From assembly GCF_051657925.1 (NCBI RefSeq), contig NZ_JBOFLP010000155.1:43954-107953 (forward strand): a DNA stretch of 64,000 bases. Direction: 5' to 3'. The position numbers were made by a program, and so were the translations under genes. The stretch comes from Chroococcidiopsis sp. GTDB taxonomy: Bacteria; Cyanobacteriota; Cyanobacteriia; Cyanobacteriales; Chroococcidiopsidaceae. Positions 1 through 64,000 of the stretch are shown piece by piece. The notes under the pieces are model-generated. The model was not told the origin of the DNA. It worked only from the letters and a program-made list of their open reading frames with translations, and did not search any database. The number at the start of each line of letters is the position of its first letter. The stretch's first letter is position 1.

Positions 1-618
1 GCTAGCTTTGCAAAGTTTCGAGGTGCTTGCTTGGGTGAAGCTTGCCTAGGTTCTACATGTTTTAGTGATGCGGATTTAACGAACGCGGATCTATCTGATT
101 CTATTATGAAGAGATCTGACTTAGAAGATGCAAATCTAACTGATGCTGATTTGACAAACTGCTTCTTAAATTTTGCGGGTATGGATGGTTGTATTTTGGC
201 AAATACCGTACTTACAGGATCATCTCTGGAGTCTGTTAGCTGGGACGGTGTTGATCTTGAACTTGCAGACATGGAGGAAATCAAAGAAGATTTTCTAGAT
301 ATTCTGAGGTACGCGATACCTGAGATTGACTACTTGAAAACAGAGCTTCTAGAAGGAAGAATCGATGGTTTGTCCTACGACGGAAAATGCGCCTGCCTTG
401 TAGGCACAGTCGCGAACGCCAGAGAAGTAAATTATAGACAAATGAAAGGAATAGACGCAGACTCCAATCGACCAGCGGAGAAGTTGTTTACCGCTATTGC
501 TATAGGCGACACCCCCGACACGAATCCGGTTAGCGCTTTGGTTGTTCAATGGATAGATGAGTTCGTGTCCACTCTTCCAGTAGAAACAGCTAATATTTCA
601 GGAGTTGCGGATGATTAG
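1..618 (+). CDS. Pentapeptide-repeat protein with conserved C-terminal domain (5' partial)
   Basis: A(D/N)Lxx pentapeptide repeats followed by GRIDGxxYxGxCACLVGT...RPAEKLF domain; frame is open from position 1. Confidence 0.85.
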   Translation, partial: ASFAKFRGACLGEACLGSTCFSDADLTNADLSDSIMKRSDLEDANLTDADLTNCFLNFAGMDGCILANTVLTGSSLESVSWDGVDLELADMEEIKEDFLDILRYAIPEIDYLKTELLEGRIDGLSYDGKCACLVGTVANAREVNYRQMKGIDADSNRPAEKLFTAIAIGDTPDTNPVSALVVQWIDEFVSTLPVETANISGVADD

Positions 619-1690
619 CAAACAGGAGTTAGCGGAGCACCTGCTTTGGTGGGAATCTAGGGACGATGAAGACCCAAAAGGTAAGCAGATAGTCCTCTCA
701 GGAGCGTCTTTGATTGGAGCGGACCTCAGAGGAGCCGATCTTCGAGGAGCGGTACTCACAAATGTAAATTTAAGAGGCGCAAATCTTTCCCGCTCCGATC
801 TTAGTGAGGCTAACTTGTCGGGTGCCTGTCTAGCGTCAGCGATCCTAAACCACGCGGTAATGGAGGCAACTCATCTGAATTTAGCGGACCTTAGAGCCGC
901 TCGAATGCGGGGAGCTTTTCTACGACGCGCATCTCTACAAGGAGCCTGTCTTCGATACGCTTACCTATTTAATGCAGTTCTTGAGTCGGCTAACTGCATC
1001 GAGGCTCAACTCGATCATGCTGTTCTATCTCGATCGGATTTGGAACAGGCGGATTTTAGTCAGGCTAGCCTGAAGAATGTAAGTATGCATAACGCCTTTG
1101 CTCATTCTGCAAGCTTTCAGTCGGCTAGCTTGCGCGGGTCGTCGATGGTTTTTGTTTGTTTTCAGGACGCAAACTTAACAGGTGCGGATGCAAGCCTCAC
1201 TAACATGAAACACGCTATCCTTGAGGGTGCTGTTCTTAACAGCACGAATCTAATAGATAGTTATCTGACTTTTGCAGACCTGTCGGGGTGTGAATTAGAG
1301 GGGGCGATGTTAAGCGGAGCATCGCTAGAAAGAGTCCTGTTTGAAGGGGTTGACTTAGCGACCTCTAACACAGAAGAAATCAAAGAAGATTTTCTAGATA
1401 TCTTGTGCTGCGCCATCCCTGATATCGGATACCTGAAAGCAGCACTTCTAGAAGGGCGGATTGATGGGTCGGTGTATAGCGGATCTTGCGCCTGCCTTGT
1501 AGGTACGATCGCAAATTCTAGAGAGACAAGCTATCAAGAACTATATGAAATCGAAGCGAATGCGGATCGACCAGCGGAGAAGTTGTTTACAGCCATCTCA
1601 AGAGGAGATACGCCGGAGACAAATCCCGTAAGTGCTTTAGTGGTTCAATGGATTGATGAGTTTTTAGAAACTCTCAAACCGAAACCATAA
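611..1690 (+). CDS. Pentapeptide-repeat protein, tandem paralog of upstream gene
   Basis: Long ADLRG/ANLSG repeats; C-terminal domain near-identical to ORF 1-618; ATG at 611 after GGAG. Confidence 0.9.
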   Translation: MISKQELAEHLLWWESRDDEDPKGKQIVLSGASLIGADLRGADLRGAVLTNVNLRGANLSRSDLSEANLSGACLASAILNHAVMEATHLNLADLRAARMRGAFLRRASLQGACLRYAYLFNAVLESANCIEAQLDHAVLSRSDLEQADFSQASLKNVSMHNAFAHSASFQSASLRGSSMVFVCFQDANLTGADASLTNMKHAILEGAVLNSTNLIDSYLTFADLSGCELEGAMLSGASLERVLFEGVDLATSNTEEIKEDFLDILCCAIPDIGYLKAALLEGRIDGSVYSGSCACLVGTIANSRETSYQELYEIEANADRPAEKLFTAISRGDTPETNPVSALVVQWIDEFLETLKPKP

Positions 1691-2231
1691 CTCGACCGAT
1701 CGACGAGAAGGATTGATTGAACCGTTCTAAGCGAGTACCGAAGTAGATAAACACCTGACCTTTGGTATTCGCTTTTCCAATATTCCCGTACTGATCGACA
1801 AACCGCATCCGATGATTTGTAAAGCACATCGGATAGTTATAAGCGTCTTGAAACCACCGCTCCGAGGTTGCGGCGTTACATAGAAAAATCCCTTCCTGAA
1901 ACGCTTCGTCTCGGTAAGACTGAATCATTTTCTGAAGGAACGGCTTGGCTAGTGAAAACGGAGGGTTGCAGAACACCGATCGCGCATCCCAGGCTTGCGA
2001 TAGACCGTCCATTTCCTGGGTATAGTACCGATCGGCTCCTAAAATGCGGTTTGCTTCATAACAAGACGCTGGATCTAACTCGATCCCTTCTAAGCAATTC
2101 TTAACCTTGATTAAATAGGGATCGTAAGGCGTATACCACTCATCCGATCGCTTACTGGCAAAAAACGGATCAGCGTAGACATTGATAGCTAGATTAAGCA
2201 AATCGTCTTCGAACAGAGGTGGATTTAACAC
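1674..2231 (-). CDS. Phage DNA N6-adenine methyltransferase (Dam-like)
   Basis: DEWYTP, LDPAS, DGLSQAW, FCNPPF motifs. Confidence 0.85.
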   Translation of the reverse strand: MLNPPLFEDDLLNLAINVYADPFFASKRSDEWYTPYDPYLIKVKNCLEGIELDPASCYEANRILGADRYYTQEMDGLSQAWDARSVFCNPPFSLAKPFLQKMIQSYRDEAFQEGIFLCNAATSERWFQDAYNYPMCFTNHRMRFVDQYGNIGKANTKGQVFIYFGTRLERFNQSFSSIGRVMVSV

Positions 2232-2234
2232 GAA

Positions 2235-2756
2235 TCAGTGGATTGACTTTGGATCGGCTGGAGTTGAATCAAAAAACGTGATAAACGGAGCAGGGTTTAC
2301 GGCTTGCCATCTCCCTGCTTTTTGGATTTGATACTCAAAATGAAGATGCGGTCCGGTCGAGAGTCCGGTTGATCCAACAAGTCCGATGAGTTGGCTTTGG
2401 GTCACTTTGTCTCCCACCTTAACTAGCACCTTGGATTGGTGAGCGTATAGCGTCCTGTACCGACCCGAACAGACAATCACCGTGTTCCCGTAGCTCCCGT
2501 ACCATCCTGCAACCACAACGTCCCCTTCATGAGCAGAGGCAATGGCAGATCCCTCTGGGACCGCTAAATCAACGCCCCAGTGAGGGGCGCATCGACCCAG
2601 AGAATAAATACATCTTCGAGGTGAAAAGTCAGAGGATATATACCCTGGACTTGTGACAGGAGATACCATCGCAGGAGCGTCTAGTTCTGCTACTGTCGTT
2701 GGAGAGAAAGACAGGAAGTAGATAGACGCTAGTAATGGATTGATGGATTTTTTCAT
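2235..2756 (-). CDS. M23 family metallopeptidase (possible endolysin)
   Basis: HWGVD, YGN, YAH, STGPHLHFE motifs; N-terminal signal-like segment. Confidence 0.9.
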   Translation of the reverse strand: MKKSINPLLASIYFLSFSPTTVAELDAPAMVSPVTSPGYISSDFSPRRCIYSLGRCAPHWGVDLAVPEGSAIASAHEGDVVVAGWYGSYGNTVIVCSGRYRTLYAHQSKVLVKVGDKVTQSQLIGLVGSTGLSTGPHLHFEYQIQKAGRWQAVNPAPFITFFDSTPADPKSIH

Positions 2757-2799
2757 ATTTTCAGTATACGAGCAATCCTTTTGGAGCCGATCGGACTAC

Positions 2800-3153
2800 T
2801 TATTCAGAAGGAGGATCTAGATCGCTAAAGTCCGACAAATCAATTCCATCAAGCTCAGCGTCCTCTTGAGGAGGTACGTGTTTCGGGACTGTGTTACGGG
2901 CAGGAGGATCGGTAGAGACCGGAGCATCCGACACGAGCTTGGATAGTGCAAGTTCCAATACCGCGATTCTTTTCTTCAAGGGGGTCTCCTGCTTTTTTAG
3001 CGTTTGAATTCCCTCTAGCATCGATCGAAGCTTTTCAAGCTCGATCGTTAGAACAGACTCAACGGTTTCTGCGGATGCCTTCAATCGTTCGATCGTAGTA
3101 ATCGGAGCGATCGGGGTGGGTTCTGGCACTGTTTTTCGGGTATATTTTCTCAT
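2800..3153 (-). CDS. Hypothetical coiled-coil protein with acidic tail
   Basis: ORF packed in leftward operon, ATGA overlap with upstream gene. Confidence 0.6.
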   Translation of the reverse strand: MRKYTRKTVPEPTPIAPITTIERLKASAETVESVLTIELEKLRSMLEGIQTLKKQETPLKKRIAVLELALSKLVSDAPVSTDPPARNTVPKHVPPQEDAELDGIDLSDFSDLDPPSE

Positions 3154-3677
3154 CGTGAAAAGGCTCTAACAATTTGCATGTTGCTCCATTCTGGAGAAAC
3201 TTCAGAAGAATCAGACAGCCATCCCCAGTCTTCTAAGTATTCTTCTTCTAGATTCTCTTCAGAATCGTAGTGACTAAAATCGATCGCACCATACCCCGTC
3301 TTAAAATCAAACCCGCAATAAAACACGTCAAGATCTTCGGGTTGAGGAAAGACCACCGAGTTCAAGAGGATCGCCGCATGTACGTCTAGTCCTAGCGTCT
3401 GACGAAGCGTTGCGAAGGTCGGGGTTTGGATTAAGTCCGCTGCAAGATTGAAATCGACATAGGACGTTGTTAGAAACAGCGCAACATTTCGGTTGTACCA
3501 TCGGAGCTGCGTACTGATAAACACGGTTTCAGTCCAGGTGTCATCTTTCGACAAGTCCCAGCCTCTAGGCTGAAGCTGATCGACCACTTCCGGCATCTTT
3601 GAGACGGACCACCGCATGATCCGTTCGACATTAATAGGGTGGATAACGATTGAAGAGTAATTTAGGCGACGAACCAT
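3150..3677 (-). CDS. Hypothetical protein
   Basis: 175-aa ORF in tightly packed operon. Confidence 0.6.
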   Translation of the reverse strand: MVRRLNYSSIVIHPINVERIMRWSVSKMPEVVDQLQPRGWDLSKDDTWTETVFISTQLRWYNRNVALFLTTSYVDFNLAADLIQTPTFATLRQTLGLDVHAAILLNSVVFPQPEDLDVFYCGFDFKTGYGAIDFSHYDSEENLEEEYLEDWGWLSDSSEVSPEWSNMQIVRAFSR

Positions 3678-3709
3678 TCGTTCGAAGCGATCGACAACAG
3701 TAGCGATAA

Positions 3710-3985
3710 CTATCCCTCCTCGTCTAATTCATCGAACGTTTCATCTAGCTCATCTAGATTAAACGTATAAACATCCATCTCCTCAGACGATCCAGCAAAG
3801 TCGGACTGAAGTGCGTGGAGGACAATATCCCCGGAGCGGATCATTAATTGAGTCACCGAAACCACGACTTGATCGAGTTGATCGGAGTCATAGTCTGGAC
3901 AATTATCCAAGGCAGTTGCGAATTTAGCGAAATTGTCGAGGTGTACCCCGACGATTTCAATAACACGTTTAAGATCGGTAGGCAT
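3710..3985 (-). CDS. Hypothetical acidic protein
   Basis: ORF in operon. Confidence 0.55.
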   Translation of the reverse strand: MPTDLKRVIEIVGVHLDNFAKFATALDNCPDYDSDQLDQVVVSVTQLMIRSGDIVLHALQSDFAGSSEEMDVYTFNLDELDETFDELDEEG

Positions 3986-4243
3986 TTTCTATAGTAGTTC
4001 TATCTAGGAAACTCGTAACTCTCTATCTCCTCCCTAGAAAACTCGATAATCCGACCTGCGGTTCCGGTGACGTGACGGATCGTTTCGCTCAGTAGCTCGG
4101 CTTCTTGCAGCGTGAAGGTGTAGCCGCAAATCTTTATTATCGGGGTAACTTGAGCGACATAGAAAACGCGAGTGAATCTCGGTGTCTTCATACGCTTATA
4201 GTACCCCGATAATACCGAAAAGATGCTCCGTGTAAAAACGGAA

Positions 4244-4966
4244 CTATGCAGTGTAGTAAGGGAGGGACTTATTATCCCGTTCAAAAAAGGCGGGAAGCTG
4301 GTAGCTTTTTGTGAAATCCAGTTCCTGCGTAATTCCTTTTCGCATCAATTCGTCTGACGCTTTTTGAAACGAAGCGGCAGAAAACCCAGGCACCTTGAAA
4401 CGCTCTAAAAACCACGCAACCGTGTCTTGACGAAGACGATCCAAGGAGGCAGAAGGACGACGACCGATCAATTTTGCCGTATGCCGATGGGTCTGAACAT
4501 GAATTCTCTCGTCAGACGAGATATCGACAGACGTAACTCGAAGCGACGGTCCACCGAACTGTCGATAAATCGGCAGAATTACAAAAAACACTCCGTTTTC
4601 TAAGGTGGCAACTTTCGTTGCCCAGTGATCCGGGTGATCCATCCAGCGCTGTGCGATCGCATTTGCCTCTTCTTCATAGCTTGAATCATAGTTAGAAAAT
4701 ACCGCTGTGCAGTTTGCAAGTGCAGTGTCGTGCCGCTCCTCGTCTTGAGTGTTCCGGAGCAGCGTTTCGATCGCTTCTTCAGTCAGAAGCGCCTTTTCAG
4801 TTCTCTCTAAACCATCTAAGATCAACGTCTTTACGGGAAGCTCTAACACTCTCAGCGCTAGACAGCGAGAAAGAGTATCTTCAGCCCCATTCGTGCAAGA
4901 TTCAAGGCGAGTCGGAGAAACTGGCTTCCATTCCTTTCGAGCCAGATTCGCTTTTTGATAGACGGT
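4244..4966 (-). CDS. nrdB: Ribonucleotide reductase beta-like ferritin-fold subunit (cyanophage/class O type)
   Basis: LELPV, DEERH, LENGVFFVILP, DISSDERIH di-metal motifs; directly downstream of RNR alpha; likely start MTVYQK at 4966. Confidence 0.8.
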   Translation of the reverse strand, partial: TVYQKANLARKEWKPVSPTRLESCTNGAEDTLSRCLALRVLELPVKTLILDGLERTEKALLTEEAIETLLRNTQDEERHDTALANCTAVFSNYDSSYEEEANAIAQRWMDHPDHWATKVATLENGVFFVILPIYRQFGGPSLRVTSVDISSDERIHVQTHRHTAKLIGRRPSASLDRLRQDTVAWFLERFKVPGFSAASFQKASDELMRKGITQELDFTKSYQLPAFFERDNKSLPYYTA

Positions 4967-5078
4967 CATAACTATAGATTTTATTACTCTCCCCATTATA
5001 GCGAGAGGGGTAGAGTCTGTTACATTGACTCTACCCCTCTCTATCGAAATCACAGGTTTAACCTACATCTCTAGGCTA

Positions 5079-6593
5079 TTACTCCGCGCAAGCTGTGCAG
5101 ACGTTCTTCTCTTTGTACGGATCGCTTGGCTCAGCATCCGGTTGAACCGTAAAGAAACCGTCCGAGTCCTCTTCACCAATCGACGACTTATCGACATAAC
5201 TCTGCTCGATCATGAGTCGATAGTACGTCGTCACTAGCGGAGACATCAGCCAGTCCTGGAACCAGGCTTCGTCTACGGGACAGGTATTCCACACGTTATA
5301 CGAAATTGAATGCGCGAGTCCTGTTCTAGCCATCAAGCGCTGCCAGCATTCCGCAAGTTTAGTGTAGGTTTCTACCCCGACTTCTTCTGCGGTTTCCGAG
5401 TGTGGGTGGTACTGATAGTTCAACGCCGCTTCATCGGAATCGCGATCGGTCATCTTGGTCTGAGGGTGACAAACCGGAGGAGAAATCTCAGGAGCGCAGG
5501 TATATCCGTCGAGATCCTGGTAGCGGTAAGAAGCGGAAGCGGTCGGCGCGATCGTGAACGCACGTTTCATCCGATGCTTCCGGGCGACTCGCGCCGCTGC
5601 TTTGTAGGCTCTAACCAACGTTCGTGCAAGCTTGATGGTTCGACGAGTATACGTCCGAGTTGGGATGTCCTGATTCGTTGTGAGGTAATGCAGCACGTTA
5701 GCAAGGCTAGCATACGGGATATCGTATCGAGCTAGCAGATTCGCGAGTCCAAATACGCCTAAACCAACTTGCTTATCGACGCGAGGAGAGAGATAGTAGT
5801 TATCATCTCCGGCACCTGTAATTGGATGCAGATCGCACAGAAACTGCATCGTTGTTTCAAACGCTTCGACCAGATTTTCGATCGTGCATTGACCCAGGTT
5901 AACGTGGGACAGTAGACACGTCCCACGACTCTCAACCAAGATCTCCATGCAGACGTTGGAGTAGAGTCGCCGATCGGTTTCATAGTTCACGGACTGTTTG
6001 GAAACGCTATCATACCAACGCTTCTTAGCCAACCAGACCGTTCCAGAGCGAACTGCATCCAGTAGTTTTGCAACAACTCCTGGATAGTTCATAATGAACG
6101 TTGGAGACGAAGGGTTGTCGTCCACATACACCGCTTTCTTGCTCCATCCGCCGATATCAGCGGTCAGGAACTCCTCGATGTCGGGATGCGTTGCATCCAG
6201 GTACACGGTTACAGCACCGTTCTTGAACTTCCCGCCTCGACGCAGAATGTCATTCTCGGTTGAGTAGGCAGACGCAAACGAGACTGGACCGCTTGCGACA
6301 AGTCCTTGACCGTTATCCGCTCCTTTTTCGCGCAGCTTGGAAAGATCGATCGCAACCCCAGCTCCGTATCGAAGAGATTTAGACGCATACAGCCAGCTAT
6401 ATTCAATACCGTAGGGTCCCTCCATCGAATCTTCGACCGATAGCGCTGTACAGGACACAGGGTAGCGAGAGTTAGAGTCATGGAGCCAGTCGGAAACGCG
6501 ACCTGTAACTCCAATATACGGATGCTGATGCATCCGGTTGAGCAAATCGAACTTCCGAGAAGGAACGTCCAACAGCGCAGTCTTATGAGTCAT
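5079..6593 (-). CDS. nrdA: Ribonucleotide reductase alpha subunit, compact cyanophage (P-SSP7/P60-like, class O) type
   Basis: PVSC, LRRGGKFKNGA, NVCME finger loop, SRGTCLL, FTIAPTAS, YY, C-terminal CTAC; no ATP cone. Confidence 0.9.
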   Translation of the reverse strand: MTHKTALLDVPSRKFDLLNRMHQHPYIGVTGRVSDWLHDSNSRYPVSCTALSVEDSMEGPYGIEYSWLYASKSLRYGAGVAIDLSKLREKGADNGQGLVASGPVSFASAYSTENDILRRGGKFKNGAVTVYLDATHPDIEEFLTADIGGWSKKAVYVDDNPSSPTFIMNYPGVVAKLLDAVRSGTVWLAKKRWYDSVSKQSVNYETDRRLYSNVCMEILVESRGTCLLSHVNLGQCTIENLVEAFETTMQFLCDLHPITGAGDDNYYLSPRVDKQVGLGVFGLANLLARYDIPYASLANVLHYLTTNQDIPTRTYTRRTIKLARTLVRAYKAAARVARKHRMKRAFTIAPTASASYRYQDLDGYTCAPEISPPVCHPQTKMTDRDSDEAALNYQYHPHSETAEEVGVETYTKLAECWQRLMARTGLAHSISYNVWNTCPVDEAWFQDWLMSPLVTTYYRLMIEQSYVDKSSIGEEDSDGFFTVQPDAEPSDPYKEKNVCTACAE

Positions 6594-6858
6594 AAATAGT
6601 CCTTAAAGATTTACATCAGGGGTCAGATTCTCAAACCACTGGGACACGACGGATAATAGCTTTTCAATATCTACACCTGCTTTTACGTCGATCGTCACTC
6701 GGTTGTCTGGACGAAGTGAGACAAACAGAGGTAGTACCGACGCATTAACTTTTAGTCTTGAGTACTTAAAAGTTAATTTAGTGATCATGGGAATATGTTT
6801 AGCTATTACAAGCTTAACACATCGTATTGATATACTAAAATTACTATAGATAACACCT

Positions 6859-7182
6859 ATGAAACTATTATCTCGTTCCCCGATCAGTATCTTTGGGTTT
6901 GAAGCGATTAAGAAAGTCGGCGGCAGTGCGTTAGGAGCGATGAACGGACTCGGAACCGCCTCGATGATTGCAGGATTAGTAATCCCCGATGCAACAACGC
7001 GATCGCAGGCAAAACTTCAAGAAGATGAGCGCAAGAAGCTGGCAATGCTCAATAAAAACCCGGAACTATTAAAAGGGTTAAATAACTTGAGAAACACAGC
7101 TCCTGCTCCCGGAAGTTTCACCTCAAATCCTCGACCGAACGTTAATCAACCTCCTGCATTTCCTCCAGGGTCGTTGCGGTAG
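6859..7182 (+). CDS. Hypothetical Gly-rich protein, opposite strand to the surrounding operon
   Basis: ATG ORF with upstream TATACT; hydrophobic Gly-rich segment. Confidence 0.55.
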   Translation: MKLLSRSPISIFGFEAIKKVGGSALGAMNGLGTASMIAGLVIPDATTRSQAKLQEDERKKLAMLNKNPELLKGLNNLRNTAPAPGSFTSNPRPNVNQPPAFPPGSLR

Positions 7183-7837
7183 GGTTATCGTCACGCGCTT
7201 GCGTTCCTTGGATAAACGCAAGCCGCTGAGCTTCAACGATCCGGTTCACCAAGCTAATCGTGAACAATGGATCGTTGATTTGACCTGTTGACGCAACCGC
7301 ATTGACTTGTTCGAGAAGGTTTGACGCGAACGACTTGAACCCATCTTCAAACGTAGAAGGCATAGAAATTGCTAGGTTAGGGGTAGAAAATACCCCACTA
7401 TCCGCCAGCTTGTTAGCGGTAAGCTCGGAGTACCGAAAGACAAACAGAACTCCGTTTGCTGCTTCGTAAATCGGGTAGTTGTCCAAATCGACAACATTTT
7501 TCAACTTACGGGCGCGGATGGTGGCTTGTCTGGAATAGACAATCCGGGTTCCGTGTAGTTCGATTTGCTTAGACTGAGACAAGATCGGAAGGTTTAAGGG
7601 ACCGTGAATTAATAGCTCTCCGCCATAAGGCGTCACAAACACAATGTCTTGATAGAGACTTAGATTTCCCCACCGCTTCCACTGATCGATTCGTCGTCCC
7701 AGATCGTATAGATCCTTTAATCGAAGATGAGCAGGAACAGGATTTGGGGATGTAGTTCGATCGCGACCAAATAAAAACCGCACAATAGCACCTACTAACA
7801 CACCGAAACCGATAACACCCATGCAACTATCCTCCAT
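7142..7837 (-). CDS. Hypothetical protein with N-terminal TM helix
   Basis: 231-aa ORF abutting the polymerase stop. Confidence 0.6.
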   Translation of the reverse strand: MEDSCMGVIGFGVLVGAIVRFLFGRDRTTSPNPVPAHLRLKDLYDLGRRIDQWKRWGNLSLYQDIVFVTPYGGELLIHGPLNLPILSQSKQIELHGTRIVYSRQATIRARKLKNVVDLDNYPIYEAANGVLFVFRYSELTANKLADSGVFSTPNLAISMPSTFEDGFKSFASNLLEQVNAVASTGQINDPLFTISLVNRIVEAQRLAFIQGTQARDDNPTATTLEEMQEVD

Positions 7838-7838
7838 T

Positions 7839-9731
7839 CTAGTCCTTCTCGCCTAAATGGTTCATTATTTTTGCCTCGCACGTTACGGGGCAAATCTTCA
7901 GCACTTCTTGTCCCGCTTCGATCATGCTTCGCTCCAGCAGCGCAGCCGTATAGTCCGCTAACTCTGCCGTGCATTCACAAATTAATTCGTCATGAATTGT
8001 CAATAGCAACCGCACATCATGAGACTGAAGCGGAGAGAACCCGTCGTCATACAGCCGCTGGTAAAGTACCGACATCGCAGATTTTGTAATGTCTCCGCTC
8101 GTTCCCTGGATCGGAGCATTCGCTAACGCTGGAATGCCTGGGTACGTGTGCCATCGACGCCGACGACGGTACGGCTCTAATGTTCTGGTTTCTCGCGTCG
8201 ATCGCGGCTCAAACCGTGCGTGATAGTTGCTGAGTTCTTTATACAGCTCAAAATACTTAGCTCGATTCTGCTTAGCTTCCGCAAGCGTCATGGACACTTT
8301 GTACTGTTGCTTTGCATAGAGTCTAAAACTCGCTGCTTGCATGGCGTAGTTATATCCCAGTCGAACCGCTTTTGACTTTTGCCGACGACTTTTGTACTCT
8401 AGTTTATCCAGAGCGCAGAACTCTTCGTAAGTCATTCCGCTGAGATACGCAGCCGTGTTTGCGTAGGGATCTTGATCCGATAGGAACTCTTCTAGCATGA
8501 CCGGATCGTTCGCAACTTCTGCAATCACCCGAAGCTCGATCTGAGAGTAGTCCGCACCCACAAATACGTTTCCGTCTTCTGGGATAAAACACGATCGCAC
8601 CGAAGTATCGTCTGCGCTGTTGGCGCGAGGCATTTGCTGAAGATTCGGACCGGAGCTGCTAAACCGTCCTGTTGAAACACACTGTCGAAAGTGGGTATGG
8701 ATGCGGTTGGTGACCGCATTGATTTTATCGGGAAGTGTTTTGAAATACGAGGATAACAGCTTGGTTGCTTTTCGGTGATCGCTTAGCGTTTCTAGGATAG
8801 GGTAGTCGTTCCAGTCCAGCAGCGTGATCATATCTTTCCCAGTGGAGGGAATCAGCTGCGATCGCAGCTTCTCGTCTCGGCTATCTGGATCGTATTGAGG
8901 GTTTGGAATTTCCAGGGACTGAAGTGTTTTTAGAACCTGGTCCGAAGAGGTCATGGAAAACCCAGAATCCAGAACCTCGCCAAACAAGTTTTTGCGCTCG
9001 TATCGATCGGGAACCGATTCGATAAAAGACTCCTCGCAGGCTTTCACCTTCTGTTCGTGAATCGGACGGATTGAGTTTAACTTCTCAACGTCTAATCTAA
9101 CGCCATACCACTCCATACACGCTGTTGGGAACAGCGTTCTCATCTCCAGTTGAAAAACGGACTGAAGCTGCTCTGCATTCAGTCGCACATTTAATCGACG
9201 AGCTAGCTCAATCAGGATCGCCGCATCTTTGGCAGAATATGCAATCTGAGATTCCGATAGAACAGGTGCAGACCAGTCTGATTTCTGATCGCTCTTATCA
9301 ATCACCGTTCCAAGTTCCACGAGCGCAATGTGCTCCAATCCCGCCAGATCATCTAGACCTGCCTCTAGAACTGTATAGGCTAACATCGTATCGAAGATTC
9401 TCGATCGATCTAGCCCAACTCCGTGCGACCACAGCATTTTAATATCGAACACTGCGTTATGGAGGACATAAGTAGACTGAACGGTTTGAGGAAGCAGCAC
9501 GTTTTGGATAAGCTGGGTGGCTTCCGGCACCGCAAAACAATCGATCACAAACACTTCGATATGGGTTCCGCGTTCATACGCGAACTGAATTAGTCGAATT
9601 TTGGATGTGTGGGGATCGAGTCCTGTTGTCTCCGTATCGGTCCCGATGTATTCAGGACGATCGTGAACTAGATACTCGATCGCTTTTCGAACGTTCGACA
9701 GTGTTACGAGATAGTGGGCGTTAAACTGCAT
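7839..9731 (-). CDS. polA: Family A DNA polymerase with 3'-5' exonuclease domain
   Basis: DTETTGL, HNAVFD, YSAKD exo motifs; TGRFSS, motif A DYSQIELR, motif B RQKSKAVRLGYNY, motif C IHDE. Confidence 0.97.
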   Translation of the reverse strand: MQFNAHYLVTLSNVRKAIEYLVHDRPEYIGTDTETTGLDPHTSKIRLIQFAYERGTHIEVFVIDCFAVPEATQLIQNVLLPQTVQSTYVLHNAVFDIKMLWSHGVGLDRSRIFDTMLAYTVLEAGLDDLAGLEHIALVELGTVIDKSDQKSDWSAPVLSESQIAYSAKDAAILIELARRLNVRLNAEQLQSVFQLEMRTLFPTACMEWYGVRLDVEKLNSIRPIHEQKVKACEESFIESVPDRYERKNLFGEVLDSGFSMTSSDQVLKTLQSLEIPNPQYDPDSRDEKLRSQLIPSTGKDMITLLDWNDYPILETLSDHRKATKLLSSYFKTLPDKINAVTNRIHTHFRQCVSTGRFSSSGPNLQQMPRANSADDTSVRSCFIPEDGNVFVGADYSQIELRVIAEVANDPVMLEEFLSDQDPYANTAAYLSGMTYEEFCALDKLEYKSRRQKSKAVRLGYNYAMQAASFRLYAKQQYKVSMTLAEAKQNRAKYFELYKELSNYHARFEPRSTRETRTLEPYRRRRRWHTYPGIPALANAPIQGTSGDITKSAMSVLYQRLYDDGFSPLQSHDVRLLLTIHDELICECTAELADYTAALLERSMIEAGQEVLKICPVTCEAKIMNHLGEKD

Positions 9732-10258
9732 GGCTTGGACACGGAAAACCGTTTCAAGTTGAGATAGCGATTTCGAATGTCTCTTGCCTCTTCCAGTAGA
9801 TGCGATTTTCGGGAGTATTCAGGCTCTGCGATCGACGCATCAGACTGGTCGATCACAAACTGTCGAATCGACGCAATATCTACCGCATACCGAGGAAAAT
9901 GATGAGGAGTGTTGTACGACCCTCCAAATATCTTCAAGACCGAGGACCAGGCTTCTGAGCATTGATGTCCGATAAAGACCGGAAATTCATCGACTCCCAC
10001 AAACCGAATCAGTGCAGGTCCGATCGCACCATGAGGCATCCAGCAAGGATTGGGAGCGGTGTACTCGGTCTTTCCGACCAGGAATGAATCATGCTCTAAC
10101 GGAAGTCGCTGAAGCAAATCTAAGTTTGCTTTGCAGAGTTTCTGTCGATCGAGACTGCGATTAATGCAGAGTAGATATTCTCGATCTTCTCTAGCAACCG
10201 CGATCGCAACGAGTTCCCCGGTCATGTCGGACGTAATTGCAGAAAAATAGTAGTTCAT
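9704..10258 (-). CDS. Degenerate 3'-5' exoribonuclease-like (Rv2179c/DEDD-like) protein
   Basis: ELVAIAVARED..Y, P..FP.YAVDI, HLLEEAR pattern; catalytic acidic residues look altered. Confidence 0.5.
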   Translation of the reverse strand: MNYYFSAITSDMTGELVAIAVAREDREYLLCINRSLDRQKLCKANLDLLQRLPLEHDSFLVGKTEYTAPNPCWMPHGAIGPALIRFVGVDEFPVFIGHQCSEAWSSVLKIFGGSYNTPHHFPRYAVDIASIRQFVIDQSDASIAEPEYSRKSHLLEEARDIRNRYLNLKRFSVSKPCSLTPTIS

Positions 10259-10447
10259 GGTTCCTCGTCATTAGAAAAAACATGGGACTGGTACAGTGCT
10301 CTAGCGGTCATGTTGATATAGTCAATCTGCTTTTGCATTTTTTGCTCCATCGATCCTTGACACAATGGAGTCTGCATAAACTTTTGATTGTCTAAACAAT
10401 TCAACAGTCCTTCAAGCAGTGACGCAGGAATTGAAATGTGAGTCGGC

Positions 10448-12148
10448 TTAGAAGCCATCAAACACAACCTCTTCAAGATCAAGGGTTTCGGCTGGTTCGT
10501 CGTCCTCGGTTAGAGCAGGAAGACGCAATGGCTCCATATCCCCGTGATTAAACGACAATTCAATTTCAAGAACCGGGTCGGAGAGACCGGATAGATAGTA
10601 CTGATTCCCTCTAAGCGATGGGACATCTTCCACGATCGATTGAATTTCGTAGACTTTATCCTGATACCAAACCTCTGTCCCAACCTCGTACTCCCACGAT
10701 CGAACCAACTCCAGAAGTCGAGTCCGTTCATCTGCTAGCAGAAGCTGCTTAGCTTGGGATTGTCTTCCTTCGTCCCAAGATTCGATCGCAGCTCGAAGAC
10801 AAGCTTTGGTAGAACAGCGCATCAAGGTATTGGCATCTACGATCGCGTCTCGATTGCTTTCTGGAATCAAATCGATAACACTCGTCGGGTTAATGACCCA
10901 CATCGATTCAGCCGGAAGCGAATACAGCGAGGTTTTCCCTGAAAGCTGATTTGAAATGAGTTGAACATTGACCAGATATCTCAGCGAGGTTTTGAACTCA
11001 ACATCTCCGACCGGAACCCCTAGCTGACGGGCGATCGACGCATCGGAAAACTTCGAACCGGGAAACTGTCCTAGAAAGCGCAAAATTTTGCTGGTGATCG
11101 GCTTCCGCGCAGGAGTGTCCTCATACGCCTTCTCCATGCGCCAGAAGCCTTGGTCTTCCATCTCAAGGCTATATCGTACCGTAACCGACGATCCTTGTCT
11201 TGGAAGCGTTTTTAGAGTCAGTATAGGACTCTCAGGATCTTCCCGGTACAGTCCTATCAGTCCATCGGTTGCAGCGGAAATACTGGTGTGACCAGAAATG
11301 CGCTCCACTAGTCCGGTTTTAGAGTTACTACGACCCGCAGGTTTGTTCATATGGTGGATCAGCACGCCGCAGGTTCCTGTAAAGTTGAAAACCTGTTGCA
11401 GTGCATACACCGCTTTTCCGTATTCGTTAGAGTTCTCGGAGGCGTCCGTGCGAAGCTGACTCATTCGAAGCGAGTCGATGATCACCAGAGAAGGCTGATA
11501 CTCTTCGATTTTCCGAGTTAACCACTCTAAGTTGTTCGTGATATCAAACAATCGTTCAATTAACAACGAGTCAGTAAAATTCGCAAGAAGGCTGACTTCT
11601 TCGTTCTCAGAGTCACCGAGTCCCGTTAGATGAAGTCGCTCTGAGATTGTCTTGAGCGATTCCTCAAGTTGGATGAACAGCACCCGACCTTTCCGAACAG
11701 GTCGTCCTAAAAACTCTCCGGTCAAAATCATGGACTTGATCAAAAAATACATCAAGATCGATTTTCCGGTCTTCGGCTCTCCTGCCAGAATATACAGTCC
11801 TTCCGATCGCAGTAGCTCTGGAATCAGCCAGCTAGAGCTAGGATCATAGTAGCTGAGCGCTTCTTTTAATCCCAGAGAGTTCGCGAACTCGGTTTTTGGA
11901 GTTTGAATATCTTGGATGTCCGCAATAATCTGAGTTTTGCTAAACCCTAGCTTCCTGACCCAGGTTTCTTCTAGTCGATTGAGCAGGTTCCGCTTAATGT
12001 AGTCCGCGTTTTCTTCGTCACCTAGATCCGAAACGATTCGAATATATTCTTTGAGCTGATCCAAGTACTCTGAGGTGACTCGTCGAATGGTTTCTACATC
12101 GAAGGTGGTTTTCGCTTCTTCCTGCAACTCATCCATTGTTAACAACAT
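10448..12148 (-). CDS. RecA-fold (AAA_25/RepA-like) replicative helicase
   Basis: Walker A GEPKTGKS, IQLEE, Walker B VIIDSL, LIHH; next to primase. Confidence 0.85.
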   Translation of the reverse strand: MLLTMDELQEEAKTTFDVETIRRVTSEYLDQLKEYIRIVSDLGDEENADYIKRNLLNRLEETWVRKLGFSKTQIIADIQDIQTPKTEFANSLGLKEALSYYDPSSSWLIPELLRSEGLYILAGEPKTGKSILMYFLIKSMILTGEFLGRPVRKGRVLFIQLEESLKTISERLHLTGLGDSENEEVSLLANFTDSLLIERLFDITNNLEWLTRKIEEYQPSLVIIDSLRMSQLRTDASENSNEYGKAVYALQQVFNFTGTCGVLIHHMNKPAGRSNSKTGLVERISGHTSISAATDGLIGLYREDPESPILTLKTLPRQGSSVTVRYSLEMEDQGFWRMEKAYEDTPARKPITSKILRFLGQFPGSKFSDASIARQLGVPVGDVEFKTSLRYLVNVQLISNQLSGKTSLYSLPAESMWVINPTSVIDLIPESNRDAIVDANTLMRCSTKACLRAAIESWDEGRQSQAKQLLLADERTRLLELVRSWEYEVGTEVWYQDKVYEIQSIVEDVPSLRGNQYYLSGLSDPVLEIELSFNHGDMEPLRLPALTEDDEPAETLDLEEVVFDGF

Positions 12149-13037
12149 CCAGAACCTCAGAAAGTATTGCAGGGGTGGTTTCTAGAGAAATATCGCCTGA
12201 GCGATATAGATCGTATAAATCAAATCCAGGAGTATCCGCATGGTGCGGAAAAAGGGTTGTAAGGTTAAAAGATGCGGCTTCTGTCTTGTACTTCCAAAAC
12301 AATTTGCACGTCATCGATCCTTTTTTGCGTCCTGGAGCGTCGTTGTCTTCAAGAATTAAAGCAGAACGAACTCCTACATCGATCAGTCCCTTAATACAGC
12401 GCTCTAGATAGCGGTCGGAGAGGAAAAACGAGGGAAACGCGATTGCGGAAATTCCTAGTTTGTGGGCGATTGCGGCAGTCTTTTCTCCTTCGACAATGAC
12501 GATACAGGGTTGAAGGTAACGCGCCTGGTAAACAGGAAGTGCTGTAAACTGAGTTGGTGTTTGAACGTGATAGTTTTGAGTCTCTGCGTCAAACACCTCA
12601 GTGTAAAGAACCTTCTTTTCTCCTGGACTATCGATTCGAACTTGTCTAAAATCACCGTAGTCAAAATAAGTTGTGACTTTATGATTCGATCGAATCTGGA
12701 GTGGTTTTTGAAACGGCTGAGTCGTTAGAAAACTATCTGAAATAGCGGTAATCGGATACGGATCTACAATCTCGTCATACGTCTGAAGTCTGGGACGAGA
12801 AAGCTCGAAACTCGATCGCTGTCGGAAGGAGTTTCGAGTGTAGAGGAGAGTTCTGATTTGGTTCTTGTCGAGATGACACGAATTACTGTAACATGCGTAA
12901 GCTCCAGGTTTATCCGGGTTCTTACTGATTTTTAACGTCCCTTTGCAAATCGGACAGGTGGCTTGAATCCAAGTGAAATGCTGGATGACCTGTCCGTACT
13001 CCTCAAGCTCCTTGAGATGATCCAAAATCAAGAACAT
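12129..13037 (-). CDS. DNA primase (Zn finger + TOPRIM)
   Basis: CPIC...C...C Zn finger; IVEGEK and EDNDAPG TOPRIM motifs; likely start MFLILD. Confidence 0.8.
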   Translation of the reverse strand: MFLILDHLKELEEYGQVIQHFTWIQATCPICKGTLKISKNPDKPGAYACYSNSCHLDKNQIRTLLYTRNSFRQRSSFELSRPRLQTYDEIVDPYPITAISDSFLTTQPFQKPLQIRSNHKVTTYFDYGDFRQVRIDSPGEKKVLYTEVFDAETQNYHVQTPTQFTALPVYQARYLQPCIVIVEGEKTAAIAHKLGISAIAFPSFFLSDRYLERCIKGLIDVGVRSALILEDNDAPGRKKGSMTCKLFWKYKTEAASFNLTTLFPHHADTPGFDLYDLYRSGDISLETTPAILSEVLDVVNNG

Positions 13038-13038
13038 G

Positions 13039-13854
13039 CTAGAAAGGCTCCACTCGTTCGATGTATCTTGGCAAGTAACTAGAGAACTCTCCGGTCTCGA
13101 AATCGAACGAGCTTTTAGCGTTTGCGGCAACCTCTAACCAGCTTTCTTTCAGCGATCGATGTCCAAAAAAATCAAGCGCTAAGTTATAGAAATGCTGCCA
13201 GTAGAATTCTAGTCTCTCCCCGTCGATCAAGCAGACTTTGCAGCGCTTTTTCGTAGTGTAAACCAAGATAAATCCGTCCGGTCGTTGACCAAACTGCTGC
13301 TCATACGCATAGACATACGCGGCTCCTTGCAGATAGTTTTTTAAGGAGTACTCTGCGGTGTAAGGATTCGGTAACGACTTTTTCGTTTTCAAATCTACAA
13401 TATAGGACCCAGCCGGAACCTCTGCTCCGTTCTCGGTCGTAAACGCTCCTTGAGGGAGCGTCACCAAAGCATCGAACCGACCTGCAAACTGCACCTTATC
13501 ATCGCGAAAGAACAGGACATCTTCTGCTTTGTCCGGGTTGATTGCAGAGTAGAAATGCTCGATCGCAAGTGTTGCGTAAGGGTCAGTCGGGTTCACGTCG
13601 ATCTTATCCAGCCAATGCTCGATCGCAGTGTGTGCGATCGTGCCTCGAAGTGCGGCATCTTCTCGAACCTGGTCCGCTTTTTCATCTCCGAGCTTTTCTC
13701 GCCACTTGCGAAGGACGGTTGGATCTTCATAGCGAGAAAGCAGAGTTGTAATTGAAATATACTCGTCGTCGGAATCATCGAAATAGAATCGATTGCCGTC
13801 GTCGTGGGTTATCTCACCTTTGTACTGAATAGCTTTAATTGGTACATCTCCCAC
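13039..13854 (-). CDS. PD-(D/E)XK exonuclease
   Basis: SITTLL, RGTIAH, AGRFD, IVDLKT, LQGAAY. Confidence 0.85.
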   Translation of the reverse strand: MGDVPIKAIQYKGEITHDDGNRFYFDDSDDEYISITTLLSRYEDPTVLRKWREKLGDEKADQVREDAALRGTIAHTAIEHWLDKIDVNPTDPYATLAIEHFYSAINPDKAEDVLFFRDDKVQFAGRFDALVTLPQGAFTTENGAEVPAGSYIVDLKTKKSLPNPYTAEYSLKNYLQGAAYVYAYEQQFGQRPDGFILVYTTKKRCKVCLIDGERLEFYWQHFYNLALDFFGHRSLKESWLEVAANAKSSFDFETGEFSSYLPRYIERVEPF

Positions 13855-14372
13855 AGATTCAGCATCCTTTTGTTAATAGATTCGGCGTATTCGACCACTA
13901 AGCGGGTCGAGAAGTTTTTGGTCATACTGGGAGACCAGAGCGTAATGAGAAGATCGCTTCGATCGACCATGCCACGCATCATAGATTCTTTGAGCTGGAT
14001 AGCGCGACCTCGGCGATCTCCGTCTTCATTGTCTGGCAGACGATCGCTATAGTACTCAACTCGTGCGGCGTGTCCTTGGTACAGGTAGAACAGGTGCTTG
14101 TCTTCGTCGTTCCATACCTGCTCATAGCGAGGAAACGGGACGTTTAGCGTATAGGGAATCTTGGCGTTTTTACAGGCGATCGATCCAGCTAAGTCAAAGC
14201 CTTGCTCAGGACTCGTCTCGACTTGAGACGGGTCCAGGTACGTCAAGGTGTGCTCTAGCAATCGGATTAGAGGATTCAGGTTTTGGGGATAGTTCTGGGC
14301 ATCCGCTAGAAAAGTGCGGTACAGACCGAGGATAGTTACGTTCACGGGATAGGATCTATTTTTCCGCAACAA
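13809..14372 (-). CDS. YspA/DUF1273-like SLOG protein
   Basis: QGFDL, VPF..YEQVW...DK..Y, MVDRSDLLITLW, T...VEYA. Confidence 0.6.
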   Translation of the reverse strand: MLRKNRSYPVNVTILGLYRTFLADAQNYPQNLNPLIRLLEHTLTYLDPSQVETSPEQGFDLAGSIACKNAKIPYTLNVPFPRYEQVWNDEDKHLFYLYQGHAARVEYYSDRLPDNEDGDRRGRAIQLKESMMRGMVDRSDLLITLWSPSMTKNFSTRLVVEYAESINKRMLNLWEMYQLKLFSTKVR

Positions 14373-14617
14373 TAACTGTCACGGGTGTACAGGACAACAG
14401 ACTCGGAAAGGAGTCTCTGTATCTTTATCTTAGTCTGTTCGTCCTCTGTCATGCCTTGATCGCTATATCCCGTAGCAAGTTCGTTCATGGTTTCAGAGGT
14501 GCATCGTCCCCAGTCAGGGGATAGCTCTAACAGATTTAGGATGTAAGGGTCAGACACCTGTTTCCAGTTTCGGCATCTAGAGCAATCTAGTTTCGGAGTT
14601 GTAACAGGAGTCATGAC

Positions 14618-15385
14618 TTACTTCCCTACCTTAAAAAGGAGTTGAGAATTACTACTTAGAGTCGGGGGGACCCCTTCGCCAGTCCATTTCTGGATCGCTT
14701 TATTCATCAGCACTTCTGCGGTTAACGTTTTTTGAAGTGCTTCATTTCGCTTGGCTTCCATCTCAGCGACCTTGAGTTCAGACTGAGCTGTAAGCAGTGC
14801 TTGCTTACTAATAGCAGTCTTCTCGATCGCGGCTTGTACTGTTTCGTCAAGCTTGAGTCCAGTAATGTTAAAAGAATCGACTTCCGCGATCGCACCTTTT
14901 GAAAACCCAGCAATCATTTCCTGAGTTAATCGCTGCTGCAATGCAGCTCCTACATCTGTCGAAAACGCAGCTTGGTTTGCAATCAATTCCGTCATGGATT
15001 GCTTGGCAACGACTTCCTTCACAACGCTTAGTAAAATCGGCTGCACGATCCGATCTTTGACTTCTACCGTTGTTTTCCCAACCTGGCTAAAGATGACAGG
15101 TGCGTGTTGTGCGCTGATTCGGAAATTCAGTGTCCCAAACACTTTCACGGATTGTCCGTCCGATGTTAAGGCACTAAACTCTTCGGGAGCGGCTTGAACT
15201 CTTGAATCGAACGTCGTAATCCAGTCTACCAAAGGAATCGACAGATGGACTCCCGGTTGAAGTGCGGCAGATTTTACAGATCCTAACGACGATTTCACGC
15301 CGACCTCACCCGGATCGATAATCGAGCAGCTCGTACTAGCAAACAATGTTCCGATCGCACACAGTAATAGAATCCACAATCTCAT
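14618..15385 (-). CDS. SPFH/prohibitin (band 7) membrane protein
   Basis: IDPGEVGV..LG.V....LQPGVH; TM start MRLWILL at 15385. Confidence 0.85.
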   Translation of the reverse strand: MRLWILLLCAIGTLFASTSCSIIDPGEVGVKSSLGSVKSAALQPGVHLSIPLVDWITTFDSRVQAAPEEFSALTSDGQSVKVFGTLNFRISAQHAPVIFSQVGKTTVEVKDRIVQPILLSVVKEVVAKQSMTELIANQAAFSTDVGAALQQRLTQEMIAGFSKGAIAEVDSFNITGLKLDETVQAAIEKTAISKQALLTAQSELKVAEMEAKRNEALQKTLTAEVLMNKAIQKWTGEGVPPTLSSNSQLLFKVGK

Positions 15386-15908
15386 AACAGGATCTCCGCT
15401 CGTAGGTTTCAAATGAATAGTAAATGTCGTTTTGAACCTGAATTGGTTCGTGCGCGACGCGCTTAAAGTCTCGATCGAATGGCGGAAACCACTTATCGAA
15501 AGGTCCGGGGTGATCAACCATTGTGAGATACAGGCGATCGACATGCGGTAGAAAATACTGGTAAATCTTCTCTCCACCGATCACCATAATCTCGGTTGAG
15601 TTAATGTCGGGATGACCTGCTAGTATCCCGTTTATGGACGCTCGGATGAACTCAACCGTACGCTGTTGAATAAAATACAGATTTTCTTCTGGTCGCGATT
15701 GCTGCTTTCTACAAGACAGCACGATCGTGACTCTTCCAGGAAGCGGTTTTGATTTTAGATCGGTCTCGAAGGTTTTCGATCCGACAATCACAGCATGATT
15801 CAACGTTAACTGTCTGAAGTGTTTTAGATCAGCCGGAAGATACCACGGCAGTTTCCCTTCAAACCCGATTCCGTTTTCGAGCGAACAAGCGACAACGATT
15901 GAAAGCAT
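15336..15908 (-). CDS. folA: Dihydrofolate reductase
   Basis: GIG..GKLPWYLPADLKHF, KPLPGR, VIGG, DKWFP. Confidence 0.95.
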   Translation of the reverse strand: MLSIVVACSLENGIGFEGKLPWYLPADLKHFRQLTLNHAVIVGSKTFETDLKSKPLPGRVTIVLSCRKQQSRPEENLYFIQQRTVEFIRASINGILAGHPDINSTEIMVIGGEKIYQYFLPHVDRLYLTMVDHPGPFDKWFPPFDRDFKRVAHEPIQVQNDIYYSFETYERRSCYEIVDSITVCDRNIVC

Positions 15909-16220
15909 TAGGGGGATGTACAGCGGGTACTGGCAATAACAGAGGGGTTCTGAATCGACGCTGATTCAATGACAACAGCTCCGCCGACTTCGATATAGTC
16001 TTTCCCGCAGTAGAAGACATATCCCGATCGGTGTCGTCGAATCGAGTTAGATGGAACTTCCCACGATCGAATGATCTGTTGATTTTGATATAGAAGGATT
16101 CGCTTCATTGATGGGTTGCAGTTTGATTGGAAGATCCAAATAACTACAAGCGCAAAAAGCGTAATCATTCCGACTGAAACAAGTCCAGCCGCTAAAACAT
16201 CTTCTGTCTGTTTTCGTGGG

Positions 16221-17309
16221 TTAAAATCCGCCAACGACCGTTACCTCTCCTTTCAAAGATCCGTGAGATCTGTAAGGAATCAGCCATTCAAAATCCTCAA
16301 ACACAAAGTCTTGCATTCGTGCTTGACCTCGATCGTGGATCATGAGTTGCGGCATCGGTAGAATCTCTCGTCCGATCTGCTCGATCGCTTGGTCAATATG
16401 GTCCGAGTAAAGATGGGCATCGTCGATATTGATCAACAACTCCCCGACCGGAAACCCCGTCAAGAACGCATACATGTGCGCTAGGAGCGCATACTGAGCC
16501 ACGTTGAATGGATTTCCCAGAAACAGATCATTCGATCGAATCCCGACTCGAAGATTTAGTCGTCCGTCAATCACGTTAACGAGATGATCGATGTGGCAAG
16601 CCGCTAGAACAACGGATTCAAGTCCCCGGTCTGCTGCCATCTGATACGTTCTAGCCGGATTCCAGCAGGTTACATAATACGACTTACGATCGGGATTTTT
16701 TTGAACCTGCTCAACAATCCATTCGGTTTGATCGATCGAGTATTCGTAAGGCTCGTTGGCTTGTTCATCCCACTCTATGCATCCCCAGTTGGTAAATGCG
16801 GTGTAGTGAACGGGAATCTCGAACGGTTGTCGAGACAGCAAAAGATAATCTACAAGCTCCTCCTGAGACTGGACCTGTCTAATGAGCCGACCCGTAGAGT
16901 CAGGCGGATAAGCTAGATAACTGTAAGGAAACTCCTTCATCCGATACTGAAAGTGTTTATATGCCCACTCGTCCCAGATATGAACACCTTTCTGGATCAA
17001 GTCCGTAACGTTTCCGGTCCCCTTAAGGAACCAGATCATTTCTTCAAAGGCTCCGCGATAGAATACTTTCTTTGTCGTATAGAGCGGAAAACCTTTCGAT
17101 AAATCAAATCGAAGCTGGCGACCAAACAACGAGTAGATGCATTTATCCGGCATCGGCTCTTTCGTTGCAGAATCGAAAATTGTTTTCTGGCTTCCATTCA
17201 GGATTACATCAGCCAGAAGTTTAAGATAGGTTGCTTCACCGTATTGCTGGGTAGTGTTCGAGGCATGAATTAGCGAATCGATCGCGTCAGGAGATAGTGT
17301 TGGAGGCAT
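16221..17309 (-). CDS. thyA: Thymidylate synthase ThyA
   Basis: FPLYTTKK, IWDEWA, LAACH, RSNDLFLGNPFN, DAHLY. Confidence 0.93.
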   Translation of the reverse strand: MPPTLSPDAIDSLIHASNTTQQYGEATYLKLLADVILNGSQKTIFDSATKEPMPDKCIYSLFGRQLRFDLSKGFPLYTTKKVFYRGAFEEMIWFLKGTGNVTDLIQKGVHIWDEWAYKHFQYRMKEFPYSYLAYPPDSTGRLIRQVQSQEELVDYLLLSRQPFEIPVHYTAFTNWGCIEWDEQANEPYEYSIDQTEWIVEQVQKNPDRKSYYVTCWNPARTYQMAADRGLESVVLAACHIDHLVNVIDGRLNLRVGIRSNDLFLGNPFNVAQYALLAHMYAFLTGFPVGELLINIDDAHLYSDHIDQAIEQIGREILPMPQLMIHDRGQARMQDFVFEDFEWLIPYRSHGSLKGEVTVVGGF

Positions 17310-17310
17310 G

Positions 17311-18039
17311 TTAGTTCATTAAGTACCGGAATTCAGGAAAGTCTGCGAAGGTCTTGCAGTCCGGGTAGAACAGTTCCCAGTTCGCGCTATAGACCGCAAA
17401 CATTTCGCAGAGTCGATCGTCGGATAGTTCCCGACACTCTAAAAGATCGAGCTGAGCGCGAAGGATTTTAAGCGCCAGTGTTTTATCTTCAGCAGTCGCC
17501 TCATCCGAAAGAATTGCTTCGATTTCAACGATCGGACCGTACCCAGAATTGTGATCGACGCAAACCGTCTCCGCTCCCTCAAACGGAGGAAGATAGACAG
17601 CTCTGCTGCGTCTCCATTTTGATTGGATAGCTAAATCGCGTTCCAGAATAGAATCTAGAGAATCAATTTGCAACAAGACCGGAAGCTCAATTTCTTGGCG
17701 AATCGATCCATTTTCAGACGATTCATCATTAAGCGACCACTTCGCGATGAGCAGTGTTCTGGGAGGCTCATGAATCGAGATTAGCGATCGGGTTCGAATC
17801 GAAATCGGAAGTTTGCGAACACAGGCTTCAGCCAGAGATTCAACCACTGATTCGAGTTGATCGATGCGATCGCTCGGAAGGTGACTCATCGCGATCGTGT
17901 TTAAGACGTTAAGCGATAGAGAGGTTCCGGGTGAGAAGTAGTGGTTTTTGTGGATCTGGGTGTCGGCTAGCGTGTAGTGAATAGCCAGCAGATCTGCGGT
18001 TCTATCCGATGGGATAGACTTGAGTTCGAGTTCAATCAT
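17311..18039 (-). CDS. CYTH-like (triphosphate tunnel) domain protein
   Basis: N-terminal ELELK; RQEIE; R.R..Y; VD...GYG..VEIE. Confidence 0.6.
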   Translation of the reverse strand: MIELELKSIPSDRTADLLAIHYTLADTQIHKNHYFSPGTSLSLNVLNTIAMSHLPSDRIDQLESVVESLAEACVRKLPISIRTRSLISIHEPPRTLLIAKWSLNDESSENGSIRQEIELPVLLQIDSLDSILERDLAIQSKWRRSRAVYLPPFEGAETVCVDHNSGYGPIVEIEAILSDEATAEDKTLALKILRAQLDLLECRELSDDRLCEMFAVYSANWELFYPDCKTFADFPEFRYLMN

Positions 18040-18042
18040 GGA

Positions 18043-18462
18043 TCACTCTAAGTTATATTTCGTTTTCAGCGCATTGAGAGCAGGTAGCAGTCGCTCGTGG
18101 AATGATTCCTGACTCTCTTTCTCCATCGATCGAGCGGTCTTGTCGTGAACACCTTGAAGATCCCGAAGGAAGGCAACCGCATCTGGAAAATCGTCTGGAA
18201 ATAGACGTTCAATTTCCAGCTTCATCCACTTGAGAGGATGATCCCCCTGCGGCATCTGATAATACAGAGAGGATATTCCAGAACAGTTGAATTCCGTTTC
18301 AACTGCTTTTTGAAACCGTTCCGGTTCATCTAGAAGGCATCCGATCGCACACATGCTTGAATCATTAATCCAGTAAAGACAGTTATCGTCCTGGAACCCT
18401 GGGTTGTTTCCAGGAGTCTTGTAGAAGTTCAGAACCTTGTCAATTAACTCTTGTGCCTTCAT
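18043..18462 (-). CDS. Hypothetical protein, paralog 3 of CAIGCLL family
   Basis: C.Y....CAIGCLL...LQGVHD. Confidence 0.75.
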   Translation of the reverse strand: MKAQELIDKVLNFYKTPGNNPGFQDDNCLYWINDSSMCAIGCLLDEPERFQKAVETEFNCSGISSLYYQMPQGDHPLKWMKLEIERLFPDDFPDAVAFLRDLQGVHDKTARSMEKESQESFHERLLPALNALKTKYNLE

Positions 18463-18883
18463 TCGGGTAAATCCATAAAGAGTATAAAGACATCAAGCTA
18501 GAAAGCTCCTTTTCTAGACGATCTACGAACAACTCAATCGGAACATGAGTTAATCCGTCATGGCATTTTTGAAGACGAACCAAGAACTGAAGAGGCTCAG
18601 GGATTTCAGTGGGAAATAACGCCTGGACTTGCTGCATGATCCACAAGGCTTCCACGTCAACAGTAGAATTTGCTTCGGCGATGCTGTAGATATATCTGAT
18701 TGTGGAGTCGGAATAGCAATCGGCATACTTCTGAAAGCGCTCTGAGTCTTCTAAAAGGCACCCAATCACACACTTAGAAGAGTTGTTAACGTGATAGGAA
18801 CACGCTAGTTCTTCGAATCCGGGACCGTTTCCAGGTGCTGCATAGAATGATCGAATCTTATCGAGCAGCTCCGGCACGTTCAT
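18440..18883 (-). CDS. Hypothetical protein, paralog 2 of CAIGCLL family
   Basis: C.Y....CVIGCLL...LQKCHD. Confidence 0.75.
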   Translation of the reverse strand: MNVPELLDKIRSFYAAPGNGPGFEELACSYHVNNSSKCVIGCLLEDSERFQKYADCYSDSTIRYIYSIAEANSTVDVEALWIMQQVQALFPTEIPEPLQFLVRLQKCHDGLTHVPIELFVDRLEKELSSLMSLYSLWIYPNEGTRVN

Positions 18884-19319
18884 AGATAGGTTGCTGTATA
18901 TACTCAGAGAATTGAACCTTCGCAGAGTGAAGCGCAGAGGCTAAATCAGTGTAGAAATCACTTTTAGGATGAAAGGCGATTTCATCATGAAGACTTTGCA
19001 CTCTGTACAGAAAGCCAAGACTATACTCGGCATGAAGATCCGTAGGGCGGATAGAGTCGATTAAGCGAATCACTTGCTTCGATCGATTGCAGTTTGGACG
19101 ACTTAGAGCAGTCGTGTAGATCGCTATCAACGATCCGTCTTGGGTGATGTCGTCTACATAGCGCTGCAAATAAGCGGCGTCATCTAGTAAGCATCCGATC
19201 GCGCATCTACATCTCTCGTTTCGATAGTAGGTGCAGTATCCGATTTCGGTAACACCTGGCTTGTTGCCAGGTTTGGAGTAGTACTTTAGGATTCGATCGA
19301 CGATTTCAGTAGAGGTCAT
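18858..19319 (-). CDS. Hypothetical protein, paralog 1 of CAIGCLL family
   Basis: C.Y....CAIGCLL...VQSLHD. Confidence 0.75.
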   Translation of the reverse strand: MTSTEIVDRILKYYSKPGNKPGVTEIGYCTYYRNERCRCAIGCLLDDAAYLQRYVDDITQDGSLIAIYTTALSRPNCNRSKQVIRLIDSIRPTDLHAEYSLGFLYRVQSLHDEIAFHPKSDFYTDLASALHSAKVQFSEYIQQPIYERAGAAR

Positions 19320-19343
19320 AGCACAAAGGGTAGGATGACCCAG

Positions 19344-19376
19344 GGAAGTAGCTGCGTTTAAGGCGCAGCTACTTCC
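19344..19376. terminator. Stem-loop after ssb
   Basis: GGAAGTAGCTGCG-loop-CGCAGCTACTTCC 13-bp inverted repeat. Confidence 0.6.
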
Positions 19377-19382
19377 AAAGGT

Positions 19383-19814
19383 TTAGTCGAAGCTGATATC
19401 GGGAGTAACTTTAGGTCTCTTTTCGACAGCTACGGTCTCGGACTCAGCAGGTCCAGAAGCTTCCGATGGTTTTTCGGTTTCAACGGCACCCATGATTTCA
19501 ACCTTATCAACTCTAGCGAGTGTGAAGGTCGTCTTCGCCTCACCGTCCTTGACGTAGGAGTTGGGAACTCCCATCGACCCATCAACTAGCAGTCGAACAT
19601 CTTTATCGATATGCGGAGCCATAGAATCAGCGTACTTACCCCACAGGGAAAATTGAGCCAGTACAGAAGGCGCGTACTTTTCACCTTCAGGCTTTCGCTC
19701 TCCCGTTGCAACGTTCAACAGAACCTGAAGAACATTGTCTTTTAGCTTAGGGTTATCTTCCGTTGTTTTATGCTGAACCGAAATTACGCGACCCGTCAAT
19801 ACCGTTCTAAACAT
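19383..19814 (-). CDS. ssb: Single-stranded DNA-binding protein
   Basis: VLTGR, LWGKYAD, V.G.M...Y.KDGE OB-fold pattern; C-terminal DISFD. Confidence 0.8.
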   Translation of the reverse strand: MFRTVLTGRVISVQHKTTEDNPKLKDNVLQVLLNVATGERKPEGEKYAPSVLAQFSLWGKYADSMAPHIDKDVRLLVDGSMGVPNSYVKDGEAKTTFTLARVDKVEIMGAVETEKPSEASGPAESETVAVEKRPKVTPDISFD

Positions 19815-20523
19815 TCGAAACGTCCTGTTTTAGTTCTTTTAGGCGTGCCTGCAAATCCTTACCAATGCTGTTGATTAGCTCAGCACTGGACATGTAATTC
19901 AAGGCAGGGATTAGGTAAGGCTCTGTAGCTAGCCTGTTATGTTGAATCGCAAGTTCCTCGACCGCACTGATTCGGGATAGCTTGTCATCGATGATATCTT
20001 CCGATAAATCATCTCCGGTCCACAGCTTCAACCCGATTCCAGTCGTAAGTGCGATCGCTTTTGTTTGGGCGCGGTAGAAGCTACGGTTAAACAGTTGCTC
20101 ATCTGCGCTCGGATTTCCGCTCTTGTCTTTACTGTGAGGAAATACAGAAGCACCCGATTGGGAGAGGACTCCGAAGTGGTAGATAGCGCTGCAAGAAAAT
20201 CCGTCATGAACATACGGCTTGCAGAAAAAACCCCCACCTCCGATCTCTTCAAAAAAATACCCTCCGGTAACAGGGTTAACCACAAACCCGGTCTCAAGCT
20301 CTGGGAAATGCTGACGCATTAAACGCAGAGCATGAGCATGGGATAGATACAAAATCTTATCTCCCGTCTTTTGCGTTCCTTCTCTAAACTTATTGCGCTC
20401 AACCCATTGAGACACATCTAAGTTGTAGGCTTCCAGAAACCGCTTAGGATCGATAGACAATACAGGATGCCGTGCGGGAATTCCTGTTGGGAATAGGTAC
20501 GGGTCTGACACTGCGTTAGTCAT
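19807..20523 (-). CDS. Sak/DUF1071-like ssDNA annealing protein
   Basis: YLSHAHA, N....R...KAIA...GIGLKLWTGDD; upstream of ssb. Confidence 0.7.
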   Translation of the reverse strand: MTNAVSDPYLFPTGIPARHPVLSIDPKRFLEAYNLDVSQWVERNKFREGTQKTGDKILYLSHAHALRLMRQHFPELETGFVVNPVTGGYFFEEIGGGGFFCKPYVHDGFSCSAIYHFGVLSQSGASVFPHSKDKSGNPSADEQLFNRSFYRAQTKAIALTTGIGLKLWTGDDLSEDIIDDKLSRISAVEELAIQHNRLATEPYLIPALNYMSSAELINSIGKDLQARLKELKQDVSNV

Positions 20524-20639
20524 GCATCTCTCGCTGTCTGAACTGCACTTACAATACGCAATCCATACGGAGGGTATAACGGTATATTTTCGTATCTTTA
20601 GACCCGCTTTATTTCCCAGGATTATTTTATCCGTACAAA

Positions 20640-21662
20640 TCAGGAGACATTTTCAGGAGGTTCCGCAGGTTTACGGACAGGTTGCAGTACAGGCACGGTA
20701 TGTAGTCGATCGTACTTTCCGTTAGAGACCAGCAGCAAGTTGTCTAGCAGGTACGCTTCGGTAGATTCCGTAATGGAGCCAAACAACGTCACAAATTCTT
20801 TGTAGGTGATCCGAGTTGTGCGAGTTAGCGAGGCATAGCTCTCCCCGCTTTGCTTAAGACGATCGATCGTTCGGGTCATCTTCGTCGCGTCTAGCGGCAG
20901 TTTTCTTCCACGTTCTCGGACCTCGGTGACGGGACGATACAGATCGAGTCTCCGCTCTCGATGATCTAACCGCAGCAGAGGACCGTAAGAATACGCAATT
21001 GACGGAAGCTTGCTTTTCGCGGACAGCTTAACACTGCCAAACAATCCAAGCTCGGAAAGATGGGAAGCCTCGATCGTCAGCTTAGACAACGCAGCCATCA
21101 GCAGCGCAGGATCGGGGATCTCCAGGTAGCGGGACGCAAGCAGTTCCAAGTCTAGAACGGCTTCCGCACACTGTTGAGAAAATGCAAGCGATCCAAGCGG
21201 GGATATGATTAACGCCTCCGCTGGATGCACAGGTTGATTGCACAACGCAATCAGATCCTCTAGCGGAAACACTTCGATCGATTGCCGCTTTGAAGCCTCT
21301 GCCACCTCGACGATCGCGACATCTACCTCATCCCCTAAAAACAAAATCCGCATCCCTGATCCTGTCAGGATTTCAAGGTCCGAGGATGCTTGCTTAATCG
21401 ATAAGCTTGCTAGCGATCGCACAAATTCGAGAGGGAGCCGGAGTCCGATCGGTTCCAAGACCTGGGTAGAAAATTGCGTCTCTTGCACCTGGAAGGTCAC
21501 ACAAGCCGCATCACCTTCGATTATGAATCTATATTCATTATGGGACACCCATAGCTTGTAGGACCATTTAGACACCACTGAGAGCGATCGTAAAATTCGG
21601 ACTAAAATCTCGGCGTTGATGCGGTAGGTCATGATCACGTTCTCTCGGTAAGCTCTGAACAC
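20640..21662 (-). CDS. Hypothetical protein, possibly sliding-clamp-like
   Basis: About 330 aa, first gene of the replication operon; weak beta-clamp-like N-terminal pattern. Confidence 0.35.
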   Translation of the reverse strand: MFRAYRENVIMTYRINAEILVRILRSLSVVSKWSYKLWVSHNEYRFIIEGDAACVTFQVQETQFSTQVLEPIGLRLPLEFVRSLASLSIKQASSDLEILTGSGMRILFLGDEVDVAIVEVAEASKRQSIEVFPLEDLIALCNQPVHPAEALIISPLGSLAFSQQCAEAVLDLELLASRYLEIPDPALLMAALSKLTIEASHLSELGLFGSVKLSAKSKLPSIAYSYGPLLRLDHRERRLDLYRPVTEVRERGRKLPLDATKMTRTIDRLKQSGESYASLTRTTRITYKEFVTLFGSITESTEAYLLDNLLLVSNGKYDRLHTVPVLQPVRKPAEPPENVS

Positions 21663-21710
21663 TGTACCGTGATTGTGCGATCGATAGTATCAAAAAGTCT
21701 GCGTAAGGGG

Positions 21711-21739
21711 TTGACAGAACTCCCTATATCCGGTATCAT
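21711..21739 (+). promoter_or_regulatory. Sigma70-type promoter
   Basis: TTGACA-N17-TATCAT at the strand switch. Confidence 0.7.
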
Positions 21740-22185
21740 TCTTTAATATTAGATCTAGAAAATATTTAATTAAATACATATAATATCTTTCTAGATATTA
21801 TTAGAATAATTACTTAATTAATTATTTCTAAGATGTATAACCAAGAACCCTCAAGGTTCTTAGTTGAGACGTAGAAAATAATGGGTATAAATACCTGCGT
21901 TAGTGTTCGTGAGATCTGTTCCACGATCGAGACCGATCAGGATTTATTCGATGCGATCGAATACTTATACACTTCGGCAATCCGGCTTAGCGAAAAATAT
22001 CCAGGTGATTTGGCGATAGAAGATTTGGTCAGTGTTATTTCGGATGCGTTTCTATCGGCAGGTGATATTATCATTCAGCATGGATTGGATAAGTAGGCTA
22101 TCAAGAAGGTAGAAACTGCCTTAGGTAGCAGCAGTTAGAGCTATCTAAGGAGTTGGTATAAATCACAGTTCTAACCCGTAGAAAC

Positions 22186-22210
22186 AGGAGCTGGTTTCGG
22201 ACCAGCTCCT
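22186..22210 (+). terminator. Stem-loop
   Basis: AGGAGCTGGT-ttcgg-ACCAGCTCCT. Confidence 0.55.
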
Positions 22211-23454
22211 TTACAGCACTATTCAATAACAGGGACGGAGAAGCATGTCGATTAAATTTAGAGGTCATGATCAGTGGCTTGAGATCGTGCAGGATGAATC
22301 AGGGCTACTGATCGTTAGATACCACTGCCCTGAATGGGAGGTGCCTGTTCTTGATTTTCCTGTATATCACGGGAAGTGTTAACACTTAGGAGACTGTTTA
22401 TGTCTTTTTGGGACAAGTTATTTCCGGTTGTAGGTTGCCAAATCACCATCTATCCCACTCACTTATGGTTAGATTTTTCAAGATCGCTTGATGCAGAGGT
22501 TTTTGCCTCGCTGAATGAGCTTAATAGCAGGGCAGGGTTCTGCTTTAGGGAACGCGACAGGGATAATGCAACTAAGTTCTCTCTGCATTTTCCGGCTACG
22601 TACTGCCCTCGGCATGTAGCAGAAGTTACAGTAGAGGTCATAAGATCACACGGTATAAGGGTTAGAGTAGAGGTCAATGTCCTTGGAGTACAAAGAATAG
22701 AGCAGATGAAAGATAGACGCTATACTTTCTAGCGTTCCGTGTCTGTCTTCTCTTGTACAGTAGAAAGGGTTACGTCAATCATGAGCGAGGCAGGGTAACT
22801 CCTGTCTTGCTCCTATGTTAAAATTACGGCAATCCAGGAAAAGCCTGGAGGTGGAAGTCAGTTGGCTTTGAGCACCCCCGTCTTTGACTGAGGGGTGTTT
22901 TGCATTTAAGAGGATGTATGGATTTAGATAGATCTCGATCGCTTTGGGGTGTGTATTTGAACTACAAAGGAGATCATCGAAGCTATAAGACAAACACAAA
23001 CGAGTATGTAATAGCCTCGGATATATCTTCTGCACTTCGTCTAGTTATGGAGAAATACGACGGCAAAGATCCGTTTATTTACTCCATACAGCACAAAGGG
23101 ACGGCAACGATCGAGGATCGATACTAACTATGCATCAGCTCAAGTATCCGATAGACCCGGACATCCCTGATAAGGTGTGGAGCGTTGTCACTGACTTTTT
23201 ACGTATCCACGGAAACTATCCCGGATCAATACTTCTTGGATATGGAACATACCTCTGTTTAACGTATGTCGTGGAAAAGCAAAGGATGAGTCACACCATC
23301 CTTGGAATAACGGAGTTTCAAGGTATTCCTATTATTGTTGATCCGGGATATGAGTACCGAATTATTGCGATCGACACAATCTCGTCTTGCCTAGATCAGG
23401 CAATCAATGCTCTACATAAAAATCAAAACGACGAAATTTAACAAAGCATAATAA

Positions 23455-23484
23455 AGCCTCCGTGCCCTAAGAGGCACGGAGGCT
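23455..23484. terminator. Bidirectional terminator between convergent genes
   Basis: 12-bp GC-rich inverted repeat AGCCTCCGTGCC/GGCACGGAGGCT. Confidence 0.7.
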
Positions 23485-23497
23485 AGTTGTTATCTCT

Positions 23498-23809
23498 TCA
23501 TGCTTGAACAGCTTTAAGATAGTCGATCGCTGCTTCAATCTCAGTACTGTAGTTGCAGGCGAATTCCTCAAACCACAATCCTTCTGTTGACTTCCTATCT
23601 AAGGTTTTCAACCATTGTTCAGCAGCAGTCTTCATCTCCTCAAGCTGTCGTTTCGACTCGGACTCTACGGCTGCTTGCTGATCCTTCTGCCTTTTGAGGT
23701 CATGTTGGATCTGCTCAGCTTTCATACTAGAAATCAGATCATCGGTCCCAGAGCGCTTGGGCATAGGCTCTCCTAAGTTATATAGGAGATCGTCGATACC
23801 GTTTCCCAT
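23498..23809 (-). CDS. Cyanobacterial Slr1339-family (salt stress) protein
   Basis: C-terminal WLKTLD..STEGLWFEEFA..Y.....AAIDYL motif. Confidence 0.7.
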   Translation of the reverse strand: MGNGIDDLLYNLGEPMPKRSGTDDLISSMKAEQIQHDLKRQKDQQAAVESESKRQLEEMKTAAEQWLKTLDRKSTEGLWFEEFACNYSTEIEAAIDYLKAVQA

Positions 23810-23838
23810 TTCTTAAATCCGCTTATATCACAGGGAAG

Positions 23839-24456
23839 CTAATCATTCACAGCCGCAAGAAGCACTTCGGCTAGCGATCGATCCGCCAGATCATCCATTG
23901 TAACCGTGTCGCAGATATCGAACTTTGCACCGACACCTTGAAGATCGTTATCTATCGCATCTAGAAACTTCTTTGCGCCGGAATCGTTTCCGACTTGGAT
24001 AAACGTGATGCCGAGTTCTGCATCCCGCTCCATCTTCTGGGAGGCAGCGATGATGGTCTCAAACACCTTCCGCTTATCATCCGGCTCTCCATCCGTTATC
24101 ACCAGGATAGTTTCTCCTTCCTTTGATTGTCCTTTATTCTTACGATCGAAATAGTTTTCCGTCGCATCTTTTAGAACCGATGCCAGGTCCGTTGATCCAG
24201 ACGGATCGTTCTCTAAGAAGATGTCGTCCACCTTGCTAGAGGTCACATCGTCGTATCGCTTGAATTTATTAGAAAACACGTAGACCGTGATTCCATCGGG
24301 ATCGAATTGTTCGCATTTACGCGCTAATGCTAGTGTAGATTCCTGGGCAATATCCCAACGGCTCCGGGTTAATCCCTGGATCATTGTAGACATGCTGCCG
24401 CTCTTATCCAGAATCAGCGTGTAATCTCTCTTCTTTAGATCGTCCATTATTATCAT
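23839..24456 (-). CDS. vWA domain protein of cyanobacterial type
   Basis: MIDAS DKSGSM, FDPDGITVY, ITDGEPDD, FDICDT. Confidence 0.9.
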   Translation of the reverse strand: MIIMDDLKKRDYTLILDKSGSMSTMIQGLTRSRWDIAQESTLALARKCEQFDPDGITVYVFSNKFKRYDDVTSSKVDDIFLENDPSGSTDLASVLKDATENYFDRKNKGQSKEGETILVITDGEPDDKRKVFETIIAASQKMERDAELGITFIQVGNDSGAKKFLDAIDNDLQGVGAKFDICDTVTMDDLADRSLAEVLLAAVND

Positions 24457-24580
24457 ACTTAAGTGAATTTCGACCCAATCATCAAATCACCTAATGCAGC
24501 CGTTGTCAAATTCAGTAATATTACGATACATATTCTACCTACGTAGGTATACTATATTCTTATACCTACGTAGACAGTAG

Positions 24581-25183
24581 ATGAAGATTATTAGCCTTTC
24601 AGGTGCGATCGGATCAGGGAAAGATACCGCTGCGCAGATGATCTCCGAACTCTCAAAACAGCCTGTTCACCACTGCAAATTTGCACACGCGATCCAAGAC
24701 CAGATTTCTTTACTATGCGGCTTCTATCAGTCCGATCTGTCTCATCGACAGTTGTTTGACGATCGCGACTGGAAAGAAGGACATACCTTACTATCGTTTA
24801 AGGGGATTGACTACACTCCAAGAGGTCTCTTAAAGACGATCGGTGAAGGCTATCGATCGCTGTTCGGCGCAGGTATTTGGGTTGAACTACTCGCTTCTCA
24901 TGTTCGATCGCTCCCTGAAGATTCGATCGTAGTGATTTCCGACCTTCGGTTTCCGCATGAACTGGCGTGGGTTCATTCTATGAATGGAACCACAGTATAC
25001 ATTCAGAACGAAGTCGCAGAAGCTGCGTTCTACAACGAAAACCAAATCATTCATGCGTCGGAGTCGTATTTGACATACCTTAAAAAAACGACTCAAATAG
25101 AGCTTCTGAATGAGTCAACGTTATCGGATCTGCTTTATTTTGTAAAGACCATGATGCTAGATCTATCTATCCCGATCCGATAA
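24581..25183 (+). CDS. Deoxynucleoside monophosphate kinase
   Basis: GAIGSGKDT, R.LL...G, ISDLRFPHE, HASE. Confidence 0.88.
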   Translation: MKIISLSGAIGSGKDTAAQMISELSKQPVHHCKFAHAIQDQISLLCGFYQSDLSHRQLFDDRDWKEGHTLLSFKGIDYTPRGLLKTIGEGYRSLFGAGIWVELLASHVRSLPEDSIVVISDLRFPHELAWVHSMNGTTVYIQNEVAEAAFYNENQIIHASESYLTYLKKTTQIELLNESTLSDLLYFVKTMMLDLSIPIR

Positions 25184-25202
25184 ATTATGGACTATATAAA
25201 AT

Positions 25203-25553
25203 ATGCGATCGTATCTATGCAGTAAGTGTCTAGATAGTCCATCTAAGCCTGTCAGTTTTTGTAGATCCTGCCAAGCAGGAGCACGAGCTAGATTAATTAA
25301 ACGGAAAGCGGTGGAGTACAAAGGAGGCAGGTGTTCTGTTTGCAGCTATAGTAGGTGCGAAGCTGCTCTACAGTTCCACCACCCTGATCCGTTAAACAAG
25401 AGCTTCGGAATTGGAAAATCTAGCCGATCGTTTGAATCCTTGAAGTCAGAGCTAGATAAGACCGTATTACTATGCAGCAACTGTCACGCAGAGGAGCACA
25501 TGTTACGCCATGATCGAACCTTGGAACGTAGATCCGTCAAAAACCCCACTTGA
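25203..25553 (+). CDS. HNH endonuclease
   Basis: KGGRC..C.Y, QFHHPDP, LLCSNCHAEEH. Confidence 0.85.
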   Translation: MRSYLCSKCLDSPSKPVSFCRSCQAGARARLIKRKAVEYKGGRCSVCSYSRCEAALQFHHPDPLNKSFGIGKSSRSFESLKSELDKTVLLCSNCHAEEHMLRHDRTLERRSVKNPT

Positions 25554-26079
25554 TGAGATTAAATATTCTACCGTACCTAATCTTGACAATGGTATTTATA
25601 TTGTCAAGATGTACGATCCTGAAGCGAGTCATAGATCCGTCTATTTTTGGAACAAAGAAGCTGCTATAGCATACGCTAACTATCACGGGGACGATGAGTA
25701 CGGTTTTGCAGGATGGCACAAAGTTAACATTTACCAGTTCGATCGGATATGTGAAGATGGGAAGATTAGCCTTCGGGACATGTATGCTCACGATATTCGC
25801 TTGCAATTAATCTCTGCGGGTATTGTTGAGAAGGAAGACCCATGCGCGGATTTTATAGAGCCACCTGATCTAAAAAGTATCTATATTACTGAAATAGATC
25901 CCGGTGATGAAGACGAATACTTGCTTCTCTATTTCTCGACTATGGAAGCCGCTCTTACCTATGCCGCTAGGTGCGATAACAAGGAGGACGATCTTTATTG
26001 CAGCTCTGTTAATTTTTACAAGTTTGATCTACTTTGTGACAATGGAAGGATCAGTGTTAAGGAGTTCTACGATTACTAG
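25510..26079 (+). CDS. Hypothetical protein with two internal repeats
   Basis: IYI...DP......F...EAA..YA...VN.Y.FD..C..G.IS occurs twice. Confidence 0.65.
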   Translation: MIEPWNVDPSKTPLDEIKYSTVPNLDNGIYIVKMYDPEASHRSVYFWNKEAAIAYANYHGDDEYGFAGWHKVNIYQFDRICEDGKISLRDMYAHDIRLQLISAGIVEKEDPCADFIEPPDLKSIYITEIDPGDEDEYLLLYFSTMEAALTYAARCDNKEDDLYCSSVNFYKFDLLCDNGRISVKEFYDY

Positions 26080-26081
26080 TT

Positions 26082-26552
26082 ATGATCGAATTCAAGCAAG
26101 GGGATTTACTAGAAGAAGATGAAGTTGATGCGATCGTCAACGCAGTTAACTGCGTTGGAGTAATGGGGAAGGGGATTGCGTTGCAATTTAAGGAGAAGTA
26201 TCCAAACAACTTCAGAGAGTATCGATCGGCTTGCCTTCGTGGAGAAGTAGTTCCCGGAAGAATGTTTGTGACCGAAAACTGTCTTTATCCTCAAAAAGTC
26301 AGCAATCCTCGGTACTTAATCAATTTTCCTACCAAACAACACTGGAAGGATGATTCCACTATGAAGTATATCGTTGACGGGATGCGGGATCTTCGAAAGG
26401 TGATAAAAGACAGAAAGATTCGATCTATCGCAATTCCGGCTCTAGGATGCGGTAATGGAGGTTTGCAGTGGGTAGGGGTTGCTTCTATTATGGTCCAGTA
26501 TCTTATCGGTCTACAAGATGTTTATGTAATTATCTATGAGCCGCAGTGCTAG
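26082..26552 (+). CDS. Macrodomain ADP-ribosylhydrolase (DarG-like)
   Basis: GDLL..VDAIVNAVNCVGVMGKGIALQFK, INFPTK.HW, IAIPALGCGNGGL. Confidence 0.9.
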   Translation: MIEFKQGDLLEEDEVDAIVNAVNCVGVMGKGIALQFKEKYPNNFREYRSACLRGEVVPGRMFVTENCLYPQKVSNPRYLINFPTKQHWKDDSTMKYIVDGMRDLRKVIKDRKIRSIAIPALGCGNGGLQWVGVASIMVQYLIGLQDVYVIIYEPQC

Positions 26553-26863
26553 ATAAAATTAAACAGTATCTACAGGAGCCTCATCGCTATAGCTGGTTCA
26601 TCTTTGAAATCAGTCTCTACTCTAGCTTAGAAAGAAGCATCTTTGTTAAGCACTGGCTTATAGATTCTAGCGATGCTTGTTCAGTTATAGTCGATACTGT
26701 TTGGTTTAGATTCTTTGTCTATCGGTTAGGCTTCTATCTAAAACACAGGGTTAGATAGCCTTCAGGTCTGTTGGTATAGTTGCAAAGTGATTTGATGAGT
26801 ATGTCTACGGTATAAAAGTTTGAGATTAGATTAAGTCAACCAGATCCAGCCAGTAAAACTACA

Positions 26864-27844
26864 ATGCGTACTTTAGCTTCAATTCAGCAGATTGGATCTA
26901 TATCTGCAATCGACAATGCAGATGCTATAGAAAAGTTGATGGTCCTTGGATGGTCTACCGTCGCTAGAAAAGGTGAGTTTGAAGAAGGTGATTTATGTGT
27001 CTTCTTTGAGATCGATAGTATTCTGCCTGAAACAGAATGGTCGGAATTTATGCGTCGGTGGGGTAACTACCGCATCCGAACTGTGAGGCTGCGTGGCGTC
27101 TTGTCTCAAGGACTGGCGTTACCGCTAAGTGTTTTCAAAATCATGCTGCCAACCGAGATCGGCGCAGACGTGACCGAACTACTAGGTGTCACGAAATATG
27201 AGAAATTTGTAGCGGAGATTAAAGGTCAAAGCCCTTTTCCAGGCTTTATTCCGAAGACGGATGAAACTCGAATTCAGTCAGTTCCTCATATCCTGAAAGA
27301 GTTTGACGGTAGAGAGGTTGTCGCTACGGTTAAATACGATGGAGTGAGTGCAACGTATGCCAACTTTTACAAAGAGTTTTACGTATGTAGTCGAGACATT
27401 CGGTTAGACCCTGCTAACAACCCTTACTGGCGTATCGCCGACAAATACAAGCTGGGAAACATTCCCGAAGGTATTGCGGTTCAAGGCGAGATCTGCGGTC
27501 CAAAAATGCAAGGCAATAAGCTAGGACTAAAAGAACTATGGTTTTTCGCGTTTAATGTTTTTGATATTCAGCGAGGTAGGTACTTTAACTGGCGAGAATT
27601 CGTCACGTTCTGCAAAGAGTACGATATTCCCTATGTAGGTGTGGTTTTTCTTACAGTTCTTGACGCAAGAAAAACCACACCTGAATCTCTACTCGAAGCA
27701 GCAGAAGGAATATATCCCGGAACAGTAAATCAACGGGAAGGGATTGTACTTCGACCCATTGTAGAAACCTACAGTGCAACCTTGAATGGCAGACTCAGCG
27801 TGAAAGTGATCAACAATAGATTTCTCATTGAGAATAATGAATAA
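26864..27844 (+). CDS. RNA ligase (Rnl2/DRB0094 family)
   Basis: RTLASIQQI, FFEIDS, PKTDETRIQ, KYDG adenylation motif, QGEICG, REGIV, KVIN. Confidence 0.92.
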   Translation: MRTLASIQQIGSISAIDNADAIEKLMVLGWSTVARKGEFEEGDLCVFFEIDSILPETEWSEFMRRWGNYRIRTVRLRGVLSQGLALPLSVFKIMLPTEIGADVTELLGVTKYEKFVAEIKGQSPFPGFIPKTDETRIQSVPHILKEFDGREVVATVKYDGVSATYANFYKEFYVCSRDIRLDPANNPYWRIADKYKLGNIPEGIAVQGEICGPKMQGNKLGLKELWFFAFNVFDIQRGRYFNWREFVTFCKEYDIPYVGVVFLTVLDARKTTPESLLEAAEGIYPGTVNQREGIVLRPIVETYSATLNGRLSVKVINNRFLIENNE

Positions 27845-27956
27845 ATCTGGTTTTGCATCAGGTATTAAAAGAGTAAACACTAAAAAACCTGCTTGGTGCG
27901 CCAAAGCTTAAAATCGATCGGCGTAGCAGGTGTATTAACTCTATATTATCCCATCT

Positions 27957-28331
27957 CTAGGTGTGTATGGTTATCACCTGCTTTCCTTTCTTCAACGCCT
28001 GAATCTTTGCTATAAGTTTATTAGCTTCCTTTCTGCCGATCGTTCTCTCTGGCTTGCATCCATAGGGACAAGGCATCTCTTCTGCGATCCCCCATAACCT
28101 ACAGATTAACGGTCTTTGTTTATAGATTGAACAGATGCCAAAACCCTGCACTAGCTTGGAACATGTCAAATCACCGTCAACGGTCGGAACTGAGCTAACG
28201 GTCTGAATGTTTTCGACTTCGATCGGAAGCACCCCAATAACCCCACAGCATTCCTGGCATTTTCCTTTGCATACTAAGAGGGGTAGAGAGTTGTATATCT
28301 CTTCCAGTTCTGCTAGTTGTAGTTGACTCAT
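27957..28331 (-). CDS. YkgJ-family cysteine-cluster protein
   Basis: C..C..CC, CSIY..RPLICRLWG. Confidence 0.75.
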   Translation of the reverse strand: MSQLQLAELEEIYNSLPLLVCKGKCQECCGVIGVLPIEVENIQTVSSVPTVDGDLTCSKLVQGFGICSIYKQRPLICRLWGIAEEMPCPYGCKPERTIGRKEANKLIAKIQALKKGKQVITIHT

Positions 28332-28377
28332 ATCTTCTCCTTACATACTTATAGGCTGTATTAATATCTAATTTTTG

Positions 28378-28761
28378 TTAAATCCCTAAAATATTTTTTG
28401 GGTCTGTCTGCAAAACAGCGATAACCTCTTCCGAAAACTCAGGAGTAGGAAATGATTCACCTATCCATTCAAAATCAGGGTAGGCTTCTTTTAGAAATAC
28501 TCCATGAGGGATGCACTCATCTTCTCCCAGCCACACCCTTAGCCGATAATCTATCCTAACTTCCTCAGTTTCTATCCAAAAGTGAGGGTATATAACCTGT
28601 TTTGCTCTTCCGCCCATCCTCCAGGTGCAGGTTCCTGTAAATAGTTGGAACAAGACTTCAGAGCTGTAAAGCTCTGAAGCGATAAGGTAAGTACACCCAT
28701 CGCATTCCGTAGGTGTATTGTCGAAAGGTATCGACAGTCTAACTAGTTCATCTATATCCAT
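28378..28761 (-). CDS. Hypothetical protein (ECDG...PHFW..DYRLR motif)
   Basis: ORF with AGGAGAG RBS; Cys/His/Asp arrangement. Confidence 0.6.
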   Translation of the reverse strand: MDIDELVRLSIPFDNTPTECDGCTYLIASELYSSEVLFQLFTGTCTWRMGGRAKQVIYPHFWIETEEVRIDYRLRVWLGEDECIPHGVFLKEAYPDFEWIGESFPTPEFSEEVIAVLQTDPKNILGI

Positions 28762-28779
28762 CTTTATCCCTCTCCTGAC

Positions 28780-28895
28780 TTGTCAATATCCGTACAGTCG
28801 TGTATAATTTTATAGATGCTGGTTGAACTAGGATCATTTTTTTCTCTTTTGATTTGGACTCTCCTACAACTATCTAATAGTTGTAGGTTTTTTAT
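28780..28895 (+). ncRNA. Candidate small RNA with own promoter and terminator
   Basis: TTGTCA-N17-TATAAT (28780-28808), about 80 nt without a credible ORF, hairpin 28863-28887 followed by T-run. Confidence 0.5.
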
Positions 28896-29072
28896 TTTTC
28901 AAGTCCGGGGTAAAACTCTTCTATAAGTGCATTGTTCATATCTTGCGCTGCTTAGTTGCTTATAACCTCCATATCGCAAAAGTTTAATAATAGCAGTCTT
29001 AGTTCTTCAGGTAATGCAGCAATTTTGTCTTCGCCAAATACAGTTATTTTGCTTCCTGGGTAAGGCATGAAG

Positions 29073-29646
29073 TCAGTAAACGCCTTTAACCCTGATAAAG
29101 GTGTAGCGTTCAACATTTTTTAAGATCTCAAGCTCATTAGCTCCTGCAAAGAAGCCATCTCCTTCACTAAGCGGGTCTTTCTTTACGCTTTTTTTTTTGA
29201 GTGAGCCATGACGCGATCGCAATTTGAGGTTTGTATTTCTTGATCGCTTCTACGGTTTCTAGTTTTTCTACGTCTAATTTGGGTGCTGTAGCCTTAGCAT
29301 CTCTAGCATACATATATCCCTGCATCAGAGGATGCATCTGTATCCAGCTATCAGTCTGATGGATTCCCAGGTGATAGCCCAGATCCGCGTTCCCTGCTGC
29401 GACTTCGATCGCAAATCTATCTCCTATCTTCTCTCTTAACCAGTCAATCAGCTCGATAGTCGGGAGCTGGTATCTACCTCTGAACTGCATCCACATCCGT
29501 AGCTCTAGGTTATCAAATTGAGCGTAGAACTTATAGGGATGCAAGAGGATTCTTCCTTCTCTTAGGAGTTGTTGATCGATCGCTTTAACAATTTCACTTT
29601 GTTTTTCTGGTGATAGATCAATAATCTCTGCTTTGATTTGTGACAT
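29073..29646 (-). pseudogene. Hypothetical gene apparently frameshifted at an A10 tract
   Basis: ORF stops at 29167 just after A10; shifted frame continues DGFFAGANELEILKNVERYTFI. Confidence 0.45.
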
Positions 29647-29652
29647 AATTTC

Positions 29653-29901
29653 CTACAAAAACACTATTTCTTTGATCTCTCCTGCCGATGTCTTTACAAA
29701 AATCTTATGTCCCTTCTTTAGTTCGCTTTGAATAAAGGATTCTGTAGATATCGCACGTCGAATAGCCTCTGTTTGCGTTGTCCCTTGCAGACTGCATAGA
29801 AGATCTAGCATTCTGCCAGAATCAAAAGGCAGTGATATACTTAGCCTCTTGTTAGAAGGTGCTGGTAATGGAGAGTGTTCCGAGTCTTTTTCAGTTCCCA
29901 T
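29653..29901 (-). CDS. Ribbon-helix-helix (CopG-like) regulator
   Basis: KRLSISLP...LD.L....G.T.TEAIRRAI. Confidence 0.7.
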   Translation of the reverse strand: MGTEKDSEHSPLPAPSNKRLSISLPFDSGRMLDLLCSLQGTTQTEAIRRAISTESFIQSELKKGHKIFVKTSAGEIKEIVFL

Positions 29902-29905
29902 CGTG

Positions 29906-30235
29906 CTATCTACCTCTTCTTATTCGAACAGCTACTCCCTCATTCTCTTCCAAGGGGACAATACTTTTAGTCCCGCTTATAAGAGGAGGAATTAAGTACG
30001 TATCTGACTTGTATGCTTCTATGTACTCTTGTAAGGAGATTATACTGATTCCGAAATAATCAGCATATGATTGTAGTTGAGATAGCGTCACATTCCCGGA
30101 TAGTTCAATGTAATTAACCTGTCCCTTATCTAAACCTAAAGCCTCTTCCATGTGCTGCTGACTCAGATTTACTCTAAACCTCAGCATTCTTAAAGCTGTT
30201 AGTACATGTACCACTGGATTGTTAATTTTTGGCAT
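29906..30235 (-). CDS. XRE-family HTH regulator
   Basis: LRMLR....LSQ....EALG.....V..IE.G..TL..L..YA. Confidence 0.75.
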   Translation of the reverse strand: MPKINNPVVHVLTALRMLRFRVNLSQQHMEEALGLDKGQVNYIELSGNVTLSQLQSYADYFGISIISLQEYIEAYKSDTYLIPPLISGTKSIVPLEENEGVAVRIRRGR

Positions 30236-30250
30236 ATAACCCTGTTATTT

Positions 30251-31276
30251 TTATTTAGACGCTAACCCTACTTCGATCGCGTTAATCACTCCGCCTACCC
30301 CTTGAGCATGTAGACGACTGTTTTTAACCTTTGCAGATCTAGCGGATCGAACAACTGTATCGATCGATTTTTGAGGCGCGACTCCTGCGATCGCAATTAC
30401 CAGATCGGCTTGCTCCACGGCTTGCACCGCTTTATTGATTTGAGACTGTTTAGCCGATGCGTTCGCCCAATGCAAAATCTCAACTTGAGAGTCCCCTAAT
30501 TTTGCTCGCACCCCTAATTCCAACGTGCTGTCGCCACCTACGATCACAACCCTTCCTTTGAGATGGCTAAGCGATCGAGAAGGATTCTCTAGCGCAAGGC
30601 TGTTTTCCTTTTGAGGCTTACTTGATCGAGCGGTAGGCTTGCCAACAATGCTTATTGCTCGGATACGGTTGTTTAGCGCAAACTGTGCCGTGAACCGGAT
30701 CGTCTCCTCCCCGGACAATCGATGCTTCGCGACTGGACCCCTGTTAGACAGTTCATTGATTTTGTTGACGAGCGCAATCGCGATCTCGTCTACCGCGTTA
30801 ATCTCAGATAGCTCCTTAAGACGGTCCCGGATATAAATCGCTAGATCGGTTGCTTCGAAAAAGCATCGTTGCTGACCAATTTCCTCCAGGATATCTTGCT
30901 TAAGCTCCCGCCTCTGATTTTCTAGCTCAATATCTTTTAAGCGTTTAATTTCCTGCTGCTGTTCGAATTGCATCTGCTCGTCAACCAACAGCTCAGCTTC
31001 TTGCGGGATTTTTCTAATCTTCTCTTCTAGTAGACTCTTCTGACTTCTCAACCGATCAACAAGTTTAACGATCGCAGGGTTCTGAGTTCCTTGCGCCTCG
31101 AACTTTACTAAGGCTTGTGAAACCGTTCGATGAATCGGCGCTACTTTTGAGAGCAGTTGTTTTTCGTGTTGCTCGATTAAACCCTTACGTTTTTGACTTC
31201 GCTCAAACTCCTTGGTTTGGTCCTCCGCCTGTTTAATTGTGTCTTGTATCTCAATCTCAAGTTGTGAAAGATCCAT
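30251..31276 (-). CDS. Coiled-coil protein with C-terminal DUF2325-like domain
   Basis: GRVVIVGG, ADLVI at the C-terminus. Confidence 0.55.
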   Translation of the reverse strand: MDLSQLEIEIQDTIKQAEDQTKEFERSQKRKGLIEQHEKQLLSKVAPIHRTVSQALVKFEAQGTQNPAIVKLVDRLRSQKSLLEEKIRKIPQEAELLVDEQMQFEQQQEIKRLKDIELENQRRELKQDILEEIGQQRCFFEATDLAIYIRDRLKELSEINAVDEIAIALVNKINELSNRGPVAKHRLSGEETIRFTAQFALNNRIRAISIVGKPTARSSKPQKENSLALENPSRSLSHLKGRVVIVGGDSTLELGVRAKLGDSQVEILHWANASAKQSQINKAVQAVEQADLVIAIAGVAPQKSIDTVVRSARSAKVKNSRLHAQGVGGVINAIEVGLASK

Positions 31277-31599
31277 AGTTAATCCTGATAAATCACCTAT
31301 CGACGCTATCTGGTTTTCTCAAGGCGTTTGCTACTATAGCGTTGGATATATATATATATATAGCATCCGATCGCCATCATCAGAATCCCGCCAAGTCTAA
31401 TAACATGGGAATTGCTCACGTCTCCCCATGCGCTGCTTCCAAAAGCAACTATAAGAAGTGCGCCTGTGTTTATAATGGGTTTACTCATTTTTTATTTTCC
31501 GAGCAATTTCTCTAAAGCGTCAGCACAAGCCTGGCGCGCATATCTTTCGGAATTAGTTTCCGATCCGTACCTTTCTATGTTTCTCCATTCTTGAATTAG

Positions 31600-32070
31600 C
31601 TACTCTATATCTTCCATGAATCGCTGCAAGTAGAAGGCGGAAGCATCTCCCGCTAGCATTGTCTGCAACGTAACGAAGTTATTCATTATTTCGTCCTCTT
31701 TTAAGAATCTCTTTGGGGTATGCTTCCATCCAATGACTACCCCGAACGTTTCGTATGTTTTTACGATGAATGTTACCCAATCTTCTCTGTTTGTAGGTCC
31801 ATGTGCGCAAAATAAACACTCCCTTTTTCCATCGATAACATCCTTTACAGTGTTATGGATATCTATGCCTCTAGCTCCGAACCGTGCGATCGTTTCTCCT
31901 CCCTGATGAACCCACACAGTATTCCCATCAGACTGTATTTGTACCCCAGGAGGATACAGCACATCTTCTATCGTTATTCCTATGTCTTCAGGTGAGCACT
32001 CTAGAAAATCGGTCGCATCTCCTACAGCCCATCCTGCTTCCGCTAGTTTTCGAAGTCTATCTATATCCAT
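31600..32070 (-). CDS. Hypothetical protein
   Basis: N-terminus LAEAGWAVGDATDFL. Confidence 0.6.
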   Translation of the reverse strand: MDIDRLRKLAEAGWAVGDATDFLECSPEDIGITIEDVLYPPGVQIQSDGNTVWVHQGGETIARFGARGIDIHNTVKDVIDGKRECLFCAHGPTNREDWVTFIVKTYETFGVVIGWKHTPKRFLKEDEIMNNFVTLQTMLAGDASAFYLQRFMEDIE

Positions 32071-32222
32071 AAACTTTCTTGAATTAGATTCGATACGTCT
32101 TTAGCAGATTTACCTCTTTTAGCGATCGGACATCCTCCGTCGAGGTCTCAGAACCACTTCGTCCCTCTTTTCATCAATGCTTCAACTGCATAGATTTCAC
32201 CACTATTTTTATTATTTATTTC

Positions 32223-33161
32223 TCATTCTAAGTCTGTACCTATTCGCTTTAGAAGAAGTCCAGCAGTCTTGGTATAGGTCTCTATCTTATCTAAAATCAG
32301 CACCTCTTCGTCCGATCTATTGCTTTTATCTATAAGCAGGTAAGCTACAAGATCTCTTAATCGTTTTAACGCCTTTGCAAGATCTTCGGGATCTACCGCA
32401 TCCGATATAGAAATGAGATCGTCAACACTTTCAGAAAAGCTTTCTAATTTTGGAGTTTCGTATACCGCCGAAAACAGCACCGACCTAGAGTCGTTGCATA
32501 CAGGATGATTTAAGGCTATCAGTGTCGATGTTCTATATATAGCTCTTAGAAGTAGGTATGCATCTTCTACTGTTTCAAGACTAAAATCATCCAACGGTAT
32601 TTTTTCTTCAGTATTTTTTCCTTCGTATACTATCTCTTCTTCTGCTGCTTTTACCATCAAATCCCGGATAGATACACAAGCATATTCGATCGCCTCTTCT
32701 ATTAACCTGTTTTCTGGAACTGGTCGATAGGAGATCCCCTCAGAAAAAGGCAGGTTTAGATATCTGTAGAAAACCTCAGATCCCAAAAACTTTTCGTATA
32801 TGATTCTAGCGTAATTTCTAAAAGGATCTTCATCAGAAGGTATTTTCGTTTGATCAGTTTCAAAGTGGATTGTCTCCTTGCTTTTTCTGTCATAAATCAC
32901 TACCTGCATGTCATATGTCTCTAGAACAGAGGCAATAGATACAGCAGCTTCAACAGTGCTTATTAAAGGAGACACCTCTATTTCATAGATCCCTTTTGAG
33001 TGAAGGCTAATCTTATATAGAAACAGTTCTTTGACTTCCTCAAACTCCTTTCGCAAATCATCTTTTACGGAAGTCGCAAAATGACATTCGATAATATCTT
33101 CGTATATCAATAGAAGACAGTCCGCGATCGGTCTAATTTCTAAAAGTTCTTCCCGCATCAA
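32223..33161 (-). CDS. Hypothetical acidic protein
   Basis: 312-aa ORF. Confidence 0.65.
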   Translation of the reverse strand: MMREELLEIRPIADCLLLIYEDIIECHFATSVKDDLRKEFEEVKELFLYKISLHSKGIYEIEVSPLISTVEAAVSIASVLETYDMQVVIYDRKSKETIHFETDQTKIPSDEDPFRNYARIIYEKFLGSEVFYRYLNLPFSEGISYRPVPENRLIEEAIEYACVSIRDLMVKAAEEEIVYEGKNTEEKIPLDDFSLETVEDAYLLLRAIYRTSTLIALNHPVCNDSRSVLFSAVYETPKLESFSESVDDLISISDAVDPEDLAKALKRLRDLVAYLLIDKSNRSDEEVLILDKIETYTKTAGLLLKRIGTDLE

Positions 33162-33598
33162 CCCTGATCCTTAAATATCGGAGCAGGTATCATTGTGCCT
33201 ACGTGCGTTGAATTTGTCAATCAGAAATTATCAATTCTTCCAGTTCTCGAATTTGGTTTAGTTCTTGTCCGGGGATGAGTTCAATCGCGATCGAGGTTTC
33301 GAAGCAGTCCGATCGAGATGCACTTATATAATGTCGTCCTTCTGATTCGAATTCAAAGAAATATACGACTCCGTTAAACCATTTCTTCCCTGCTGCCCCG
33401 TCTGCTATAAATCTCTGCATATTTTAGGCATTAAGACGGACTACGAAAGTATAACCCAAGAGAAATAAAAGAGGAAGTAAGTACTTCCTTCGCTTCCTGC
33501 GTTCAGATACACGGTTTAAGCCAGTTCTTCATTTTAGAAATAAAAATATACAGACACGATAAAACATTGTGTTGACGATCCGTGTGTCTTGAGTCAAA

Positions 33599-33636
33599 TG
33601 CCAGGAACGAGACTTGAACTCGTGACACGAGGATTT
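33599..33636 (-). other. 3' half of cyanobacterial-type tRNA-Phe (att-core-like fragment)
   Basis: Minus strand AAATCCTCGTGTCACGAGTTCAAGTCTCGTTCCTGGCA: anticodon 3' stem, T-arm and acceptor 3' strand. Confidence 0.8.
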
Positions 33637-33692
33637 GAAGATCTCCTGCGATTTATAGCGTTCTGGTGAGGATGCACCTGCCTTCATAAATC

Positions 33693-33918
<226 letters not shown>

Positions 33919-34022
33919 GTAAAAGTCCGCCTATTTGCAAGCCTTCCAGCGTTCTCAAATCTTCTTAGGTTTGAGATATTTGCGTATGCCTGAAAAACAA
34001 ATTATCGTAAGGGAGTCCTGAT

Positions 34023-35246
34023 ATGTTTGCGGGAAGCAATATGGCACGTCTTTCCTATGGTGAGGTTGGGGTCGAAGTTAATCGAGGAAAAATTAGACTT
34101 CGGCTTCCTCGGTATTTAATGGATAAAGGTGTAGAGCGATATATCTATACAGGAATGGATGATAGCCGAGATAATAAATTCAAGGCAGAAACTTTAGCGT
34201 TATCGATGACGGAAGATCTTAGAACAGGGTGTTTCGACCTGTCTCTGACGCGTTATAAAAACGCTCTTAATCCTAGAATCTTCCTCAACAAAAATATCTC
34301 CTCTGCTTTGGATTTAAGGCAACTTTGGACAGATTATGCACTTAGTAGAAAGCGGCAGGTTGCCGGGACTACTTACAAAATGGAGTACGAAACTAAGTTC
34401 CCGAATCATATTAAGCAGCTTCCTACTTTCCACCCTGAAGATGCGATCGCACATCGAGACTACTTGATTGAAAATTTGTCTTTAGGTCAGGCTAGACGAG
34501 TCATTACGCAGTTAAGTGCTTGTTGTGACTGGGCGATGGAAGAAGGAATGATCCATCGCAATCCGTATAAAGGAATGGCAGAAAAAATTAAGGCAAAGAT
34601 ACGAATTCCAGGAGAAGAAGATTCGGAGATAGATCCGTTTTCCGACGCTGAAAGAATAGGTATCGAAAAGGCATTTGAATTCCACGAGGAACATAACCAC
34701 TTTTACCCGTTCATTAGATTCCTGAACTTAACCGGATGTAGACCTTCCGAAGCGATCGGATTGAAAAAGGAAGATATTTTAAGAGGGTTTACCCAAATTA
34801 TTTTCCGCAGATCATATTCGACAAGGGTAGGGATAGAGAAAGACACGAAAAATCACGGAAGCAGAAGATTTCAAGTAAATCAATCCTTAAAAGAACTGCT
34901 GACAGATATAGTGCCTCTCAGAGCCTCAGACGATTATGTAATATTTAAGGCAAAGAAAGGGGGGTATATCCGCCAAAATCAATTTGTTCAGCGTGTTTGG
35001 AAAGGCTACCATCCAGAAGGTAATCCTCACGGAAGGCACTATATCGGGATAACTGAAAGTCTTCTATCGCAAGGGATCATGGAACGATACAGACCTCCAT
35101 ACAATTTGAGGCATACTGCCATCACGCGAATGGTAGAGGAAGGTGTCTCTCTAAATCACATCGCCTACGCGATGGGAAATTCAGCCGCAGTCATTGAAAA
35201 GTACTACATGGGAAGAATCATGAAATTCACCTCCCCATTAGACTGA
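34023..35246 (+). CDS. int: Tyrosine integrase with N-terminal arm-binding domain (type common in cyanobacteria)
   Basis: RGKIRLRLP arm domain; TGCRPSEA, KDTK, PYNLRHT, MGNS, KYY. Confidence 0.92.
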   Translation: MFAGSNMARLSYGEVGVEVNRGKIRLRLPRYLMDKGVERYIYTGMDDSRDNKFKAETLALSMTEDLRTGCFDLSLTRYKNALNPRIFLNKNISSALDLRQLWTDYALSRKRQVAGTTYKMEYETKFPNHIKQLPTFHPEDAIAHRDYLIENLSLGQARRVITQLSACCDWAMEEGMIHRNPYKGMAEKIKAKIRIPGEEDSEIDPFSDAERIGIEKAFEFHEEHNHFYPFIRFLNLTGCRPSEAIGLKKEDILRGFTQIIFRRSYSTRVGIEKDTKNHGSRRFQVNQSLKELLTDIVPLRASDDYVIFKAKKGGYIRQNQFVQRVWKGYHPEGNPHGRHYIGITESLLSQGIMERYRPPYNLRHTAITRMVEEGVSLNHIAYAMGNSAAVIEKYYMGRIMKFTSPLD

Positions 35247-35272
35247 ACCACTGTTAGGTTAAGTTATTGTGT

Positions 35273-35301
35273 AAGGAGAACATTTATCAAATGTTCTCCT
35301 T
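35273..35301 (+). terminator. Stem-loop after integrase
   Basis: AAGGAGAACATTT-atc-AAATGTTCTCCTT. Confidence 0.55.
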
Positions 35302-35594
35302 GGGCTGTTTGGGGGTTGTATATGGACAAATTAGTTCGAATCAAGTGGGTGATCGCGCTTGTTGCGCTGCTTACGGGAGGGCTATTGAGCCTGTCTTCGA
35401 TCGCAGTCTTTAACGTGCTGGGAGATATCCTAGTTCTACTTGGGGTATGTCTAGGTCTGTTTTCTGCATATCAGATGGAGCGGAAGGAATGCAGATAGAA
35501 AAGGATTGGGAAGTCTGTAGAATAAAGCAGCTATTGTCTGATGCGACAGACGATCAACTTCTTGACGTAATTAGAGACTGCTCGGAGAGATAAT

Positions 35595-36077
35595 ATGGTT
35601 CATCCTACCGAAAAAACCAGACCTGACCTTATTCTTGAATCGGGAGAACATAAGGGAACGGTATACAAAATCTTGCATACAGGATTCGGAACTCGATGCG
35701 GATATATAATGCTTCCTTTCGGGCACCCTGTGTTTGGGTACAGCTTTTCGGAGTTGTCGGGTATATTCTCTGTTCATGGTGGTATAACCTACAGCAACGC
35801 AGGCGCACCTAAGCATAAGAATGATTACAATTTAGAACGGTGGATCGGGTTTGACTGCAATCATTGTTTTGATCTGCCGGACGAGACGCTACCTTTTGAC
35901 AATAACCTCTACAAGCATTACCTGCACTTCTCTTCGAGAATAATAAGACAGTATTGGGATACTGAAGACACCTCGGCAAAGCCAGAGGTTCGATCGACTG
36001 ATTATGTCAGAGCAGAGTGTTTTAAGCTCTGCTCTCAAGCAGCATTACTGGCTAAAGCACATCAATCTGCTGGTTAA
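35595..36077 (+). CDS. Conserved phage hypothetical protein
   Basis: RCGY..P..HP, VHGGITYS, WIGFDCNH motifs. Confidence 0.7.
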   Translation: MVHPTEKTRPDLILESGEHKGTVYKILHTGFGTRCGYIMLPFGHPVFGYSFSELSGIFSVHGGITYSNAGAPKHKNDYNLERWIGFDCNHCFDLPDETLPFDNNLYKHYLHFSSRIIRQYWDTEDTSAKPEVRSTDYVRAECFKLCSQAALLAKAHQSAG

Positions 36078-38550
36078 CCTGCTGTTCTTTACGGAACGCT
36101 TCCTTTCTAGTAAATCTACTCTGGAAGCGTTCCTCCATCACCTCGAAATTTTTCTTCCAGTCGATAGACTCAAGCTCTTGATCCGGGTTCTTTTCTAAAG
36201 AGGCAGCTCCTTTCTGCAAAAGATGCTGAAAACAAACCGGATCATTATTCATCGGCTTTATTGTTTGAACAGGAAATTTTCTACGAATATCACAAACATC
36301 ACACTGTTCATCAAACTCCAGCAGTACCTGACGTACTGCCTCAAACACTAGAACTATATACGTTCCGTTTAACCCAACGCAATAATTTACCTCATACCCA
36401 TATCCTTTTGGATAAGACAGTACAACTCTAATTCCATAAATAACGGATCGCATCCCAAGCTCGAATCTGCCTGTTTCCGATCGCCAGTTCAGAAGATCCA
36501 CATTAATGTTGGGTTCTGTAGAGGTAAATATCATTAGTTAAGTTCTGCTTTCCTTATAAAAATATTTCTTGTTTTTTCGATAGCTCTCCTATACTCGACA
36601 AGCTTCTGGTATAGATCAGGGTGTTGAAAACAGAGTTTAGCGATGCCAGCAGGATCGACCTTCTCTACTGTCATGTTCGCTTGAAATTGAAGTACCGTCC
36701 CGCAGTAACCACACATAGAAACACCTCCGGGGATAGGTTTTATGTTTGGGCTTCCGGGACTAAATGCAGCATCTATCCCATTGTTGCAGTTAGGACATTT
36801 TGATTCAGGGATGTCATAACCCTTACTGCGTCTAGGTGTGTTTCTATTTTTTCTACTGCTCATCTTCTTAAGTCACACATCTTTAGATAAAATTTGTACG
36901 CCGCAGATAAGGTTATTAAGCTAGCAATGCAGACTAAAACCCCTACAGGGTTTCCTTCTAGCAGCAATCTCACTCCTGCGGCTCCTGCAATCGAAGACAG
37001 TACTATTTTAATAACCAAAGAAATAAAACCCCAATCCATGTAGTTACCTACCTAGTTTTGAAATAAGTAAGAAGCGCAACAAACACAAATACTATCGGAT
37101 ACCATGCCTGCCATCTGCCATAGATAAACAAAAGAACCGATACAGATAGAAAACCGCATACCACAGGCAACCAGTATTTCTTATTCATGCGACTAGTTCA
37201 TACCGTGAGTTTTGTGATCGTCTTCCAGTAGAACGTCTAATTCTTTTGCATAATCAAACGCACGTTTCACAATCCCTAATCTAGGCTCATACTCCGATCG
37301 GAGCATCGCAGCTAGGATAACCAACGTAGAATCTCGAATTACGTCTTTTTGAAGCTGCTTTCTGTTCGAGGATTTTCTAGTGCTTCTTCGTGCATCTTCC
37401 ATTTCATCATGTCAACTGCTGCCTCCTTGATTTTTTCAGGGAGTTTGTTCATGTAATCGTTTACGTGGTCAACGCTATCTAATTCCAAAACCGCTCTTAG
37501 CGAATGAAATAATAGAGCAACTTCTTCCGTCGTCAAATTTTCAAAGATTTGATTGGGGGTTTTCATGTATTTTTCTTCAGGGTTTCTTCAATCGAAGCTA
37601 TAGATAACAATCGGTCAGGATCGATACCTCGTATCTTACAAACAACGGACCTGCAATACATTAAAGAGTCAAACTTCTGACGGGAAAATAGGAACATCTG
37701 GACTATCTCCGACTTGTCTAGAGATACGTATGATCCGTTGTCATTAAGACAAATAAACGAGGCACAGACGCCGCATATAGTGGGAATACCAGGGACAGGT
37801 TCAGGATCTGTTTCTGGGTTGTTCGGGTCAAGCAAAAACATTAATTCTGTACCGCAGTCAGGACATCTTAATATATCGCCCATCATTCTAATCTCCTAGA
37901 CCTATAAACGCGATCGCACCTCTGTACTATCGCTGCACCTCTTACAGCACCCCGTCCTTGGGATTCTAAGAGCCTCGGAGTCATGATTACCCTGACGCAG
38001 CTATCACGGGTGAGATGCGATCGCGTTAGCCATAATACACGAAAACCCTCTGTGTGTACAGAGGGTTTCGGCACCGAAGTACCTTATTGCGTTCCCAATA
38101 ATTAGTCTACCTATTTTCTACAGAAAAGAACGTGGATAATTGTTATATCATTATGGTATTATCCCATTGTTCTATACGGCTCTTACTATGTGGCTTGGTG
38201 TATTTTTTATCGCCTGCGTAATATCAGGTCTGATTATAAGGATAATGGAAGGAGATCTCCCCACCATTTATGGACTCGTAATGCTAGGTATGATTTATTT
38301 AATAGTGTTTACAATGGATCGGTAAAATGAGTGGACTAAGCAGTTTCGATCTCCAAGAGCTGACCGAGATAGAAAAGTATGTGAGATTTCAACTTAAGGT
38401 TATCCAAGCGACAAAATATATCGCTCAGGATAGTGCGGATAACCCTGCCTTAATTGAGCGATATACTAAGCAGATTCTAGAGGATGTACTTGAAGCGATC
38501 GATCTCAAGCAGGAAGATGCATAAAACCACTGTTTCTATGTCTTTAGAGA

Positions 38551-39105
38551 TCATTCTTCTCTTTCCTTAAGAATGCGATCTAGCGAATCGATCGCCGATA
38601 CAAACTGGATCAGAAAGTTTTGAGGGACCGCTTTAGAGGCAAGTCCTTCAACGATCTTATATTTGTATAGCTGCTCCCTCAAAAAACGGGTATCCAGATA
38701 GCTTGCATCTACTACGCAAGCTCTCGCGTTATGTAGACTGTCTGCGAACTTTACAAGTCGCCAATCAGGTGACTCGTATGACAGTATGTGTCCGTAATAA
38801 GTGGATTCCGATCGCTTGTGTAGATCGGTGCAGTGCCATACGATAGCAGCGACCCTCTCACCAAATAGCTTTTGAATCTCCATGAAGGACACACCCACAT
38901 CTTCAGGAGCATCATGCAGCAGAGCTGCGATCGCCTGTTCCTCGTCCCCTTTCATTTCAAGAACTAATGCAGATACAGACATTAGATGCGATATATATGG
39001 CACTTCCGTATGTTTCCGAAGCTGTTTCAGATGAACCACGCAAATAAACTGAAGCGCTTCTGAGAAACGAGGAGAAAACAAATCAGAGCTAGAAAAACTA
39101 GGCAT
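38551..39105 (-). CDS. HD-domain protein, RelA/SpoT-hydrolase (MESH1/small alarmone hydrolase)-like
   Basis: H..Q.RK...PYISHL..V, AIAALLHDAPED, LVKFADSLHNAR. Confidence 0.85.
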   Translation of the reverse strand: MPSFSSSDLFSPRFSEALQFICVVHLKQLRKHTEVPYISHLMSVSALVLEMKGDEEQAIAALLHDAPEDVGVSFMEIQKLFGERVAAIVWHCTDLHKRSESTYYGHILSYESPDWRLVKFADSLHNARACVVDASYLDTRFLREQLYKYKIVEGLASKAVPQNFLIQFVSAIDSLDRILKEREE

Positions 39106-39186
39106 ACGTTAGAACAGAATCCTACATTGAATAAATTCATGCTTTACATACTCCTCTCGATCGAGGCGGGTAATCTCAACACTTCA

Positions 39187-39993
39187 TTACTTTAGTTGAT
39201 TTTCCTTGTCTTGTTCTAAGACGTAAACAAAAAAGCAAGCGTCGAAAATTATCGACACACTCTTTGAAGAGAATTCTGATTTGTCGCCGTTAAATTTCTG
39301 CTCTAATAGGACGTAGACAACAAAATCCGAGAACCGTTTGATAGCAGCAATCTCTTCGACTTGGTTCCAAATCACCCGCCTTCCCTTGGCATTATTAGAT
39401 CGGGTCTGTCTCATCCGAGCTGAGATTCGACCTGTAATTTCCTGAGAAAGCTCCTCGCCAGTCGATCGGCTGGATCGGATTATCTCTTGAGCGAGAAGTA
39501 ATGGTTTCAACGCGTTTGTCCGTTCCGGGTTATGGCGTTTTTCAGCTCGATAGAATACCCGATACAGATTTACAAGTTCTTGAGGAATTGCGATCGCGCT
39601 TTTGCTTGATCCGATTGCAGTAGATCTGTTCTGGGTTGCGACTTCCAGTTCGCAATCAAGCCTAGCAAGTCCTAGCGCCTTCTCTGGGGATACCCCAGAT
39701 TCTTCTAAAGATTTCCTCCATTCTTCAGCACTGTCTTTCTGACTCTGAATCTCTGCTTCCTGATACTCCCCGAACCTGGAATACTTCAATGACATCCGAT
39801 CCAGCTCATCTATATCGACACTCTCATGAGTTTCTGTCCAAACGAAATGCATCGCATCGAACATGATCTGGAAGTTTTCTGCGTTTGGCAAATCGTTTAA
39901 TAAAGCTGCAATCGAAGCGATGCACTCCTCGAACGATCGTCCGTTACTCATCACGTCGCAGAACTTTGTCTTAATTTCTTGGTAAGTTACCAT
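39187..39993 (-). CDS. Protein with C-terminal Cas11d-like (Cas10d C-terminal) domain
   Basis: aa 136-268: ELVNLYRVFYRA..LKP..AKGR..EE..AI..F..F.V....F.GD....I.DAC.F.Y.LEQDKE follows the cyanobacterial Cas10d C-terminus as I recall it. Confidence 0.75.
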   Translation of the reverse strand: MVTYQEIKTKFCDVMSNGRSFEECIASIAALLNDLPNAENFQIMFDAMHFVWTETHESVDIDELDRMSLKYSRFGEYQEAEIQSQKDSAEEWRKSLEESGVSPEKALGLARLDCELEVATQNRSTAIGSSKSAIAIPQELVNLYRVFYRAEKRHNPERTNALKPLLLAQEIIRSSRSTGEELSQEITGRISARMRQTRSNNAKGRRVIWNQVEEIAAIKRFSDFVVYVLLEQKFNGDKSEFSSKSVSIIFDACFFVYVLEQDKENQLK

Positions 39994-40016
39994 TAGTTTT
40001 CCTTACTGGCTATACA

Positions 40017-40055
40017 GTTTGCCAGTCCCGTTTACGGGATTATTCACGAATTAAG
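40017..40055 (-). CRISPR. Solitary type I-D-like CRISPR repeat (no array)
   Basis: CTTAATTCGTGAATAATCCCGTAAACGGGACTGGCAAAC resembles I-D repeats (CTT...TAATCCCG-loop-CGGGACTGAAAC). Confidence 0.45.
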
Positions 40056-40084
40056 AATGCAGCAGAACTGCGGCTAGTCAAGAC

Positions 40085-40654
40085 TCAGTTGCCTCCACCG
40101 GAAGGTTCCTTCTTCCATTCTTCGATTCGATCGTCCAGCCATGCGATCGCTTCATCTCTATCGACCATTCCATTAAAAACATCTCCGCATCCGTGTTGAT
40201 CGATAATCTCTTCGGCTGTTTTTCCTTCGATCCAAAGCGGTTTAAGATCGTCCGGGTCAAACCAATCTTCAGCATCCCACCACGAGGCGATGGTATCTGT
40301 ATCTTGGCTACGGACGTAATCAAGAAGCTCTATTCCTTTACTCGACCATCTCCCGATAGGGTTATGTCCATCAAACTCAGAGCCAAGGTACTCTTTCAGC
40401 ATCGCTTCTAATGTATCTTCAATAGATACTACCCAGCTATAGACAGACTGTGCGATCGCTGAAGGATAAACGGTAAGAATCCGCTTGTCTATTCCGTTGT
40501 GGGATTCTTGCGGAATGCCTTGACCGATATCTAGAAAACAATAGACTGTTCCATCTTCTGGATTAAGGTATATATCGGTTTTCCATCCTCCCCAAGAACC
40601 TGAAAAATCTTCTTCCTGGAGTGCTTCGATCGACGCTCGTAGTGATTCGATCAT
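40085..40654 (-). CDS. Acidic Trp-rich hypothetical protein
   Basis: 189-aa ORF in leftward cluster. Confidence 0.65.
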   Translation of the reverse strand: MIESLRASIEALQEEDFSGSWGGWKTDIYLNPEDGTVYCFLDIGQGIPQESHNGIDKRILTVYPSAIAQSVYSWVVSIEDTLEAMLKEYLGSEFDGHNPIGRWSSKGIELLDYVRSQDTDTIASWWDAEDWFDPDDLKPLWIEGKTAEEIIDQHGCGDVFNGMVDRDEAIAWLDDRIEEWKKEPSGGGN

Positions 40655-41033
40655 ATTTTTACCCAGCCTTGATTAAACTGTAGATTTTCGGAATTCATAC
40701 CACCACCTTGGGTTGCGTAAATACTTGCTGGAGGCATAACTTCCTTGCTTAGAAGTTTTTGTCTTTTTTCTTGGATTGCTAGAACCTTTGTATAGATTCG
40801 TCCATGTCTACTAGCACTTGCCTTATCTACTGCTGCTGCTACAGCAACAGCCTCTAACCCTGAAAATGCTCCAACAAAGATCCAGTCGCACATCCAGTTA
40901 TCCTGATTTAACCAGCCTGGTGAATCCTCAATTGAAAATGCATTTCCCTCGCAAACGACAAAGACTTGCATAACGTCTCCACTTCTTATACTTTGCTGAA
41001 AGGTTGCTAATCGGTCGATACTTGCATCCTAAA

Positions 41034-41065
41034 GTAAGACGCTCAAGATGTCTTGAGCGTCTTAC
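41034..41065. terminator. Stem-loop
   Basis: 15-bp inverted repeat GTAAGACGCTCAAGA/TCTTGAGCGTCTTAC. Confidence 0.55.
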
Positions 41066-41487
41066 CCAGGGAAGCCTATTGATTAGATTCTAGTGCATTC
41101 TGAACTTCTCGCCGGAAATCGTATCCATTATCGATGCTGCCCCAGTCCATAAATCGACTTAACTTGCTAAGTTTAAGCTTCTCGTCGTCCGTTAGGCGAT
41201 GACGAATTTGATCGATTGATATGTCATTCCAATCGTCAGTACGCAGCTCAATAAATAAGCTGTCCTCAACAAGGTTAACTAACGAAGAAAACTCTCTGCG
41301 CCATAGATTAACGACTTCATGTTCGTTCATGTTCTAGCGTCCTTTGGTTAGAAGCTTCTCCGCAATGCGGAGTACGATGTATCCCGCAAATCCGATCGCC
41401 ATCACCCATTCTTCTACCTCGTCAATTTCTTCACGATCGTCTTTAGGCTTTGGCTTCTTTCTGGAACTGCTCATGATATTACTCCTT

Positions 41488-42522
41488 TTATTTAATCAGC
41501 GATAGGAAAGCGGACTCCGATCGAGTCAAGAATTTTGCACCTTCTTTACAGATGACTGAAAAGAACCTCGCTGCAAAATGTTCGGGTCTTGTTGTACCTC
41601 CTACGATCTGGCTGTGGTAGATCCCAACCGCAAGAAACCCTCGGTATGCGGTATGTGGCATGTTAGACAGGCTCACTCCTCCATCAAAGATAGAGGAGAG
41701 CGCACTCCATCCTCCTTTCCAGTTATGGAGCGATCCTTTCACCACCCTTTTCGGGTATATGAGGCACAGCACGTCATGAAACTGTCCCAGATTCATTTCC
41801 AGGCTCGTTAGCTTGGTACATAAAGCAACAAACTCCGTATAGTCTTGTTTTGACTTGACTAAGAAGCGATCGATATCTAGAGGATCGATCGACACGTTTA
41901 CCGTGTGCTTAAATGCAATCTTCCGCTCTGTCGAAAGGTACGATCGAGTCTTCTTGCTATAAACTGCTGCCTGAAGAGACCATCCGATGGATGTGTCGTG
42001 CGATGTGGATGCGATAAACCGCAGTTCTAGTTGATCTAGTTCGTCAGGACCAATAGAAACACAAGTATCCTTCATTCGAAGTTCCATGAATACTTTTGCT
42101 CCTCCATCCATGAGAGCCATAGCCTCTACACGCAGTAAGCCTGTATCGACAAGTCGATTAAGGTACTCAAAAGACTCTTTGTTGGATATTGGGTTGTAAC
42201 TAGGGGTTACAACCCCTAGCGTGGATTGGTTGTCCGATCTACACAATCTAATATAGTTATCATCTTCCCCATAGATAGGGATTACGCTAGGAATATAGGC
42301 TTGTCCGCGCTTTTCGTAAACAGTGCGTGATCCGATCGGAACCTTGATAGGTTCCGATACGACTTCCCAAGGACATTTCAAGTTAAGCGCTTGACTGATT
42401 GAGGTTCCTTCAGAAAATCTGCTTCCTCCGATCTCTTCCCAAATATCAACTACTTTGTGATACGCTTTTTCGTCGTTAATGGATACAACTGCTGGTGTAG
42501 TCATTGTTTTTCCGATCGCCAC
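41488..42522 (-). CDS. DUF932-family phage/plasmid protein
   Basis: WEV...P, R.D....LGVV...Y.PI.N.E.F, L.GG.KVF, TSHD, HT. Confidence 0.75.
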   Translation of the reverse strand: MAIGKTMTTPAVVSINDEKAYHKVVDIWEEIGGSRFSEGTSISQALNLKCPWEVVSEPIKVPIGSRTVYEKRGQAYIPSVIPIYGEDDNYIRLCRSDNQSTLGVVTPSYNPISNKESFEYLNRLVDTGLLRVEAMALMDGGAKVFMELRMKDTCVSIGPDELDQLELRFIASTSHDTSIGWSLQAAVYSKKTRSYLSTERKIAFKHTVNVSIDPLDIDRFLVKSKQDYTEFVALCTKLTSLEMNLGQFHDVLCLIYPKRVVKGSLHNWKGGWSALSSIFDGGVSLSNMPHTAYRGFLAVGIYHSQIVGGTTRPEHFAARFFSVICKEGAKFLTRSESAFLSLIK

Positions 42523-42573
42523 GTTAGTAACTCCTTATTGATATATCTGACTGATTACTTTATCAAACACACT

Positions 42574-42942
42574 TCAGACAAACCAATCAGCCTCTTCGTA
42601 CTCTGTTAACTGCCTAACCGCTAAATCGATATACTCTAATCCAGTGTGATGAAGACCGGATTTATCCCAATCCTTAGATTCAGCGGACTGGTAAATCAAG
42701 CAGTGCATTAATTTGATGAACTGAATCGCAGAAACAATAGGAGATTTTCGGAATCTGTATTGTTCTGAGACAACCTCCCCGTACCGATCCGCACAGGATT
42801 TTTGATTCTGGTCCCAAAAATCCTGACCCAATTTTCTTGCGTCCTCTTCGCTGAAATCCGATCGGATAATAGAAGTCTCTAGGTGCAAAATATAGTTGCA
42901 GATCGCGTTGATATGCTCATCCGAAACGACAAAACAGCTCAT
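42574..42942 (-). CDS. Conserved phage hypothetical protein
   Basis: MSCFVVSDEHI, N..S...RY, L.YQS.E motif. Confidence 0.65.
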   Translation of the reverse strand: MSCFVVSDEHINAICNYILHLETSIIRSDFSEEDARKLGQDFWDQNQKSCADRYGEVVSEQYRFRKSPIVSAIQFIKLMHCLIYQSAESKDWDKSGLHHTGLEYIDLAVRQLTEYEEADWFV

Positions 42943-43277
42943 TCAAATGTCTCCTCGAAAGTCTCTTTTTGAGGTCCATCCAGTTCAACCTGATCGATAT
43001 TCTCGCAAAATCGAAGGCGCAGTCTCACTCCAATATTGTTTCCGATCCCTTGCTGATTATGGAGCCATCCAATACAGTGTCGATCGTCTCCTTCAGTAGA
43101 ATGGTGGCAAGCCATAATTTTTAAGGGTTCATCTAGATTTAACTCTCCTGGAACCGCGATCGTGTCTACTAGATTTTGATGTAACTCCGAACTATAGTTC
43201 GGAATATCAGATAGTTTACTTCCTTGCTTCCAGGGACAGGAAGCGCACTGCTTGACTTGAGGTAGTTTCCAGGTCAT
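42939..43277 (-). CDS. DUF6283-like Cys/His-rich protein
   Basis: CASCPW, MACHHS, CIGWL. Confidence 0.6.
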   Translation of the reverse strand: MTWKLPQVKQCASCPWKQGSKLSDIPNYSSELHQNLVDTIAVPGELNLDEPLKIMACHHSTEGDDRHCIGWLHNQQGIGNNIGVRLRLRFCENIDQVELDGPQKETFEETFE

Positions 43278-46200
43278 GTAAAGTACTTCCCAAATAGTCT
43301 TGAGGTAATCGACTCAATTCCATGATCCACTGCCTGAATATTGTCGGTAGTCATTCCTTTATCCCAGTCTTCCTTAAGAGACCACCAGCCTGTACCTCGG
43401 TCATGATATAACGTCTTCAAGTGGGTCATTACATCCGAAGCTAATATACCGGACGAGAAGCCGGATAAAGCATCCTCTATCTGATCTAATGACAGTTCTT
43501 CGATATCGACCCATCTTCCGACAAAGTTATTACTGCTTTCACAGTAACCTAGGAACATAAGTAGGATAGCTTGTTGGATCGTAAGAAGATCTACCCGAAA
43601 CTCAACTTTGAGACTTATTCTCTTTTGTCCGTCTTTTGATACAGACGGAACAGGAAACCTACTCATGCAGAAACTCTCTTAGAAACTGCACTGCTGACGC
43701 ACCTCTTCCCGATGCCATCGTGGAATACTGTATCGCCAATTCCGTGCTATCTACCGAGGAGATATCAACCTCATTTTCTTGTAGCCATGCAATAAGCTGA
43801 GAGGCGATTTGATACTCTTGCAAGACCGCTACTGCGTCTTGCATAGAAGGTTGGATGTAGGTGATTCGAAACGATCGATCGCGATCATCACATCTAACTG
43901 CAATCATTCCGTAAGAGAAAGCGATCGCCTTGACATCCTCAAAGGTCAATGAGTTTCCGTACTCATATTCAACATCCTCTCGAATTACAGACTTGAACCA
44001 ACGTTCTTTATTAGAAAGAGTAAGCTTAGTCATTCTCCCTCACAGCTAGCTTAAATTGTTTCCATGCAGTATCCACAGTACCCGACTGAGCTTCACCAAA
44101 ACGGTCGGAGTCGAAATCCCCAAATAGCTTTGCAGTTACCATTTCTATCACCCCTGGTTAGTTCCTTCTACATGTTTTTGCCACTCATCTAAGACGGGAC
44201 GTTTAATTTCTATCTTAATAAGCTCGATCGCTCTTTCTACCAGAATACATTCCGCAGCCTCAAATTCGTCCGACTCGACAGCCCCAAACTGAAGGCAATA
44301 CGCCTGACCAATATCTACAAAATGAATCCCTCGAACTTCGTCAGATGCGTCCCCGAAAATCTCATCGAACTCATTAGGGTAGTTGTCTTTATTTATGCAT
44401 AGAAGCATAGATATATCGTCACAAGACGCATAAGCATACCCCAGCAAAGAATCTGCCATAGCGATCGCTGTTTCTTCGAAGTCGATCGGATGCTCCTCTG
44501 ACCACTTATCGAGAACTGCGTTATTCAACTCTTCTCCTAGAATTGTATTCACATCTCCGATCGCAAGAATTTCCCTGGCAGACATCTTGCTAACAAGATC
44601 TTCGAGAATTCGATCGAAGTCCTCATTTGTCATGTGCTTATAGTTATCCATGTTACTCATTTGAAAAACCCTCCTCTAAAAATAATTCCGGGAAAGAGAC
44701 TTTTGCCTCTGGGTTATTTAGGTTCTCTGAGGTAATAAACTCCCATATAACCTCTTCAGAATCCACAGATATTCCCTCTGACTCTTGCAAAGGGAGTTGG
44801 CGAATAGCCTTCTTCTCAATATCTTCGATTGAGTCACCTTCTTGATATTCGACTTCTATGACTCGAAGAACTTCATAGTGAACTGGAACTCTGATTCTAG
44901 GCATAATTAACTCCTGTAATACTCATCAACTAGCCGTTTAAGCTAAACATCCTCTACCAATTGAAAATCACCGTACTCCGCCATCACTCCGATCGATCCT
45001 CCTCAAGTCGAAAATCATAAGGCTCTAGAAACGCGGCAGTATTTTCTAGAAAATCATCCCATCCGTTTAGGATTATATAGAGCATAGATACTGCGTGAGC
45101 GTAGATCTCAAATCTATCTAGACCTACCCTATTAAATCCAGGACAATCGATCGTCCAATTATCTGACAAAGAGTGTTTATAGGCTGAGAATCTGACTCCT
45201 TTGTGCATAATGTTGATGATATCGTGGTCGTTGCCTGTGGAAAAGTTGACCGATCTTTCATCAGAAGATCTGAATACCAGTGTTTTAATCATGGTTAGCA
45301 AAACTAGAAAGGACTGACTCTATCTCTTGAGCTAAATCTTCGGACGTACCTATAGATCCCGGATAGCTTCTACTCCCTTCTACGTCTTCGCAACAGTCCT
45401 CAATGTCACCAATATTTGATAAGGCGTATCTTAGTGCAAATTCGATCACAGAGGCTTTTCTAGATAGATGTCTAAGCTGTATTTGCTCTGCTTTTTGCTT
45501 AGCTTCCTCAATCGCATCCTGAGCTAACTCTAAAGCACATTTAGAAAAATAACTTTCTTCTGAATCGCTTTCCATTCCTCCCATAGAGTTAAAGGAAAGC
45601 TGAACGTCTTCGCAAAGCACTCTGACTACTAGAAAAAGCTGGTCCCAGGTTTTCCCGTGAGATAAGAATCGTTTCCCGTCCTCAAACGAATAGTTGATCG
45701 CGAGTCTTTTAGCTTCTTTTTCAGGGTATTTATCTTTCAGCTCTGCTTCATAGTCGCGAAGAGGTAGAAAATATGCACCTTCTTCGCTTGTTGCGATCGT
45801 TCTGTTGTCTTGGTAGTCAACTATCTCTCCCAGATATCCAAGCTCTGGACAATCATCCACGATCGTTTCAGCTTCGATCTTAAACCCGTCTACTTTCCAA
45901 GACGCACAAAGCATTCCATCTGACCTTCTAACCCAGCAGAACGGAAAATCAAGCATATCAGTTTCTCCTGAATTAATGTTTCTGTAACGTTTTAGCTGAA
46001 AGGAAACCCCTTTAGAAATCCTCTTGCATCATTGCACTTCTTTTCAACTCCTTCTCGAACAGCGTCAGGCATGTCCCACGCGGAGGTTTCTTGCAAAACT
46101 GCCTTTCCCATTGCGGTAGCGGTTTCCATTTCCGCTTCTTTTAATCGCAACTTTAAGGACTGTTCAGCAGCAAGCTTGCTGCTGATGTCAGGATCATCCC

Positions 46201-48610
46201 AGTCCCAATCACGAGAAATAATCGTCTGTTCAAGCGCTTTAACAAAATCAGCGTTGACTACTTGAATAAACTGATTCAGCTTTTCGAGCGTTTTTGATCG
46301 TACTTCTGCTTCCTTACGATCAATCCAGTCCTTGAATTCTTGCAGCAATCTAGCCTTGTCCGCCTCTTTCTTGGTTTGTAGTCGCAGGGATTGATCAATC
46401 CTATCAACCTTATTTTGTTTGATGTTTAACATCTCAGAGTAGATATCAACTAACCTCCGCTTATCCCAAGTCGGTTTAGAGTCTAAGCTGATGCGTCGAG
46501 GGTTAATGCAAGCTACTGTCTGCATAAACGAATCAGAAAAGGTTGCGGTAATAGATGCTTCACACCAGGCACGTATATCCTCAGTCGGATCGTGAATATT
46601 TGTAGACAGCACGATTTCAGGATCTTGGGTAAGCTCTAGATAATGAAAAGGATGATCGGCTGAGCCGATCTGCCAAACAATTATACCCTCGTAAACAGTT
46701 CTAGCAATCATACGCTCACCGTGTTTTCTACTGTTTTTTCTTGGATCTCGTTACCATCTCGATCGACCACTACAGAAAGACATCGATCGAAGTCTTCAGC
46801 AACATACGTTTTGATGTCATTCCTGTTTCTACCTCTAACACTAACCTCGAATCCCTTGAAGGACGGGTGAATAAACACATCATGATCAGTCCATCCATCG
46901 TATTCACCCCACTCGTTCATGTGGTGGAATGATGTTGTAAACACTAGCCGCTCTTTACGGTATTTACGTCCATCCACTTGATCGGCAGATATCGATCGAT
47001 CGATATCAATCTTGGTTCCGTTATCGAACCCGGAACCTTGCGGCAGATGCCGATCGGCTAACTGACTGAGAAATATTTCCACGTTAGAAGCAAATACCTT
47101 TCTAGACTCAAACTCATCAGAGTTAGGATTTAACCTGCTCATCTCGCGTTGAATCCGTCTAAGTTGCTCAAGCTTAGACGCGAAAAGCTGTAGCAAAGTG
47201 ATATTTGGCAAAGTAACTCCTTTTTATATAGCTCTACGGTCCATCTACTGTTCTGTAACTGCGTACACCCCTACATCGAAACAATCAACCTCTGCGCGAT
47301 CTAGGTCTTGTTTCACTGCTTTTACAGCAAGAGCAGAAATAAAGTCATTAGGAATCTCAGTAGATATGTACTTGAACACAGCATCTTGAACACTATATGA
47401 ATTACCGTTTGAATAAATCACATAGCATTCCACACTATAAGAATCCCCTTGTATATTCCCTAGCTCTGTGTTGATTAGATTAGGATGCTGCTCAGGATCT
47501 AAATTCATCCATTTAAGATGCTCGTCTAAAAGATCAGCAGCATCGACAGCTTTAACCTTCATGGCAGATGCATCGTCTAAAGAGTCGGCTAGATCTTCTA
47601 GAATCTCTCTGATTTTTGCCAGGTGTGCGTTCATGTAAATCCCTTTTTAATCTGCGATCGTTGCTGCGCCAACTGGATTACCGTTGTAGTCCAGAATCTT
47701 TTCTTGCTGTAAATCTTCTGGATTGGATGTATCCTCTATTCGATCTGAATACTTCCTTAATATCCGTGCTACTTCTGCGCCTGTAGCGTCAAATGCTTCA
47801 TTATCTAACTTGATTTGGATTGTTAGAGTAGTCATTGAATCCCCTTAATTAATTCCTAGATACACACCAACTATTTTCTTCAGAATTTCCTTAGATCTAC
47901 CTGAGTTTATGTTCTTCTCGATCTTCCATTCATCAAGCTTTTCTTCGCCTATGTCTACCATACCTTCTAGATCACTAATCAGCTTTTTCCATGCTGAATG
48001 AACAGCAGAGTGTAGAATCTGAGATGTTGCAGTAGAAACAAGAGTTTTAACGTCTTGGGCGTTTCTAATGTCTATAGAGATATCAAGCAACGGACAAGGG
48101 TAGCGCCTAAGTACCACGTCAAATTGATTGAAATTGTACTCTGTGTAGTTATCTAGCTCAAATAGCCACGTTGAAACCAACCCTCCTAGAGATCCGTCAC
48201 CTCCATCTGTGATCTCACCTACTTCTATCCAGTAGGCGATCGCTTCATCCAGCAAATCGGATAGACATTCTCTTGCAAGGCTGTTGGCGTTTAGATTCGA
48301 ATTAACTCCGCTGCTCATAGCATCCCTTTTGTATTGTTTTTAAGCGATCCGAAAATCTTGTACTTCGCACCTCATACGCTGATCATCTTGTATGGTACGT
48401 TCTCATACAGTCAACGTTACAAAAATCTCCTTTTATCCGGCTTCTTCCAGATCCGTTAGTTTCCTCATAGTAGGCGAACAGCCTACCCTTGTAGTTGTTC
48501 CCGCACCAAGAGCATGTTCTATCAGTTCTTATCACCTCTCTTAGGATCATTTGATCGGATATCTTATCTCTTCCGATATACTTCAAACCTTCTCTATACA
48601 AATCAGTCAT
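43274..48610 (-). other. Run of about 12 small leftward hypothetical CDS (e.g. 44148-44660, 45285-45956, 45992-46711, 46708-47211, 47245-47634, 47845-48318)
   Basis: Tightly packed or overlapping ORFs with AGGAG/AGGG RBS; many acidic. Confidence 0.7.
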
Positions 48611-48955
48611 CTATCTCTACCTTTTTTCGCAACTCGATAACTTTTTCCTTGTCCTTAGCCTAAAGGGTTTTCATGTTCTCTGGAACCGGAAACAGAAGAC
48701 TCTTCAAATAACCTTCGGTAGCGAGAAGCTACCGCATACCAATCAATGTCACACGCGATCGCAGATAGTAAGCCGATCGCTAGATACTCACCCGCTTCTC
48801 TTCTCTGCTGGACGGTATCACAAAAGTCTAAATACCATGCCTCAAACCGCTCTTTCAAAACATCAAGATCACTTGTTTCAGATGCAATCTCTAAGCAGTG
48901 CTTACGCAAGTCCTTCTGATTATCCAAAAGGATTATAAATCGATTTGTCATTGTA

Positions 48956-49462
48956 CTATCCTCGCTTACTGTAGATGTGATAGCCTTCCTTTGTCTTGTA
49001 GCAAGAGATCCAGTTAACTTGGGCATCTTCTGCAATAGATTCCCAGTCAATATAAAATTCTAGCCTGCCATCAAAAAAGCCAGTATTTAGGATTTCATCA
49101 GGAAGTTGTACAGCTTCCTGACAGTAGTTTTCTACAGAACCATAAAGCCCTAAATATCGATCGTTAAACTCGGACAGATCTGCATCCTCCCCAAACTCTA
49201 TTAGAAAACCTTTAATCTCTTCCTCCCCATACTGTTCGATCGCATTCACGATCGCGCAGATTTGGGATAAGTCGCTACCATCATAACCCGCTAATCCTTC
49301 ACGATCTTCGATCGTCCATTCTTCTGCCTGGGTCTCAGATAGAAAGTGCTTGATCTGCGTCCTTAGCTTCTTTGGTGTTACGTCAGAGGTTAACGATAAC
49401 CAAGTACCTCTTAGTTGTCCTTGATTGTATCTAGCGATGTCCATCACGTAGATCTTAGACAT
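48956..49462 (-). CDS. ardA: Antirestriction protein ArdA
   Basis: IYV..IARYNQGQLRGTW, EEWTIED.EG, YLG.Y, YIDWE..A.D. Confidence 0.85.
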   Translation of the reverse strand: MSKIYVMDIARYNQGQLRGTWLSLTSDVTPKKLRTQIKHFLSETQAEEWTIEDREGLAGYDGSDLSQICAIVNAIEQYGEEEIKGFLIEFGEDADLSEFNDRYLGLYGSVENYCQEAVQLPDEILNTGFFDGRLEFYIDWESIAEDAQVNWISCYKTKEGYHIYSKRG

Positions 49463-52400
49463 TTCTCAAACCCTCCAACGCAAAAGGCATTCCCATGTTT
49501 TCATCATCGTATATATTCATTACAGGAATAAGCTTGCGCCTGAATCGATATCCCTCATCGATGGTCATCCGTTCGTCAGCCATGATCCAGGTCATAACAT
49601 ACGCAGTCTGTAAAGGATTCATTTTCATTAAATCGTCGATCGCGTTCGTTTGGTTCCTTTCAAACCACTCATCAACTATCACCTTAGCGACAATTCCTAA
49701 ATCAGCAGAACCTAGATACATGTAAACACCTTCAGTAGTTATTACTTTGCTTGATACTCTTTAACCGTTTGCCATTGTCCAGCAAAGTAAATCTCTACAG
49801 TTACTTGATTGTTGTAAGGAGCACCATCTGAGATAGTCATTCTGCTCAACCATACCCGAAGATCCGGGGATTCTAATTTCAAATCATCGCACTGGCTTTT
49901 TCTAATTGTAGTTAGAGACTCAAGGTAGGCTAGAGAATATCTCTTGTTTTTCATGGTTTCCTTTGCATCATGTTCTTAACTGTGTACAGCTTATCTCAAT
50001 TCATGATCAGATTCAAGTAATTCCGTAATATCGGCAACCGTTTTATTGCTGTACATCCAGTGATATTGAACTCTGTAGTTAACGAGGCGTTTTTCTATCT
50101 CTTCTACCATGTTTCTGGTAGCTCTGAACGTTAAGCATCTAGGCTGATTGCTCCAACCATGCATGTATGCGGATGAAATTTTAATACAGCCTACTTCTTT
50201 AAGAAGTGTTTTCAACTCTTCCGTAACAAGAAGATCGCCTAAGTTGGTACGATTGCATAGATAGTACCTCAAATAGGTATCCTGAGAGACCAATTCTATA
50301 TCCATTGCTGCTTGTCCTTGCGTAATTAATGTTGAATACACAGCCTAGTCTAGTTCAAGAACATCTATAATCACTAGCTGTATAGGCTGATTAAAGCTCT
50401 CTAGTAGTCGGCTTGGATAGCGCTCCATTAAGTAGCTATACTCTATCCCTTCCTGAGCAAATCCTCGAAGTACCTCCATTACTCGCGATCGAAGTACTTC
50501 GATCGAATGCTGTTTTGCATACTCAGCAACTAGATCCACATGCTCAGATGTATAAACATCCTCAAACTCGTACCCAATCTCATGAGAGTGCAAGTCATCT
50601 AACTCGATCGATTCAACAATTCGATCGATGTTCCAGTACACTGATCCGCCTGTTTCATGATTAGCGTATTCGTTCGCCTCTTCTGCTGCATAACTAAATA
50701 AGCCTGACAAGTCATCATCTAATAAATCGATCGAAAACTTGTTTTCCACCTCTGTTGTAAAGTCCGCTTTAACCCAGCTATCCCATGCATTACTCTCTAA
50801 CTCATTTCTAACCTCATCATGAACGTCTCCATCAATCAGAGGGTAATCAGACAGATTAGTTAGAACCTCGATTATATCGTTCGTCAGGTTCCTGACTCTG
50901 ATCGCGTACCCGTAACTCGAATAGCGTCCATATAGCTTGTATACTCCAGGTAATTCGTCCCAATTTTGTCTAATCCATCGGCAATTAGCGATCGTTACGT
51001 CCGATCCTCCATAGTCAGACCCCTGAAGCAAAGGAGAGGTAATTAGAGAATCTAAATCAATATTGGATCGGTTTTCTATATCTCTAAGACTACCAAACTC
51101 TAGACAGTCTAAATCTTCTAACTTTTCATCATCCCAAGAATGAAAACGATTCATTCGATAGCTATCGACAGATAGCGATCGTGCTGCTTCTAACTTTGCA
51201 TCATCTGTTAATCCCGTGAATTCTAAAACCTCCAGAAAATAAGGGTATCCCTCTATTTCCTTCTGATAGTCGCTGATGGCGTATTCGTTCTTTTCTAGCC
51301 ATCGATCGTAAAACGGATGAATCATCTCACCTACTTCTGATAGCAAGCTAAAATGAAAGGAGCAATTTGAATCTATGTAGTAGTGGTAAGATACTACCTC
51401 ATCTACATGCTGAATCAAGTAGATCCCTTCCGACTCATCTACAGCGATCGCACCGATCGCTTTGTATCCCGCATAATCGTAATCTGATAAATTTTCTAAG
51501 ATATCCGATAGAGTTGGTGCAGTTCTTTTTATGTCGTTCATAGTCGTTTTCCCTGGTAGAACTCTCGTGTAATTCATAAACAACACTCAGCGAAAAATGT
51601 TCTAATTCGTAGATGAGTCTCTATCTTCCGACATGGAAGACAAAGGGTAGAAGTATTTGTCAGGGCAGGATTTCCATCTAAAACCGTGCGGTCCTTCTCC
51701 TATAGCCGCCCGTCTTAAATCCTCTCCCTCTAACTCACCTTTAAGATAATGTTTACCGTCCAAAACAGTCACAAACTCAGTCTCTGAGCCTGCAAGATTT
51801 CTGTAGCAGCTTCGTTCATATCCATCTATAACCCCTGTATAGTAAGGGTTAAGCTTGAGATAGTCTTTTCCAGATCTGATCTCATTTAGGCGATGGACTA
51901 GTTGAGTACTAGTCCATTTATAACTTCTGCACTGGCTATATGCATCCCTTACCAGAGAAAGTACTCTTTCAGATCTCCGATACATTGCATCTTGATAGTT
52001 AGACATGTAAATCCCTAGATTAGGTGGTTTCCATCAGCGTATTCTAGGCACTCTTCTAGTGCCTCTTCATAGGTGATCTCTAGTTCCTCGATTGATTCTA
52101 AGCTGTAGTCTTTCACGATCGCAACATGTCCAGAACTGGCATTGCACACCGTAGAGCAGTTCATGTAATCAACACCGTGGCTGTCTAGCATACCTTCATC
52201 GATATCGTCCATAAGCTGTTCTCTCTCAGCATTATCCTCTAAATGTCGATCGGGATAACTATAGAGATAGTGCATTTCATACGATGGTATGAGACTACAG
52301 ATATGTACATGCCTTCTACTATCGTAGAGATATACACTCCAAATTTTTCCGCCTGATCGTTCTAGTATCTCATCACTCCATCCATCTTCCGCGATCGCTA

Positions 52401-55400
52401 CCACTTTGAACAGAGGTAGAACACCGCTATCGATTAACAATCTTGCATCATCATCCATTACTTTACCTCCGATCGCAACTTCTGAAACAATTCGACCGCC
52501 TGTAGAAAGGCGGGGATCTCCTCTACTGCGATCTCATCTAGAATGAGTCTTGCACCCTGATCATTAGAATATTCGATTCTGTAAATAGCAGGGTGATCAA
52601 GTAACGGCTTAAATGCTGCCTTTACCGCTTCTACATCAGAATCATATTTCTCCGTTCTCTGCTTTCGAGAGATGTCTGATCTAAGATCCCCAATCAATTT
52701 CTCTACTTGAAAACGAGAGGCTATTCCCTTAGATTTTTTGTTGGTGCTGGTAATACCCTCACTTCGATTTTCTGAATAGTCAAGGTGCTTTAAGGTAAGT
52801 ACCCATCTCATGCTTATCGCACCTTTAGAATTGCATTCGATTTCCCGTCTTAACGACTGCTCTAAGTCTTCAGGGATCTTGGCGATTTTCGTAATCTCAT
52901 CCAGAACGGTAGACGCCGTAGGATAAGATTCGATCTCAGCAGCTTTACTGTTTATGATGCTAGCGATCGACTCAAGATCAGGGACTCGATACGTTTCTGA
53001 GAAATCAAATCCTTCTACAGAGTAACTATCCCCTAACTTAAGACTTTCAACAGTAAGTAGATGTGCATAGGTAAAACTCTTAGTTACCCTGAACAACACA
53101 CCTTGGATATTTGCCTCAAAACCTAGATCGTTCTCTGCATTACACTCTATAAGGCTATACTTATCTATCATGAACTGCACAGCTTGATCGCGATCTTCAA
53201 TCTTAGGTATTCCGTTAAGAAACGGTGTTTTGAATGTATTTCGAAGGCTAACCCTACTGGAGTAAGGTGTATCGTGTTTAATCATGAGGCTCCTTATTTG
53301 AGGCTAACTTGGTTAAAGCACCTTATTTCTTAGTCTTAACTCTTCTATCAAAATCCGATCGCGTAGTATCTGAATCCCTACCGATTGCCCTAGATAGAAA
53401 GTCTTGTAGAATCGATCGTCTGTTTCTTGTGCTACTTTGTACTGAGCCTCTGACTCAGCTAAAAAAGCATTCAGTACTTCTAGAAGTCGATCCATATTAT
53501 TTATGTTCCCAGACGGTAAACCATATCTTTCGATTTTCGAAATCCCAGTCCATAACATCATTCAAATCCATGATGCTTGCAATATCACATCTAATTTCCT
53601 CACTAAGTACAGCCAAACCAAGATCAAATTTACCGTCAAACACATCGTCTCTAGTATCCCAGGATATCCATTCAGCTTCATTAGATATCTCTTTCCGAAG
53701 AAACGAGAGAGTATCAGACCAGAACTCTGTGTCATGCTCTTCGCTCAATAAAGCCGATCCGTTCTCTATCTCTTTAACTATCGCAGGGATCGGAATGCTA
53801 AGGACGTGAAAGCGATCGGTAAGCTGACTTTCAGGGAAGATCCCGATCAACCTATAGTATGGTTTTGACATAAGAGCCTCTAGTTGAAATCTTTTTCACG
53901 CAAATTCATTAGCCAACTTGGACCTTTAGAGTTTCGTATCTCAGTTAGCGCGATCCTATAGTTATACTCGCAGAAATGAGCATAAGAATATCTCAGCGTA
54001 ACCCATTCACCTGATAGTTTTTGTTTCCATCCCCTAGCATTACCCGTTTTGTCTATATGCTTCTGGCGATAGAAGCAAAGTGCTTTTTTCTGCTGCTCAG
54101 TGAGAACATCTAATCTACTCACGATCGTCTTCCTCCTCCCATTCATAGCACTGCGCTACTTTAGTTTGGATATACGAACAATCGATCCCATCGGAGGAGG
54201 CAAATTTAGGAAATGAACCAAGCCCTGATCCGATCTCTTCCCACAAACCGATCCCGCTTCCTAACGCAGATCCTGCCATCAAGTAGAACACCCCACAGTT
54301 ACTAGGTACATCCTCTATACACTGCTCAAGTGTATAGGTGTTATCCCACTTTTCTACAAATAAATTCACGATCTCAGTGAGAAGCTTCTCAGCGTTAGAT
54401 AGTTCCGTGCTGTAATCCACTTCTAACTCATCTAATTGACCTACCCAGGTTTCGATCACATCTTCTTGCGATCGGTAGAAATCCTTAAAAGGGATTCCAT
54501 AAAGAGGGTGATCTTTATCATCCGTCCCTGACTCTAGATCGAAGTTAGTCTCAATCAGCCACAAAGAGGCATATCGAAAATCATCCTCATTGATCGCTTT
54601 TAGCTCGTCAGTTGTATATGTTTTAGTCATTAGATCTAGTCTCCTATTACGCTGTACCCATCACAGTACTTTGAACTCATCCGAAAAGCTAATCGTTTTA
54701 GACGATGTGAATCGTAATAACTGTATCTTGCATCGTCCCAGCAAGAAATAAGGCAAGAATTCGATCGCTTTAATCTAAGGACAGATTTTCTAATTCGGAA
54801 AAAGCGACTAAAGAACCAACTGGAAAATCGATAGAATCAGACATTACTTAACCCTTCTTTGCTTACAGTAATTTTTCACAAAATGCAATGACTGAGTAAG
54901 ATTTGGAAACGACCAAATCATTAGCGAATCATGATCGAAAACAGCGTACCCGTTAGGGTAGAGTTCAGTCTCTACAAGAGTAGTGCTGAGGTATCTATTC
55001 TTGCATTCTGCAAGGGTAAATCCATGCTCTGCTGCAATATCGTAGACACACTGAAATACTTCGGAATAGGTAAACATTACATAACTCCTTTTTTTGTTGA
55101 TCAACTTACTTATCTAAATGAAACCAAAATTGTACGTCTGTATAATCCCGATCGCTTTCCTCCAAAGACTCGAAATGCGTACATAGCTCTATAATGGCGT
55201 CTAATGCAGCAGAGTATACATTTAACCGATTAAACATCTTTCTAATAAGGTTTACCTCCTTATCACTTACTTCCGCTCTATCAGTTGCCTTGAAAATTGA
55301 ATCGACAATGCTATCTACTAGATCTTCTTCCTCATCGCCTACAAACTCTACAAAACCATCTTCATTTAGATACCCTGACAAGTCAGGAACATGAACACCG

Positions 55401-55702
55401 ATCAAGCCTTGATCTGTCGCTAGAAAATCGATCGAACACATCTGGAAAAACTTAAGTTCCATTAGTTAACTCTCACCTAAAAGGAGACTTGCTTCGGACT
55501 CTAGATCATCAATTGACTTAAACGATGCTGTAATTTTTACTAGGCTAATACAAGCCTCATAGCTCTCAGGATCGGAAGGTGAAACTCTCTCTACAATCTT
55601 GCCAGATACTACAAGCTCATTCAAAGCGACATCAAAATAAACACTCATTACCCGGTACTTACTACCAAATAAACCAGTAAAAAAACACTCCATAAGAACC
55701 AT
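49455..55702 (-). other. Run of about 13 leftward hypothetical early CDS (incl. 50345-51586, 52015-52458, 52458-53285, 54115-54630)
   Basis: Co-oriented packed ORFs, several strongly acidic. Confidence 0.7.
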
Positions 55703-56063
55703 AACCTAAACAGTGTAGTTACAGCACTGTTTAATACAGTGCTGTAGGCTAACGTTTTGTAGAGTGTAGCTAGCGCAGTAATAAACTGCGCTAGCTTTTT
55801 AATCTCTGAAAAGCCTTTTGTTTGTGTACACTTAGCATCAAGATCGTGGAAACTAGATCTATTTTGGAACGTGTATACATCCCCTAATTCTTACCTACCA
55901 AATAACTGTATAGAGCCTAGCTGTCTAGGTTAACTAGTATTTGCTAATTACTAGTTATCTACCCTCTATACGTCAGGATAGCGGTTTACTAACATTTAAC
56001 GGGTTACTCATACAGATAGATATATGAGTCTCATCCTTATACGACTCGTTAAACGCTAGGGGC

Positions 56064-56082
56064 TATTTAGTTTTCATGGTAC
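56064..56082 (-). promoter_or_regulatory. boxA-like antitermination element 2
   Basis: GTACCATGAAAACTAAATA resembles the rrn boxA consensus (GAACCTTGAAAACTG). Confidence 0.45.
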
Positions 56083-56233
56083 TTTCTACCTAATGAGTCT
56101 CATCCAGTAATCTAAGCTGTTATAGATTAATCCCATGCTCAGTGCGATCGATAATCCTTTCTCAGAAGGACACTTAGATCGGCTAGTCTAGGAAATCTAC
56201 AAATTTTTAGTAAAGTCGTATGAGACTCTATTA

Positions 56234-56252
56234 AGTTGAATTGTCAAGGTGC
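56234..56252 (-). promoter_or_regulatory. boxA-like antitermination element 1
   Basis: GCACCTTGACAATTCAACT. Confidence 0.5.
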
Positions 56253-57667
56253 AAGGTTAAAGGATTCCTAGATACAAAAGTACCCAGAGGAAACGGGACT
56301 CCTACAACAAACCCGTCCTAAGTTTTCGGACTAGGTTGTTATAAGTATCGGTAGCAGGACTACCTAGTTAAATTATTCCCCGATCGCGCTACTAACCGAT
56401 CAAAAGTCGAAAACAATTAGTAGCAGCTATCAAAACCCTTACGTAGAGAGGCTTTTGGGTGTTTGTCCTTCCCTTTCCCTCTCATGTATCTACTATAGCG
56501 CGATCGCCGCTAATTTGTATAGATCAGATGTACTATTTTACGATTAAGTTGTTTCATTGATTCTAGCTAGGTGTTTAGATGTTTATCTATGGTTCTAGGA
56601 TGTACGTTTTATATGGGTTTCAGCGATCGCGATCGTGTGTTTAGTCCAATATCCTTACTGTGTTAGTCCAAATACGCTACAGCGTTGATCCGATCGCTGT
56701 AGCTCTTACCCTATAAAGCTTTCAGACCACTGTATTGATGGGTGATTTGCTCTGGTAAGCAATTCACCGTAACTCTAGCGTATAGGTTTTGTAGGTTAGG
56801 CAGTCGGTACGCTCTCGATCGCGCTATAGGGTCTGTAGGCTCTCAGGATAGCACGATTAGGACTAGGTAGAGCTAAGGTACGATCGCACCCTAACGTATG
56901 CAGAATAGCCTAAAACAAACGATCGATAGAAAACCGATTGCAGATCAGGGGAAAACGATCGCGATCGGAACATTCGATCGGCTTAGGACAAGTTCCGATC
57001 GTGCATTGTCGTTAGCGATCGCATTAGTGTTGTCGTTCGCATTGTCATTAGCGTTTACTTTAGTATTGCTCTTAGTGTTGTCTATTAAAATAACAAACGA
57101 TCGATCGCGATCGGGAACAAGAAGACGCGATCGGCACTGGACTTACGTACTTCTTATAATAAATACCCTATCCAATTCCCAATACCCCTCATAACCCCTA
57201 ATACCTTAGCGATATCACTTCAATATCAATCCATCGTCAATAATAAAACCCTATACATCTCGAAAAGAGACGATCGATTGCCTTGCAGGGTCTATAGGAC
57301 TCTCAGGAATGCACTGTATACCCTCTGTAAGGCTCTAGGAGGCGAAGTAATACTGGTATGATAGAGGAACAAGCGCATACCCTCCTATGTACCTTCTACA
57401 ACCTCTCAGAGCCAAGTTCTCAGCACAGCATTTTAGTCCTGTTGCGGGAAACGAACCAAATAGTCAACTAGAGCGACTTAAAAAGCCTGTATCGCATACC
57501 GATCAGGCGATGCAATACCGAAATCATCAAAAGCAAGAGAAACAGAAGGAATCAAAGCAGCGGATTCGTCGATCGACCCGTCCAACCTTAATTCCCCTAG
57601 CGTTGAAAGACAAGCTGAAGCGAGATGCATTTACCAAACCGTCCGAAGAGAGTCCTTTGGTTTAAGT

Positions 57668-58213
57668 ATGGGGATTCGAATTCAAGAGAAAGCCGTTCAA
57701 GCTGCATTACGAAACTACTACGCTGAGGCTGGATATGTCGTAAAGCGTGAAGTGATTACCCCAGTCGGATTTATTGATTTAATCCTATATCGAGAGATGG
57801 GACGCTCCTCTAGAGAGAAAGTCCTAGTTGAGGTTAAAGAATGGAGTGGGATTAAACATGCGATCGGACAGTTACTGAGCTACGAGCAATATCATTCCGA
57901 TTCTACTGAACTTCGACTTATCTATTTCACCCGGAACGGTCAATACAAAGGAGTGGAATCGATCCACCAAACCGATCAACTTAAACGACAGCATCCTAAG
58001 TTGACGATCGAGTTCGTCAACAACTTAATCCCTATTGATACTTTTATTCCATGCCAACCGACGATAAACCAGAACTCATTAGACTCTACGAGCAGTTTGA
58101 GTCAGACCTCTCAGAATCTGATCGATATCCTAATCCCCCAGGACGAGTTAGCGGAATATCCCCTCGATCTATGGGGATCAACTGGGACACCGTTCGACAA
58201 GATTTCATTCTAG
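57668..58213 (+). CDS. PD-(D/E)XK restriction-endonuclease-like protein
   Basis: REV....G.IDL, VEVK, AIGQLL.Y. Confidence 0.7.
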   Translation: MGIRIQEKAVQAALRNYYAEAGYVVKREVITPVGFIDLILYREMGRSSREKVLVEVKEWSGIKHAIGQLLSYEQYHSDSTELRLIYFTRNGQYKGVESIHQTDQLKRQHPKLTIEFVNNLIPIDTFIPCQPTINQNSLDSTSSLSQTSQNLIDILIPQDELAEYPLDLWGSTGTPFDKISF

Positions 58214-58827
58214 GGAAGCGGAAACAGCTAGAAGACGGTAGCTGGGTCAGCGAGGATTATACTCACCAAGAATTAGCAGGTAAGTATGCGATCAAGCTAT
58301 CCACACTAAGGAAGCAGCTTTATAACGGATCATGGCATAACTATCGCAAGGCTTACCTCGCTAGGGTAAGCCAGATGAGTATCGGGTTGGAACTAGGTCT
58401 CTACACCCAGGAAAACTACCAAAGCGAAATTGCAGCGATGCGAGCCTGCGACAAGTTAGGAAACGTAATGACTGCTTATATCCAGCACCGCTTCGGAGAA
58501 GTGCTGGATGCTCAAAGTGATTTGCTCACAGACGGAGAGCTGCCGTCGAATGTTGCAGAGACCATGAATGAGGTTCATCCGAAGACAGGTGTTCCCTTGT
58601 TCTTAGGAGAGGTAGAAAAGGCGATTAAAGTCACAAAAGATATTTATGACCTACAGCGCAGGATTTACGAGAATGCTCCTTCAACTGGAGCAGATATTGT
58701 GGAAGAAGTAACCTCGAAACCGAAGTTCGCAAACGATCGCGAACGTGAGTCTAAGATTAGCAACCTCGAAGCGCAGATCGGTCGAAAACTCCGTCAGATC
58801 GAGCAAGAGTCTGAAGGAAGAAATTAA
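58051..58827 (+). CDS. Putative terminase small subunit (N-terminal HTH)
   Basis: NWDTVRQDFILG...T.QELA.KY.I..STLRK.....W pattern followed by a helical region. Confidence 0.45.
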   Translation: MPTDDKPELIRLYEQFESDLSESDRYPNPPGRVSGISPRSMGINWDTVRQDFILGKRKQLEDGSWVSEDYTHQELAGKYAIKLSTLRKQLYNGSWHNYRKAYLARVSQMSIGLELGLYTQENYQSEIAAMRACDKLGNVMTAYIQHRFGEVLDAQSDLLTDGELPSNVAETMNEVHPKTGVPLFLGEVEKAIKVTKDIYDLQRRIYENAPSTGADIVEEVTSKPKFANDRERESKISNLEAQIGRKLRQIEQESEGRN

Positions 58828-59197
58828 GTATAAATACTGAAGACACTAAATCTGTTTTATTTCAAGATGAACCTTGCCGTTTCATTTAAGCCTTATGCGT
58901 TGGTTCCGGGTGCGCTACGTCTTGTTTATTGCTTGTATGGGATCAGCAGCAGCAGCCTTATGTTTGCTGCTGCCTAGCATATTTCTAATGATGCTGTTGT
59001 TTATTACGGTATGTGTCACGCTTCCTGGATCATACCTGTATTGGTTCACGAATCGATCGCGACGATTTGTTAAGTGCTTCAGTGAAACTGAGGTGCAGGA
59101 TTATCTAAGAAATCAAGGATTAAGAGGAAAGATTCGAGTCAGCAAGATCATTCGAGTCCAACGAATCAACCACTGATAAATCAAAACAGGAGATAGT

Positions 59198-59617
59198 ATG
59201 AGCAGCTTATTAGTGTGGTCCTGCAAGTTGATCTATGACGATACAATATTCGAGAGATCCGTTAGTGCTGGTACAGCAGGAGAAGCAGCAGAGCTGCTAG
59301 TAGCAGCATGGGAGCACCAAACCTGCGTCTATTCGATCGCGTCTGGAAGCCGATCGATCAAAGTGGAGGTTCTAACCGATATATATGGTCAAATGTTACG
59401 TCAGGTTTCGGGTGATATTATAAGCTGTGTCTTGTGGATAACTGATGGAGACCCGTCTGAGTTGCCGGGTCTAGCAGAGCGACTGGAAGAGCTAGAAGCC
59501 GCTAAAAAGCAGATAGAGAATACAAAGCAGTACTTCGTCGTTGAGGGGGTTCCCATCCCCCAGTACAGAGCAACCGAAACATCAGAAGCGATATGCGAGG
59601 AGGTGTCGTATGTGTGA
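59198..59617 (+). CDS. Hypothetical protein
   Basis: AGGAG RBS, 139 aa. Confidence 0.6.
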   Translation: MSSLLVWSCKLIYDDTIFERSVSAGTAGEAAELLVAAWEHQTCVYSIASGSRSIKVEVLTDIYGQMLRQVSGDIISCVLWITDGDPSELPGLAERLEELEAAKKQIENTKQYFVVEGVPIPQYRATETSEAICEEVSYV

Positions 59618-60035
59618 AGTTGCGGAGGTATGTTGCTCAACGCGCAGAAAAGCGCGTAAGGAGCATATCTGCTCTGATTGTCATCAGCCGATCGCAATCA
59701 AGGAGGTTTATATTGAAACAACTGGAATCTTCGATCGTATACCGTTTCAAAAGAGAACGTGTTTGACGTGTGACGATCTGTACACTTTTCTATGGAGTCT
59801 CCCAGAAACTGATTGCATCAATGACTCGCTGCATCAGCATCTAAGAGACTGTGAGTACATCGATCCATGTCCCCATGCTGAAGAAGTTGAACGAGGTCAA
59901 TACTGCTCGATTACTTCAACGGTGCCGTGGTTGCGGCACCTGAAAGGTAAGTGGACGTTAGTGCTAGGTAAATATACGACCGCTAACGTTAAGGCACGAT
60001 CGAAGCATCGAGATTTCGCCTATCTTCCGCTGTGA
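59610..60035 (+). CDS. Zn-finger-like phage protein
   Basis: RKARKEH.C.DC...I...E.Y, C..C; likely start ATG 59610 after GGAGG. Confidence 0.6.
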   Translation: MCEVAEVCCSTRRKARKEHICSDCHQPIAIKEVYIETTGIFDRIPFQKRTCLTCDDLYTFLWSLPETDCINDSLHQHLRDCEYIDPCPHAEEVERGQYCSITSTVPWLRHLKGKWTLVLGKYTTANVKARSKHRDFAYLPL

Positions 60036-60078
60036 TTTTAGAGCAAGGAATTACAGTAGGAGTAGTAGATAGAGTAAT

Positions 60079-60226
60079 CTGCGACAGTATTCAACGATGG
60101 AATGCGGGTTTCAGCCAAAGATATTGTCGCAAGACCCTCGAATACTGTCGCAAAACAGGGAGATATTGTCGCAAGACCCCTGAAAAAACGGGAGATATTG
60201 TCGCAAGACCCTCGAATACTGTCGCA
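60079..60226 (+). repeat. Helically phased direct repeats ATA(T/C)TGTCGCA (iteron-like)
   Basis: Five direct copies at 60121, 60142, 60163, 60195, 60216 plus one inverted copy at 60079-60092. Confidence 0.85.
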
Positions 60227-60234
60227 GCATAAAC

Positions 60235-60879
60235 ATGGACCAGGATGAGCTAAAGGAGCTAATTCAGCAAGAACCGATCAACGTCTTGCGGATTAAACAA
60301 GCGATCGAAACCGAAGGGTTGCAGGTCGATGCGGTGCTAGTACCGCTAGTTGAGGAGCTTTCGTCTCTGAGAGCATACCTATTAAAAACAAAAGCTCGTG
60401 ATATCAGTTCTCGCGCCACGGCTGCTGAATTAGGAGACTACTTTCTATCGAATCCCGATCTTGTGTCCGGGTTTTCCTATCGAAACGGGCAGTTGTTAAA
60501 TCGTAAACAGCATCCGGTTTCAAAAGACGATTTAGACTTGGTTGCTTTGGAGCGAAAACTTCGTCTAACCTCTCGATTTTTTCAGTCGCCTTTATCGTTT
60601 AGAGAGTTATTGATTGGATTGAAACGCTATTTCCTATCTGTGGCAGTTACTGATCGCCATCAAAGTGAGACGGTTAGAGAATGCATTCACGATCAAGCAG
60701 ATCAGTTACTCAATTCATCTAAAACTAAGAAACGATCGTATATCTTACTGAGCGAGTTAAAGCGTCGCCTGCCTTACCATTCAGAAGAAGATATTAGATC
60801 TGCGCTGATAGACTCCGACTGGATCTTTGATCAAAAAACCAATCGTCAATGGATATTTAGAAAAGGAAAACCGTCATGA
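60235..60879 (+). CDS. Hypothetical protein (possible DNA-binding/initiator)
   Basis: 214 aa, directly downstream of the repeat array; basic, possibly winged-helix-like C-terminus. Confidence 0.6.
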   Translation: MDQDELKELIQQEPINVLRIKQAIETEGLQVDAVLVPLVEELSSLRAYLLKTKARDISSRATAAELGDYFLSNPDLVSGFSYRNGQLLNRKQHPVSKDDLDLVALERKLRLTSRFFQSPLSFRELLIGLKRYFLSVAVTDRHQSETVRECIHDQADQLLNSSKTKKRSYILLSELKRRLPYHSEEDIRSALIDSDWIFDQKTNRQWIFRKGKPS

Positions 60880-61046
60880 TTAACAAAGACGTAAGAGTGT
60901 TGCTAATGTTTTGCTATGCATTTATTGTACTAATTGTCGGAGTTGTTCTACTAGAACATAGCAGCCCTGTAGTTAAAACCTGCGGCATGGTGTTAGTTGT
61001 ATACGCTAACTATTTGGCATGGAATTCAGGTGAGGCATAGTAAGTT

Positions 61047-61358
61047 GTGATTAAAGTTGTCGTTGCTGGATCGCGATCGTTTTCAAACTATCCAGTAGCT
61101 AAATTCTATCTGGATCTTGCCTTGATAAATCATACCGACGTTGAGATCGTGTCCGGGACCGCACGAGGAGCGGACCAGCTAGGAGAGCGATATGCAAAGG
61201 AAAAGGGATTTCCTGTAAAACTATACCCCGCAGAGTGGGACATGTACGGCAAATCTGCTGGGTATATCCGAAATGAGAAGATGGCTAAGTATGTCAGTCA
61301 CGCTGTTATCTTTTGGGACGGGAAATCAAAGGGGACGAAACACATGATAGACCTATAA
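61047..61358 (+). CDS. DUF2493/YspA-like SLOG protein
   Basis: VVAGSRSF, IVSGTARGAD, AG.IRN..M, FWDGKSKGT. Confidence 0.85.
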   Translation: MIKVVVAGSRSFSNYPVAKFYLDLALINHTDVEIVSGTARGADQLGERYAKEKGFPVKLYPAEWDMYGKSAGYIRNEKMAKYVSHAVIFWDGKSKGTKHMIDL

Positions 61359-61615
61359 TCCAAGAGCTTTTCCCTGACGAACGTTCTTTCTAGATTCTCT
61401 AACAAGCTGTGCAGCGTATTGTCTTGTTTGAGCGTTTGCAGGAATCTTAGGAAGATTTGCGGTATAGTAACGAACGAAGTTAGCAAGATTCATTTTTACT
61501 ATGTTTTTTGATTGCTTCTATAAAGCTTAAGGTGGAAAAAGGGTAGCCGTAAGCAAGATTACTATCCACCTTGATTGGTTCCGGCTCTCTTTTTGGATCA
61601 GGTTTGCTTCTCATA

Positions 61616-62302
61616 TTACTTTCTACCTCTTAAATACTTCGCTCCAACCACTGCCCCTCCCAAAACGCCTGCACCTACCCCTGCTCCAATTAACGCACCC
61701 ATCGGACGATAGCTAGGATCTTCGTAGCGATTCATCAAGTCTTGTTCGTTCCCCATGAATCGATCGAACGTTCCTTTGAATCGCTTTCCTTCTGGACTTT
61801 CTGCGTCAATCGCCTTCATTCCTAGAACGCTTTTATCTGAGTTCATGATTGCGGATTCAAAATCTTCGTTAAATCGAGTCCCAAGTCTTTGACGAAGGGC
61901 TGTTTCCTGCGGCGTAGATAACTCACTGACTCGACGAGCGTTCGCAACTCCGCCTGCTGTATACCCTAGTAATGCACCTAGTCCCAATCCACCTGCGATC
62001 GCAGCTCCTGCTGAAAATTGAGCAGTAGGATAATGCATAAACCGACCTTGAGGATACAGTCGATAGTTATTGCTTCGAGCGGTTTGACGCTCAGATTGCT
62101 GAATGGCTGCGAATTCCTGTTGAGCCTTGCGTCTTAGCACGGGATCAGAAGATGCTAAATGACCTGATTGAGCCAGCTTCGTCTTGCGTTTAGCAATATC
62201 GTCAAATCCTTTACCTAGAGCACTTGAGGTATTCTTAAGTCCCCGACCCATGCTAGGAGTCATAAAACGAAAATTAGCTTGAGAATAGAAAGTTAAATGC
62301 AT
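61616..62302 (-). CDS. Gly-rich hypothetical protein with glycine-zipper segments
   Basis: GAAIAGGLGLGALLG, GALIGAGVGAGVLGG. Confidence 0.65.
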   Translation of the reverse strand: MHLTFYSQANFRFMTPSMGRGLKNTSSALGKGFDDIAKRKTKLAQSGHLASSDPVLRRKAQQEFAAIQQSERQTARSNNYRLYPQGRFMHYPTAQFSAGAAIAGGLGLGALLGYTAGGVANARRVSELSTPQETALRQRLGTRFNEDFESAIMNSDKSVLGMKAIDAESPEGKRFKGTFDRFMGNEQDLMNRYEDPSYRPMGALIGAGVGAGVLGGAVVGAKYLRGRK

Positions 62303-62823
62303 ACGAGGTACTAATAGATTAACAAACTAACGTCTTTGAATATAGTGCGATCCGAGTCCTGCCGCCATTCCTAGCGCAGCTCCTCCTAGAATAAATCTGT
62401 TGTTACCCTGCTCTCGCCAGGTTTTAGCAATGTGATCCTCGTTATCTCTATACGCTTTCACATATTCATTAGTCTTAGGGGTCCGATTAAATACACGCCC
62501 CGCTTCAGAACTAATCAACAATGAGGGATTTCTGGGATCGCTTTCAAAGCCGTAGACAAGGTATGGACATCTTTATCCCATTGATTTCCTCTAGCGTAGA
62601 GATTCACAACCCCTGCGCCTAAACCAATCCCTGCTCCAGCTAGTCCTGTTATCGCAGTAGTTCCTAAAACCCCAAACTCAGATGAGTTTTCCATATAGGA
62701 AAACTTATGCGCCGATCGACGAGTGTACATAACTATAAGCAATTCTTCTACCTTATTGTACCGCTATTCTCTTCTGGTAAGGTTTTCGCGAATACTGGTT
62801 GAACATGCTTGCTGGTATAGAAA

Positions 62824-62895
62824 TCCGGGATGCAGGAGTTGAACCTGCCTGCGCTCGATTATGAGTCAAGTACCTTTCCGCTCGGTCAATCCCGG
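62824..62895 (-). tRNA. tRNA with CAT anticodon (probably Ile2, otherwise Met)
   Basis: CCGGGAT/ATCCCGG acceptor, CTTGA-CTCATAA-TCGAG anticodon arm, GCAGG-TTCAACT-CCTGC T-arm. Confidence 0.85.
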
Positions 62896-63611
62896 TTATG
62901 TGAAGTATATCTTAACACCTACCCTGTTCTTATATCTTCTTGTTTTCTTAATAATTTCCTATTGATATCAAGGAATGTAGATGTTTGAATAAGACACGTC
63001 CGCACGGATCACGGAATAACAGTATTAATACACACCCGTATTCTTAAAATAGTGTTAAGACCGGGGTGTTGCCGTTTACCTAAGATGTCTGTCGTGTATA
63101 TTCAAACTCCACCTCTGGCTGAACCGTCTATCTTAAGTGCGTCTGCTTCCTGGAAATATAAATATGGGACTTCCTTTGTGGATGAGTTATATCGTAAAGT
63201 CCCGATCCGATCGATGCATAGAACTACGGTCTTTCTAGTCGGTCCCGATCGAAGCTATTACAGTTACTGCTCTAGTCAAGCAACGCTACTGTCTTTCTTT
63301 AACTATGGAGCAGCGGCTGAGGCTGCAAGACAGCCTCTATCGTCATTTAAGCCGATCTATCATGTGGTAACCCCGACCCTTCACGAACATCTATGTGATC
63401 GCGAGTTTTTAATCTCTGCATTCTTGCCTACCAAGATGGCAGCAGAAGATTTCTTTGATCAATCAAGTTGCGGACCCCTGGGACTCGGAACCTATTCCAC
63501 TATTTCGTTGAATGAGGCAGTACAAATCGCGATCGTAAAGCAAATCTACTAAGTAGATCGCACGTATTACTTTTTGTATACGTGCGGTTGTCCTTTTTGG
63601 CTGAGTACGTT

Positions 63612-64000
63612 ATGCTTGTGCTGTTATTTACGAACATCGAGGTGTGTATGCTTCCGATTGTTGGAAAATTTCCCGCACCTGGAAGAAAGGTGCGGTTATT
63701 TGCAGGTGTTTTCGTATTTATTGGCTTAGCAGGTAACATCCCTGCTCGTGCTGATTTTATGGGGTTCCTGACTGGGGGGCAGGCGCAATCTGATCAAAAT
63801 GATCGTGCTGCCGCTGAGCGAGAAGAACGCGGGTTCGAAAGTCGATCGGATCGGGGTACGGGTGTTGTGAGGATTGAAAAATACTCCCCTTCTTTACCTG
63901 CATCCTCCGGGTCTAAGGGATGGAAAAGTGAGCAGAATCCTGGCGGAGCACCAAGACCTGCTCATTCCCCCGTCTGGTTCATAGCTAGCAACTTAGCCTA
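63612..64000 (+). CDS. Hypothetical exported protein (3' partial)
   Basis: Frame open to the window end; signal-peptide-like VFVFIGLAG..PARA. Confidence 0.45.
   Translation, partial: MLVLLFTNIEVCMLPIVGKFPAPGRKVRLFAGVFVFIGLAGNIPARADFMGFLTGGQAQSDQNDRAAAEREERGFESRSDRGTGVVRIEKYSPSLPASSGSKGWKSEQNPGGAPRPAHSPVWFIASNLA

What the first reader, a model, noticed from the sequence alone, without database searches (positions are those of the whole stretch)
39994..40084. Solitary I-D-like CRISPR repeat in the leader of the Cas11d-like gene (Racr-like RNA or Cas6-sensing leader)
Seen on the minus strand, ending 23 nt before the ATG: CTTAATTCGTGAA-TAATCCCG-TAAA-CGGGACTG-GC-AAAC (40055-40017). It resembles the Synechocystis I-D repeat as I recall it (CTTTCCTTCTAC-TAATCCCG-GCGAT-CGGGACTG-AAAC): same CTT start, stem and AAAC end, with a 2-nt insertion in the handle. 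That handle (ACTGGC) can pair with a downstream GCCAGT just before the RBS. A possible TTGACT-N16-CATTCT promoter lies upstream, and I found no second copy of the repeat. Established: solitary repeat units can act as RNA anti-CRISPRs (Racrs). Inference: protein and RNA decoys for the same subtype on one transcript, or Cas6d cleavage controlling translation of the decoy.
Basis: partly seen in the sequence, partly recalled or inferred. Interest (0 to 1): 0.8.

Follow-up and report, generated by a model that had tools for sequence, protein, structure and literature searches.

The report
CRISPR-repeat mimic leading phage Cas11d gene
A 126-kb cyanobacterial phage carries one imperfect copy of a type I-D CRISPR repeat in the untranslated leader of its own copy of the host CRISPR protein Cas11d; related phage genes often have similar leaders, so it is probably a site where the host RNA-cutting enzyme Cas6 docks, an untested variant of the known RNA anti-CRISPR theme.

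Summary
The described sequence is there, at the stated coordinates. It is unique in the window and in the assembly. The downstream gene is a stand-alone Cas11d homologue on a circular 126-kb phage contig.

Strict tests do not call the element a CRISPR repeat: Rfam, a covariance model and an HMM built from 31-35 I-D repeats, and SRUFinder-type thresholds all fail.

A local-alignment test against 40 natural I-D repeats puts it in the top 0.1-0.2% of random sequence. It is the best site in the whole phage. Comparable sense-strand repeat-like units lie upstream of 5 independent groups among 23 distinct homologous genes. One homologue sits beside a real array and another near a clean solitary I-D repeat.

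The likeness covers the 29-nt 3' handle, that is the 5' flank plus the Cas6 hairpin, and ends at the Cas6 cut site. A second, covarying hairpin starts exactly there.

Best reading (about 0.5): a repeat-derived Cas6d docking or cutting site that travels with a putative anti-I-D protein, acting as a decoy and/or an mRNA-processing signal. Translation control by cleavage is predicted for two relatives but not for this window.

The hairpin variant does not match the repeats of the genus the phage was binned with. This is a new variant of a known kind.

The parts
39994..40084 (-). Intergenic leader between an acidic 189-aa ORF and the Cas11d-like gene
   Evidence: ORF list and sequence. All three frames are closed across the repeat-like unit.
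40017..40055 (-). 39-nt degenerate, solitary, type I-D-like repeat unit
   Evidence: 27 of 35 aligned columns match a natural repeat (L180), score 17, p=0.0008. It is unique in the window and the assembly. It is the best site in the phage.
40026..40039 (-). Hairpin 1: (U)CCCG-UAAA-CGGG(A), the Cas6-type recognition hairpin. The inferred cut lies between G at 40027 and A at 40026, which are positions 29 and 30 of the unit.
   Evidence: Folds. The Cas6-1 cut site G29|A30 and its need for a stable hairpin come from PMC5741207. The cut in this RNA is inferred, not shown.
40005..40026 (-). Hairpin 2: ACUGGC-N10-GCCAGU. It starts at the first base after the inferred cut and ends at the ribosome-binding site.
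   Evidence: Folds. The same placement is seen in L037, L051 and L281, with compensatory changes A-U/G-C and G-C/U-A.
40000..40004 (-). Shine-Dalgarno AAGGA, 6 nt before the ATG
   Evidence: Sequence. Mostly unpaired in the predicted ensemble (P=0.65).
40054..40081 (-). Weak promoter-like TTGACT-N16-CATTCT. It overlaps a terminator-like hairpin at 40059-40071.
   Evidence: Sequence. Not listed as a promoter by the scan; the hairpin GCAGTTCTGCTGC plus a T-rich tail is listed as terminator-like.
39187..39993 (-). Stand-alone Cas11d-like gene (268 aa): unknown helical N-terminal half plus Cas11d-fold C-terminal half
   Evidence: TIGR03174 positions 811-944, E=2e-12. Family profile against PDB Cas11d 7SBA_J, E=4.9e-6. 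Model pLDDT 88; Foldseek top hit 7sba_J, TM 0.76 (normalised to 7sba_J), rmsd 2.2 A.

Best explanation
The element is a degenerate, solitary copy of a cyanobacterial type I-D-class CRISPR repeat, carried in the sense orientation in the mRNA leader of the phage's Cas11d-like gene, a putative anti-I-D decoy protein. It keeps the part of a repeat that Cas6d recognises, namely the 5' flank plus the hairpin. That is the 29-nt 3' handle, and it ends at the position where Cas6 cuts.

Inferred mechanism: in a host with a matching I-D (or related Cas6) system, Cas6d binds and probably cuts after ...CGGG.
- The upstream fragment keeps the hairpin and ties up Cas6d, a Racr-like decoy.
- The downstream fragment is the Cas11d-like mRNA, now starting with a 5'-terminal stem-loop (hairpin 2) directly before its ribosome-binding site. 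That would detach it from the long early transcript and may stabilise it.

Shown: the sequence, its uniqueness, the predicted folds, the homology of the gene, and the statistical association of such units with this gene family.

Inferred: Cas6d binding, cleavage, and any effect on immunity or expression.
For: 1. Similarity to natural I-D repeats is beyond chance. The score of 17 gives p=0.0008 (100 nt) and p=0.002 (400 nt), and it is the single best site among 1248 windows of the 126-kb phage.
2. It recurs. Of 23 distinct upstream regions of homologous genes, 6 (5 independent groups) reach p<=0.002, where about 0.05 would be expected. Scores of 17 or more occur only on the sense strand, 6 against 0.
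3. Different leaders match different natural repeat variants. The window matches the G-C-closed class. L051 matches 19 of 20 positions of a G173 repeat. L038 and L279 match a G067 repeat. L281 matches 19 of 20.
4. The matches include the non-palindromic 5' flank and stop at GGG, the Cas6-1 cut site G29|A30 (PMC5741207; PMC10212523).
5. In the window, L037, L051 and L281 a second hairpin starts at the first base after GGG and shows compensatory changes.
6. One homologue lies about 1 kb from a real array of at least 3 repeats (L242). Another lies 2.8 kb from a clean solitary I-D repeat (L279; R1 23.8 bits, E=0.007).
7. The upstream genes of the window and L037 are unrelated, so the element travels with the Cas11d-like gene.
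8. The gene lies in a leftward cluster that also holds ArdA on a circular phage contig.
9. Precedent: racr and acr genes cluster and can be co-transcribed (PMC10651486).
Against: - No Rfam CRISPR-DR family matches.
- A covariance model of 31 I-D repeats does not list the site among 10 window hits at E<=10.
- An nhmmer profile does not list it among 521 genome hits.
- blastn-short gives only 19 nt, 89.5% identity and 22.3 bits, against SRUFinder's 90%/90%/41.1 bits (my set holds only 40 repeats).
- The handle carries a 2-nt insertion and is half buried in hairpin 2.
- About three quarters of the homologues have no such leader. One group has a different conserved hairpin and another only a promoter.
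- The MAG it was binned with has no cas10d or cas1, and only a decayed 4-repeat array of the other (T-A-closed) class. Same-genus genomes carry large arrays of that other class only.
- With only three aligned leaders (window, L037, L051) the covariation count has no statistical power.
- No close relative of this exact element exists in IMG/VR.
Confidence: 0.5

Rival explanations
1. The hairpins are an ordinary conserved leader element unrelated to CRISPR: an mRNA stabiliser, a processing site for a host RNase, or a palindromic DNA operator for an Aca-like repressor. On this reading the likeness to I-D repeats is coincidental.
For: Formal repeat models do not pick it up. Other homologues have different conserved leader hairpins, for example CCGGG-A[GT]TAGCG-CCCGG with covariation. 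In L245 similar palindromes overlap a perfect TTGACA-N17-TATAAT promoter, which looks like an operator. An XRE-type HTH gene precedes the homologue in L242. The fold of the whole 100-nt window leader is not exceptional (z=-1.4).
Against: The excess of repeat-like matches upstream of this gene family is large and strand-specific. The matches extend into the non-palindromic repeat flank and follow different natural repeat variants. The gene itself is a homologue of an I-D protein, so an I-D repeat is the a-priori expected mimic.
Confidence: 0.2
2. It is a non-functional relic: the last decayed repeat of a phage-borne mini-array or solitary repeat that once flanked the Cas11d-like gene.
For: Homologous genes occur next to an intact array (L242) and near an intact solitary repeat (L279). 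The window copy is degenerate (handle insertion, 77% identity to the nearest repeat). The host MAG also shows a decaying array.
Against: In four leaders whose other bases have diverged beyond alignment, TAATCCC and GGG stay invariant at a fixed distance from hairpin 2 and the ribosome-binding site. That implies purifying selection. A relic would not be expected to end precisely at the Cas6 cut site in each case.
Confidence: 0.2
3. It is a canonical Racr in the strict sense: the unit is processed and its handle recruits Cas5d/Cas7d into aberrant Cascade sub-complexes.
For: The window copy retains ACUG..AAAC, and Racrs next to acr genes are known (PMC10651486).
Against: The handle has a 2-nt insertion. 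Six of its ten bases pair in hairpin 2. It is not conserved in L037, L051, L281 or L038. The RNA downstream of the handle is the ribosome-binding site and the coding region. SRUFinder-type criteria are not met.
Confidence: 0.1
4. It is a Cas6d-sensing translational switch in this window: the repeat's 5' flank masks the ribosome-binding site until Cas6d cuts.
For: In L051 and L281 the flank pairs with the Shine-Dalgarno sequence. Predicted P(unpaired) rises from 0.18 to 0.65 in L051 and from 0.05 to 0.48 in L281 after a cut at GGG. Fold z-scores are -2.9 and -3.4.
Against: In the window the site is already mostly open (0.65 before, 0.76 after). Forcing UUCUUA to pair with UAAGGA costs +2.1 kcal/mol. 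L037 shows no masking either.
Confidence: 0.1

Closest known systems
RacrIC1-AcrIC5 operon and other racr-acr loci (Camara-Wilpert et al. 2023, PMC10651486)
   Same: A solitary CRISPR-repeat-like unit on a phage, co-transcribed with or next to a protein aimed at the same CRISPR subtype. The decoy idea rests on the repeat hairpin binding the processing nuclease.
   Different: Here the unit lies upstream, inside the 5' leader of the gene, rather than 11 nt downstream. It is much more diverged from known repeats and fails SRUFinder-type thresholds. It is followed by a conserved second hairpin at the cut site. The partner protein is a homologue of a Cas subunit, not a described Acr. Nothing has been tested.
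RacrIF1 and viral solitary repeat units (SRUs) in general (PMC10651486)
   Same: Intergenic, solitary, on a mobile element. The functional RNA in RacrIF1 runs from its start to the Cas6f cut site, that is the flank plus hairpin without a 5' handle. That is the part conserved here.
   Different: RacrIF1 is a separate small RNA with its own strong promoter. No convincing promoter or small RNA is evident here. I did find canonical I-D SRUs in 24 IMG/VR stretches, but they are near-perfect repeats, unlike this one.
Type I-D CRISPR repeats of cyanobacteria as Cas6-1/Cas6d substrates (PMC5741207, PMC10212523)
   Same: A 29-nt part before the cut, a hairpin with a CCC/GGG core, TAAT before the stem, and ACUG after it. 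The G-C-closed class occurs next to cas10d in G114, G120 and G155.
   Different: 39 nt instead of 37, a 10-nt instead of an 8-nt handle, a 4-nt loop, a single copy, and no spacer (the downstream RNA is an mRNA).
Viral Cracr / crRNA-like regulatory mini-arrays (bioRxiv 10.1101/2024.10.29.618823)
   Same: Repeat-derived RNAs genetically linked to an anti-CRISPR protein gene.
   Different: Those need two repeat-like units flanking a short guide. The window has only one unit. The two-unit leader of L038/L279 (units 43 nt apart) is closer to that design.
Engineered Csy4 (Cas6f) hairpins used to cut 5' leaders away from mRNAs (synthetic biology; from my own knowledge, not checked here)
   Same: A Cas6 hairpin placed in a leader so that cleavage leaves a defined mRNA 5' end.
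   Different: That is an artificial design. A natural phage version that depends on the host's Cas6 has not, to my knowledge, been described.

Membership tests
Solitary repeat unit / Racr candidate as defined by SRUFinder (PMC10651486) | blastn-short match to a known repeat with at least 90% identity, at least 90% coverage and at least 41.1 bits | tested here: not met
   Best match is 19 nt (51% coverage), 89.5% identity, 22.3 bits against 40 locally collected I-D repeats. The 17,823-repeat database was not available.
Solitary repeat unit / Racr candidate as defined by SRUFinder (PMC10651486) | Solitary: no full or partial repeat within 100 bp | tested here: met
   No second copy within 3 mismatches in the window, none in the assembly, and only a 16-bit unrelated Rfam hit nearby.
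Solitary repeat unit / Racr candidate as defined by SRUFinder (PMC10651486) | Intergenic position on a virus or plasmid | tested here: met
   91-nt gap between ORFs. The contig is circular, about 126.4 kb, with phage replication genes.
Solitary repeat unit / Racr candidate as defined by SRUFinder (PMC10651486) | Own promoter within 250 bp and expression as a small RNA | tested here: inconclusive
   Only a weak TTGACT-N16-CATTCT, not listed by the scan. No RNA data.
Solitary repeat unit / Racr candidate as defined by SRUFinder (PMC10651486) | Matches the CRISPR subtype and repeat of the host | tested here: inconclusive
   The host is unknown. The MAG of the bin lacks cas10d and cas1 and has a decayed array of the T-A-closed class. 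Same-genus genomes have only that class. A same-family genome (G014) has the G-C-closed class plus cas10d fragments.
Solitary repeat unit / Racr candidate as defined by SRUFinder (PMC10651486) | Inhibits CRISPR interference | not testable with these tools
   Needs interference assays.
Type I-D CRISPR repeat (Cas6d substrate) | Stable hairpin with a CCC/GGG core, placed so that 29 nt precede the cut | tested here: met
   Hairpin CCCG-UAAA-CGGG in the minimum-energy fold and the centroid. G at unit position 29 and A at 30, as for Cas6-1 (PMC5741207).
Type I-D CRISPR repeat (Cas6d substrate) | 8-nt 5' handle A(C/U)UGAAAC | tested here: not met
   ACUGGCAAAC, a 2-nt insertion. U32, G33, A34, A35, A36 and C37 are invariant in 35 natural repeats.
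Type I-D CRISPR repeat (Cas6d substrate) | Fit to a profile or covariance model of natural I-D repeats | tested here: not met
   Not among hits at E<=10 with model R1 nor among 521 nhmmer hits. Both models are dominated by the T-A-closed class.
Type I-D CRISPR repeat (Cas6d substrate) | Cleavage by Cas6d | not testable with these tools
   Needs an in vitro assay or 5'-end mapping.
Viral Cracr / crRNA-like mini-array | Two repeat-like units flanking a short guide | tested here: not met
   One unit only.

The most novel reading that the evidence does not exclude
Phages have turned a CRISPR repeat into a sensor of the host's Cas6. The 29-nt Cas6-binding part of an I-D repeat is built into the leader of an anti-I-D gene, so that cleavage by the host's own Cas6d does two things. 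It removes an anti-Shine-Dalgarno flank, as seen in L051 and L281. It also leaves a hairpin-capped, stable mRNA, as seen in all four group-A leaders including this window. The Cas11d mimic would then be made mainly in cells whose I-D system is active, while the cut-off hairpin soaks up Cas6d. That would be a natural Cas6-responsive riboregulator coupled to a Cas-subunit decoy.
Probability: 0.15. Interest if true: 0.85.

Novelty: new variant of a known kind. Interest (0 to 1): 0.6.

Why it matters
As of a 2023 review, only one anti-CRISPR (AcrID1, from an archaeal virus) was known for type I-D. This subtype is present in 66 of 151 genomes sampled from this cyanobacterial order. A phage cassette that joins a Cas11d look-alike to a piece of I-D repeat would give a bacterial I-D counter-defence to test.

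It also suggests that repeat mimics far below current SRU search thresholds can be found by anchoring on the neighbouring gene.

If Cas6d really cuts these leaders, it would be a natural case of a phage using a host CRISPR nuclease to process or switch on its own mRNA.

Tried and rejected
- Rfam, gathering and E<=10: no CRISPR family at the site.
- Covariance model R1 and an nhmmer profile of I-D repeats: the site is not detected. The nhmmer search found the MAG's own decayed array instead.
- SRUFinder-like blastn-short: below thresholds.
- 1987 spacers from about 40 I-D arrays against the phage: only 13-26-nt chance matches, so no host was assigned.
About 4,400 chance hits are expected in 596 Gb, so only three cyanobacterial repeats were of use.
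- IMG/VR scan for the G-C-closed pattern: one array and two probable chance singles. One single shares the GC insertion but lies in GC-rich, apparently coding DNA. No Cas11d-like gene was nearby.
- Reciprocal test from canonical I-D solitary repeats in IMG/VR: only the L279 contig also has the gene.
- A same-genus single hit (G003) lies inside a coding sequence, so it is chance.
- The window hit at 54480-54496 lies inside an ORF.
- Pair counting on three leaders: underpowered, and MAFFT shifted one arm.
- G014 is not Myxacorys, so the family could not be named.
- The L035 upstream hairpin lies in a small zinc-ribbon ORF and was set aside.

Full report
**What is there**

The minus strand between the stop of ORF 40085-40654 and the ATG at 39993 is a 91-nt gap. 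Positions 40055-40017 read CTTAATTCGTGAATAATCCCGTAAACGGGACTGGCAAAC and end 23 nt before the ATG, as reported. All three frames are closed across it.

The 26-nt core has no other copy within 3 mismatches in the window. The stem pattern occurs once in the whole 6.0-Mb assembly.

Predicted folds show three elements:
- a small terminator-like hairpin at 40071-40059;
- hairpin 1, CCCG-UAAA-CGGG;
- directly abutting it, hairpin 2, ACUGGC-N10-GCCAGU, which ends at the AAGGA ribosome-binding site.

The proposed TTGACT-N16-CATTCT exists but is weak, and the scan does not list it.

**Context**

The window lies on contig C155, the longest of a 382-contig, 89%-complete cyanobacterial MAG.
- C155 has a 139-nt terminal overlap, so it is a circular sequence of about 126.4 kb.
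- It encodes ribonucleotide reductase, a family-A DNA polymerase, a DnaB-like ATPase, thymidylate synthase and an integrase. It is a phage genome binned with the MAG.
- The leftward gene cluster around the finding also holds ArdA, an HD hydrolase and DUF932.
- G+C content is similar to the MAG's (0.455 against 0.446). The tRNA-Phe region matches the MAG's tRNA-Phe at 85-91%. This fits a host in that lineage but does not prove it.

**The downstream gene**

The 268-aa product matches TIGR03174 (Cas10d/Csc3) at model positions 811-944 of 946, E=2e-12.
- A profile of 13 homologues hits PDB Cas11d (7SBA_J) at E=4.9e-6, and the Cas10d C-terminus.
- An AlphaFold model (pLDDT 88) has Cas11d as its top Foldseek hit: TM 0.76 (normalised to 7sba_J), rmsd 2.2 A over 139 columns.
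- The N-terminal 120 residues are helical and have no match.

The label "Cas11d-like" is therefore sound. That the protein is an anti-CRISPR is inference.

**Is the element an I-D repeat?**

I collected repeats from arrays lying downstream of cas10d in 35 genomes of the same order. I-D is common there: 66 of 151 genomes.

Most repeats end ..AATCCCT-NNN-AGGGATTGAAAC. I call this the T-A-closed class. A minority next to cas10d (G114, G120, G155), and arrays in G029, Phormidesmis, Myxacorys and Coleofasciculus, end ..AATCCCG-N4-5-CGGGACTGAAAC. I call this the G-C-closed class.

By formal criteria the candidate fails:
- no Rfam family;
- not among hits at E<=10 with a covariance model of 31 repeats;
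- not among 521 nhmmer hits in the assembly;
- 19 nt, 89.5% identity and 22.3 bits by blastn-short, against SRUFinder's 90%/90%/41.1 bits (criteria from PMC10651486).

These models are dominated by the other class and penalise the handle insertion heavily. I therefore also ran a plain local-alignment test: the best score against 40 natural repeats, with the same statistic computed on random genome pieces.
- The leader scores 17, with 27 of 35 columns matching the Myxacorys repeat.
- This gives p=0.0008 for 100-nt pieces (12,000 controls) and p=0.002 for 400-nt pieces.
- None of 1248 other 400-nt windows of the phage reaches 17.

**Comparative evidence**

The protein has stand-alone homologues of 46-56% identity in metagenomes and IMG/VR contigs. 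I read the upstream DNA of 23 distinct loci.
- Six of them (five independent groups) reach p<=0.002 in the 400 nt upstream on the sense strand: the window, L051, L281, L249, and L038/L279.
- On the antisense strand the maximum score is 15.
- The matches follow different natural variants. L051 has ACTCCTAATCCCTTTCAGGG against ACCCCTAATCCCTTTCAGGG of a G173 repeat. L281 has CTAATCCCTATCAGGG. L038/L279 match a G067 repeat over 23-26 nt.
- L242 has a true array of at least 3 repeats of the G-C-closed class about 1 kb from the gene, with an XRE-type HTH gene in between.
- L279 has a clean solitary I-D repeat between terminators 2.8 kb away (R1 23.8 bits, E=0.007).

About three quarters of the loci have no repeat-like leader. 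One group carries a different conserved hairpin and another only a promoter.

The genes upstream of the window and of L037 are unrelated, so the element goes with the Cas11d-like gene.

**Anatomy that points to Cas6**

Cas6-1 of the Synechocystis I-D system cuts between G29 and A30, needs a stably formed hairpin, and leaves a 29-nt 3' handle and an 8-nt 5' handle (PMC5741207, PMC10212523).

In every repeat-like leader the similarity covers the flank and hairpin and stops at GGG. In the window G is unit position 29 and A is position 30.

In the window, L037, L051 and L281 a second hairpin begins at the very next base and ends before the ribosome-binding site. Its loop is not conserved and two of its pairs change on both sides (A-U/G-C and G-C/U-A). 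With three aligned leaders the formal count is not significant.

Hairpin 1 is conserved in sequence (TAATCCC, GGG) and hairpin 2 only in structure. That is what one expects of a protein-recognised hairpin followed by a structural element. The 5' handle is not conserved, which speaks against assembly of Cas5d/Cas7d on the downstream RNA.

**Translation switch?**

In L051 and L281 the repeat's 5' flank pairs with the Shine-Dalgarno sequence. After a cut at GGG the predicted unpaired probability of that site rises from 0.18 to 0.65 in L051 and from 0.05 to 0.48 in L281.

In the window the site is already open (0.65 to 0.76), and forcing the possible UUCUUA/UAAGGA pairing costs 2.1 kcal/mol. The switch idea is a lead for relatives, not for this copy.

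**Host match**

The MAG has no cas10d or cas1. It has only a decayed four-repeat array of the T-A-closed class on C197. Same-genus genomes have arrays of 19-65 repeats of that class and none of the G-C-closed class. A same-family genome (G014) does have the G-C-closed class with a 4-nt loop, plus cas10d fragments.

Spacers from about 40 arrays do not match the phage. So whether the hairpin mimics its true host's repeat is open. In vitro, Cas6-1 and Cas6-2a cross-cut similar hairpins (PMC5741207).

**Verdict**

The reading as a repeat-derived element linked to the Cas11d-like gene is well supported statistically and comparatively. Function as a Cas6d decoy and/or processing site is the best explanation (about 0.5), but it is untested.

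Rivals are a CRISPR-unrelated leader element or DNA operator (0.2), a decaying relic (0.2), a handle-dependent Racr (0.1) and a translational switch in this copy (0.1).

RNA anti-CRISPRs next to acr genes are known (PMC10651486), and canonical I-D solitary repeats are present in IMG/VR. This is therefore a new variant of a known kind, not a new principle.

Other notes of this scan describe repeat hairpins in phage mRNA leaders for Cas12i phages. They concern other DNA and were not checked here.

Noticed in passing
whole contig C155 (window = C155:43954-107953): C155 has a 139-nt terminal overlap, so it is a circular phage genome of about 126.4 kb (RNR, PolA, DnaB-like ATPase, ThyA, integrase) binned into a cyanobacterial MAG.
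   Followed up: partly
G000:C197, about 19.5-19.8 kb, minus strand (outside the window): The MAG holds a decayed four-repeat orphan array (GTTGAAATTTAATTGCCTCCCTATTAGGGATTGAAAC and worn copies). No cas10d or cas1 was found in the assembly.
   Followed up: partly
L242:17-198 (-) and L242:865-2086 (+): A metagenome contig carries a real CRISPR array of at least 3 repeats of the G-C-closed class about 1 kb from a Cas11d-like gene, with an XRE-type HTH gene directly upstream of that gene. Possibly a phage-borne array plus an aca-like regulator.
   Followed up: partly
L279:5832-5852 (-): A clean solitary type I-D repeat (AAUCCCUACCAGGGAUUGAAA) sits between two terminator-like hairpins on a 208-kb IMG/VR contig, 2.8 kb from its Cas11d-like gene. 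It is a textbook Racr candidate.
   Followed up: partly
L038:3655-3750 and L279:2630-2730: The operon leader before an 84-aa ORF and the Cas11d-like gene holds two repeat-like units 43 nt apart, behind a TTGACG-N17-GAAGAT promoter-like site. The layout recalls viral crRNA-like (Cracr) mini-arrays with short guides.
   Followed up: no
L043, L052/L242, L244, L245, L247 (about 20-60 nt before the start codon): A second group of homologues has a different conserved leader hairpin, CCGGG-A[GT]TAGCG-CCCGG, with a compensatory change between L052 and L043. Its partner is unknown.
   Followed up: no
L283-L285, L287, L289, L291, L293, L296, L305: Many IMG/VR contigs share one solitary I-D repeat (..CTTAATCCCTACTAGGGATTGAAAC) embedded between long inverted repeats. 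This is a dispersed SRU-bearing element.
   Followed up: no
L290:9909-9929 (-): A canonical solitary I-D repeat lies 39 nt upstream of a 159-aa ORF, another case of a repeat in a phage mRNA leader.
   Followed up: no
L249:about 1430-1480 and L250:about 890-940: A perfect 16-bp-arm palindrome contains the I-D repeat core CCTATCAGGGATT on one arm, 100-400 nt upstream of the Cas11d-like gene.
   Followed up: no
L282:2983-3420; also L263, L265, L268: There are short stand-alone ORFs (145-189 aa) that match only the Cas11d part. One is on a 134-kb viral contig.
   Followed up: no
window 33593-33636 and 33760-33834: The phage tRNA-Phe matches the MAG's tRNA-Phe on C206 at 86% (76 nt). An inverted 3'-half copy upstream of it matches at 91% (44 nt). 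Both lie next to the integrase gene at 34023-35246.
   Followed up: partly
window 40078-40084 with 39970-39976 (minus strand): A 7-bp long-range pairing, GUCUUGA with UUAAGAC, encloses the whole leader and the start codon in the minimum-energy fold. It may be chance.
   Followed up: no
window 48956-49462 (-): An ArdA antirestriction protein (Pfam E=2.4e-19) lies in the same leftward cluster as the Cas11d-like gene.
   Followed up: yes
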